NCBI GenBank assembly: GCA_965112735.1
Contig: OZ218963.1
Span: forward strand, 2,914,001-2,978,000
From: Phaeosaccion multiseriatum
Lineage: Eukaryota > Protista > Ochrophyta, other classes
Direction: 5' to 3'
DNA: 64,000 nt
The notes below the pieces were generated by a model. The model saw only the letters and a program-made list of their open reading frames with translations. It ran no database searches and was not told where the DNA came from. The position numbers were made by a program, and so were the translations under genes. Positions 1 through 64,000 of this stretch are shown piece by piece; position 1 is the stretch's first letter, and each line of letters begins with the position of its first letter.

Positions 1-256
1 GCTATACCAAGTACAAGTAGTAGTAGCTGGGGAGGGGTGGCCGGTGCAGGCCGATTCCTCTTGTGGGGCAAAGGTTGCTAGAAGATGATATGGTGTTAGA
101 CGAGCGTTTCACTTGGGGCAAAACGTGTGTTCAGATGAGGGAAGATTCGTGTGTCGACACACCATCTTCGCACGCACTCGTTAACGCCCCCGCCCTCGCC
201 CCCCCCGCGCCCCTCACCCCCTCCAAACACACACAAACACACACACGCACGCACAG

Positions 257-1264
257 GCACGAACACGCCGAGTGAAGGAAGACCCTCTCCGATCGCACCC
301 CATGTTCGCCTCTGCCGTGCTGTCAGTGTTCCGGGAGGCAGTCAACCGACGGCTCTTCTCCGTTGTGCGTGAGCAGAAGCGTCTCACCTACGATGCGAAC
401 CTCAACCTCACGAGCTTTGAGCGCCTTTTGGGCAGTTGGTACCTCATTACTGTAACGGCCAACCCCGAGAATAAGGAGAAGGCGTTGCAGGCGTGCAAGG
501 ATATTATGGAGTCGTTAACAACAACCTTCCCCATTACCAACGACAATGTGGAGAGCACCAAGCGAGTGCTCATCAATCGACAGGAGAATGACGTGAGGAA
601 TAACTTCTTTTGGGGAGAGCAGATGAGCGGCATTCAGATGGACTGCATACCCAACAAGGATATCAGCTGCCTTAGGGATTACCCTCACGTTGTCAACAGG
701 TTAGTGTGTATGTATGTGTGGCCAGAGGGGGGGAGGCGCCGGAATGGGAATGTTTTTGTTTAAAGGCTCGTTGCGCCTGCCTGTACGTGCACCTCCTCCC
801 TCTCTCTCTCTCTCCCCTTGCAGCTAGCAAGCCATACCCTCTCCCTTCTTCTCTCTTGCCATACCCTCTCGGTTGACTTGAGCTCTGAATAGGGCGTGAT
901 CTTGTGACCTTTGCGCCCTCTTGGGCTGCTTTGCCTCCCACTCTCTCGCCCACCCCTCCAAACTCCGCAACCCCACCTCGACCCTCACCCCCACTCCCTC
1001 TCTCTCCTTCTCCTCGTGCTGCTGCTCTGCTTTGCTTGTCCGCTCTCTCTGTATGTGTGTTTTTGCCCCTCTTGCTTTCACTCTTACTTACGTAGTGTGA
1101 CGAAGGAGGATATTCAAGTGCTGATGAAATACATCACCTCCGAGCCGAATGAAGTGTTCACATGCATTGGTACCAGTGGCGGGCTGGAGAGGGAGGATGA
1201 TGATGTTGCCCCGTCAACCGTGGGCTTCCGAACGGGAGGGAGCACTATGACGCTGATGCATTAG
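257..1264 (+). CDS. SPP: Stromal processing peptidase (M16 family), last two exons (257-699, 1096-1264); 5' part lies outside the window
   Basis: RLFSVVREQKRLTYD..FERLLGSWYLITVT..KALQACK..KRVLINRQE..N.FW..KDISC..FTCIG resembles the plant SPP C-terminus as I recall it. The GT-AG intron 700-1095 keeps the frame. Confidence 0.85.
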
Positions 1265-1639
1265 ACGCATTTGAATTAGGCCCCCTCTTGTACGTTCTAT
1301 TTATATATAACACCTTCTCTTCGCACAAAGTAGAGATGAAAGTGGGATGCTGCTGCGTGCTGCTCTATGTGGTTGGAGGATTCCACACGGGCAGAAGGCC
1401 GGGCCATGGAGCGATGTGTATCCAAATGTCTATATCTCTCACAGCTATGTTCTGTTCTCGTACCACCACCAGACCAACACAATTGTGCCCCTCGGCCAAC
1501 AGCTTTTGAGCTTCCTGTCGTCGTTGGCGTGGCCACCAGTCACCAGTGGTCCCGCTCCTTGCCCTGACCACCTTTGGGCTCTGCAAAGCTTTGGAGAGGG
1601 ACACTTGCTGACGCCGCGGGCCGGCCGATTCCTCCTCAG

Positions 1640-1830
1640 TCGACCCCTGACACACTATCCGCTATCCGCTATCGCCGGCGCCAGCCGGCGCGCTATCCGC
1701 TATCGGCCGGCGCCAGCCGGCGCGCTATCCGCTATCGGCCGGCGCCAGCCGGCACGCTATCCGCTATCGGCCCCCGGGGGCGCCGATAGCGCGCTATCGA
1801 GAATGTGGGCGATAGTGTGTCAGGGGTCGA
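1640..1830. mobile_element. MITE, subfamily C, 191 bp
   Basis: Perfect 20-bp TIR TCGACCCCTGACACACTATC / GATAGTGTGTCAGGGGTCGA; 6-bp TSD CCTCAG (1634-39, 1831-36); internal ~33-bp tandem units CGCTATCCGCTATCG(G)CCGGCGCCAGCCGG; related copies at 45563 and 45753. Confidence 0.92.
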
Positions 1831-2334
1831 CCTCAGGGGTACTAAAAACTAGAAATTTCAATTTCACAGTAAAGAAACACAAGCTGCATGCCCAGGGCAA
1901 CGGCCTCGACTCGTCCCTCTGCGACAAACCCCCGTCCCGTGGAAGGGAGTCCCAATCACGAAATGTTACAAGGACCCAAAGTTTTTGTTGCGCTCCCGTT
2001 ACTGTAAAGCAGAGTAGTACTACGAAGAAGGGAAAGCAAAATAAGCCTGTGATATTACAAAGAGCTTTAAGAACTGATGCCCCGCCCCTCCCTGCCTCTT
2101 GTTCCGTTTGTGATGGCAAGTGGCAAGTGGCCTGATCTGTGTCTCTCCTCACCGTCCGTTACCGTCCGTTACCGTCCGCTCTTTCATGTTGTGTCATGGC
2201 CTGGCTCGCCGCCATGGCCATGCCCACGTGCCCCCCCTCGGCGCCCTATTGAAAATGGCTTGCCTGGAGGAGTCTCCGAGTATCAAACAAGCCCCCCTGT
2301 TTCTGTCTGTCCTGCACCTACCGTACCCTAACCT

Positions 2335-4539
2335 CTAGCCGCCGCCATGCTCTCTCGACTTGCCTTCCACTTTGGGCCTCTTAACGTCGCGCTCCGCCGA
2401 AGGAGACACTGTTTGCCCTTTGTCTTTGCTGCCCCCTCCTCCCCCTCCTCCTCCTCCTCCTCCTCCTGCTGCTCCTGCTCCTCCTCCTACCCCTCCTCCT
2501 GCTCCTCCTCCTCCTCCTCCTCCTCCTCCTCCTCCTCCTCCTCCTCCTACGCCTCCCCCTCCTGCTCCTCCTCCTGCTCCTCCTCCTCCTCCTCCACAAC
2601 CACCACTACCACCTCCTCCTCCTCCTGCTGCTGCATTTTCACCACCTGCTGCATCACCACCTGCTGCTGCTTCTCTGCCAGCATCGTCGCCTCCTCCCGA
2701 GGCTGCTTCCCCCCTCCCCTTCTTGTCCCCACCTCGTCCTTTGTCGCTCTTCGTCCCACTCGTCCTTCCACTTCCCCCGCTGCTCCCCCGACTCCGTTTC
2801 CCATTGCTGCTCCCGTAACTCTTGCTCTTGCCCTTGTCCCTACTCTTACCCTGGGCCCTATTCTTACTGCTGCCACTGGATACACTCCTACTGGTTGCTT
2901 GGCGCCCGTTCGCCCCCCCCCCCCCTCCTCCTCCTCCACGACCACCAGAAGCCGCTTCTGCCCCCTGTCCTTCTCCTGCCCCCTGGCCTTCAGCATCCTC
3001 TGCGTTCCCCCCTGCCCCCGCCGCTGCAGCTCCGCCTCCCTTGCTGCTTGCTCCTCCTCCTCCACCCGCCTTCCCCGATGCTGCAGCAGCTCCCCCGGCC
3101 CCTGCCCCGCCACCGGAGACAATGGCCCGCTTCTGCGCGCAATTGGCCGATTTGTGTATTTTAAAGCCAAAGATTCTCGGCGTGTACACTTCGTTGCTGG
3201 GCTCAGACACGCGTGTCTCGAACGTCATAAAGAATAAGTGCGCGAAGGATGTCCCGAAAAATGCCCCGTCCAGTGGCTCACCTCCGTGAGGTACCTTCAG
3301 TGTTGATTGGGGAGCAAAGGGAAAAGTGGGTAAAACTGCGTGACTAAATCATCAATACCCTTTCAATCCTTCGTTCCTCTTTGATGTTTATTTGAGCAGC
3401 TAGCAAAAACACCCACCCCACCCAGCACACTCCAAAAACGAGCAAAGCAAAGGAGAAAGGGACTAAGAGCCAAGAGTACAGCAAGTACAAAATAAACTCC
3501 CCCCTCCCCCCTCACCTGAGCGTTATACACTTCTCCACAGTTTGGGCAGTAGAGGCGCACAGGCTCCTTCTTGGGTTCGTCGCTCAGGCCAAGCGGCACC
3601 ACAGGCTGATTGGTACACAGCATGCGCGGGCAGCGTCCGAACTCTGCCAGTCGGTATTTCATATACATCGCCTCGAGGCCACGTGTGGTGACAATGAAAC
3701 GCGCGTGGATGAGTCCGTAGAGCATGAAGGCACCCTGCGCCACGTGCGGGTCCTGACACTCCTCTGCCGCTGTTTTGTCCAATATAATGTCCAAGCACTC
3801 CTGTTGGTTGTTCGGTGTCAATTTGTCATTTGTCAACACAGGGTGGGTGAGGAGGGGCCGGAGGGAGGGCGGAGGGCAGGGCGGTGAGCAGGGAGGCAGG
3901 CAGGGAGGCGGGGAGGAGAAGGGCTTTGGTAGAGTTTGACACGACGGGCGACGAGCAAAACAGGGCGCTTTCCCCAGTGAAGATGCCATAACCATCCACC
4001 CCTTTCTGTATGGCTTCTCCCCTCCTTCTCGGATTGCGTACTTGGCTGGGCACAATGACAATGAGCCCCCCGTCTCTTCTTTCTCCTCCTCCCCCGTACC
4101 CCTTCCCGAACGAGACTGCGGCGTGGCTGCCTCGCCGTCTAACGGAGAGCGGGGCAGGGGGGTGGGGTTCTCCGTCTTCCCTGCCTCTACTCTTTCCGCC
4201 CCTCCTACTAGATAGTCTCAAAGCACTACGGGCTTTCCAGGGCAGAGCTTCAAAGCATACACCCTGCCACCCGGCCTCCCCAACCCCTTCCCATTCGATC
4301 CAATAGTAGCCCACCCACTACAGCAACGAAAGCCTCCTCGTCTCTGCCAGGAAGAACTTAACCCCCAACACACAATACACACACCGCACCTGAAAACTTG
4401 GGAAGTGGTGTCGAAGTCCGTACAGGTTGAAGCCGTCCTCAATGTAGCTGCGGTCCACCTCGCACAGCATATCGCTACACGTAAGCTCCAGCAAACACCC
4501 TATCCAATTTTCCCCGTGCTCGCAACTGCTTTCACTCAT
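2335..4539 (-). CDS. CKB: Casein kinase II regulatory (beta) subunit-like, divergent, with long Gly-rich C-terminal extension; exons 4539-4390, 3800-3516, 3294-2335
   Basis: Motifs CEVDRSYIEDGFNLYGL, LYGLIHARFIVT.RGL, FGRCPR..C, V.LYCPNC.EVY, DGAFFGTSFAHLFFMT and YTPRIFGFKIH; both introns are phase-0 GT-AG. Confidence 0.92.
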
Positions 4540-5348
4540 ACCACCATCCAATATAAGAGCACTAAAAGCAGGGAGCCACGTGCCCTACAGCATCCCGGTT
4601 TGCCGTCTCACTAGAGGGAGAAAGTGATCCCACTCCGATTCCCTGCACACTGTCTAGCAAGCCACTGCTGGTGCTGCCGCCGCTCTGAGAGGTTGTTATG
4701 GTCGTTGAGCTGCCCCAAGACATGCATAGGGAGAGAAGGGACCGAACGGGGGGCAGCAGGGTTAGTTAGGGTAAGGCTCTGTTTTCCCCTCTCCTCTCTC
4801 CTCCTTCCCTCGGATCGCCTCCGATCGTCTCTGCTCTCCCCTCGTCTCTACAATCCCCTCGTCCCCTCGGCTCCTTTCTCCTCGTCTCGTCGCGTCCCCA
4901 TCCCCTTCCTCTCCCCGCGCCCTCTCCTCCCCCTCTCCCTCCTCTCGCCCGCTCCCTGTCTTCTCCCGCCCGCCTCTCCTCCTCGCGATCCTCTGGATCC
5001 CGCGTCCTAAGTACGGCCGTTCCTTCGTCTGGGGCGGGATTCAGTCAGCTGACAGAGATGACCACACCAACTCCCTCCAACTTTCCTCCACTCCCCTCCC
5101 TCTTACCCCAGCACGTACGTCTCAGCGCCTCTGAGCTCTCTCCCCGCGCTGCTGTGATGCTGTGATTTGGTCACGTCACACACCCGGGAAAGGGGGCCAG
5201 GGCGAAACTCAAATTAATTGAACTAGAGAGGAGGAAGAAGCGATTTTTTTGATGCAAGAAGCAGCTGCTTGTGTTGTTATTGCTGTTGCTCTGCTGCTCT
5301 ACTGCTTCTGCTGCTCTGCTGCTTTGTCTGTGAAACCATCCGTCCAAG

Positions 5349-6956
5349 ATGGTGGCCTTCGGGCTGAAATACAAGGACAATGTCGTGAGCAAGGTGTGGG
5401 ATTGGGGGCCGATGGGAGCCCCTCCTGCTGCTACTTGCTGTTGTGATGCTGCTAGTGCTGCCGCAGCTATGGAAGCAAAGAGCTTGTCAGCCGACTCGTA
5501 GCAGAAGAAAGGCTTGAATGACTAATAGCTCCATGCCCTCCCCCCCCTCCCCCCCTCCCCCCCTTCTCTCGAACTTGCTCGCTCCTTGGTATACCAGTGG
5601 GAGCCTTACTACCTGGACTACCCCAAGCTAAAGGTGGAGCTCAAAAAGAGGGTCAAGGCACTGCATGCGAGATACAACCGCAGCCTGAGCTCTTCTTCCC
5701 TGGCAGCATCAGAGCATGAGGCGAGCAAGAAGACGGCCCAGAAGAACTTTAGCGCGGCTCCGCGAAGGGTGGGCGATGCAGCAGCAGGGGGATTACTGGG
5801 GGTCTCTGGCAGAGAGGCGGAGGAGGAGGGGGGGGAGAGGCCCCCACCGTCAGAACGCTCCCTCCTGAGCACCATTTCACCCTTCAATCGCATGTACTCT
5901 GTGGATGGGCTGGCTTCCTCTTCCGTGCCCTTTTCGGAGCTGTTGGAGGTGAGGAGGCAATGGCAGTAGCTGGCTAGGTGTGGTGGGTAGAAGTGGAAGA
6001 GAGCACAAGCAGCACTCAGGGTTGAAGTTGTTGTGTGCCCCCCCCAGGCGCACCAACCAACTCTCCTTTTTGCGCCACCTGCCTGCTCTGCGCGGTCCTG
6101 CTGTGCACTCATTTGAATAACAGGGCGAGATGGAAAAAGTGGACCGCTTCTTCAACGGAGAGGCTCAGTCCCAGAGAGAGAGACTGGACTTCCACACCCT
6201 GGAGGATGAAGAGGGCGCCTACAGCCGACGGAACTCTTTGGACAGCCGGCGCAACTCCATGGAGGATCAAACCGACGACTTTGAAGGTGATGAACGGAGG
6301 CGGGGGGTTAGGGGTGGTCCCTGTGTTTTTAATTGAGGACTGAAACAACATATATCTAACATAATCGATGTGCTGGGATTCCCCCCCCCCCGCCCTTTCC
6401 CCCGATGTGAATGAATATGCACAGGAGCCTCCTCGGGAAGAGTGGTGAGCGACGCGTTCAGGGCGGGGGGCAACAAGCCCCAGCAGGTGGCTACCCACAT
6501 CGGTGTTATCAATGCCGTGCGACGCTCACGGTCGCTGTATAGGGATCGTGACGGCGAGGAGGAGGAGGAGGAGGAGGGGCAGGACGACGAGGGGGGGGCA
6601 GGAAGCAGAGAAGGGAGTGTCGGTCTGGACGTTGAGCGGGGGGATCGCAGGGAAGTGAGCTTCTCTGCTGACATCGGGGGTGGGGATGATGTATTGAGCG
6701 CCAGCGGCTCGGGACCGTCGGTGCTGAAGAAGCGCCAGAGCGCAAGCACATCTCATCTGTTGTCGAAGATGAAGGGGCCAGGGATGGACGGTTCTACGGA
6801 GGGGGACATTCCCACGGCGAGGAGGCTGAGCGTTACGAAGCGGCTGAGGAGGGTGGTGAAGCGAGTCAGCAGCAAGGACTGGGGCAGCGAGAAGATCAGC
6901 AAGGAGGCAGACAGCCTCAAGCGAGCAATCTCCGAGATCTACAGGGACATGACGCT

Positions 6957-6988
<32 letters not shown>

Positions 6989-8843
6989 GGTGTGTGTATA
7001 CGTGTATGTGTATGTGTGTGTCGGTGTGTGTATGTGTGTGTATATGTGTATGTGTAGGTGTGTGTGTGCATGCGCGTGCGTGGGTGAGAGTGGGCGTGGT
7101 GGTCATGAGGGACGTACAAGTTCTGCACGAAGGGTCAGGGAGGGCATATGGGACACTGAGAGGCAAAGGGTCGGCGGGGATGCACCGGACAGCCCTCTAG
7201 AAACATCAGAGAGGAGGGAGGTGGACGGAGCATGTTGGCTCTCCAGTATGCCGCGAGACAATCCTCTGCGGCTGTTGTCTTCCCTCCTTCCACGCCACTC
7301 CTTCTTTCGCTTTTCTTTGGTGACGAGCACCCGTCTCCCCAATGCTCTCTCCTCCCCCTCTCTTCGGTTAGCCGTGTCCTGCCACCTACCATGTGGTCGA
7401 TCTGTCCCATCTATCCATCCTCACCATGTGGTCGATATATCCCATCTATCCATCCTCACCATGTGGTCGATCTGTCCCATCTATCCATCCTCACCATGTG
7501 GTCGATATATCCCATCTATCCATCCTCCATCCACAGCTTCGCAACTTTGCGACCATCAACTACACGGCGTGTGTGAAGATCAGCAAGAAGCACGACAAGC
7601 AAATAGAGAAGTGCTTGAAGGAGTGCGGGGCTTCGGAGAGCGAGATGGAGCAAAGCAAGATCAGCCCTAAAATGCTGCTCAAGCTCAAGCTCATGGCCTT
7701 TGCAGAGTGCGAGGACCTGGAAGCCATCATGCATGTGAGTCTGTGTGTGTGTGTGTGTGTGTCTGTGTGTGTGTGTGTCTGTCTGTGTGTGTGTATGTAT
7801 CTCTGTGTGTCTGTGTCTGTGTCTGTCTATGGGTGTGGGTGTGGATGAGTGCGTGTGTATGTACGTGTGTGTTACAGTGTGTGTGTGCGTGTAAGTCTGT
7901 ATGCGTGTTTGCGCGTGTAGACCTCTTCGCAAAGGAAGTGCTGACAAGGAGGGAATGGGGGAATGGAGCAGGCTCTGGGACGATCCGTATGCTTCTACAT
8001 GGTCCCACCTCTCCTCATGGATTGCCTTCCCTCTCCCCGTATGGGCTGTAGGTCCCATGGGGGTGTTGCCTCGGGGGGGGGGGGGGGATAATGGTCCGCA
8101 CCTCGCCTCCTACTTTCTGGGCACATTCCATATGCCTCCATATGCCGTTCATACCCACCCCCATATCATACCCTCTCTTTCTCCTTCTGCGATGCTTGTC
8201 CAGACATGCGAGAAGCGATTCTCATACGCCTTTTGCGGAGGGGATATTGAGGTAGCGAGGGGCATGTTGCTGCCGCAGAAGTCAGACGAAACCCAGGTTT
8301 GTATTTTTTATGTGTAGTTCCCTCTCTGTTTTGTGCGTATCTTTGTGTGTGTGTCTCTCTCTTTCTCTGTGATATACAAGTGCAAGTACAAGGGCAGGAA
8401 AAGGGGAAAGTGCAAGTACAAGGGCAGGTGGTGAGCTGCTGCCTGGGGGTGAGCATTTGTTCTGTGGTGGTTTCGAGTAGTACCTTTCCTTTGTGTGTGG
8501 CTCTTTCTTCGTGCCAGTCTCTCAACTCTTCCCCACCTCCGGCTGGGGCCCGGCTGGGGCCGGCCTTGGAGTAGATGCTGATGCTATCTACCTATTTACC
8601 TACCTACCTACCTACCTACCTACCTACCTACCTACCCACCCACCTACCTACGTACATGCCGTGTTTGTCCTCTCTCTGGTTGTGGAATGAGCAGGACTAC
8701 TCCGCCATGATACTGGGCTATCGCATGGGCATGGCTGCCATCTTGTTCGTGTGGGTGGCCTGGGATTGCGTCGCGCAGAGCTACGTCAACGGCACCGACC
8801 ACAGTATCTTTGTGCTGCCAGCGTTCTATGTGAGTCAACGAGT

Positions 8844-8891
<48 letters not shown>

Positions 8892-9820
8892 CATGGAGGC
8901 AAAGCGGGGAGGCACAGTTCTGACCTCGTCCGAACCAGTCAAGCAGCAGAGACATGCTTGCTTACAAATAGCTCACACAGTTTACAGCCAATTGTAGTCA
9001 GTCACCTTTTAATCCTTCCTCCCAAACGCCGCCAGCACTCCTTTGTGTCTCGCTTCTCTCTCTTCTCTTTTCTGACTTGGCCGCATGACCCGTTGCTGCT
9101 CCTCCTCCTTCCCTCTGCTGGCACCTCCCCCCTCTGTAGTGCTATCGAGCCTTTGGGGCGATTCTGCTGCTGCAGTGGGCTTGGGCGGTGTCCACTCTGT
9201 ACTGGACTCGGGCCCGCATCAACTACATCTACCTCTTCGAGCTGGACCCCAGGTGGGTAGAGCGGGGCGTGGGCGGGTGGATGGTGAGACGCGCCAGTTG
9301 TGCCTCTGCGTATGCTCACGTCACTCACGCGTCATTCTTTTTTTTTAGCAAAAAGCTCATTCATCCCCATCTGAACCGAGCTGAACTGAACCTGAACTTG
9401 ATCTTGAACTCGGCGCTCCATGCTTTCTGTTGTGTATTGTATTGTGTTGTGTTTGCAGGTGGACTGGCACCCCCGTGGACGTGTTCAACTCCTGCAGCAA
9501 GACCTCCATCTTCTTCGGCGCCAACATGCTGCTCTACTTCAAGTCCGAGATTGGCACTTTCCCGCGCGTCGTGCCCCCCGGGGTGTACCCCATGGCCATG
9601 ATGGTGTACGCTCTCGTACGCCTTGTCAGGCACCAGAAGAGCGGACGAGACCTCATTCAGGTACATGCATTATGTCAACAAGTATACACATATTTTATAA
9701 AGAAGGAAGAGAAGAGGCTGAGCTTGTGAAGTAGTACTACGTAAGCAGTTAGTCCCCGCCCCATCTCCATTATGCTGTTTCTTGTATTTCGCTCTCCGTT
9801 GCATTCATCTCTATTGCTGC

Positions 9821-9857
<37 letters not shown>

Positions 9858-11082
9858 GCTTTGGTGGTGGCGCTGCTGCTGCTGTATTGGTGTGATGTTG
9901 TGGTGTTGCTCTTGCCCTTGCTTTGCTATCGGCGTTGCTGTTGTCGTCGTTGTTGCTGTTCTCGCTCTTGCTCTTGCTCTTCCTCTTGCTCTTGCTGGGC
10001 TCTCGGCTCAACAGGCAGTGGGGCGGCTGCTGCGGACGCCGACCGTCAAAGTGGACTTCTACGTCACCTATGTCGCCGACGTGCTCACCTCGTCCGTCAA
10101 GACGCTGCAGGACCTCTGCTGGTGCGTCGCTTTCTTCCTGTCGGGAGACGTGTTCATGGAGCGGTGGGAGTACGAGTCGCTCGGCGGCAAGTGGCAGCGG
10201 AGCTTCGCGTACAAATCCGTGCTTATCCCCTGTGTGTGCATCTTTCCGCTGGCGCTGCGGTGCTTGCAGTGTCTACGACGGTATTACGACACAGGCAAGA
10301 GGAAGCCTAACCTTCTCAACACGCTCAAGGTAAGTCAGTAAAGGTGCAGAATAGAATAATGATGATTGATGTGATGACAAGGATGAGGTTTGTTTTGATT
10401 GCAAGGATGATGTTTGTCATTTGATTACAGCGCAGCAAACGAGCAGACGTACGGCACAACGTCCGACCGACAAGTGCCGACAAGTGCCAAGGTTTCCCCC
10501 TTCCCCATTGTCCGTCGATGGCCCCCCCTTTTTTGGCCGCTGCGAAAATTGATCATCTGCAGCCGAGAGTTGGGCGTCCTCGTATCAGCCGAGTATTAGT
10601 ATCGCAGTCGAGTGTGTGCCAACCTTTCCTTCCCCTCTGCCCTTCGCCTCCTTGTGCTCTGCTCTGCTCTGCCCTGATTTTCCTCAGTACGCCATGGCGC
10701 AAACGGTGTCTATTTTCGGAGTCATCAGTCCGGGTGCGAAGAACGTGGGCATATTCCGGTGAGTGCAGTTTGAAACGTCTGAAACACCACCCATATCTTT
10801 CTCCAACCGTAACCGCCTCCTCCCCCCCCTCCATGTTGGGGCTCCCTCAATGGGCCGTTGGGTGGGGAGGACACAGGAGTTGCAGCAGCAAGGATAAAAG
10901 CGGGGCTCCGGGATTGGGGTGGCACGGATTTCAGCGTACCCTTCGTACCACCTTGCTGCTGTGTGTTGCTCTGTGTGTGGTGTGTGTGTGTCCCTCTCGC
11001 TCACAGTGTCCGTCCCTCTCTCTCTCTTCCCCTCCCCCCCTCTCTCTCCCCCGCTTCGCTCTCTCCCTGTGTGTATCCCCCT

Positions 11083-11126
<44 letters not shown>

Positions 11127-13158
11127 CTCTCCCTTCCCCTCTCTCTCCCTCTCGTTATCTCTCTCCCTTGCTGTCTCTCATGTCTTGTCTCTCTCCCTCT
11201 CTATCTCTCTCTCTCCCTCTCTTCTCTTCCCGCTCATCAGCCTCGTCTGGGTGGCTCTGTACGTGACGTCATCGCTGTACTCTTTCACCTGGGACGTGTA
11301 CATGGACTGGGGCCTGGGGCGGCGAAAGTAAGTGAGGAGTGAGGCAGTCAGTCAGGTAGTGAGGAGTGAGGCAGATCGAGGGCATGGAGAGAGTGAGTGA
11401 GTGAGTCAGTGAGGAGTGAGGCAGAGCGGGGGCAGGAAGAGAGTAAGTGAGTCAGTCAGTGAGGCTGTGAGGCAGTGAGGCAGAGCGAGGGCATGGAGAG
11501 AGTGAGTGAGTCAGTCAGTGAGGAAATGAGGCAGAGCGAGGGCAGGAAGAGAGCAAGTGAGTCAGTCAAGTGAGGCAGCGAGTAAGACGGAGGGACCATT
11601 CCTTGCACGCACACAGTTTAGTTTAAAGCTTCACATCCCGAAATCGCTCTCCTTTCCTTCCCTTTTGTTTTTGTGCTTTTGTTGCGTGTGTCTTTCCTCT
11701 CCGTCAGATTCCATTGGTTGGCCGAGCGCCGCATGCTACCCCGCCAGGTGAGTGAGTGAGTGAGTGGATTGGCTGCTGATTGGCTGCTGATAGCCTTAGG
11801 TGTTCTGCTACTTTTGTCCTGGTCTTGTAAAATGAATGTCCTGCCCCGTGGCATGCAAGGGAAGGGGTGGTTGGGGGGGGTGGGCACATGAATCTCTGGG
11901 ACGACCCGTCCTGCTCCAAGCGTTTTGTCCGTTTCTAAAACGCTTCACGCTGCTGCGAAGGAACCCCTACCCCCCCCCTTCTGATCCGCTTTCGAAGCCC
12001 CTCACGTTTTTTTGCTTGCCCCTCTGACAACCATCGCTGCCTTGCCGGCTGTTCCCTGTCACCTCTCACCTCTCCAATGCATCCATCATACATGCCTACT
12101 TAAAACCTCCTGGTCTTGCTATGGCACCGCAGTGGCCCTACTACTGCGCCATCGCTATGGACCTCGTGCTGCGCTTCAATTGGATGGCGTCCTTCATCCC
12201 ACCCGCCATCAACACGGGTCTGTTGCCTGTGTCTCTCCCTGAGTACATTACCACCTTCGTCATCATCCTGGAGATTTTCCGAAGGTACGTAGTCGTACGC
12301 AAGTAAGGCATCATCTCAGAAGGGAGAATGAACCGTTTTACGACCGGCCCGTGGTGCGCGTGTGTCTTTCTTTTGTGCTTGATAATGGAAGAGGCCATGG
12401 AAGCTTAAGAGATGTTCTTGATGTGCTTAGCGATAGGGTCGTTGGCCTCATCCACCGTCTCTCGTCACCCTCCAATCTGCTGTGCCATCTGCTGCGCCAT
12501 GTGCTCGCAATCCCTTGCTTCTGCATCCCTTGACACGACGTGACATGGCATCACTATGACACGTATGACCACAGGACTGTGTGGGGCTTCTTCCGGCTGG
12601 AGCACGAGCACCTTGGGAACACGGTATGTATACACGGGGCTCGGGACAACCGCGGCCACTGGTACTGGGCACTGGCACTGGGCACTGCCCCGGCATTCCT
12701 TCCTTCCCTCTGCGTTGTATGACCCTGACCCCTTCTTCTCCTGTAGGAAGTGAAGAGTCCGAAGGCTCAATGAAGGCCATGGAGGTTTGAGTTTGAGTTG
12801 TAGAACACTCGCCCTTGGGTTCCTTCGTGCAAAGAGCGGATGGGTGGGGTGTGCGCAGATCAGCGGCACAACAACCGGACGTCTGACTTCTCTCTGCTCT
12901 CATGCCCCCCCCCCCCTCCTCGGCGTCCTTCTTCCACCACTCTTCTCCCAAACGTACGTACTACCGCATTAGGAGGGCTACCGGCGGGTGGGCTTTGTCC
13001 CTCTTCACTTCACCACCTCCACCGACCGTCAGTGGGCGCGGGACCGCGGCACCAGCAGTGGCATTGTGTGGGAGATCAGTGGGGTGGTCGGCGCGCTGGT
13101 GCTCGTGTCGGCCTTCTCGGTCATGGCTGCCAACGCCGCATCCAAGGCCACGCCCTAA
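5349..13158 (+). CDS. XPR1: SPX-EXS phosphate exporter (XPR1/PHO1/SYG1 family), multi-exon
   Basis: SPX: MVAFG..W..YLDY.KLK and NFATINYTACVKISKKHDK. EXS: INYIYLFELDP, ADVLTS.VK, RCLQCLRRYYD, N.LKY, YSFTWDVYMDWGL, DLVLRF.W, LEIFRR.VWGFFRLEHEHLGN. Confidence 0.92.
7388..7527 (+). repeat. Intronic 35-bp minisatellite, 4 copies, alternating variants
   Basis: Unit ACCATGTGGTCGAT(CTG/ATA)TCCCATCTATCCATCCTC. Confidence 0.9.
11328..11580 (+). repeat. Intronic ~50-55 bp degenerate minisatellite beginning at a splice donor
   Basis: Repeated GTGAGGCAGAGCGAGGGCA(T)GGA(A)GAGAGTGAGTGAGTCAGTCA units. Confidence 0.8.
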
Positions 13159-14109
13159 CTAGAAGCCTACGCAAGTCTCTTTTTAAAAAAAAACAAACTT
13201 GAGGCCCTGTTGTATGTGCAGTAGCCGGGCTGGCGATTCATGCGCGGGTGAATGCTGTAGGTCCTTTTTTTTTCGTCCAAGTTTCATGGCACGAATGGGG
13301 GCCATGTGAAGGGTACCTCCACACCATCCGTATGGCACACCGTACGGAGCAGCGCGCCATGTTTGAATCCTCCAACACCCCCAGCTTCTCTCCCTCCTCA
13401 AATCTGAGCATTTTCTCCATGCCTGAGTCCGCAGAACGCAATCCGTGTCGGCGCCGAATGTGCTTGGAGTGTGCGTCTCGTAGAGCCCCTTCCCTTTTTT
13501 CTGCATGCCGCAGAGGCGCTACGACAATCGTCTAGCACTTCTATAGTACAAATCACCCCCCCCCCCCTCCGTCTCTTTCTTCTGTCCTCCGCCCCCCTCC
13601 CCCTCCTCCTCCTCCTTCACCACCTCCACCTCGTCCCATGTGCTATCGTGGCGCTACTCCTTGCTCTCTCGTGGACGGGAAGGCCTCCTGCCATGTCGTG
13701 AACGCTACAAAAGGAGTTCTCTTAGATCGATGTGGGCTGGCGGGCGAGAATTCCCTCTTGCAGAGCTCCGCGGTGCCGTATCCTCTTTTCCCTCCCTCCC
13801 TCTAAATTCTCCCTCTACAAGTGTACTCAGGCAGATTAAAGAAGGGGGCAAGCGGCCATTCAAGCGGGCCAGGAAATCCATAGAGACAAAACAAGGTAGC
13901 GGAGACAGCCCGGTGCTCCTATATCTCACTTATCTCTGCTGTCGCGCCCTGTCGCCAGGGTTGATTAGTCTATCCCCCCCTCCAAAAGGCGTCGCAAAGC
14001 AGGGGAGAGGCGGCTCCAGTGGCATACCGAGGAAGAGTGTTCGCCCCTGGCACTTCCCACTCGTGCTGTTGTCCCGGTGCTACATCGTATCACGGCTGAA
14101 GGCCAATCT

Positions 14110-14253
14110 AACTCGCTGAGTCCCGCGAGGTGCATTATTTTAGTCGCCAGTTGTAGTGCGGGAATTGTAATCTAATTGGCTGGCTGGCCCGGCCAGCCCA
14201 ATTAGCACGATATTCCCGCTATATCGAGGGCACCTCGCGGGAATCAGCGAGTT
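14110..14253. mobile_element. 144-bp foldback (MITE-like) element
   Basis: 24-bp arms AACTCGCTGAGTCCCGCGAGGTGC / GCACCTCGCGGGAATCAGCGAGTT (1 mismatch), plus inner stems GCGGGAAT/ATTCCCGC and CTAATTGG/CCAATTAG; no clear TSD. Confidence 0.6.
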
Positions 14254-14385
14254 TGGTGCTGTGGGGGAGGATGATGGGATGACAAGGAATTCTCACAGAT
14301 ATCTCCACAGACCCGGACCTTCAGTATCTTCCCCTCTTAAAGGAACCCTCAAGCCGGACCCCCCAAAGTTCTTCCGCGGAACGAG

Positions 14386-16549
14386 ATGAGCAGCGCGAGA
14401 GCAGCGGTCAAGGCGGCTGCTGAGCGGAGGGCAAAGGCTAAGCTTTCCAATCCAATCACGCCAGCTGACAAAGCGAAGGTGTGTTGGTTGTATTTGTCTT
14501 AGTCTCCCCAGTCACCGTCCAACGCACCCTTCCCCTTCGTTCCGTTTGATCACTCTACGATAGCTCCTAAGCATACTGAAGGCCAAGCAGGAGTTGAAGA
14601 GGAAGCAGGAGCAGGAGAAGGCGGCTGCAGCGGAGTCTTGCGAGAGGGGTAGCAAAGCGGAAAAAGGGGGTGGGAAATCAGAGGAGTCGAGACCGAAAGA
14701 GATCAAGAAGGTGAGTGAGTGTCCACAGCGACAAAGTACCACTTCTTTCAAAGCTTACCCCGGCTTCCTGTCAATTCGCCCCGACTCTCGCCACTCTTGT
14801 CTCGGCAATTGCTGTTTCTTTGCCCTTCGTCCCCACCCTCGGCGGCTGGAAGGTATCACTATCAAGAGGTAAGGGAGGCAACGATCGGCTGACACACTTT
14901 TGGAAGCTTTGCTCACACTACTGAGTCGACTCCCTCTCTTCCCCTCATGCCTCTCTTTCTGCGAAGGAGGAGGAGTGGCCGCCGAGGCGTCGATGATGAT
15001 GCCCCCTCCGCCCCCGCCACCGGCAAGGACTCCTACCCCGCCATCGGCAGGTGAGGCTCCCAGGTGTGGGCCGTGAATCTTGTTCATCCTTTTGTCTTTG
15101 TTGCCCGCCACGGGACATGGGCCACAAGTAACGCGACGCCCTTCCCGCGTGGCCTACAGGAGAGGGGTCACTTCTGGGGTTATCGTATGGCGATAGCGAC
15201 CACGACGAGGACAACAGTGACGACGAGGATGAGCCTCAGCGGTCTGGCCAGACAGGAGAAAGGGAGGAAGACGGCGCCACAACGGGGCCCACAACTCTGC
15301 CAGAGAACTTCTTTGATGACAAACTCGTAAGTGGGTCACGGGCTTTGCTTTGTCTCCCGCCCTCAATCTCTATTCGCTCAAAGTCGCCACCTCACCAACG
15401 CGCTCCACTGGTTTCCGTGTCGGTAGGCGGACGACGCAGCCCGCGGCATCGACTCCAGGAAGGTGGAGGGGGAAGCCAAACAGTGAGTGCAAGGGGTGGG
15501 GACCGCTCTCGCCTCGATGATGCCCTCCGAGAGTGAGCGACTCAGGCCATCAAACGTCCTCTCTCAAAGCCTGCCCATCTGTTTCACCTCTCTGCTGCTG
15601 CTTCTTCTTGATTTTGCTTCCACTTTCTTGTCTCGGCCTTGCAGAAAAGAATGGGAGGAGTTCCAGAGTTTCGCTGCAGATGTGGCGGAAAGAGAAGAGG
15701 TGTGTGTGCGTGTGTGGAAAGGAGTGTCCGCCATAGAGTGGCGAAAGGCGTCTCGGTGGATGTTGAGGGTTCGCAAACTGGACCTTGCCAAAAGGCAGGC
15801 TGCTGAAGTTTTGAAACATTCGCCACGTGGAAGGCTGGTTGGTTATGGAGTTTGTGTGGTCTTCTTTTGTGTGTCGGGTTTCTGACTACACAACTTTATG
15901 CTCAGGAGGATGATGCGAAGGAAGAGGAGAAGGAGCGGGACAAGAAGCAGCGCGACGAACTGGAGCAGCTGTGAGTACAAGACGGATAGACATGATGGCC
16001 TTGCACACCCTCAATGCTCTGCATGCACTGCAAGCCGTACTGTTCCGTCACTGCTACGTCCCCTCACGTCTCGCCCCCCCCCCCACCGCTTCACATGCAG
16101 AGCCTACATGGGCCGCTTGGCGGGCTTGATGAAGAAATCCGACGGCACTACGGGCAAAACCAGCAAGAGACGGGCCCAGGATGGCGCCGAAGCAGCAGGC
16201 GAGTGACGACCTCTCGGGAGCGTGTCTTGAATAGTCTGTCTGTCCCTCCCTGCCCACCCCCCAACCTATGCAGCCTCGCCCACCCGTGCTATTCCAGTTG
16301 CACCCATTTATGCCCTGTACTCCACGCTCCCGGCCCACCCTCCGTACAGGAATAGAGAATGAGGAGGCGCATATGGCGGCGCTGGAGGAGGTGACCGCCC
16401 CTGTGAACGCTCCAAAGGACAGCGCCATCGGAGAGGTGTCTAGGTTGATGATGGGGAGGAAAAAGAAGAAGAAAAAAGCCGCGAAGGAGGCGTCTCAGGC
16501 AGCATATGTACCGCTAGATCCAGCAGACTGGAGAGCGAAAATGACATGA
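14386..16549 (+). CDS. ZNF830/CCDC16-like spliceosome-associated protein, multi-exon
   Basis: LPENFFDD, KEWEEFQ, DELEQ and the terminal DWRAK match the ZNF830 C-terminal motifs as I recall them; GT-AG exon chain. Confidence 0.65.
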
Positions 16550-16609
16550 CTTGATACTTTTGAGTTCGTCCGAGTTTTCTCGGCCAAAGGGGCCGAGACA
16601 ACATATCGA

Positions 16610-17265
16610 TTATGCACCGACCCCTCCGTCGGGTGCTGCGACCTCTACTGCTCCCCCCGCATCCTCCGCGTTGGCCATTGCGTCGGCCACTGTATCGGAC
16701 ACTGCTACCTCTGCCTCGCCTGATTTCCCGATGCCGTCTTTTGCTGCTTCGGGTTCTCCTTCGACTTCTTTTGCGGGTCCCAACAAGATCAAACCGTCTG
16801 CCATCTGAACGACCGAAGACTTTCGTCGTTTTCTCTTCTCAGGACTGTCCCCTTCCTCGGCTCCTGCGGGGGCACCTTGGACGGCTATGATTGCTGTCTC
16901 TCCTGTCGGTAGAGACGAAGCTCTCCTGAGTCGTGGCTGGCAACAGAGAAAGTTGTCAACACAACATTTTGGTGAGAATTGAGCAAAGCGGTAAAGGGCC
17001 TTGGCTGGGGACAGCCGAGAAGCAAGACCCCCCAAATTCTCACCTTGGGCTCGTCTGCAGGCGGAGCTCCTCCTAAAGCTGGTGCTGCCGCTGGTGCTCT
17101 TGCTGTCCTTGTGACATTCTCGTGGATGAGTTTCCTCATTCTCTTGACCTCCTCCAGAGCAGCGTCTCCGTCTGCAATGTCGGACCCATCGACGGGATTG
17201 GCCAGTTCCTTCTCTAGCTCGGGGATGCCGCCCTCCTTCACCTGGATAGAAGCGGTCGCCCCCAT
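16610..17265 (-). CDS. Small hypothetical protein with N-terminal MGATAS (myristoylation-like); probably 2 exons
   Basis: Coding-like ORF 17265-17044 ending at AAG|GTGAGA; an acidic Ala-rich frame ends at 16610. The acceptor is uncertain. Confidence 0.55.
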
Positions 17266-17504
17266 TCTGCGTCTACTATCTCTTTCACCTCCTGCTCTTC
17301 ATTCACTATCCACTCTTTGTTTCGGCGTGATCCGTGTTTGTGGGAAAGGGTTTGCCGTAACGGTTTTTGTCCGCCGTCGGATGTCTAGGGAAGGAAAGAA
17401 GTGTCGAAAGACGAGAGACTATGTGTCGGTAGGCATCTCAAAGAGCTACACGAAGAGCTGTAGCGCTTTTCCCAGCGTCATATTGGGGGCGATTTGGGTG
17501 ATTC

Positions 17505-17864
17505 TCACGCAAATCGAGTGTTAAGAAGGGGGGGGGGGGAGGACGGTCTCGGCGGAAGCGGCATATTGTCGGCCCTCCGTGGGGAGGCGAAGCCCTCTTT
17601 CCTTGCCCGCTGGAGCTCCTCCAGCCCCTCGGCCAAGAGCGCTGGTCCTTCGCCGCCTTGCCGGCGGCCTGACACCACACCCATCGCGGCGGTTGAGGTG
17701 GCAAGAGGAGAGCCGTACGCAAGCCCCTCCGCCTCGCCTTGCTGCCTTGACCGGGAGAACTTGGCCTGGACGCTCTCTAATCGCATGCGCATGTCGCTCA
17801 GTTCCGTGCTCCATTGCTCCCCTTCGTGCCGGACTTCGCTGAAGCGGGCCAATCTCGCCGCACC

Positions 17865-17897
<33 letters not shown>

Positions 17898-20800
17898 TGC
17901 GTTGTCGTCGTCTGTGCCGTGGCGGAGGTGAGCCGGAGGCGGAACCGTCGGACGAGTGGGCCCACACACGTGGGGTGGGGGTGCGTGGGCAAGCACACGG
18001 GTCCGCTCTTTCTCCTCCCCCTCCTCCTCCTCGTCGTCGTCGTCATGCGCCCAAGCGTGACGTCTGGCATTCAAGCACCTGCTTTCCGTCCCCTCTGTGG
18101 CCCCCCTGCTTTCCGTCGATGCCGAGGCATTCGATAAGAGACTGCTGCGATGCCCGTGAAGAGGAGACCTTCCATCGAAGGTATATCCTGCGAAATCTCT
18201 GAACCCAAAAGCCGTCTCCGTCTTGTCGTCTTCAAAGAAGGATTCTGCCTCGGTTTCCGAGTCGTCTGAATCCCTCACGTCAGTCCATGGGTGAGGGGGG
18301 AGCGCAGCAGGAGGTGCGGTGCGGTCCCTTCGCTGCTCCGCCGCCGCCCCCCCCCCGTCCTCCCGTGGCCCCTGCCCATTGGATCGAAGCCATCGTCCCG
18401 GGGGGCGATAGCCATTGCCATCGCCGCCATGAAATGGTCTCCGATCGCGAGCGCACTCCTCCCCCCCGTCTTGTCTTCGGCTCTGCAGCATCTCGGTATG
18501 GTCCGCATGGGACGCGCCCACAATGCTGCTCCCTGTCCACCGCTGCTGCTGCTGTGGCTGCTGCTCTTGCCGGTGATCCCCGTTGTTGCGCGTACTAGTA
18601 CTAGTACTACTACTTCTGCTGCTACTACTACTACTACTATTACTACTGTCGTTGCCGCGGTCCCTGTGGGAGGTCCCTATAGCTCCTCCCCCTCCCCTTC
18701 GACTGCGCCTCGCCCGCTCTTTCGCCCGGGCTGCTCTCTGTTCCTCCCGCACCATGTCCGCATGTTGGGTCTCCACCGACTCGACTTTCCCTCTAAACGG
18801 GGAGTCCTCATCGCGCAGACTCTGGCGCTGCTCTTCTGCCCAAGTGGCCCCCACACCAAGGCGCCCAAGGGTGAGAGGAGAAGAAGGCAAGGTGAGCTTG
18901 ACAGCGGCAGCAAACTCGGAGCCTACATCGCTGTCATCCATCCCCTCCCCGCAACCCCTTTGGCCCCCGTTCTCGCTTGATGGGAAAAGCGGTCCGCGGG
19001 AGCTCACTCGGAGCTCTTGCAAAGACTCCTCGGCTCCCTCCAGTCTGCTCGTCCACAGCGGCAGGGAGCACAACAGATGGGTCAAGTGAGTTGGGGGGCA
19101 GAGTCCGTCAAAGGTCGTAGGGTCGGCTGTGCTTGGGGGCTCAGTGGCAAGGATAACGAACTTGAAACGAAAGAGTGGCAATCAATTGGACTTGAGAGGA
19201 CAGCTTGAGCGCAAAGTGCGTAAGTAATTTCGTCAACAACCTCAAGGACAGGCATTTGCCCCCCTCCGCGCTACTGCCCTTCCACCTCTCTCTCTCACCT
19301 CTTGATGTATTCGCTCCTCTCCGCCTCTAGGCGTCGCACTTTCTCTTGGAGCTCCCTCTGGAAAGAGTGCACCCCCGCGTCTAGCCCCTCCCCTCCTGCC
19401 TCGTCCAGCGCAGCTGCACAGGGAGTGGTGAGGGCAAGCGCGAACTGCGGGTTCTTTCGCAACAGCTCCGACTGCGCAAACTCCCAATCGATTAGCACCT
19501 CTGTGCTGGCCGATCCCGGACTGACCACCTGCCCGCCCACCCGTCTCGCCTCTTCCTCGGTGATGGAAAGCGCTGCAGCAGCCTGCTCGAAGCGCAGGAC
19601 GTGGTGCCGACCACACACGACTCTGCACCGGTGAGTAAGCATCACAGCTGGCGGTGGGTCCACTTCCTCCCCCGGTATGGTTGGCCCTCCACCCTCTCCC
19701 CGCATCAGCCCACTTTCTCCTCCTCCTCCAACCAGAGAACCATTGACATACACCCTGGCACCCCCCAAGGGATGCAGCATAACCATGCCATGCTGATGCG
19801 TCAGCACGACATGCTTCGGTAGCATGTCCAGCCCGCAGAGCTGGATCTCACACTCTTCGCCACTGCCAACGGTGGTGATTCCTTCCCGAATGTAATAGAC
19901 CAGGCACTCGCTGAACAAGGGGTCTTGGTTCAGGTTCACCAGGCGAGGAAGAGCGTCGTTTATCAGCCTGCCGCTCCCGGGCTCATTGCCACCGCTCCCT
20001 GCAGCTGCTGTTGCTACTACCGAGCCCCCACCACCTCCTCCCATTCCCAGAGGCGAGGCTTGGGGGGACAGCGACCGCACCCTTCCCCTTCTTTGGGCAG
20101 AGGGCGACAAAGAGGAAGGGAGAACTTGCCGATACGTGCTGACGTGCGTGCTGCCATCATTCACGCCGCGGCGAGCCCGCAGAACAGCTGCCACAAGCTT
20201 GCTACCGTCCTCATCTACTTCCGCTGCCCGTCCCCGTCCCCGACCTTGACTCTCCTCGCCAGCGCCCCACTCCAGCTGCGCGTCGAAAGGCCCTTCTCGC
20301 AACTGCAGAAATCGTTGCTGCTGCTGCGGTTGCTGCTGCTGGTCGTTTTCTTGTTGAGGGTCCCACCTACCCGTCTCCCCATGCTCCTCCCCATCCTCTC
20401 CCCTGTACTCCTCCCCTGTGTATCCGTAGCGCCTCAACTGACGCACGAGCTCTTCCTTCTCCGCCAGGGCCCCCTTCAGCCGAGCCATCTCAGCCTGCAT
20501 GGCGGGGTCAACCACGTACACCACCCCTGTAGCCCCCGTTTCCGTTTCAGAAAAGCGCCCCCCGCCCGAGGCTGCGCTGGGACGCTCAGTCTCCTGTCCG
20601 GGCTGAACCCCGCCTCCGAGAAAGGTGAGGGGTACACCCGGTTCACCACCTCCTCTCAATTGTAACTGCCGTCTGAGCTCAGCGACCTGCATCGAGGGAA
20701 TAAATGGCGACGAGCTCAGTCCTCTAAACAAGGTTTGGGGGGAATTGGGGAGGTGCATGAGTAGGACATTACAAACCTCGGCAGTCAGCTGCGCAACGAG

Positions 20801-23167
20801 CGTCTCGTTGCTGTCCTCGTTCACCACAGCATGAGTGCGAACCTGAGAATGTAACGAAGGGCGGAGAAGGGGAGGAGGAGGAGGAGGAGGAGAAGGAGGA
20901 GTGGGTGGGCCTTCGCTTTTGCAGGGGAGGGGAAGAGTGCAAGCACACACGAGGACCGGAGACGACATGTCCCTCCTCACCTTCTTAGCCCGCTCCGCGT
21001 ACTTGAGAGTGGACATGGTCTCCTCAAAATGGACGTCGCACGGGCTCACACAGGCAAGCATGACTGTACGAGCATTGCCACCGAGCGATTCCTGTACACA
21101 CCGGAAGAGGTGAGGGACACAACAATACAGATCTTGGCCGACTGAGCTTGCTTTGATCCAGAAACGTGCAGTCAGGATGCCTGCCCTCACAGATGCCTCT
21201 CCTCCCCCCCCCCCCATGCATAGAAGCACTTCATTCCTCCATCATAGGACCCCCTCCTCCCTCCCACCTTGAGCAATCGAGTGAGCACGCTGTTTCTGTA
21301 AGGGATGAAGGCGCCCTTGCCGCCCTTCTTGTCGTCTCTCTGCGCGTCGGTGAGCGCCTTGACGACATCACTCAGCGTGGCCAGTGACTTGTTGATGCTG
21401 CCTGCCTCCTTGAGACGAATGCCAGTGGCCCCTGTGTGCAAGACCCTCTCGCTGCCTGCCAAGTCCACCAGATTGACGCAAGAAACTGTCTCCTTGACAT
21501 TCCGCCCCTCCCCGCCTGCTCCCTCCCCTCTCTCTCTCTCGGCTCTCGCTCTTGGCCTGCCCCCAGAGTCGCCCACCGCCCCTGTTGCCTTCCCTTGCAC
21601 GTTCCCCATGCTGATGCTTGCCTGACGAAAGGTCAGTGTAAAGATGGCATGGCTTCTGCTGCTGTTCTCGTTCATATTCGTGGAAGCAACTGCGTGTGTG
21701 TGGCACAAGGGAGCGGGGTAGGGCAACGGCGACGGCGAGAGGGAGGACGTGAGGACGTTCAATGTAGAGGAACTGATTGTCGTGGGAAAATCACGGATGT
21801 GTTTCGTAGGAGGTCGTCTCACCTGTTCGAGCCTTGCCGCCAAAGGCAATGAGCTGCTCAATCTCGCTGTAACTGTGTACTGTAACCACCGTCAGACCTG
21901 GCCAGAGAGACGTTCAGCGAGCAGAGAGAGATAAGATGGCATACGTGCATTTCGTGGGTCAGGAGCGTGTCCAACTAGAGAAGACCCAAGCATTTCAAAG
22001 CACTAGTCGGCATTTCAGATTGCACCTTCCACGTAGGCCCCTGAAGTAGGATGCTCTCGAACCCTCAGCCCCCCCCGAGCTCCTGTGGCTCTCGGCCCCA
22101 CGGTGCTGGCAGCGGCAGACTCGGGGTTGAAGAGGTCTCGCACCAGTTCGTTGTAAATCTCCAGATAGCTCACCTGTGTAGGGAGAAGGCAAAGTGTTCC
22201 CAAGACACCCCCCCCCGTCAGACAAATGCCTGACTCATTTCGTTTCTCGAAACTTTACATGTCTTCACCACAGGCTTCCTGCTTCCCGCCAGGGGGAAAC
22301 ACAGTGTACACAGTATGCTCACCTCAACACAGTACTTGGGCGCAATCATGTGGGCTCGGGCGTCGCTGGAGGTGAGCGCCAGTCTTTCTGCTATGCCTTG
22401 AAAGAGTCCACTGCATATCCTGGGAGTCAGGCCGTAGTCCTTCCCTTCCACATGGTCATCAAGCACTGCGCCTGTGCCCATCATGCAGTAGCTTTTCCCT
22501 GTGCCACGTACGCGTGTTGGATGCGGTTCGGGGGAGGAAGAGAGAAGAGCGGGCGGGGTCAGAGCGGGAAAAGACGGGACATACAAGGGGGTGTATCCGT
22601 ACGGCACCTGCTCCTGTCTGCCCATAGGAGAAAACCGAACAATTGTACCCTTCCCAAGCCTGCTCGAGTATACTCAAGCCAATGTCCCTATACACGGTAC
22701 TTTGGTCGGCATAGTGAGGGTCTTCGGGCACTGCGCTCCAATAGCAGTGGTCATAATTGAATTTCCTCGCCCACTGGGGGGGTGGGGGTGGAGAGAGTGA
22801 AAGGAGACGAAAGAGAGGGCACAGCAAAATGCTGGGTAAGAAGGGAGCTTCGGAGCAAGGGAGCATCGGCCATACGACAATGAGCATTGCAACATAACAA
22901 CATGAGACCACCGCCACAAGATGCTCCACAGACCCTCACCGTGCTCATGTCAATCTGCTCCCCACATTCTCTTTCCACTGCAGCCGCAGCGCTGAAAGCT
23001 GTGGGGTCGACCACGACACAGCTGTTGTCCTGCACGCTGATGATGTTCTGCACCCCCGCACCCCGCTCCATGGCGGACATCGGCCTGACCCTCACCGCCA
23101 CCTTCACTGCATCATTCATAGCGCTCACGCCGCCGCCGCCACCACCCCCGCGCCGCCTTCCCTGCAT
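17505..23167 (-). CDS. Kinesin-3 family motor with FHA domain, multi-exon
   Basis: [24 protein letters not shown]|[56 protein letters not shown]; FHA region [20 protein letters not shown] and DWEFAQ.EL are typical of KIF1/13/16. Confidence 0.93.
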
Positions 23168-23379
23168 CTTTGCTCCGGCGCAAAGCAGTTGGGCAAAATT
23201 ACTGCGAGATAATGATAAGCCCTCCCACGGGATCGCATAAGGGTAGCATTTCCCGCGTGTTCACAGCTCCCATTATCCTCTAAAATATCAGGGGAAGCTT
23301 TAAGCTTAAGCTTAAGCTTTGTTTTTTTTTCTTCCCTAGAGACAGGGCAAGAAGGAGAGAAAAAAAAAAAAAAAGGATG

Positions 23380-24346
23380 GGCGTTGCAGTTGGAATTCGG
23401 TCTGTAGTGGTCTGTAGTCGTCATCTGGAGATGGCCCTCTTGCATGAACGGTTTCACCAGTCTCAGGTGTTTGATATAAAATGCCTCGCACCGCTCCACC
23501 TCCTGGCGGTAGTCCACCTGGTCGGCCCCTGACATGGTTCTGAGGCGACCCTGGTTCTTGGTTCTGGTTGCCAGGCAGGTTCCAGGTTCTGGGGGAAAGC
23601 CATGTAATAAGGCAATGATGAAGCAAGGCCAAGGCTATCCTGGTTCTGGTCGGCGCCAGCCGGCCAGGTTCCTGGTTCTGCTGGTGGGCTGGCCTGCCTG
23701 TCTCAGAACCAGCCATGTCAGGAGGGGCCGAACCTGGAAGGAGTGCGTGTCGGTGAGGATGTAGCTACAGCAGCCACACTGGCTGGCCCCAGGAGGAGCC
23801 GGGCGAGGCGTAGCTACAGATCCATTGTGACGCGCTTCGCGGTGATTCAAACCTCCTCTCATTGTGCCCGATCCTCCATCTTGCTTCTTGCTTGTCCAGC
23901 CGAGACTCCACAGCCAGCAGGGCCTTGAGGTCGTCGCCATCAGTCTCCACGATGCATCGAGAGGTCTTGCTTGGCTGGCTGAGCCGCTCCTCCGCGTTGA
24001 GCTCCTCCATCCTCCATCATTGAGCTGGCAGGGACGAAATGCATTGAAGACCATGACGGTGCCGCCCTTTGCCATCTTGTACAGCCTGGGCTTGGTGATC
24101 TGCCTCTCTCCTCGATGGTGGCTGGCTGGCTGAGCCTCAGGCAGGGACTCGCAGCCCAGGACTTGCTCTTGCTTCGCGAGGTGTACTTCTTCCCTCACTT
24201 GTTCCCTCACCCGGAATGTAGCTAGTCCGGGCGGGTTGTACTTGTCCACTTCGATGACCTCCACCTCCACCCGGACTCCGCCACGCACATCGTCCGCTGC
24301 GGGGAAGGTGACATGTATAGCTATTAGCTACACCCTTAAGTGCCAT
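23380..24346 (-). pseudogene. Degraded orphan coding sequence interrupted by a MITE and by frameshifting micro-duplications
   Basis: Coding-like segments switch frame at short duplications (TAGCTA-A-TAGCTA, GATGGAG x2, AAGCAAG x2). Removing the MITE joins ..YILTDTHSFQV to DYRQEVERCEAFYIKHL in frame. Confidence 0.5.
23522..23731. mobile_element. MITE, subfamily D, 210 bp
   Basis: TIR TCGGCCCCTGACATGG / CCATGTCAGG(AGG)GGCCGA; perfect 6-bp TSD ACCTGG (23516-21, 23732-37); homologous to 45652-46256. Confidence 0.92.
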
Positions 24347-24455
24347 CTATGGAAGCAAGGTGAAGGCCAAGCTGATGGCTGATGTAGAGGTCTATGTGCG
24401 AGCGAGGGCAGGAGTGGCTGTGGGCGAGTTAGAGGGATTACGAATACGTGGCTGG

Positions 24456-24456
<1 letters not shown>

Positions 24457-24538
<82 letters not shown>
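24457..24538 (+). repeat. (TG)n microsatellite, about 40 units
   Basis: Read directly from the sequence. Confidence 0.95.
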
Positions 24539-24540
<2 letters not shown>

Positions 24541-25793
24541 GGTGCCAGCCCACTCACCGGCTCGGCGCCGTCCTCAGCCACAGCCAGCCAGGAGCAAGCA
24601 GCAAAGGAGCGAAGACATGAAGCAAGCCTCCAGTTCCATTGAATAAGGAAGCTTCTTCTAGCTAGGCCAGCCTGAGCGAGTGACGAATTCTTCACTTCCC
24701 TTGCTTCTTCCTTCCCTTCTTCCCTTCACTTGCCTGGTACTCCAGCCACCCACCCACCCGCCCCGGTCCGTGGCTAGCCTAATACTGGCAGCAGTCCGTG
24801 TGCCACCACGAGCGAGTGAGCTACAATCCCTTATCTAACACTAGAGAAAAAGCGATGAAAGCCGAAAGACTACTATGGATCGATAGGCATCATCTCAAAG
24901 AGCTACTACACGAAGAGCTATATGCTATATGCTGCATGGCTGGTGCAGATGCTCTTCTCTCTCTTCTCTCTCTCTCTCTGTGTGTGTGTGTATGTGTGTG
25001 TGTGTCTCTCTCTCTATGTGTGGCACTGGTGTGTGTGTGTGTGGGGGGGGGGGGGTGCGGACCAGAGGAGTGGCGAAGGAAAAAAAAGCAGATCACTTGT
25101 CAACTTCCGTGTTGAGATAAATCGATGCCGACACTGGATGCATGTCCGTTCACTCCTTTTGTAGACATGGACGACTCTATGTAGCTTAATAAGACGCTTT
25201 CCCACAAGCGATGCAAGTACGGCACTGGCTGGTCTCTAGGAGAGGGGCATCTCGACACGACAATAACGCAAATGAGCGTCGGTAGAGTCTCACCTCCTCT
25301 TGTTGCGCAGTCACTAGGCGAGAGGTGGCAAGCTTGAAGACGAGGCGGTGCGAGGAGAGGAACAATTCGTGGCTTTCAGAAGAATCGGAGAGAACGAAAG
25401 CGAAGAATTGTGGGTTCGCCGTCAGTGTCCCATGAAGTGGCGAGATATATTGTAATGTTTAGTCATTCCCTGTGTCACCCGATGGACAACAATGAGAATG
25501 CGAGAGTGCTGCTGCAAGTGTGAGGATACCCTTCTCAATGGCAACCCGAGCGTGCCGTGTCTCCAGTCTAAGCTTAAACCTCACCCTCGCCCGCCTCCTC
25601 TCCCCACTCTTCCCATTCTTTCCCCATGCAGCCAAGGTGCTTCGGCGTACACCGGCTGCTTTCCAGATACGCTCGATTCGATGTATTCGAGCGCTGCAGG
25701 CGGATCTTCCTTGGATGCCAAGGCTCCAGTAGCAGCAGCCGCTGCTGAGCAACGGCCCACACCTCGGCAGTGCGACAGGGGTGGTCGTCTCTC

Positions 25794-28700
25794 TTAATCG
25801 ACCTGCTCCGTACAAGAAACGAAAGGCGCAAGCAAGATCGACAGGGGCGAAACAGAGCGAAACAGAGCGTCAGTCCATCTCATAGAAAGACGTCCAAGGC
25901 AAGCCTGCCACAGGAATCTGCATTCCAACGCCCTCAAAGCAATCCCTAAACCGCACCCCACCTTGATGGAACCGTAGATTTTGGAAATGAACCAGTAGCA
26001 GCTGAAGTATCCGATCACGCCTGTCATTAGGAAGAGGCTGCAGCAAGGGAGGGCGGAAGGAAGCAAGAGAGGATATGGCACAACAAGATGACGAGGGGGG
26101 GTGTGCGTCGCACATCCAGTGAGGTGAGTGAGTGAAAACAACCTCCTGTGCTTTCGCGGTTGAGTGGGACTTGAGGCTCTTATAAACCCAATCTCAACAG
26201 GGAGTGTGAGCCTGATTCGACACCGCCTTGAACCACTAAAGACCAATTGACCCTTTGAACCACTTTGGAACCAATTTGAGAAGGCGGCTAAAGAGTGGTT
26301 CAAAGTTGGCTCAAAGGTGACTCAACTTGGCTCAAAGCTGGCTCAAAACTAGGGCTCAAGGTTGATTCAAAGGCGGTTCAAACGGCTGGTCATTCGTGCC
26401 TCAAGTCCAACTCAACTGCGAAAGCATAGGAGAAGTAAAAACAAAACAAAAGACCCTACTCTCCCCTCTCTCCTTCTCCTCATCACCTGATGGAGAGCAC
26501 GGCCATATAACCGAAGTACAGGAGGAAGGACACGAGGCCAGACATGTCCAGTTCCGCGTAGAAGTACCACGCGGAGTAGAAGAACATGTACACCGCGCAG
26601 GAACCGCTCCACAGCAGGCTGCGCCACCACCAGCGGTAGTCCTCGCTGCACAGTTGAAAGTAGCAGAGTACGATGCTAATCTCAGCGCAAGTGGCCACAA
26701 GGATGACAAGCACCACGAGCAGGAAGCCGAAGATGTAGAAGACCTGGTCTCGCCAAACACTGCGAGGGGGTGGAGGTGGCAAGTGCAGACGGAAATGTAC
26801 ATGTAATATACATACATATATTATATAATATATCAACACGGGGGGCGGCGGGGAGGGGGGTAAAGTTGGAGGGAATCAATCAGGCGAGGGAATGTGAGAT
26901 GTGAGGGGTGCACCGACACAGGGCAAGCGTCGATATAACAATGGCCTTGTCTCGCAGCGCACATCAAGAGTAAGAGCGAGTATTGTTGGTATTGACTGGT
27001 TGAATGGTGCAGAAACAAACCTTGTCATGATAAAGAAGAGCTCCACCGAAATTGCTCCGAAAGGCAAAATGCCGCTGAACGGCACCGCTACGACCGGAGA
27101 CAAGTACCAAGGCTGGAACGGGAGAGACACAGACACGAGAGAGAGAAGGGCGGGTGCCGCACAGCACAGACACACCAGGACAGGGGAGAGGAAGAGTTGA
27201 GTGCGATGGAGCAGTGGCGACAGGTCCACTATTGGCCCCAATCGAAACTCCCTTCTACTCCAACACGGGGACCAGGGGCAAAACTAAACACACCTTCCTT
27301 CCCTTCGAGGTCTTGCATCACCCCACTCTTCGCAAGTCATTCGGCGGGCGCACGACCAACAAACATACACACACACACGCCAAAACCCACCTGTTCTTTG
27401 ATCATCCTTGGAATCTGGTTTGTCCGGACAGGTTGCTCAGGGACTTCCCTCTTGAAGCCCACGTAGGAGCCCGCAAACACCAGGGGTGTCTGTCGACCAG
27501 CAACACGTGAAAAGGAAGCAAATGAACAAAGCCAGCAGAGGTGAGGTGTATTTCTACTCAAGACAGGTACGCCTAAAAAAGAGCCAAAAACATGATTCTG
27601 CCCCCTGTCGCGGGGGACAGGGGACCGTTGGGCGTTGGGCATTGGTGGGCCATACACTGTCCCTCCCACTTACCTGCACCAGGAGCCACAACAAGAGCAG
27701 GACCAGCAAGGAGGTGAACGAAACTGCCGCCGTGCTGCCCTTGGCGGCCAGCGCGAGGTTGAGTCCAAAGAAGATGGTGAAGCACAGCCCCGGGTACATG
27801 GTGGCAGTCATCACCGTCATCTTGATCCACGACGCCCCACGGAACATCTGTAAGTGTAGGGGTTGGTGGTACAGCAAGCACGGGCAATGAGCAAATAGCG
27901 GGAAGGTGCGTAAGCGCAGTATCCCGACCAAAGACCACCGGCAAACTAACACAAAGCTTTTCCCGCCCGTTCGTAGCGCCACACACCACAACAGGACTTC
28001 ATAAACCCACCTTGTGAATACGCGAAGCATGGTAACCAGCGAAGGATCCCATCAACACGAAGATGAGCATCTGCAGGAGGGGAGGGGAAGAGAGGCACAC
28101 AGTAGACGCACAACGGCGGGGTGTAGCACCAACAGGTTCAGCACCAGCAGGACAGGCCCTATGAGAGATGGGCATTGAACAACAAGAGGGCACAGCACAA
28201 CCTCCTCGCTCTCTTCACAACCCCAAAAAGCTTTGACTTGAGAGCCCCCTCGAAAGCCCGTACGTAATGTACGTGATGTTTCATGTGCACGCCAGGAGCT
28301 CTCGAGCTTTCGTTTCGTGTCAAGTCATAAAAGGCGTGTGTACGTACACACAAAGGGCGGGAGGGGTAGGGTACTACCGTACTCACAGTCGACGTGAGGA
28401 TGTTTCCGCGCTGGGTCGGAGACAGCAGCCCCATAACGCTGAAGACGACCACCAGGAAGGTCATGATGAGCAGCTGCACGCCCGACCCGATACACACGGC
28501 GAAGAGCATGGGGTGTTGATCGGGGGCCCGGAATACATCACCATGCACAAGCTTCCACCCGCTCTCGTCCTTTGCATCCTCCGCGTCCTGCGTAAAGGTG
28601 ATGTTATGTATGCACACACAAGGCAAGCAGGGAGGGAGCCGCAAGATGGGTTACCGACACGCGGATGTGTGTGGGTGCGATTCAAGAAGAATTTGAGCAA

Positions 28701-30832
28701 AAGGGAAAAGCAGCCTTTGTGCCGCGAGAGGCGGACTAGCAAAGTCTTACTGCGAGCCCTTTACGCAAAACGCAAAAGAGGTCAAAGGGCTTTTGCTTGC
28801 CTGTGCGTTGTACTTTTGAATGTCCTTTCTCAGGGCCCGAATCAAAATCATGGCCACCAGCACCGTGAGGAAAATGACGATGAGAGTGCTGTTGGTGATG
28901 CTGAACCAGTGGATTTGGTCTCCGCCCCCTGCAGCGTAAATGTCCCAGCGTTGTGTCCAGGGCATGTCGGTGGTCTCCCACTCCACGTCGTAACTGTAGA
29001 TGATGGCATCGCTCAATTGGGCGTCAATCTCTTGCCAATTCTTGGAGGATTGAATGCCATTCGCATTGCTACACGAGTAGAATGTACTCGCGCTGCAAGT
29101 CACCGACGATAAGAGAGGTCGATAGAGAGAGAAGAGAGACGAGGCAGAGGGTAGTGGGACGAATACATACAGAGTGAGCCACAGTGCGTAGTGGAAATGG
29201 GGGCGGGCTGCTGTAAATGAAGACAAAAAAAGAGAGGTGTAAACTAGCGGACAACAGCAACCTCCACGTGAAAGGTTGATGTGGTCACAGTCTACAGCCT
29301 CTCTCCCTCCTCTTACCTCTCTACCTCCCCCCCCCTCTACCTCCCTCCTTCCCTCCCTCCCTACTTACCTCGCAGACACAGGCTCCACCAAGAAGCCCAC
29401 AACGTTGAAGGCGTCGTTGTTGAGGGGCGAGTTGATGGCCACGATGATGTTGAGATGGTTGTAAATGAAGTACTTTTCCCCACTGCGGAACCCCACAGGG
29501 AAGCCCTTGACATAGAAGCCATCGTTGTACTCATCGATAGCTCCGGCTGGACAGGGATGGAGGGAAGAAGGAGGAGAGAGAGCAGAGAGCAGAGAGTAGA
29601 CAGGGAAGCACGATAAGCACGATAAGCTACCTTCCCCGTGTGAAAATGGTCCCGCCTCGAGAAAAATCACACCGGAAGCATTGCGAACGGACGTAAACAG
29701 CGCCGCCTCTATACGAGTGAAACAAAGTTACATTTTCGCCCTATCCCCCTCCAGCACCCGTCGCCGTCTTGCCCAAGAATGAGGGAGGCAAGTCTGGCTG
29801 TGAAGGAAAGTTAGTATTGTGCAGTAGTGGGGAAGCCTCATCGCAAAAGCAACGCGGGACGGGCTTTTTACCACGCACCTTCTGGCTCGACTTCCCGTAC
29901 GTTGGGGAGCTTGTCCACCGTCATGTGCACTTGATAGGCATCGTCGATTGCCTGAGCCAATGGAAACGTTGCATCACCACGCGACATCAAACACTTTGAA
30001 CCATCATCCGCCCCTGACAACTTGATCATATCTTTGCCTCTTCACCGCCTTTGCGCCCCTATCTCCTCCCTGACCCCCTTGTGTCTTTTTCATGAGCCTT
30101 ACCTTCATAATGTCATACGCGTCCTTCTTGGAGAGAGATTTCTCGCACGCCTTGCTGCACATCTCGTTGACGCCAACCCGAAGAGCGTACACAGACTCCT
30201 CTTTCACCTCGCCCTCCAAAGCACTGCCCAGGTTTTCGTGCGCCAGCTTCTGCACCTCCGGCTTGCAAAAGGGTAGGCTGAAGCGGGGACGGGTACAAAA
30301 AAGAAGGCAAAGAGGCAGAAGCAGGGTTGAGGGGGAGGGGGGTCAGGGAAGTACGTGTCGTCAGGCAACAGAGAGGGGGGCACAGATAGAACGCGTGGAG
30401 CGAGACCATACAACAGAGATAGAGGCTGGGTCTCGAGTATGCACTGCAGTCGCAAGAAAGTAGAGGATGCAAAAGAATTTTGGATGTGATGCGGCACGGA
30501 ATGTACCAGTCTCTCTGAGGAGTCATCAAGTCGGCACTTCTGCTCCTCTTCAGCTCTCCTGGTGCTGCGTCCTCTCTCTCACACACACAGTACCAGAGCA
30601 AGAGCAGCTGCAGCTGCAGCAGCATCAGCATGAGCACTTGCCTGTGATACGCGAACGGGATCTGAGTCTTTACACTGGACAACTCATTGACAAAGACTGG
30701 TATGGGAGCGCCCGCCTGGTAGGGGACTGGCCCCACCCCAGGCAGATAGGCATGCACGCCCGTTGATGAGAGGACAGCAGCGCAAAGGACAACTGCTGCC
30801 CCTGCTGCTGGTGCTCTTCTACGAGAGCCCAT
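25794..30832 (-). CDS. TM9SF: Transmembrane 9 superfamily (nonaspanin/EMP70) protein, multi-exon
   Basis: Signal peptide followed by YLPGV.P..Y; VNELSSVKTQIPF.Y; ENLG..LEG; IHWFSI.NS; ESGWKLVHGDVFR; PVRTNQIPR.I; GILPFGAI.VEL; YFQLCSEDYRWWW; C-terminal KIYGSIKVD. Confidence 0.95.
26143..26432. mobile_element. 290-bp foldback MITE in a TM9SF intron
   Basis: 35-bp TIR CTCCT(G/A)TGCTTTCGC(G/A)GTTGAGT(G/T)GGACTTGAGGC with 3 mismatches. The interior carries TTGAACC-type motifs on the left and inverted GG(T/C)TCAA motifs on the right. Confidence 0.8.
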
Positions 30833-30936
30833 CTCCCCTATGAGGAAGCCCCCCTGCTCTCCGTTTCTAGCCCCCACCGCTCTGCTGCTCCTGCTCTTCC
30901 TAGGAAAGTCTGCTGTTGCTGCTGCTGCTGCTGATG

Positions 30937-30976
<40 letters not shown>

Positions 30977-31997
30977 GTCTTGCTCTTCTTTTCTCCCTTG
31001 TAAAAATTCCTCCCCTGAATAATGTGGGTGGCGTAGGGATGGCGTGGATTAGAAACGAAGGCCTCGAAGGATTTTTTTTTTTCCAACTCCCCACTCACTC
31101 TTTGTGAAAACCTCCTCCTCGCTCACGCACTCACTCACTCACTCACCCTACACATGCACGCACACGTCATCCGCGGGCGGAGAGCGGAGAGTCGGAGAGA
31201 ATTGACTGGTCAGAGGGTATAAGAGGGAGAAAGCTTGGCCTCCAAGGGTGACAGGGGGAATAGAGGGGAAGAAAGGGGCGGAAGCCGGGGACTAGAGGAG
31301 AATCCTTGAGCTTGCCAAGCAGGCGGTCTGGGGCCGATGAGAGTGAATGTGCTTAGAGGACACAGTCTCTTTGACCTCTTGAGACACCTTTCGGCTGCTG
31401 GCTTCTGGCAAGGCAACACAAATGGTGATGGAGCCGACTGCCTGGGGCCGACCAACCCCACGCCGTGCATGTCCCGGCATCCTGCTTGCCCCTCACTTTC
31501 GATCACTTGGGTTGAGCAACGCATTCCAGCCATCTCGTCATTCACCCCTGCCCCCCCGGGTGTCGCGCTCAGGGGCCGAGTCTTCATCCACAGGGGCGCT
31601 GGAATGAATGAATGGGTCACAGAGGTCGAGCCTCCCTCAACCCCCGCCCTCGGCCTTGGAGCAATACATGCCCTCCGTGTGGCGGACAGAAGGGAGGAGG
31701 ATACTTTGTTGCTTTTTATTGACTTCTATACTCCTCGCGACCCGTCGTGGCCCCTGTCATGGGACTGTACCCTCTGGAAGCAAGGGCGCAAGGATGGATA
31801 AGTCAAGGAGCGTGGGTGGAGGTCTGGTGTGGGAGCCTGCTCGTTTCCGTCACGGCCTCCGCCACGGCCTCCCTCACCGTCTCCCTCACCGTCTCCCTCA
31901 CCGTCTCACGGTGTCATGTGAGCAGAAGCGCAGTGGGGGGGAGGCATCAACATAGACGGATGAGGCCAGATGCCTCCAACCTTAGATGATGAGATTC

Positions 31998-32950
31998 TCA
32001 GGTGACCACCCACTGGCCTTGTTCGTCGTAGGCCCCCTCCACCCCTTCCTCCTCAGCCTGCTGGCCAGTAGAGCGTTCCTCTCCAGCACCCAATTGTTCG
32101 AGGGACTGTTGTCCCGTTCCACCCTTAAGGAACTGTGAGAGAAGAGGCGACATATTGGAAGGGATCGGTCAGCGAAAAGCGGGACAGGGAAGAGATGGAG
32201 GGGTGCCAAAAGTAGTCCATCAAGCTATGCATGTTGAGGAGGAGGGGCGTTCCAAACCCCTCTCGACGACTGAAGTCGAAGCAAGAAGCAGCAAGTCCCC
32301 TCCTCCTCTCCCGTGTCTGAGTTGCAGGCGGAGGCACACACTTGCGTCGATCTCAAGCTAAGCCCACCCGGACACAACATACGTATGCATGCGTGCGTTA
32401 TCCTCCCCAGCAAGCAACATCAATAACATCCCCCCCCACACACACCTTCGCCTTGACCTCCTCGGCGTTTTCAAGCTCCACCTGCGCCCAGTCCCTCAGG
32501 CCGCCCATATGCTGCAGCATGCTCACGGCCTCGATGAGCTCCTCCTCCTTCTCGAACTGCTTCTCCTTGAACATTACACGCGCCCGCGCCACTGCGGAGC
32601 CCAATTTGGCGTAGGTTGGGCTCTCAACGAGCTCCTTCAGATATGGCATTTGCTCCGATCGAGACAACTCATCGAAACTTGAGGCCTTTTAGTAAGTATG
32701 GGACGACGAGAGGGAGCAAACATTGCATTGCGTTAGGCAGGAGGACGGAGGACCCGGGGGGGGGGGGGACGTTTGCTCGCGCGATTGCTACGGAGGGAGA
32801 GTTCCGCTCTTTGTCCTTTCATTCCACGGAATCACCTTCCTTGCACGAAAGAAAGGGCCGAATGGGCGACGTACACCCCGACAGTACAACATATGAAGAC
32901 CCCAGCGCTGTGTGTGTGTTTGTGTGTGTGGTGCTAAGCTGTCTCTCTCT

Positions 32951-32981
<31 letters not shown>

Positions 32982-33968
32982 TCACCTTCTGGCACATCTC
33001 TCTTGAGAAGTAGCAGGCAAAGCGCAAGTCGTCAAGCAGCGCCTTCTTGGCCTTGGCCTTGGCCTCCGCGTCGTCATCTTCGAAGCGTGGGTCTTCGTAC
33101 TCCACCTCCTGCGTCTCGTTATTGATGAAAACAATGTCAGCGTTCTCGTCCGATGCCATCGTCCTACGACAAGAAGGGGGGTGGAGGGGCAGTACAGGGT
33201 GGGGTAGGGTAGGGTAGGGTAGGGTCCAAAGGTCAAACAGGAGTTACATACAGGCAACAGAAGAGCATCTTGAGTTACATACAGGCAACAGAATAGCATC
33301 TTGAGTTACATACAGGCAACAGAAGAGCATCTTGAGCACGTCGGTCACAGCACAGAGGATGGATCTTAGCTCGTGGGGTGCGAAAGAGGTAGAGGGAGGG
33401 GATGTCGACTGAGAGAGTAGAGAGATGAGAGATATAGTGGGGTGTGGGGTGGGGCATCAACCCCCTGCCCTTGCTTGAGGGGGGGCATCAACCCCCTGCC
33501 CTTGCCCTTGCTTGAGGGGAGGGAGGGGGGGACTGGTCCTTGTCCAGTGACAGATGGCAGTGACGGACGTACCATTGCTCGGCATTCTCGTGTGCGTATC
33601 GGATAACGCCGGATTGCTCGTCGAACCTGCAAAGGAGGCGCAAACATGCACAAGCGAGCCATTGTATTGCATTACATGTGTGTTAGGTCAGCCCGGCAAA
33701 GTACGGTACGCAAGTGGAGGGAGGGAACGGTGGGAGGGGGGCGTTGGCAGGGTAGTATGGGGGATCGGAAAAGAGCAGAGGGGGGCATGAAAAGAGAGGA
33801 GAGGGGTATGTCTCAACCACGGGCAGGTCCAGCAAGAAGGGCAGAGGGACGGGGAAGCAGTGCCCACACTCAGTATGTAGGCACTTTAGACGAAGCCTCC
33901 CAGTATGTAAATGTACGTGTGCTCGCCTTGGCACACGAGATATGTACACACTAGTCCGTCTGTGCACG

Positions 33969-34007
<39 letters not shown>

Positions 34008-37000
34008 TCGCACTACTCACACTCTCACTAGTCTATGCTCACACTCACCACTCAATCGTACACACACACTTGTACACACACACGCACACACACACTGCTC
34101 CTCCCAGACGCCCTTCTTGCGAGTCCTATACGCCACGCCCTCTCCTACCCCGCATGCCCCGCGCACCCCCCTGCCTGCAAACATGGAACGACCAACGTGG
34201 GTCGTACGCACCAGCGCATCTTGCCGGCTTGCTCGTCCCACAGCTTGACCCATCTTGTGTCCTGAGCAAAGAGGACGAGGTTGGCCGCCTCCTTCTTGCG
34301 CAGCGCCGCCGCTCGGAGCTTTTGCCGCACCATGTCGGGGTCCACGGTGTTTCGGTACTCCACCCACACCTGCGCACGCACACACACAGGGAGAGAGAGA
34401 GCCACCGCAGCATCGCGTGAGTGAAGCCGAAACGAAACTGCAACTCAAGCAAGACACACGCCCGACGAGCTTGAGGCTTGAGGCTCATAAGTAGGCAGAA
34501 AGAGGTAAACGTGCCCATCATCTGCCCGACTTTGAACATGTCGCGCACATCGTCACCACAACAGAGCCAAACGGGGTCACAAGGGGGGGGAGGGAGAGGA
34601 AGAGGGACAGCGAAAAAGAGAGAGGGAGAGGGAGGACTAGATGGGACACGCATCGATCGCTGCTCACCCCGTTGGTCTGCAGTGAGATGCGTTCCTGGTT
34701 GGCGTACAGGTCCATCCACTCGTGGTCTCCATCTTCGTAGTCGAGGCGGTGCTTTCCTGATTGTGAGTGGATGCGTGAGTGAGCGAGTGAGTGAGGTGAG
34801 CCGTGCGTGAGGGAATGAGGGAGTGAGTGAGTGAGTGAGTGAGTGAGTGCGTGAGGGAGTGAGCGAGAGAATGAGCGAGTGAGTGCGTGGGCGTAAGAGG
34901 AAGGGCGCAGATCGCAGACGAGGACGAGGGGATACTGTCATTGTCATTGTCGTCCATGTACAAAGTTAGGAGTCCAAGGTATGGATGGCCCAATGAGCCC
35001 CGCACCTCTCCCCCTGTGGAACTTTGTGATGGTGCACATGAAGGAAGCTTGTTCGCTGGGCCAATACACATTCGCAACGCGGCCGATGAGGCCCGTCTCG
35101 AAGCCGAAGGGGCGATGGTCTGAGAGGGGTAAGGACACGCGAGAGAAAGCAGAGCAGAAGGACGGCCAATGGAGGAAACAACAAGAGCCCAAGTAGGGGT
35201 CTCCGTGAGGGAGGCTGCTGGATCACAACTGAATCACAAACTGCGGCTGCACTGCTGCTGCACTGCGGTTGTACTGCTGCTACCCTGTCGGTCGGCGTGA
35301 TGAGGGCCCCACCGGCTCGCACGCACCCACCTGATCTCTCGTTGAGTACGGAGTTGAACCAGTAGGCCATTTGCTGCACCTCGTCCCAGGCCTCCTCCCA
35401 ATACGCGTCCGCCTCGTCCACCTCCTCGTCCTCGCTGCACATAAGAAGCAGCAGTGCGGCAGCAGCAGTAGTGCGGTAGTAACAGAAGCAGCAGCAGTAG
35501 TAGAGCAAGTAGTAGTAGTAGCGCGCAGTAACAGCAGCAGCAGCAGCAGCAAGCAGTAGCAGTAATGGCAGCAGCAGCAGTCGCAGTAGCAGTCGCCGCA
35601 GCAGTCGCAGCAACAGTTGGCAGTAACAGCAGCGAGGCGCGTGGTGAGCGGGGTCAAGGGATCGCACGTCGGGACCGCATGCGAGGAGGAACAAAAACAA
35701 ATCTGAGGGACACAACTGGTACCCGGAGGGAAGACACTTTTGCCAACGTGAAACTGAAAACTGTGCGTTTTCAGTTGGTAACTCAGCGCACTCACACGCC
35801 CACCACGCACCTGCAGGAGTCCCTGTTGTAATCCTCCACGTGCTTCCTCCACCTGGGCACAGGGGCAAAGAGGCCGCCCGCAGAGACAAGTAGGTCAGCA
35901 TGCGTAAGGTCACGGTCCATGAATGAGCAAGCAGAGACAACCAGGTCAGCACACGTAGGGTCGCGTTAGCATGGATAAGTAAAGCAGAGACAAGTCAGCA
36001 AGTCAGCACACATCAGAACACTGACGGACTGCCTGTCTTCCTGATTGACTGACCTGGTGCTGACCATCTCCGCCCGCTCGTCCACCTCGAGCTCCTGTCT
36101 CTTCAGCACATACGCGGTGACGGCATTGAGGCGCAGGAGTTGCCAGCTCATCACTCGGCTGCCTCGGAAGGTTCTCTGAATGTCCGTGGCGCACGCTGTG
36201 TGGTGCGTCCAGATTGTGAACCTGTCTCAACACACACAGATTCATACACGGCGAGAGAGAGAGAGAGAGAGAGAGAAGAGAAGGGGGGGGGGTGACAAGG
36301 TAGAGAGAGGAAGGGAGGGAGGGGGGGGGAGGGGGACAGGCGGGGGCAGAAAGAGATGAAATTGCGTCGAAGACATCAAAGAAAGCTCCTCTGAAGGACG
36401 TCTCGAGCACTTCCTCTGAAGGAAAATGGGATACAGGTAGGTAGGTGGGTAGGTAGACAGGCAGGTAGAAAACATCACTTTTGCATGGCCGCACCTTCTC
36501 CTCCACTCCATCCTGGCCAGCATGCCCCTGAAGGCCGCTTGGATGACGATGGCCTTTCTGTGACGGGCCCTCTTGAGCCGCATCATCTCCTTGAGCATGA
36601 CGGCCCCATTGTACTTTCCTAAGCAGCCCCTCCAAAAGATCTGTTTGAATGGAGAGGTCGTATGTGTATGGGATGTGCATGTTTCAAAAGAGAGGGGAGA
36701 AGGTTGCGATGCACGGCCAGTCAGTCAGTCGGTTACTCAGACAGGTCGGGCGGTCAGTCAGTCAGTCCTTCAGCCGGTCAGCAGGACGGTCAATCCAGTC
36801 AGCCAGTCAATCAGTCAGTCAGTTAGTCCGTTTGTCAGTCGGATAGTCAGTCCGTGAGTCAGTCTGCTAGAGTGATGCGTACCTGTATAATTTTGGCCGC
36901 TCGGAGCTCGAGTTGCCGCTGCACCTCTCTCTCCACTTTGAGCCGCCGCAAGACACAGCAGCTAATATACACCCGAGCCACTGCCTACGGGAGGGGTGGG

Positions 37001-40000
37001 GGGGGGGGGCGATAGATATTAGGAGGAGGAAAACACAGGCTCTTTAAAGGGGGCTCCGAGGGCCTCCCCAGGGAGGGGGTCCACGGGGAGAGGAGCAAGT
37101 CCTGCGCTCAATGCACCCAAAGAAGCGTTCATCCAAGAGCTCCTCTCCTCCGCACACTCCTACCCCTCCCCATCCTTCCCCTCCCCTCTGTCCCTCCCTC
37201 TCTCCGTTCTTCCCTTCCTCCCTCCCTCCCTCCCGCCCCTCCCCACCCCACCTGGATACACTTTGCCGAATGGTCTTCGTCCCTCCGCCTCTGTGTCACC
37301 ACCTCACTCCACGCGGCGCACTTTCTCGAGGACAAGAAGTAGCGCACAACCGCAGCGATGCGAACTGCCGCGGCGTTCTGTTGAGGGGAGGAGGGGAGGG
37401 GGGGAGGGGAGGGGGGGAGGGGAGGACGGAGCAGGGGAGGATGGATTTTGGGAGGTTGGTTGGCTGGCTGGTTGGTTGGTTGGTTCGTTCTCATGCGTTC
37501 ATGGGGGGAAGGTGGGCGGGGATGGTGACCCTTGTACGTGAGGAAGGAGCCGGGGGGGGGATGATGGTACGCAGGAGGGGGACAGCGGTGGGCGGTGAAA
37601 CGCGTACTGGCAAGCCCTGGCAAGCGCGCCCCATGTATCCTCACAGCAAACAGAAATAGTACACACGAGGGGTGACACGTTCACACACGCCATAAGGTGC
37701 CATCCTATTGACAAACGAGGCGTTTCAGAAGGCCGTGCGGGCCTGCCTCACCTGCAGCTCCACTTTCCGATTGCGGTGGACGATTTGGAGCGCCATGTGC
37801 ACAAATTGGTCCTGCCGACGCACCAGATGACCCCTGCACAGCGGCAGGAAGCAAGCAAGCAAGAAAGCAAGCAAGCAAGCAAGGAAACAAGATGCAAGCA
37901 GGCAGGCAGGCAGGCAGGCCAGTAAGTGGGCAAGCAAGTGAGTAAGCAAGCAGGCAAGAAAACAACCAAACAGGTGGGGGGTGATGTGAGTCGGAGGGAA
38001 CACCCCCCCCCCGACACCCCGCATGGGCACGGCACTTTCATGCTCACTTCCTTACCTGAATGCGGCCTGGATAGGAATGGCATTCGCTCCTTTGGCCATG
38101 AGCTGTGCCCTCTCTACTCGGCACTCTGTCGCAAAGCACCGCACTCTGTGCCAAGCAAAGGCAAGGAGAAGCCCCAAATCAACCCCCCCCCGAGCGGGTG
38201 GTAAACATGTGGTAGAGAGAGGGGGGTGAGAGAGACAGAGAGAGAGGTAGAGAGAGATGGAGATAGAGAGAGGTGAGAGAGACAGAGATGAGAAAGACAG
38301 ATAGAGAGATGGAGAGAGAGGTAGATTTGGAGAGAGAGGCAGACAAGAAGAAAGCGTGTGAGAGAGAGACGGGCAGGGATGCCGACTTTTGGACTTTGGA
38401 CCGTCGCGGCCTCCTGCAACAGACACGCCTCACAAGATGCGGATCCGAATAATGGGGGTGGTCAACCGACCCCCCAAGTCTTCCTCCCCTCCTCCCCTCC
38501 CATTCTCGCAGAAGGACAACAGAAGAAACGACGCAAGACTTTCACACGAGGCGAAATACTTGCCTGTAGCCCCGATACGCCCTCTGGACAAGTCGTGCCC
38601 CGATGTCCGCCTCCCTCCAGTACACCTTCTCCTTGATAGCCGCAGCCCGCAGGTGCCGCTGAAACGCCATTTGTATCTGCAGAGCCGCATTGTCCAAGCG
38701 CTCGTTCTCTTGCCGCTCTTGCTCGCGAAGGCTGTGGCGGAGGGAGGGGGGGGGGGGTGAGAGCCTCTCAGTGGTGCGTAGTGCTTCGCTTACCCCCGGT
38801 GGCAGTAGGAGTAATTGACATATCGGAAGACAACGAGCAGGGGGGGGGGGGGGTCGAGGAAAAACGATTGTATGCCCTTCTTCAAGCGCACGGCCACACA
38901 CTGCCTATACATATACAAAGTACATGTATACAAAGCCCATGCATGGCACACACATACACAGCAGGCTCGCTCTCTGCTTTGACCGATGCGGGGCTTTTGT
39001 CTCCCACCGAACCAAAAAAAAATGTTACGCACCTACTCCAAAAGCTTCCCCAGCGTTTCTGAATGAGCCGCGCCGCCGCCGTCTCCACCTGATACTGCGC
39101 TTCTTCCACTCTCTGATGCACCAAGTCTGGGCGAGGCAAAAAGCCAAAGAAAGTGCGCGCCTGTGCAGTGCGTGCCCAGTGCAGGGGGGGGGGGAGGGAG
39201 GGAGGGAGGGAGGGAGGGAGGGAGGTAGGAGGGAGAGAGGGGGTGGAGGAGGGTCTATGCACATCAGTGGATAAGAAGCGTCTCTCGCGGCCCATCGACG
39301 AAGCACTGCAGCGCTAACCCCATTCAGCCCCCCCCCCCCCGACCATCTCTCTGAAACTGTCCACAGTGCGTGTGGAGAAGAAGGGAGGCAGATCCCCCTC
39401 TTTCCCCCCCACCGAGCTCTCCCCGCCCTTCCCCTTACGTACTACTCTTACGTTCTACTGTTTACCTCTCCTTGTGTACTACTGCTTACCTCCATGACAA
39501 ACGCCTTGCCCACCCCGTCCACGAGTGCTCGGAGTCCGTTGGTGGACACCTCCATACAGCCGGTGATGTTGAGCGTCTGTAGAGAGGGGCAAGCCTGTGC
39601 CACCACACACAGGCCTTTCTCGGACACCGCTCTGGCGCTGGCAATGTTCAGGGCCTAGTGTAGTAGGTAGGGAGGGAGGGAGGGAGGGACGGAGGGAGGG
39701 AGGGAGGGAAGGAGGAAGGGAGGGAGGAAGGGAGGGATGGAGGTAGGTAGATAGGGAGGAAGGGAGGGAGGGATGGAGGGATGGAGATAGATAGGTAGGT
39801 AGGAGGTGGGGGGGGAAGGAGGGAGGGAGGAAGGGAGGGAGGCAGGTGGGTAGGTAGGTAGGTAGGTAGGTCGGTAGGTAGGTCGGTAGGTAGGAGGGAG
39901 GGAGGGAAGGAGGGAGGTAGGTAGGTAGGTAGGTAGGTAGGTAGGCAGGGAGGAGGGAGGTAGGGAGGGAGGTAAATAGGAATGGTGGGAGAGGATGTAG

Positions 40001-41051
40001 AGGGGCTGAATGCGGCGGCGCTAGGCATGGGCGAGTGGGGGAGTGTATGGCGCAACCTCCACGCTCGAAAGAACGCTCACATAGCAAGCAACCCCCGTCC
40101 TCGACAAGACCAACCTGAAGCTGGGGGCAGCCCCGAGCTAAGGCCGCGATGCCCCTGTCGGTCACCCGGAAGGACCCGGGAAGGGCCAGCGACTTGAGCT
40201 CGGGGCAGCGTCTGCCGAGCGCGTGCAGACACGTGTCGCTGAGCTCAAAGCAATGGCTCACGTTGAGAACTTGAAGCTGCGGGCAGCCCTGCGGTGCGTG
40301 CGGAAAGAGGAAGAGTAAATGGGGCCAGCGGAGCGTGGCCTGATGGGTTGGTGATTTGACGGAAACAGTGCCCGCAATAGCTCCCGTACAATACCGACAA
40401 TAGCTCCGCGGCTGTGTGTATACAGATCCGAGCACCACCCCGATCCTTCTTCCTCCTTCCAAGTCGCTCCGTGATTGGTTTCAGCTCCGCTTGGACGCTT
40501 GCTGTTAACCCCCCCCCCTGAACGTACCTTGGTTATAGAGACGATTCCCTTGTCGCTGACATTCTCACAGCTGTCGAGGCTGATAAACCTGAGATTCCGG
40601 CAGGCCCCGCTCGTCCCCCCCCCTTCCCTTTCCCCCTTGCTCTGGAAAGGCCGGCCCCTTTCTCTGGTCTGGCTGTTGCTTGCCCCCCTGCCGCCGCCCC
40701 TCCGCCCCTTTGCCGTGCTCCTGCCCATGCCTTCGTCCTCAGGCTGCTGGCCGCCTCGCCGGAGGGAGGGGTCGAAATTCGCAAGTCCCCTGTCCGAAAC
40801 CCCATTACATTGCTTCATAGAGAGGGACTGCAGCAAAGAACAAGCGGTCCCGAAACCGATCGTACCAGTGATGTATCCAAGGCACTCGTCCGTGAGTCTG
40901 CGCCAGGTCGACAAGAGAGGACAGGAACAACAAGGGGGGGGGGGGGCAGAGAGGTTAAGAAATGTACACGAGGGATAGAGAGGTGTAAATAGTTCATGTT
41001 CGTTGCGTTTCAGTCCGTCAAGATGCCGAAGATAGCATTGCAGCTGGTTGG

Positions 41052-41133
<82 letters not shown>

Positions 41134-42098
41134 ACCTTTGGCAGCGGGAGAGATTGAGGCTGGTCAGCGTTGGCCCGCAGCTCACGGCCACAGCTCTGCA
41201 GCCCTGATTGGTGACAGAAAGACAGTCCGAGAGGTCGAGCGAGGCTAGCGCGAAGAGGCGAGGCACAAACACCTCAAGCATTGCGTCGGTCACGGCCGTA
41301 CGGGCCAGGCTACAGGACTTGAGGGTATGGCCCTGGGGCGGAACAGAGGGGATAAGGTGGCGAGGGAAATTGTGTTGGTTGGGACAATTTGTGCAATGAG
41401 CCCAACGAAGGAAAGGAGGAAGGGGGCAGCCGAATGGTTTGTGAGGGGACGGAACGAGGTGGTGCCTCATCCACAAACCGAACTTTGCAGTAAGCGGTTC
41501 CTTCACGCCGTTCTCGCTACTATAAAAGGCGGTTTCTTAAAGCCGTGGAGGATATACCACGCACATGCCAACGCGAGAATCGCTGGTAAAAAACACATTC
41601 ACCCCCTTCCCTCCTCTTACCGAAGATAGACTGAGACTCCTCAAGCCACTAACGCTGACCCCCTGCTCCGGCCCGCCCCTCCAATCGCTAAAGTCGGCCG
41701 TCTCCAAAGGGTGGGTGTGCCGTAAACCGTCCCACATTTCTCCCTCATGGAGCCCCTCGATGCGCTGCGCGCGGACATCGACCCGCTGCACGGACGGAGG
41801 AAGCTCTGCCAACATTGCCCTGGGAGTGGAGGGGCGACGAGTCATCCGAAAACGAGAGAGCCATCCGCATTTCGATAAGCCAAGGGAGCGGAGGGGAGGA
41901 GGGAGGGAACTCTATAGTGTGCACGGCGCTAGAGACCTCTCTCTTGCCCCGGTTTTCTCTTTGTCTCCCCACTTACTTGACCTTACGCATGTCCTTCGTC
42001 TGCGGCTTCCGCCCTTCGGTCACCATCATGCGCTGGGCGACCATGGCTCCAAATGCAGGGCCTCGCACGAGGAAGCGCTCGTGGCGGTCGAGCTCCAT
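31998..42098 (-). CDS. Large multidomain protein: cysteine-containing LRRs (FBXL/AMN1 type), many IQ motifs, WW-like and Tudor-like segments; about 20 exons
   Basis: LRRs (LASLDLSDCLSVTNQG, CPQLQVLNVSHCFELSD); IQ motifs (IQAAFRG, VQRAYRG, IQRTFRG); WW-like WEEAWDE..AYWFN; Tudor-like IGRVANVYWP..HRLDYEDGDHEW. The LRR-to-IQ exon junction is phase-compatible. Confidence 0.75.
33231..33335 (+). repeat. Intronic 31-bp minisatellite, about 3 copies
   Basis: Unit GAGTTACATACAGGCAACAGAAGAGCATCTT. Confidence 0.85.
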
Positions 42099-42540
42099 CT
42101 TCTCCCTCAGAATGGCAAGACAAGGCTCATTTCAGAGGCAGCATCTTCGGTGGAGCGCTACTGCTGCCTGAGACTTGAGGAAGGGCGCTTGGAAGCGGAA
42201 GGGGCGCCGGAGAGCGTGAAAGGGATAGGAGAAATTACAGTTTCAGTTTCAGTTTCAGTTTCAGTTGTCAGGAGGGAGGGAGGGAGTGCTAGCAAGATCA
42301 ACTCAAACTGCTCATCCATGCCGTCTACTGGCCATCGACTGCCGTCCACTGCCATCCACCAATATCCACTACCATTCATTAGTGGGACAACCTACTAAAT
42401 CTGAACCGAGGTTTCACGCATTTGAGACCTCTTGACGAAGTGCTTTCTTGGCAGCAGCTGACGCAAGGTGACGAAAGGGATGAAGGGTCGTGGGATCGAC
42501 ATTGGTTAAGCTCTAATGGACTGAAGTGTTCTCCTCATCT

Positions 42541-44939
42541 CTAATGCTGCGCCCCGTCCTCCTCGTCGTCCTCGTCGTTACGGATGGCACTTAAAGTGCA
42601 GGCGGGCAGCTCCGGTGAGCGAGCTTGTGGGATGCAGTTCTCAAGCAGCACTTGTCTGGTCGCTGCGGCCACCTCGCTCCGCTCCAGCAAAATGATGCGG
42701 AAGGGGAAGAAGGTGAAGCGAAGGTACTGCTCGTCTGCGCTGGAGTCAATGATGCGGCACAGCTGCTTGAGATTGCTCACGGGCACGTTGTTGCACTGAA
42801 TTACGTGCAAGTGCTCCAGGCCCTCGAAGCCAAGATTTGCCTGGTGGCTCATGATTTGGCTGAGGAGAACCACCTGATCGTCCTCCTGCTGCTTCACCCC
42901 ATTGTGGGCCAGCTCCATGAGGTGCGTCATACCTGCACACTTATCTGCGTAGGCCATTTCCTCTCGAATGTACGGCTCACTCAACACGGTGAACACCAAT
43001 CCGGCCACAATCGCGTATGAGGGAGACTGCCCCTCGCTGTGCTGAGGCAGGAAGTCGCCCACCAGAGAAAGCGGCACCTTCACATCCACGCTCGCACCCT
43101 TCCGCCACACCGCCAAGTCCACTATATCCCCGGGGAAGAGCTGCGAGCAGTAGTACCGCATTGCCACCCTCTCACCCCTGCGAAAGGGGATACTTCCGTC
43201 GCTCGCCACGCGGATGCCGTCAATGCCCATAATCACATCGTAGGGCTGCAGCACCTTGGCCGCGGGGACCACACGCTCGATATCCGTCACCAACACGCCT
43301 GTCTTGACGTCCGTGGGGATGCCCAAGCTGCTCCGGAGCGCGTGGGACTCCAGCCCCTGCAGGCCCACACCCAGTCGTGGAAACCCCGTGTAGCGCCCGT
43401 GCTTCTCCACGTCGTAAAGAAAGTGCCTCACGACGTTTACGGGCACAACAAAGCCAATGTTCTCCACGTCTGCCCCTTCCAGCGACTGAAACGCCACCCC
43501 CACGAGCTCGCCCGCATCGTTTACGACAGGGCCGCCGCTGTTGCCTGGATTGATAGCGGCGTCAATCTGCACGGACAGTAGCGTCGTTCCCGCCTGTGCG
43601 TACGTGGTCATTTCTACTCTGCTCACCACACCTGCAGTGATGGAGATGGACTCGCCCCCCACAGGGTAGCCGAGTACGTTGACATCGTCCGTGAGCTCCG
43701 GTATCTCACCAAAACACAGTGGCGTCGTGTCCTCCCAAAATTCGTCGTCCTCCACCGTTATAATGGCGAGGTCGCTCTCCTCCCCCACAGAAATCACCTT
43801 TGCCGAGAACTTGGTCTCGCTGTCTCGCTTTCGGACCTGCAGGGGACCAGGAGCAAGACAGGGGCGGCAGCACCAACTCTGTGGTTAATGGTGTTGTCTC
43901 CTCTTCACCGGAGTACACACCCAGCACCCTATCCGGCACCACTTCAGCCGGCAGTCCTTCACCTCCTCGTCCGTTCCAAGCAACCAACCTGAATAGAGCT
44001 AGAGTACTCGACAGAGTGCGCATTGGTCAGTATGCGTCTCCCGTCGATGAGGAAGCCCGTGCTGGTCGACTGCTCCTGTTTGAGACGCTGGGGGGGGGGG
44101 AGGGGGGAAGGGACAGGATGATATAAACACGTGGACATGCGAGGGGGATGTTAGGTCCGTTCATTCAGGGCAAGTAAGACCGTGGGACTCTTCTGAAACT
44201 AGCTCACCTGCCAAGGCATTGAGTACGACGGGACGCAATGCGTACAAGAAATCCGTAACACGCTATTCAGGACGCTGTCCATGTGTTCACGGTCCTCCAC
44301 AAAGGAGACGCAGGCATCGAAGGCTTCCTCGTTCCTCAAGTCCCCCTTCGGCACCAGCTGCTCCCCCCCCTCCTCTCCAAATAAAGAGGTCCCATCCTTT
44401 ATCTCCGCCCAGCGGTTATCCTTCAGATAGTCTTGGCCGCCCCGATCAGCGATCATCTGCCTCCACCGCTCATCCAACGCCTCCTGCGCGTATCTCGCAC
44501 CACCGCCCGGCACCTCATGTCCCACAAAGGGGCGCGCTGCTTCTGCTGTTGTTGCTGTGGGCACGGTCAGTCCATCCTCGCTGCTGCTTCTCACCCTCCT
44601 ACTGTCTCTTCTTCTGCTCGCAATGACATTGCCCTTGCCGCCCAAGGCCAGTGTGCCTTTGCTCGTCGGCCTCTTTCTTCTTCTCCTCCTCCTCCTATCT
44701 CTACTGCTCCTGCTGTTATTACCACCTTGATGAGCAGCAGTCAAGGAGCCAGGCCCAAAGGCATGTGGCAAGGGGCTGCTCTTTCTAAATCCCTCACGGC
44801 CTGCCCAGGTTAGTCCTGGGTGCCGGACGAAGGCCCTCGACTCCTGTTGTTGAAGGGAAAGGAGGAGAGTCAAGTACGTAGCTGTGGTCGCTGCGAACCA
44901 CCGCCTCGGTGGTTGCAGATGCAATTGAATATATTGCAT
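42541..44939 (-). CDS. Deg/HtrA serine protease (DEG2/DEG9 type) with PDZ-like domains, probably plastid-targeted; 3 exons
   Basis: STGFLI..RRILTNAH, DLAII, QIDAAINPGNSGGP, ENIGFVVP, DGSIPFRRGER; N-terminal hydrophobic leader ending SRA-FV. Confidence 0.93.
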
Positions 44940-45054
44940 ATCTTGCCTTGTTTACAACTGTACTTGGTGTGGCACAATATCGAATCAAGGGAGAGAGTTT
45001 CAGTTTCAGCTAATGAGGCATCCTTTGCTTTGTGGTCGATCGATTGTGGCTGGG

Positions 45055-45545
45055 TCGGCCCCCCGCGGGGCTTCTCTGGCCCCCCGATAAGCAGAAGCCT
45101 GAGGCGGCCTGCGGCCGGAAGCAAGAAGCCCGGGGCTGGCCTGCGGCCAGAAGCCTGGCATAATCTCCCCCCCCCCCCTCCGTGAGCCTGCCTCGGCTCC
45201 AGGCGAGATTTCTCAGGCTTTAGGCTTCTGGGCCGTAGCCCCCTCCAGGCTTCGGGCTTCTGGCCGCAGGCCAGTGGTCAGGCTTCAGGCTTCGCAGGCT
45301 GGGAGAAAAATGGGGGACTTGGCAGGCTTTTCGCTACTTTCTGCAGGCTTGCTTCTGGCCGCAGGCCAGCAGCCGCAGGCTTCTTACTTTCGGCCGCAGG
45401 CCGCCGCAGGCTTCTGCTTTATCGGGGGCCCGAGAAACCTCGCCTGGAGCCGATGAGCCCCCCTGAGCCCCCCTGAGAAGCCTGAAGCCTAGACCGCTGG
45501 CCTGCGGCCAGAAGCCCGAAGCCTGGAGGGGGCTCGGGGGGTCGA
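45055..45545 (-). mobile_element. MITE, divergent subfamily-B relative in reverse orientation, hosting a nested copy
   Basis: Ends TCGGCCCCCC / GGGGGGTCGA; flanks TGGCTG(GG) and TGGCTG; its reverse complement aligns by eye to the subfamily B interior. Confidence 0.75.
45193..45453 (+). mobile_element. MITE, subfamily B, nested in the 45055 element
   Basis: 22-bp TIR TCGGCTCCAGGCGAG(A/G)TTTCTC; TSD TGAGCC, with an extra TGCC on the left; AGGCTTC motif repeated throughout. Confidence 0.85.
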
Positions 45546-45752
45546 TGGCTGTGGGTATACAGTCGACCCCAGTCAGCCAGCACGCTATCCGCTATCGCCG
45601 GCGCCAGCCGGCGCGCTATCCGCTATCGGCCGGCGACAGCCGGCGCGCTATTCGGCCCCTGACATGCTTCTGAGGCGACCCTGCTTCCTGCTTCTGGCCG
45701 GCGCCAACCGGCCACGCAGCCAGGTTCCAGGTTCTGGGGGAAAGCCATGTTG

Positions 45753-46152
45753 TCGACCCCTGACACGCTATCCGCTATCCCGGCGCCAGCCGGCGCGCAG
45801 CCCCCTCCAGGCTTCGGGCTTCTGGCCGCAGGCCAGTGGTCAGGCTTCAGGCTTCTCAGGCTGGGAAGGCTTCTCGCTACTTTCTGCAGGCTTCTGGCCG
45901 CAGGCCAGCCGCAGGCTTCTTACTTTCGGCCGCAGGCCGCCGCAGGCTTCTGCTTTATCGGGGGCCCGAGAAACCTCGCCTGGAGCCGAGGCACGCTATC
46001 CGCTATCGCCGGCGCCAGCCGGCTTTGGTGAGGGTTGTGGGGGCGTGCTATCCGCTGTCGCCGGCGCCAGCCGATCCGCTATCCGCTATCGGGGGCGGGG
46101 GGGGGCGATAGCGCGCTATCGCGAATGTGGGCGATAGCGCGTCAGGGGTCGA
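45753..46152 (+). mobile_element. MITE, subfamily C; nest level 3
   Basis: TIR TCGACCCCTGAC..GCTATC; TSD CCATGT (plus TG on the left). The empty site GAAAGCCATGTAATA is visible in the D copy near 23595. Confidence 0.9.
45798..45989 (+). mobile_element. MITE, subfamily B, left TIR missing; nest level 4
   Basis: Closely matches 45237-45453 and ends in GAGAAACCTCGCCTGGAGCCGA. Confidence 0.8.
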
Positions 46153-46738
46153 CCATGTAATAGGACCGTCAAGGCTGCTTCCTGCTTCTGGCCGGCGCCA
46201 GCCGGCCTGCTTCCTGCTTCTGGGCTGGCCTGTCTCAGAAGCATGTCAGAGGCCGACGCTATCCGCTATCGCCGGCGCCAACCGGCGCGCTATCCGCTAT
46301 AGGCCGGCGCGCTATCCGCTATAGGCCGGCGGCCGATAGCGCGCTATCGAGAAAGTGGGGTCGAATTACAGTTGCAACAAAAGCAAACCTCTCCACTTGA
46401 TGGATCCTTGATGGCAACAATCCAGCGATTGGCGGTGAGCGATCAATGTACGCTAGGGAGGTGAGGCATAGGCTATTTTTGTAGGGATGGTCGAGGATGG
46501 AGGTATTCACTGTCATTCACTGTGCTCATATGCTTCGCTCAGAGGAGAGTGACGCGCCTGAGGACCAGCATGTGACCTGTGAAGTGTGCGAGGGGGGAAA
46601 TCCCCCTTCGAGTGCCATCCTTGGACGAATGGTGTTCCTATTGCAAGATGATGGGAAGGAGCGCACCTCGCTCACTCACGCTAGAACGCTATACTCGGTA
46701 ACGGGGAGCTCACTTCATGAACCTCAACCCCAGCCATG

Positions 46739-48686
46739 CTATCCTCCTATCCTCGGCAAAGCAATGCTCAGGGACGACGCGTCCGAGCGCTGTCGCCCCA
46801 ATGTGACGCGTTGAGGAGATGGATCGTGTTGCTTCGCTGCTCCATGTGCCCAGTCGTCACGGGCCTGAGCCCTATCGCCAAGCCCTGCTGTTTCCGCCCG
46901 TAGCCGCACTGGCACTGCCGGGTCGCCTGCTGTGGGCCTCTCGAGCGGCGCCTCGCCACCACTGACGAGAAGAAGGTCCTTCGCAACCCCTTGCTGCGGG
47001 GGGGGTGGCGACTTCTGACGAAACTTCTTGCTGGACTGCTCAGTAGAGCTGCCGGGCTTGTGCTTGTGAAGGGGGGTGTGTCCGTGCAGAGAAGGAGCGG
47101 GCGGTAGCAGATCCAGCACACCATCACCATCCCAAGTTTTTTTGTGTCCTTCTCGCAACTGCTCGAGTTGATACTGCAGCTGTCTTTTCAGAGACGCATC
47201 CTCGGCGGGCGGCTCAGCAGCAGCGACACCGCCCTCTTGCTGCTGCTGCTGCTGCTGCTGCTGACGAGGCTTCCGAGCTGGATGGCGACGACTCTGCTGT
47301 TGCCAGTTTAGTGTGTGCCCCCCCACCTGGATGGACGGGGACTGGTCCAAGTACTCGGGGTGTTGATGCCGCAGCTGCTGCAAGTGCTCCATCGTCAAGG
47401 CGCTAATGACGCTGCCGGCTCCCAAGGAGGACAGATCATCCCCACCTTCGATGCCCACCGACCCGCCGGCTCGATCCTTCCAATCCAAGCTTCCCCCGCC
47501 CCCTCCTCTCCTCATGCTCAACCCGAGCGAAATCCCGCAATCCTTTTTCTCGACTTCTCCTCCTCCTCCCCCTCCTCCTGCTCCTGCTGCTGCTGCCGGT
47601 CCTGCTGCTGAGGTGCCATCGCCATCGAAAAGAAGCGTCCCAAACGGCGCTGTCGATCGGCCGGACGTAGGGCTGTCATTCCCGCTGATGCCGCCCTCCT
47701 CCCAACCGCCTGCACCTGTGAAGCCGAAGGACCCAAGGCCAAGCATGTCCTCCATCTGGCTGCCAATGCTTGCCCCGCCTTGGCTACTGCTCAACGACTG
47801 CCGCGACGCCCCGAGAGACGCTGACAATGTAGTAGCGAGCGATGCGGCCTTGGCAGTCGCTGCCGTTGTCGCTCGCAGCGCTTGGACCGCCGAGTGGGCA
47901 GCTGCTGTGCGTGCAGCCTTGTCGCGCTCGGCCTTGAGGGTGTTGGCCGTGGCTGCCCAGGGCTGGGCTCCGTTCTTGCCCTGGCGCAGGGTTAGCTCCG
48001 GCATGAAGAACTCCGTCTGTTGGGGGCCGCATGTTGGGCAACAGAGAGGCAGGATATGTCGGATCAGGAGGGTGGGTAGACCGGGGTCAGCAAGCCAGAG
48101 GTACCAAAGCAGCAAGAGGCGAGAGGCAAAGGAGCCGACTAATCAAATCATGCAGTGTGCCTCAATAGACTCACCACGAAGTGCAAGCAAAGCGGCACCA
48201 AGAAGAGGACTCAATTTCTGCGAATCTCTTTCCCCTTGCGAGAGAGTCCCCTCTCGGCAGACCGAAACTCCGCAAACCAACCAACCAACCAACCAACCAA
48301 CGAACCAACCACTAAACCAATCCCTTTCCATCGTTCGTACCTGCGTCCCTCCGTCCACGCTAAAGTCTGAGGCGGAAACCTGCAGGCAGACCGACTCCAT
48401 GCTGGCCAGCCGCTCTTCTTCTGCAGACACCAGCGCTCCGTGCCTTGCCCTCCACTGCTCCTTGGCGGCCCTCTCCTCCGTGAGTGCCTCAGTCTTGTCC
48501 TCGAGCAGTGCGTCGAGGCGGTCCTCTTCGGCTTTAGCATCCGTCAACTTGTCTTCGAGCTCGGCGATGGTGAGGCGCTCCGACTGCAGTGTTCGCCGAA
48601 CGGTATGTAGCTCCGTCGACAGGCTGTTAATCTGGAGGCAGGAGAGCAAGAGAGAGAGAGAGAGGGAGAGGGGGGGGGGGGGGGGG

Positions 48687-48737
<51 letters not shown>

Positions 48738-51700
48738 TGCACGTATGCACCCGCGCATGCCGCAGGAGAGTGGGCAAGCAAAGGGAAGAGGTCAACGGGG
48801 CAGCGAAAGAGAAGGAACGCGCTGCATCGACCACGCAAGGTTGCGAGAGCAGGGCGAGCGAGAGGCATTTAGAAGACCGCGTGTTCGAAGAGGATGTTCG
48901 CGCGACATGAAATCCTTTCCATCTGACGATGGGGAGGGCTCTCGAGCGAGCTTTGCCGAAGTGCAGCAAAGTGCAGCAAAGCAGCAGCACTCTCTGGCCA
49001 GAGTGTATCCCACTGATAAAGCGAGCGAACAAAACAGAATGGAACCCTGTGCAGCTTCCTTGTTCCATCTTCCACCCCCACCTCCTTGCGTCCCTCCCGG
49101 ACGGCGCACTCTGCCCTGTCCAGCTGTTCCTTGAGGGCCTCGCTTGCCGCCTTGATTCGGTCCATTACGGTGAGCTTGGCGTTCGCTGACTGCAGCTGAT
49201 CCACCTGCTGCTGGATGGTATCCTGCAAAAGAGAAGGGAGAGGAAGGAAGGAAGGAAGGAAGGACGGAAGGAAGGAAGGAAGGAAGGAAGGAAGGAAGGA
49301 AGGAAGGAAGGAAGGAAGGAAGGAAGGAAGGAAGGAAGGAAGGAAGGAAGGAAGGAAGGAGAAGGGCGGGGAAAGAAGGTGGAGGGAGGGCGAAGTGATG
49401 ATTGAAGGAAAGAGAAGGGCAGGGAAAGAAGATGGAGGGAGGGCGAAGTGATGATTCCGCGTCGTCAAGGAAGTTGTCCCTCCAGTCAGTGCACACAAGT
49501 TGTGAGGCAAAAGACGCGAGCCCAAAGAACGACAAGACGCAAAAAGAGGGCGCACTGGACGAGATGAAGTGTTTGCGAGCGTTGGTTCAGCCAGAGCTTT
49601 TGTAAGATCGTGTGATAGAAGGCACCGCGCTACAGTGTAGAGAGCGAGAATCTGGAGTGACTCCATCCTTCTACGCATAGCGTTTAGTGTCAGCACATGT
49701 CCCGGGGGGGCAGGTGCAAGCAAGCACGGCCAGGCAAGCAGGGCACATGGGAAGCAGGCCAGGCAAACACTTGCGACCCGTGACTCACCAGCAGCAAATT
49801 CTGTTTGGTCTTGAGGCCGTGAATCTCGCCGGCTTGGCGCTCCACCTTGTCCTTAGCGTGTTGGAGCTCGGGCACGAGCAGGCCGAGGGTGCGCACCTCG
49901 GCTTGCAGGCTCTCGAGGAGGGATGCATTGTGAGCCACTCGAGAGAGAAACTCTGAAGTGCCCTTGTCCATCAGCCTTAACAAGAAGAGGAGGGAGGGAG
50001 GCAGGGAGGGAGGGAGGGAGGGAGGGAGGGAGGGAGGGAGGGGTAGCGAGGCCGTTCGGCATCAAGCATCAGAAGCAGCAAAGGGGGAGAAAGGGTCAGC
50101 AGGCAGGGGGAGAAGTAAAATTAGCTTCCATGAGAAACTCCATACCCCATGGCCAGGGTAGGGAGGAGTCAAGGAAGGCCGTAATTGGCTCACGCACGCA
50201 CACACGCACGCACACGCGCACACACGCACACACGCACACACCTGTACCCTATCCATGCCCCCAGGGGGGCTCCTTTATTGTCCATGAGGTCCTCCACGAC
50301 TTGCTGGGGGTCCTGTTCGCCGCCCTCCGCTGCCATCCCCCGCGCAATGGCGTCGTTCACGGCACGGACGTTCCGGGGGAGACTCATGATTCCACTGCGC
50401 CGTCGACTCGCAGCCCGAGCGATAGCCTGTTTCTTCTCTAACGCGTCGCCCTCCTCCTCCTCCTCCTCCTCCTCCTCCTCCAAAGTGCCATTGCTGCTGC
50501 TGGTGGTGCTGCTGGTTCGAGCGCGTCCGTGTTTGGCTTCGGCCGGCACAGGAGGGGGCAGGTCTTGCCACGTCAGCAACGTCGTGCTGCAGTGCTCGTG
50601 GACCTGCATGGCCACCTTGGGGGAAATGAATAAGTTTGTCGTTGTTGAAGGCTGGTAGGTTGAAGAGTGCATCAGGAGCAACCCAAGTGTGCGCTTTCCC
50701 TTCTATTCAGAGACCGTGTGGCAAGCACAAGCCGCAAAACAAGCTGCCCCCCATTACGTACGTACGTACATACCTCTGCTAGAGCCCTTTTGCAGCTCGT
50801 GGCCTCGATGCCCGCGGTTCGGGCGGCGGTCTTCTCCGCAGCAAGCTTCGCCTTTGTGTCCGTCAGGCGCTCCTCCAGCCTCGCCACAGCCTTGGAACGC
50901 GAAGGGAACGGGCAGGGGCACCACCACCACCACCAGCAGCAGCAGTGAGTAACAAAGAGAGGGGGGCAAGAAGGCACGAGCAAAGAAAGAAGGGCGGAAG
51001 GAAGGCGAAGGAATGAACAGCAATGAGCAGTCAAACTGCGCCACCCCCCCGCCCTCGCCCCCGCTTTCTCTCTTTCTCTGGGAAGACGTATCCACCCGCC
51101 AAGAAGCCCGTTCTGTTCTGATATTTGACACGAAAGCGCGCGCCCTCTTACTTTTCATTCCGCAAGCGTATAGCGAATGACGAATGAATGAATGAATGAA
51201 TGAATGAATGAATGAATGAATGAATGAATGAATGAATGAATGAATGAATGAATGAATGAATGAATGATTCCATCTATGAGAATAAAGGAACGAGAGCGAA
51301 GGGATGAATGAACAGTCCAAAGGTACAGGTGCGCTTATCCCTTACCCTATTGGCGCTGAGCAGCTTGGCCTCTGTCTCTTTGAGCTCTCCGTACACGCCC
51401 TGCATGGCCTCCACTTCGCTCCGAACCTCGGCCAGGAGCTCACCGGTCACCTTAGAGAGAGGGGGGGGGGGGGGGAGAGAGAGCATAGGGCGAGCAGGGA
51501 GAAAGAGGAACGCCCATTGTGAGGTAACACTTCTCCCGGGGGGGGGGGGGGGCTCACTTCGTCTCCCTTTCACTCCCCTTCCTTTCCATGCAAAAAAGAA
51601 GGCTGACTGACCGGCACACTACAGTACTAACCTTGTTCTTTCCCTTCTCCCGCTCCACCTCCTTCCTCGACTCGGCAAGGTCTCTGATTGCATCGGAGGC

Positions 51701-53190
51701 CCGTTCTCTGTCCATCGCTGCCTTGACAAGCACCTGCTCCACCCTGGCGTCCGCCTCCTGCTCCACCACGAGCAGCTGCACCTCCAGCTGGGCTCTCGTC
51801 ATCTTGCTATACATTGACATCTTCTCGTCTTCGGTGAAACCGTCATCGTCGAAGCGAGCGTCTTCAGCGTCTTCAAAGTGCACGCTCTCGTCACTGTCGG
51901 AGGAAGGGGAGAAGCCCACCTCCTCTGCAGGGGGTGGTGCCGGTGCTGGTGATGCAGCAGCATCGGTGGCGGTAGGAGGAGAAGGAGCCGCGACAGTGGC
52001 AGCACCACTTTCCTCAGATTGCTCCTCCGCCTCCGGGGGGGCAGGTGAAGCAGCAACGTCTCTCTTCCTCTGGTCCCGCTTCGGGCGCGGCGGCCGCGAC
52101 TTGAGTGCACCCAATAGCTTCGTCTTTGCCGCAAGCACTGCCGTTGACTTCTTGTCTTCCCCTTGGCCAAACCCGCGCAGCAGCTGTGCGAGCTTCTTCT
52201 TCATGCGGCGGTTCTCGTCCTGCTCCCTCTTGAGCGCCAAGTCCGTTTCGGCAGAGTTGCGCTTCAGGTCCGCGACAGTGTCGTCGATGTCGGCGTGTGC
52301 TTGGTTGAAGGCCTGAATTTCCGCCAAGTGCTCTCCGACTAACGTCGTTTGCACTCCCTTCGTCGCCTTGCTGGGGGCTGCTACAGTGGCGGCTGTAGTA
52401 GCAGCGGTGACCACGGAAGCTCTAGTTGCACTTGTCATCTCTCTGCGCTTCACCTTCCTCGCGCCGCCCTTCTTCCTCCTGCTCTTCTCTCTGCCGCTTC
52501 CACCGCTCATAGTACCGCTACTCCACTCACCACTGCTACCCCTGCGATCACTGCTGCCGCTGCTCCTGCTGGTACTACTCCCGCTTGTGTCACTATCCTG
52601 TTGAAGGGCGGTCACCACCGCGCTCGTCCTCACGGAGGTCGAGTCCGCAGTCCCATCACCACCAACCCTATGCGCATGCTCGCTGTCGCCCTGGACATCG
52701 ACCGCTGCCGCAGCCTCCTGCTGCTCTGCCTCCTGCTGCTCTGCCTCCTGCTGCTCTGCCTCCTGCTGCTCTGCCTCCTGCTGCTCTGCCTCCTGCTGCT
52801 CTGCCTCCGACTGCTCTGTCTCTGAGGCACTGTCCTCTCGCTCCAAGCTGGAGTCATCGTCGTCCTCCGTCACTTTCCTCTCCTCTGCCCCCTGCTCCTT
52901 GAACCTCTGCCGCAGTCGGTTAATCTCCGTCTCCGCGTCGTGGAGTTGCCCGGATTGGCGACGGTTCGTCTCCTATAGAGAGCAGAGGCGAGGTGAGGAG
53001 AGGACAACAATTGGAGGGGAATCATAAGAGAGAATAGCAAGATACCGCACGCACGCACGCACGCACGTACCACAGCGAAGGACGGAGAGAACAATGGAAA
53101 GGAAGAAAGCAAGGAAGCAAGGAAGCAAGGAAGAAAGGAAGCAAGGAAAGAAAGAAAGAAAAAAGAAGAAAGCAAGGAAAGAAAGAAGGA

Positions 53191-53257
<67 letters not shown>

Positions 53258-55831
53258 GAAGGAAGGAAGGAAGGAAGGAAGAAAGAAGGAAGGAAGCAAG
53301 GAAGGAAGGAAGGAAGGAAGGAAGGAAGGAAGGAAGGAAGGAAAGAAGGAAGGAAGGAAAGCGCGTGGTGGTTCTCCTGACAGAACAAGCAAGCCCATGC
53401 TCCACTTTGCTTCGTGCCTTCACCGAAGCAGTCACTCACCCTGAGCTGCACCAGGTCCTTGAAGGAATCTTGGTGGACAAGGCCCTTCCCGTCGGACCCC
53501 AAGGCACAAGCAGGCGGCGCTTCAACGTCATCGTCCTCATCAGCTTGTGTCAGCAGACGCAGGCTCTCGCTCTTGCTGAGGCCGAGAAAGCGACTCACCT
53601 TGTCCACCTGTACCGTGCCTTCCTGTGCTTCTCTCATTAAACGAGTGTGTTCCCTCAGTGGTATAACTTCGTTCTCCTCCTCCTCCTCCTCCTCCTCCTC
53701 CGCCTCCTCTCTGTCCTCCTTCTCCTCCTTCTCCGCGCCCTCTCGCTCGTCCTTCTCCGGAATTTCTACCTCACTCTTCTCCTTCTCCCCCTTCTCCTTC
53801 TCCCCCCCCTCCTTCTCCGCCTCTTCTTCCTGTACGCCCATCGCGTCCACGCGGCTGTTCCTCCCTCTCCTTCTCGTCCCATCTTCGCCCTCCGCTTCTC
53901 CATCCTCTTCCCCACGATTGCTGCTGTTCCTGCTACTCCCATCACTACTCCTCCTTCTCCCTCCGCCCTCACTGGACGATATTCCAGATGCCATCTGCAC
54001 CCCCTCATCCACCCCAGCCGCAGTAGCAGTAGCAGTAGCAGCAGTAGTAGTAGCGTTGGGCGGTGCTGGCTCGCATTCACCTTCGCCTTCACCTTCGCCT
54101 GCGTCTTTTACCCTGCGCACCTTCACCACAAGGCACGCCTCCTCTTGCTCGTTCGCTTGCTCGTGCTGCTCGTGTCCTACCTTTGTCGCTCCCTTGCCCA
54201 CGTGCTTCTCCTGCTTCGCCTTCTTCTTCCCGGCCTGCGCCAGCACTTCGTTCTCTTGTGCCTTGCTCATCGCATTCTGGGCATTCTGGGCGTCCTGCTG
54301 GGCCAAGAGCTGCTCCTCCAACTGCGCCTCTCTGTCTGCCAGCTCCTGCAGCTCACTCGTCTTTTGGCTTAAGTCTCCCTCCAGGGTCACGACGGCATGC
54401 TGCTCCGTCACCAGTAAGTTGCGCAACAGGGTCACCTTGCTGTAGAAGGAAGGAAGGAAGGAAGGAAGGAAGGAAGGAAGGAAGGAAGGAAGGAAGGGAG
54501 GAAGGAAGGAAGGAAGGAAGGAAGGACGAAAGAAGGAAGGAAGGAAGGAAGGAAGGGAGGAAGGAAGGAAGGAAGGAAGGAAGGAAGGGATGGAAGCATC
54601 AATGATACAAGGTATATTGTAGCACACCTTTGCCACGCACCACGAGGACAGGAAGAATCACTTTAGGCCAAAGCGGAAGCATGACTTCACCCACCCATAC
54701 GACTCGACCCATCCATGTGACTCCATGTGACTCCAATATTATGGGAGAGAAATTCATCCGTACATCGGGGTACCGCAGAAGAAGTGGGGAAACAGAAAGA
54801 ATGCTTTTCGCGGGCAGAAGTCCACTCCAACCAGAGCCTTGCGGGGAAAAGTCAATGCGATGGATACATGTAGACGGGGGCCAAAACCAAGACAAGCGCC
54901 CTTTCGAGGCCTCTGGATGCGATACATCACGGCACGGAATATCACGCACGGACACGCACCGCTTGGACGCCTCCACCACAACGACATCGTCCACATGAGT
55001 CTTGCGCAGTTCTGAGGCCTCCTCCTCGAACTTCGCCACTGTCCCCCTGTACGTGTGTTCGTGCGTACGTGCGTACGTTTGTGGGTGGAGATGAGTGTGT
55101 GTGCGCATGTGTGTGCATGTATGTGCATGTCTCTCCCTCTCTCTCTCTCTCTCTGTGTGTGTATGTGTGTGCGCGCTAGGGATGAGAAAGAACCTGCCAG
55201 CAGCCAAAAGGTCACACGCGCTCCTGCTCGTCCACCCCTCCCCAGCGCGATAGGCATGTGGGAAGAGTGTTACACCAACCTCAGGGCGTCACATTCGCTC
55301 CTCAGGGCCTGCTTCTCCTTCTTGAGGGTTCGAACCTCGTCAAGGGCGGCATCTCTGCGATGCTCAGACTCCTCGAGCTGTCAAACAGTGGCAAGCAGCA
55401 AGCGAAATGAGGGAAGTGGGGAGGCCTTAAGAGGGGTCGTGAAGTCACAACGCGGTGGCCATGCTGAGCAAGTGCAGGCTACAGAATAATGTGGACGAGA
55501 GAGAGAGAGAGAGGGGGGGGGGGGGGGGAGAGAGAGGGGGGGGGAGACACTAAACAACGCTCATCCTCTTCACTTCAGGGAGCACGCCAGTCCTGTTGCC
55601 TTCTCGCTTTCCTCCCCAATTACCTTGTTTTGCCGGATTTCTGTTTCGTTTTTCGCTGTCCACAGCTCCTCTTTCAGGAAGGGCACTTCCTCGAGCCGAG
55701 ACTGAACTGAACGCAGCTTTGTTCCTGCCTTCTGAAGGTCATTTCTGAGGCCTGAGGAAGAAAAAAACAAAGAAAAGAAAAAATAGGCAACAGGAAGCAG
55801 ATGAGGAAGTAAGCAAGCACGACGACTGCGT

Positions 55832-55865
<34 letters not shown>

Positions 55866-57466
55866 TGGGGTGGGTGCACGCATACGCAAGTTTGGACGCG
55901 GCAGGTCCGCTCCAACTTGACTGTCTTGACTTACCCGCCACAACAAGTCTTCCAGAAACGTTGTTGGAGAGCTTGAGCTCCTCGACCTTAGCGCAGGGTG
56001 GAGAGAGAACAAGTAGGTATCACAGTGGGGCTGAAAGCTATTCTCAGAAAAAGCCGGAGCCCAAGAACGAATGGAAGACAGCTTCCCTCCGCCGAACCGA
56101 AGAAGGCGGGAAGTACTATTCGGCGAAGGAAGCAGGACCGACAAAGAACAAGCTCAGCAAAGCACAAGACCACCCGCCATCCACTCGTAATCGTGAAGAA
56201 GAGAAGGGTTGGCGTACCGTGTTGAGCATACTCTGCCTCTCTTCAAGCTTGAGTTGCCTCTCCTTCTCCATATCCCTTTGCAGATCTCCCTGCATCTTTT
56301 CGAGCTGAAGGTAGAGGTCGTCGAGGGGGGTGGGGGAAGTGAGTACTACAGAGTATCCTCGCTACCAAAGGTCATACGAGGCACAGGTAGTTGCTGCATC
56401 GAAGAAATGATTGCTTGACACAGTAAAAACCCTTCCCTTTTCAACGGGCCGACAATGCGTGGGGGAAGAACCAACCAATGACGATACGAGACGCGGAGTC
56501 TCCCCCAGCGTCCGCCTCTTTCTCTCTCTTCCCTTGGGCCAATCGGCCATACTCACCCTGTGTATCACAAGGGCCTTCTCCCTTAGCTCCTCCGTTAGCT
56601 TCTCCGCGCGCTGCACCAGTTTGGCCACCTTTTAGGGCGTCAAAGAAACGGTCGCTAATGTATTAGGAGACCTCGTATTCAGTCTGCCAGCCACTCAAGT
56701 CTGTTCTTCTCTCAGAGGCAGAAGACCCTCACTTCGAGACACACACACTCACCCTCTCGTCCTCCATATGCACGAGCTCGAGGGACCCTCCACACGTGCG
56801 ACAGGGCTTGATTCGCAAGTTCGCGTCATCCGGAGCGTAGAGGCGTAGAATGGGGCGAAAGTCCAGACTGGGGATACTGAAAATGGTTTGGTCATCAATG
56901 CCCGGATAGTTCTCGCCCTTGAACTTCATATTAAAGAGCTCCTCCTGGATGACGGGAGCAGCCAAGGAACGTGACAAAGGGGGTTCTTGTGGCGGTCATG
57001 ACTAATACGGGAAGTAAGCAATGGGGAGTATTGGGGGGGAGAGACCTTCCAGGGCGCAATGCCTCGAGTGTTTTAGGTACCTTGAGTTTGTTGACGTCTT
57101 TGAGGTAGGCTGTTCGGATGTGGTCAATCGTGAATGTCCTTCTCCGCACCCGCCCTCGCAGCTTTACGATTTCCTCTGCCATGGAGTAGCTCGGGTCGTC
57201 AGTAGTGGAAAACTCGTGCATTAACCGCTCTGCCCTCGTGGCGTTCGGCTTTAAGGGCTCTGCACTCATGGACACGAAGCCACCTCCAGCGGAAGACGTG
57301 ACCCCACTTAGCATCGAGGCCAACGACTCCGAGTACGATCGTGTCTCACCCCTTTGATCACTGCTTGCGCTGAGCAGGCTCACAATGCTCTGTTCGTCAT
57401 CCGGGCTCTCTCGCCCCTCGGCCCGACCCGTGTTTGGATTCACGAGCGACGTCGAGGAAGACCACA
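46739..57466 (-). CDS. Large coiled-coil, low-complexity hypothetical protein, many exons
   Basis: Chain of GT-AG-bounded E/K/Q-rich heptad exons; N-terminal globular part with CRTCGG; EAEQQ repeats at about 52714-52806. No family recognised. Confidence 0.7.
49241..49360 (+). repeat. (GGAA)n microsatellite, intronic; pyrimidine tract on the gene strand
   Basis: Read directly; similar tracts at about 53100-53360 and 54445-54590. Confidence 0.95.
51182..51266 (+). repeat. (GAAT)n microsatellite, about 21 units
   Basis: Read directly from the sequence. Confidence 0.95.
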
Positions 57467-57603
57467 TGGTGGCCTGCAACTGAGGCAAACTCTGCAGTGT
57501 AGAAGCCTCAAAAAAATTGGGGGGATTCTGAAGTCATTAAAAAACGCCAATCCGACGGCGGAAATGAGGAGGAGGAGGAGGAAGATGAATATAATGGTGC
57601 AGA

Positions 57604-57713
57604 TTAAGCATCCTCCACGGGGCCCACCCGCCATATGGGCCAGTACTTGAAAATGGCCTTCCCGATGACGTTCTCCTCGGGGAGGAAGCCCTGTGGGTGC
57701 ACAACCACACACA

Positions 57714-57755
<42 letters not shown>

Positions 57756-60160
57756 AGAACAGCTAGGCAGGCATCAACAATGTATAGCACGGGCACTGTA
57801 GCTTTGCTCGGTGCCCTTGCCCGGGGCAGCCGGCCTCTGATGAGGACAGGACCCACGCCCCACCAATAGAGCGAAGAGAACCAAGGCAATCGTTTCGACG
57901 GAGCTATAGATTAGCTCCCCTTGACAGTTGCTGTACGCCTCGCTCAGCCCTTCGTCCACCCCGTGTGTGCGAGTCTCTCCCCTCCCCCTTACCCAAATGT
58001 GGCCATCTAGTGAGTGATTTCGGTTGTCGCCCAGCACCAAGACCATGCCTTCCGGCACCCGAACATCCGCCCTGTGGATGATACGGAACAGGCAAAGGGA
58101 CAAAATGTGTATCAATGATCGCAAACGAGGGCCTGTAGCCCGTTCTTTTCAAAGTGACACAAAGAGGAAGTGCAGTGTAAGGGAAGCGCAAGTGTCGGTT
58201 CACCGTGTCACCGTTACGGGACGAATGGGGGGTGTTTAGTTTCAGCTGACATACATGTCGTATTCGGCCTTCTCTAAGGCGTACTGCTCCTCCTGTGCCT
58301 CCCCGTTGATGAACAGAGTCCCATCTTGGACCTTCCATCCGATAACATGGCATACGGAGGGTAAACGGAAGGGAAGGGGGGAGAGGGAGAGAGAGAGAGA
58401 GAAAGAGGGAGAGGGAGAAAGGCAGAGAGACGGGAGAGGTGCAGAGAGGGATGGAGGATGACGGAAAGAGAGAGGGGGGGACGGGAGGATTGTTGAGGTG
58501 GGCCAAATAGGAGCGAAGAAGCGAACGCGACAGAGGAGAGATCATATGGCGTAAGGGAGAGGGACGGAGAGAGGGCGCCAGCAGCACACACACAGATGGT
58601 GGGGGGACAAGCCAACTAAAGGACGCGCAACACGTACCCTCACCACATCCCCAGCCACTGCAACCACCCTCTTGATGAGGGCCTGAGAGGAGACAAGGAG
58701 AGCAGGGCGGGTGAGCAGAAAGGGTTGAATGCTAAAATCGTGACTCATGTCCTGCGTGAACACGATCAGCAGGTACGGGGGGATACAGGGGTCTTTTTGG
58801 TAGTTCCTTGAAAGTGAACGGACACAACACACAACGCACCACACACGCTGCATCGCATAGAGCGCACCGCTGCCCACCACGAGTAAGACTCACACACGCA
58901 CGCACACACACGCCCACACACGCACACACACGCATGCCGCGCTTGGCTTCGAAACGATTCCTTTGTTCAGCCCTCCTCACCCACCTCGCCCTTTTGTCTA
59001 CTTGAGAAGTCATAAAAGGCGTCTGGTGGACTGAACACCACCACATCGCGACGGTGGAAGTGCTGATAGCGCTTGGTGACCTTCTCCACGGCTAGCTGGT
59101 CCCCAACCTCAAAGGTGGGGTACATGGACAGAGAGGGGATGAACCGGGGCTCGCATATGAAGGTTCGAAACAGCAGAGCGACCACCTGGCACGGGGGGGG
59201 GTGGTCGGGAAGATGGTTGGTGCTACATAAATCACATGCTTTGGGGGCCTGTGCAGGCGATAAAAAGATGGAATGAGGATGACCCACAGTGTATCCACAG
59301 CGTACCCACCGCGTACCAGCATGGCGCGTCAGTAGCCAGGCCGCCCCTCGCTCGCCCCACCTCACTCCTCATGCATACACAGCAAGTGTGCAGGGAGAGG
59401 CACTAGCTTGGTCCAAATGCCTCATGTACTCACCAAGCTAGTGCCGTAGAGTTTCAAGTCATCCACAGCGTCATTCGACAGCCAGTTCGAAAGGCGCTGT
59501 CCTAACCCGCCCTGCTCCACGTCCTCCTCTACATCGCCGTCTTCCTCTGTTCGCTCAAGCTTTGCAGTAAGGTCTCTCGGGATGCCTGGGGGGGGTCCTC
59601 CTCCTCCCACTCCTCCTCCTCCGTCTTCGTCGCTGTCTCTATACAACAGCCAGAGCGATAGATGGTGTCCGAGCCACAGGACAGAGAAAGACAGTGGGAG
59701 GGAAGGAGAGGGGAATGAGGGGAGGGGAGGGGAGGAGGGGAAGGGGAAGGGAGGACACAGTGCGGCAAAGCGGAGGGTTAGTAAAGGGACACGAACATAG
59801 GAGAGAGAGGGCACAGGGCAGCATCAAGCCGACCGGGTGGCGAGCGAGGGGGGGGCTGGCTGCCCACACAGTGGGGTGGTAGTCGTGAGGACTGGCGTCT
59901 GTCCTTTGCGTTCACCCCTTCCCCATGGTGCGTGAAAAGCAGGTGAGGTGAGGCGAGGGAGCACACCTGATGGCGAAGGTCCTTCCAACCTTACTCGAGC
60001 CTAAGGTTCCCCGTCCCCGATGATGTGGCTGGCTGCTTCTCCCCGTTGGCCGTGCTTTCAAGCCCAATGCAGGAGGGACGAAAGCTTGCGATCCATGAGA
60101 GAGGAAGATGAAGCATATGCAGCAGCAGCCGCAGAGGAAAGTGAGGTTCACGCGTCTATT
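57604..60160 (-). CDS. Plastid/thylakoid type I signal peptidase (S26, LepB/TPP/Plsp1-like), multi-exon
   Basis: EPRFIPSLSMYPTF.VGD, LIKRVVA.AGD, VLGDNRNHSLDGHIWGFLP.ENVIGKA.F.YWP; leader ..FIFLSHGSQA-FVP. Confidence 0.93.
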
Positions 60161-60371
60161 CATACTCTGTGGTATGCTCCTGCTGCTGGTGGTATGGAGA
60201 AGGGTCGAACAAAGCCCATTGGGCGGGGGACGGCCGGGAGGGGGAAAAAACAAGGTTTGATTGTTAAAGGCCGGATTTTCCTGAGCTCGCACATCTCGCA
60301 CGTGAAGCTCGCACAAAGCAGAAACTGCGGGAGAGATGGGAGACTCACGCAGAGTCACATGGGATCCTGGC

Positions 60372-61331
60372 ATGGCGGCTCAGGGTAAAAAGTTAGTGCG
60401 GGAAGGAAGCAGGAACAAGAAGATCGGCCATATACAGTTCGGCCTCCTTGCCGCGGATGAGGTCCAGCGGATGTCCGAGTTCCAGGTACGGGAGACGGAC
60501 GGGACTGACTGCGAATATGATACATATAATACTGCCGCTGGTTCTACTGCTGCTACTGCTTGATTTGATTCGTCTCCCTTTGCGTGGGTCCTTTTAAAGA
60601 TGCTCCCTTCCCCCTTGAGGGGACTCTCTCTACCCTTCCCTACAGCCAACGCTTCTCTCTCTCTACCTCTCCCCATCTCTTCCCTTGCCCTACTGCTGCA
60701 CGCAGGTGTGCAGTCGAGAGCTCTTCCGCATGCCCCAACGCACCCCCGCCCCTCACGGATGCCTCGACCCCCGCCTGGGAGTGTCCGACAAGCAGAGCGT
60801 GTGCGCCACGTGCAGGAGGAAGCTCGTGGACTGTGCGGGGCACTACGGATACATTGGACTGGTGAGCCGAGCAAGGAGGGGCGGGTGGGGAGGTTGGGGT
60901 AAAACCCCCTTGCACTATCCCTCCTCCACCTTCCACACATAAGAAACATGTCAATCAATAGCCGAGCTCGCCCTAAATCTGTGGTCGTGGAATCCGCATC
61001 CGCCTCGCCTCCGCCGCCGCCCGCTCCCCCCGCAGGAGCTGCCTGTGTTTCACATCGGCTACTTCAAGCACATCCTCACTATCTGTCAGTGCACCTGCAA
61101 GGTCTGCTCCAGCGTGCTTCTGCCGCAATCTCTCAAGCTCAGCTTCCTTCGGCGGCTCCGGAGCACGCGGGCGGATGCACTAGCAAAGGGCGCAATTTAC
61201 AAGAAGGTGGTAGAGAAGTGCAAGAAGGTACGAGAAAGGAAGAAAGAACGAAAGAGAGAGACAGCACTCTCACTCACTGCTGAGGAGAGTCGTTGCTCCG
61301 AGGACGTGCCTGCTTCGTCCCCTACGCGTCC

Positions 61332-61367
<36 letters not shown>

Positions 61368-63927
61368 GCTCGTCGAGACGTGGCCCGGTGCAGTGAAACA
61401 CACTTCCCCACCCCTTGTCGAGTCCTGCCTAGGGTCCACGGCGTCACGTCCACTCTAGGACCATGCGTCACACCATCACGTCCACTCTTTACCTCCTCCT
61501 CCTCCCCCTTCCCTCCAATCTCCCCCCTCTCAGGCCAACCGCTGCTCCAACCTCGCCTGCGGGGCGTTTGTAGGGACGGTGAAGAAGGTGTCAGGCTCCA
61601 ACACCTTGAAGCTCATTCACGAGAGGTACAAGGGCAAACACGCTGAGGACGCCTACGGAGAACTCGTGGATGAAATGGCGGAGGCCTCCCTGTACAATGC
61701 GGAGTTTTCGCAGCATATGGCCAAGGTGGGGTCCGTTTCCTTGGCCAAGCGTCGGGGGGGGTGGGGTGGGGCTTCTTGTTTTGGGGAGGGGCAAAGCACG
61801 CACCCCGCGTATACGCACCACGCCCCCCGCACGCGTACACACACACGCACACGCACACGCATGCACACGATGGCGCGATAGAGCAAGAGAGCAAGGGGAG
61901 GGACTTGTAGGGATAGAGCAAGAGAGCCTCACCTCACTTGTGCCCCACACCACCTGTATCCCACCCATCCACAATTCTCTTCCACGCATCCCTCTCCTAT
62001 TCTATTGCGCGTTATTAACGCACAACCCACACACGTTCACGCACAATTGCACACGCAGGTGCAAGAGGACCTGACGCCCGTTAAGGTGCTCGAGCTCTTC
62101 ACTAAAATGACGGACGAGGACGCTGAGCTGTTGTGGATGGACCCCGGGGTCGGGCGGCCCGAGAATCTACTGGTGCAGAAGCTGCTGGTGCCGCCTGTGC
62201 CCATTCGGCCGTCGGTGGCCATGGACGTTGGAGGTGGTAGTAACGAGGACGACCTCACCGTCAAGCTGCAGGCAAGGAGGGCGGTCGGGGCTTATCTGTA
62301 CCTACGTATCTACATACGTGTCATACATGCGTCTTTCATGGGCTTCTATTCATTCGAGCGTTTCGCCTCCCTTCTTTGAACGTCGTTCCATGTGTCCTGG
62401 ACATGTCAATGGGTATTGTTCTTGTCATTCCTTCCGTCTGACGTGCCTATACTTCCTCCTCCTCCTCCTCCTCCTCCTCAGGAGATAATCGATGTGAACA
62501 ACGCTCTCCGAGTGGCGCTCGAGAAGGGGGCGACGATGAAGATGATCATGGAAGACTGGGACTTCCTTCAGGTGTGTGTGTGTGTGTTGCAGCGGCCCTT
62601 GCCCTTGAGGAGAGCCGAGGTCCCTTCTTCTCCCTCTTGCCCGTGCTCTGACTCTTACCCTTGCCCTTGAGGAGAGCCGAGGTCCCTTCTTCTCCCTCTT
62701 GCCCGTGCTCTGACTCCTACCCTTGCCCTTGAGGAGAGCCGAGGTCCCTTCTTCTCCCTCTTGCCCGTGCTCTGACTCCTACCCTTGCCCTTGACTCTCC
62801 GAGTCGTTCGTGGCTGTACTTGCGCTGTATTGGCTATGCTTCCCTCTTGGGGCACTGGTGATGTGTGTGTGTGAAGCTTTGGCTCTCCCAGTGAAACCCT
62901 TATTCCCCCTTCTCTGTGTGGCTCTCTCCCCCTCTCTCTCCCTCTTTCTCTCTGTGTGTGTCTCTTTTTCTCTCCTTTTCTCTCTCTCTTTGTCGGACGT
63001 GGGGGGGGGTCATGTATGTAGGTGCAAGTGGCGCAATACATCAATGGGGAGATGCCGGGCTTACCTCGGCCACTTGGTGCCAGCCGCCCCATCAGAGGCC
63101 TCTGTCAGCGGCTCAAAGGAAAGAGCGGTCGATTCAGGGGCAACCTCTCGGGTAAGGGACAAGTGCAGGATGAAGGATGAAGCAGTAGCGGCACATGGGT
63201 GGGGGGGGGGGAGTAAGAAGGATATGGAAGAATATGGTGTTTGAATGTTCACAGTCCATTCAAGTTGGTTCATTTCCTCCTCCGCCTCCTCCTCCACCTT
63301 CTCCTTCTTCTCCTCCTCCTCGTCCTCCGGCTCCTCCTCCGCCTCCTCCTCCCCCACCTCCTCCTCCTCCACCACCCTCCTCCTCCTCCTCCTCCTCCCC
63401 CTCCTCCTCCTCCTCCTCCACCACCACCACCTCCACCTCGTCCACCACCCCACGCGTCCTTGACTAAAGGCAAACGAGTGGACTTCAGCGGGCGGACGGT
63501 GATATCGCCGGATCCGAACCTTCGGGTAGACCAGGTCAGTACAACGAAACAGAGCCCCATGCCATGGGGAGGGGGGAGAAGATTGCCCCGAAACGGTACA
63601 CTCACGTTTGCATAGCATGTAGATTTGAAGGAGAGCGTGCCCAGGCCTTGCTTGTTTCTCTCGACCCTCATGCCTTCATGCCTTCACTCCCTCTTGTTTT
63701 TGCTCTTCCTTCCTTCTCGGTGCTCCTCGCCTACCCCGCTCTTTGTTGCTCTGTGCGCATCCTGCTGCGGCACTGCTGCACACGCTCGCCTCTGTTCTCT
63801 CGTGTGACGACACACATACACAAACGCACACGCGTTGGTGATACAGGTCGGAGTGCCGGAGAGGGTGGCAAGAATCATGACCTATCCGGAAATGGTCAAC
63901 AAGTACAACATTCACAAGCTCAGAAAG
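60372..63927 (+). CDS. RPC1: RNA polymerase III largest subunit, 5' part; continues beyond the window
   Basis: [97 protein letters not shown]; GNLS and EDWDFLQ point to Pol III. Confidence 0.93.
62596..62792 (+). repeat. Intronic 62-bp minisatellite, 3 copies, in RPC1
   Basis: Unit CCCTTGCCCTTGAGGAGAGCCGAGGTCCCTTCTTCTCCCTCTTGCCCGTGCTCTGACTC(T/C)TA starting at 62596, 62658 and 62720. Confidence 0.92.
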
Positions 63928-64000
63928 TGAGGGAGTGTGTGATACGGGGCGGGGGGGGGGCATGTACAGGAGAGAGATGGAAGAGCTTTGGACTGACAAC

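Follow-up and report, generated by a model that had tools for sequence, protein, structure and literature searches.

The window, by which we mean the whole 64,000-nucleotide stretch analysed here, is eukaryotic nuclear DNA with a GC content of ~57%, and it belongs to an assembly of 67.1 Mb in 22 contigs that represents the nuclear genome of an ochrophyte (stramenopile alga). The genome is gene-dense, with genes at nearly every locus examined, and microsatellites such as (GT)n, (GGGA)n, and (CCT)n are scattered across the whole window. The locus of interest adjoins a gene for a Deg/HtrA-type protease. Residues 150–244 encoded by its first exon align with the N-terminal part of stramenopile Deg proteins, and its closest relatives are those of Tribonema, Phaeothamnion, and Ectocarpus, at 58–60% identity. 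Because exon 1 occupies positions 44199–44939 of the minus strand, the start of the MITE nest described below is situated 116 bp upstream of the putative Deg ATG (44939), directly in front of the protease start as an earlier, preliminary description of this DNA had proposed. To the right of the nest, a Pfam search of the open reading frames at 46497–47611 gave no match. The same Deg locus of another strain was not found in metagenome contigs, among which records of close kin are possibly absent. The features referred to in the text are as follows.

44199–44939, minus strand: first exon of the Deg/HtrA-type protease gene (Pfam Trypsin_2 and PDZ_3)
45055–45545, minus strand: outer B-like MITE (B'), reversed relative to the B consensus and ~78% identical to it
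45193–45453, plus strand: B1, a full-length member of the B family, 261 bp, with 92% identity to the consensus
45546–45562, no strand: intergenic remnant of 17 bp between the two stacks
45563–46364, plus strand: outer C MITE, level 1, 191 bp after removal of D
45652–46256, plus strand: D MITE, level 2, ~205 bp after removal of the inner C
45753–46152, plus strand: inner C MITE, level 3, with TIRs matching at 20/21 nt (GTCGACCCCTGACACGCTATC)
45798–45989, plus strand: innermost B, level 4, with 90% identity to positions 41–250 of the B consensus
1640–1830, plus strand: solo C, reference copy, TSD CCTCAG
23522–23731, plus strand: solo D, reference copy and level-3 empty site, TSD ACCTGG

The presence of six related, nested MITEs at window positions 45055–46364 is confirmed; they have 6-bp TSDs, and every element of the group ends TCGRCYCC...GGRGYCGA. 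The left-hand stack consists of B1 inside B', an older, reversed B relative that is cut by its guest into segments 45055–45192 and 45454–45545. B' lacks B consensus positions 1–40 (the alignment runs from 250 to 41), has the termini TCGGCCCCCC...GGGGGGTCGA, and is flanked by the TSD TGGCTG/TGGCTG with two filler nucleotides (GG) at the left junction. B1 carries TIRs of 26 nt (TCGGCTCCAGGCGAG...) and the TSD TGAGCC, set off from the element by 4 nt (TGCC) on its left side. The 17-bp remnant to the right of B' is composed of a B' TSD copy (TGGCTG), the 5 nt TGGGT, and a TSD copy of the outer C (ATACAG); the targets of the two primary insertions were therefore in unique DNA, with 5 nt between them. 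In the right-hand stack, the outer C has a degenerate left TIR and a 16-nt deletion in its right TIR, and its TSD (ATACAG versus TTACAG, 5/6) is shifted by 1 nt. The TIRs of D match at 22/23 nt (TCGGCCCCTGACATGCTTCTGAG) and its TSD, CGCTAT, is perfect and flush at 45646–45651 and 46257–46262. The inner C is flanked by CCATGT at 45745–45750 and 46153–46158, with two filler nucleotides (TG) on the left. The match of the innermost B is limited to consensus positions 41–250, so that the left terminus (~40 nt) is absent and only the right TIR is present; its TSD reads GGCGCG (45792–45797) against GGCACG (45990–45995), a 5/6 match. Within the nest, a flush and perfect TSD is thus confined to D, the innermost B matches at 5/6, and the other four are offset by 1–4 nt. 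The preliminary description had placed six elements at these coordinates, with a B inside a B-like element (45055–45545) 17 bp away from the stack, and the elements and their nesting stand, with these corrections: the innermost B is without its left end, the termini of the outer C are decayed, and three TSDs are offset by filler.

Two smaller regularities accompany these junctions. A TSD displaced from the left terminus by 1–4 filler nucleotides occurs in three or four of the six nest elements, as compared with 5 of ~62 elements outside the nest (Fisher P = 0.02). Both B' (45534–45545) and the innermost B (45798–45812) stop at B consensus position 41. The sequence at that position, AGCCCCCTCCAGGC, resembles the true terminus TCGGCTCCAGGC, and an internal pseudo-end may therefore have served in transposition.

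The elements have all the features by which MITEs are recognized, namely a size below ~800 bp, which leaves no room for a transposase gene, TIRs, a TSD of fixed length, and many copies. After excision of guests, B measures 261 bp, C about 190–205 bp, and D about 205–210 bp; the TIRs of B1, D, and the inner C are 21–26 nt long and 92–96% complementary, and the element bodies are arrays of 8–32-nt sub-repeats. Exact termini of 14–15 nt occur 288 times in the genome for C (147 + 141), 181 times for D (91 + 90), and 114 times for B (57 + 57), while reversed-pattern controls for the termini of all three gave 0. Copies are 85–99% identical. Across the examined loci (~334 kb), 55 TIR pairs are flanked by an exact, flush 6-bp TSD, as against 1–3 pairs in each other register. 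The TSDs have no fixed sequence; the 54 sites compared yield a weak palindrome, C|CNRYNG|G, of 1.4 bits. Additional families (E, F, G, H, and I) have the same termini and body plan. Family F (termini TCGGCCCTGGAAGA, TSD TCTTCC; L034 2673–2959) contains eight tandem units CATAATCAGTAATCAGGCCGGCTGGCGCCGG, and these share the GCCGGC..GCCGGC hairpin with the bodies of C and D, which points to a common body plan.

The target-site signature separates these elements from well-known MITE groups. Tourist/PIF-Harbinger elements duplicate TAA/TTA (3 bp), Stowaway/Tc1-mariner elements TA (2 bp), and hAT elements 8 bp; with 6-bp TSDs of no fixed sequence, the families described here were assigned to none of the three. 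The TSD of the P superfamily is 8 bp (7–8), and this placement was likewise rejected at a TSD of 6 bp. The profile for the P-like RNase H (PF21787) had no match in this genome, nor in any control genome.

One of the solo copies has an additional property. Removal of the solo D (23522–23731) with one TSD copy takes out 216 bp, a multiple of 3, and leaves an open stretch of 319 aa that runs through the junction on the minus strand. Read on that strand, its TSD provides a donor, CCAG|GTTCGG, and an acceptor, GACCAG|GTGG. The solo D thus looks like an introner-like insertion that is apparently tolerated as an intron within an open reading frame.

The order of the insertions can be read by stepwise excision. 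Cutting out each guest with one TSD copy yields, in alignment, hosts that are of full length and collinear with solo copies: removal of D restores the outer C, which is then collinear with the solo C (1640–1830), and removal of the innermost B restores the inner C. BLAST across the empty-site junctions gives the same result, with the guest bounded by its own TSD and the host restored. The uninterrupted site of the level-3 insertion, GCCATGTAATA, is present in the solo D at ~23590–23603, where an intact site near 23595 had been noted in the preliminary description; the right end of this copy is 23731, a correction to that first reading. The insertion order is therefore outer C, D, inner C, and B, four levels deep, and the C-contains-D-contains-C-contains-B arrangement first proposed survives excision at every step. 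The nest also provides a relative chronology, with activity of C both preceding and following that of D and with B as the latest arrival, so that the overlapping activity periods already suspected for these families are borne out; the three MITE families of this alga were active during a common period and probably relied on one transposase. Ranking C and D copies by their identity to the consensus did not yield an age order, because copies differ in the number of sub-repeats.

We considered whether the structure could be a product of misassembled short repeats, or a mosaic formed by ectopic recombination or gene conversion between MITEs. The similar GC-rich sub-repeats of which the region is made, the imperfect or offset TSDs of 4/6 elements, and the truncation of one element would be in line with such an origin. 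Against it stand the collinear restoration of all hosts upon removal of a guest and one TSD copy, the perfect TSD of D, and the three offset TSDs that are nevertheless exact (6/6), each with a chance probability of ~0.2%. Furthermore, the nest is only 1.3 kb long, an assembly of 67 Mb in 22 contigs was presumably built from long reads, and comparable nests are present at many loci. We therefore judge an artefact or rearrangement to be highly improbable as an account of the whole, although four of the six elements are without a clean flush TSD and the innermost B is without a terminus, such that some of the steps may have involved deletion or aberrant events.

A second question is whether the stack arose where it is now found. 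With the whole 802-bp stack as query and the best 40 candidates scored, no second copy of the nest spanning its junctions was detected. The one partial match (C4:1369695–1370088) is an independent nest of D, E, C, and B, in which the insertion point of B in the C repeat unit differs by 5 bp from that in the window and the other flank of B is unique DNA. The left-hand pair, B1 in B', is likewise unique as a unit. Amplification of a ready-made composite was rejected on these grounds, as there is no junction-spanning copy among the 40 best candidates and the only partial match has another insertion point and other neighbours; the nest was assembled in place and is not a copied unit. Elsewhere in the genome, further independent nests comprise B in C, C in C, E in D, C in E, H in B, B in B, and D in C. 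The locus of the partial match extends over C4:1369094–1370126 (L059 1738–2770), and at C8:2439025–2439725 (L014 526–1226) a B is located inside the right TIR of a C, with the TSD GTGTCA. Some copies have identical TSDs: TACCCG is shared by three (L039, L041, and L042; C1:6330476, 6401116, and 6421156) and CGAGGG by two (L066 and L067; C1:660328 and 668359). These copies lie 8–90 kb apart, which indicates segmental duplications that carried the elements along, and each such set was counted as one event.

A family-library BLAST finds eight copies in the window, six in the nest and only two elsewhere, both solo, in agreement with the earlier count of six of eight copies in ~2% of the sequence. 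That six of eight points should fall by chance within 1.31 kb of the 64 kb has an approximate probability of 6e-7, and that two of the four primary sites should lie at most 17 bp apart one of ~0.003. For an unbiased genome sample we took all exact B ends on contigs 1–4 (33 loci, of which 30 are independent) and, on contig 1, the first C ends (7 loci, of which 6 are independent), with 5.3 kb each; the sample is small, at 36 focal copies and 27 TSD-defined elements. Nine of the 36 focal copies are nested in another MITE or lie within 16 bp of one, and 6/36 are strictly nested. Coverage by these families is 2.7% at 1–2.5 kb from focal copies, 6.0% over the sample as a whole, and 0.7% in the window when the nest is set aside; because the family library is incomplete, both the coverage and the nesting figures are lower bounds. 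The binomial probability of 9/36 is 4e-7 at 2.7% coverage and 2e-4 at 6%. That of the six strictly nested copies is 4e-4 at 2.7%, 0.02 at 6%, and 0.15, which is not significant, under a generous 10% null. Among the 30 B copies, nearest-neighbour distances are 0–16 bp in six cases, 17–250 bp in one, and 250–500 bp in two (Poisson P = 3e-4). The comparison of the nested fraction with expectation that the preliminary description had called for thus returns an excess, 9/36 against 2.7–6% coverage, and supports the view that nesting of these families exceeds chance genome-wide; on sequence counts of this kind, targeting and selection are both candidate causes. The target motif was rejected as the cause of nesting, since a position matrix derived from the solo sites gives MITE bodies an expected advantage of only 1.14-fold.

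The first of these causes would be active self-targeting, in which the arrays of hairpin sub-repeats putatively bind the transposase and resident copies capture donor complexes, becoming a 'safe haven' for new insertions. This reading draws on the spike of insertions at distance zero as compared with the adjacent 500 bp, for which the target motif cannot account, on the termini and GCCGGC..GCCGGC hairpin that guest and host families have in common, and on the second primary insertion, only 5 nt from the first element. Per base, moreover, insertions are ~8–18 times more frequent in MITE bodies than in microsatellites, where they ought to do as little harm, although microsatellites may simply be poor targets and the numbers are small. 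The distribution of guests within hosts speaks against it. The 15 guests are spread evenly, their mean distance to the nearer host end being 0.26 of the host length versus 0.25 if uniform; no bias is seen toward the host termini, where the transposase should sit, and the even spread argues against tethering to resident termini. In addition, ~75% of the copies are solo. We do not think that the transposase homes on its own copies, and self-targeting appears unlikely as the explanation of the nest. The fuller version, according to which an apparently undescribed transposase lineage with 6-bp TSDs would be recruited by resident hairpin arrays and prefer its own copies, is similarly improbable; if it were true, self-integration would constitute a built-in safe-haven strategy for persistence in a compact algal genome.

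The second cause would be selection alone. Insertion could be approximately random, with most insertions purged as harmful in a compact genome and those inside MITEs surviving, which is the classical explanation of nested transposons. The gene density of this genome and the uniform spread of guests within their hosts suit this account, as does the disappearance of the strictly nested excess at the 10% null. Short tandem repeats outside MITEs do not: they make up 9.7% of the sample, against 2.7–6% for MITEs, yet received at most one of the 27 TSD-defined insertions as opposed to five of the 27 in MITE bodies (P = 0.03 to 0.002). This deficit speaks against survivorship as the only cause, with the proviso that microsatellites may offer poor targets. 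Nor does survival inside MITEs explain why the two primary insertions lie so close together (5 nt) in unique DNA, and at least one solo copy lies inside an open reading frame, where it is apparently tolerated as an intron. Retention bias remains a full alternative to any targeting, but as the sole cause we consider it possible rather than probable. The genome-wide excess together with the contrast to microsatellites makes the choice between targeting and selection testable in this species.

We favour a reading in which MITEs, as non-autonomous DNA transposons that move by cut and paste, inserted here at least six times independently and the nest snowballed in a permissive landing zone upstream of a gene, and assign it a probability of roughly 70%. 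As to its drivers, we lean toward insertion bias and retention bias acting together. With 5 nt between them and unique DNA as their target, the two primary insertions make the site itself a hotspot with no need for the body of a resident MITE. The first to land were the old B relative and a C copy, 5 nt apart, in a short spacer upstream of Deg. A B element later entered the B relative, and separately D inserted into C, another C into that D, and B into that C. Each resident MITE would add DNA in which further insertion is both likely and harmless, so that the nest would grow like a snowball at a site that is probably a permissive gene-upstream landing zone. By these insertions, ~250 bp of gene-upstream DNA expanded to ~1.56 kb. 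As 84% of the 1.56-kb spacer upstream of Deg is recent transposon DNA, the nest is relevant to annotation of the Deg promoter.

Nested transposons are familiar from the intergenic LTR-retrotransposon clusters of grasses, in which nested layers give a relative chronology and expand intergenic space. Those nests consist of class I elements measuring kilobases in gene-poor DNA, whereas those described here are 200-bp class II elements in a compact genome, with a start codon 116 bp away. Nesting of one MITE in another is a known phenomenon; what is new here is the lineage and the group of elements in which it is encountered. Of 6,600 rice MITEs, more than 10% belong to multimers derived from independent insertions, as summarized in PMC5172404 (citing Jiang and Wessler, 2001); by the same summary, some MITE families self-insert and nested MITEs also occur in maize and mosquitoes. 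As far as that account describes them, the rice and maize multimers resemble the present nest in being made of small TIR elements that inserted independently, carry their own TSDs, and are associated with genes (PMC5172404). The corresponding shares are >10% of rice MITEs in multimers, on the figure quoted there, versus 6/36 strictly nested and 9/36 nested or abutting here. The density of these families is below that in rice and maize, and their fold-excess over coverage is accordingly larger. The host is an ochrophyte alga rather than rice or maize, and the elements have TCGRCYCC termini with a 6-bp TSD in place of the TAA of Tourist and the TA of Stowaway. Unlike the multimers of rice and maize outlined in that source, the nest reaches four levels within 800 bp.

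Drosophila P elements offer a parallel of another kind, as their double insertions stem from an insertion-site preference and are found near transcription start sites (McGurk and Barbash, 2018; PMC5932611). P-element hotspots share with this locus repeated independent insertions at the same few bases by gene starts and a weak palindromic GC-rich motif (PMC5932611). The P element, however, generates 8-bp TSDs and mainly head-to-tail dimers, whereas 6-bp TSDs and true nesting of different families are observed here.

Since B, C, and D share the TCGRCYCC terminus and the 6-bp signature, they probably depended for their movement on a single type of transposase that acts in trans and is encoded elsewhere. 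Candidate sources were inspected at several loci. A 7.6-kb pair of D-type termini (L001) was rejected as an autonomous element, as its two ends belong to separate D copies with host genes (SAS-6, RFC, and a cytidylyltransferase) between them. A transposase was not found in a 2.1-kb B-type pair (L051) or at an unpaired C end (L069). The profile PF02902 led to a Peptidase_C48 repeat of at least 3.7 kb with six copies that are ~100% identical, one of them at C2:1777472–1781146 (L074 1–3675). Three of the six copies have no exact B, C, or D terminus within 8 kb. The C48-bearing repeat is probably part of a recently active autonomous transposon.
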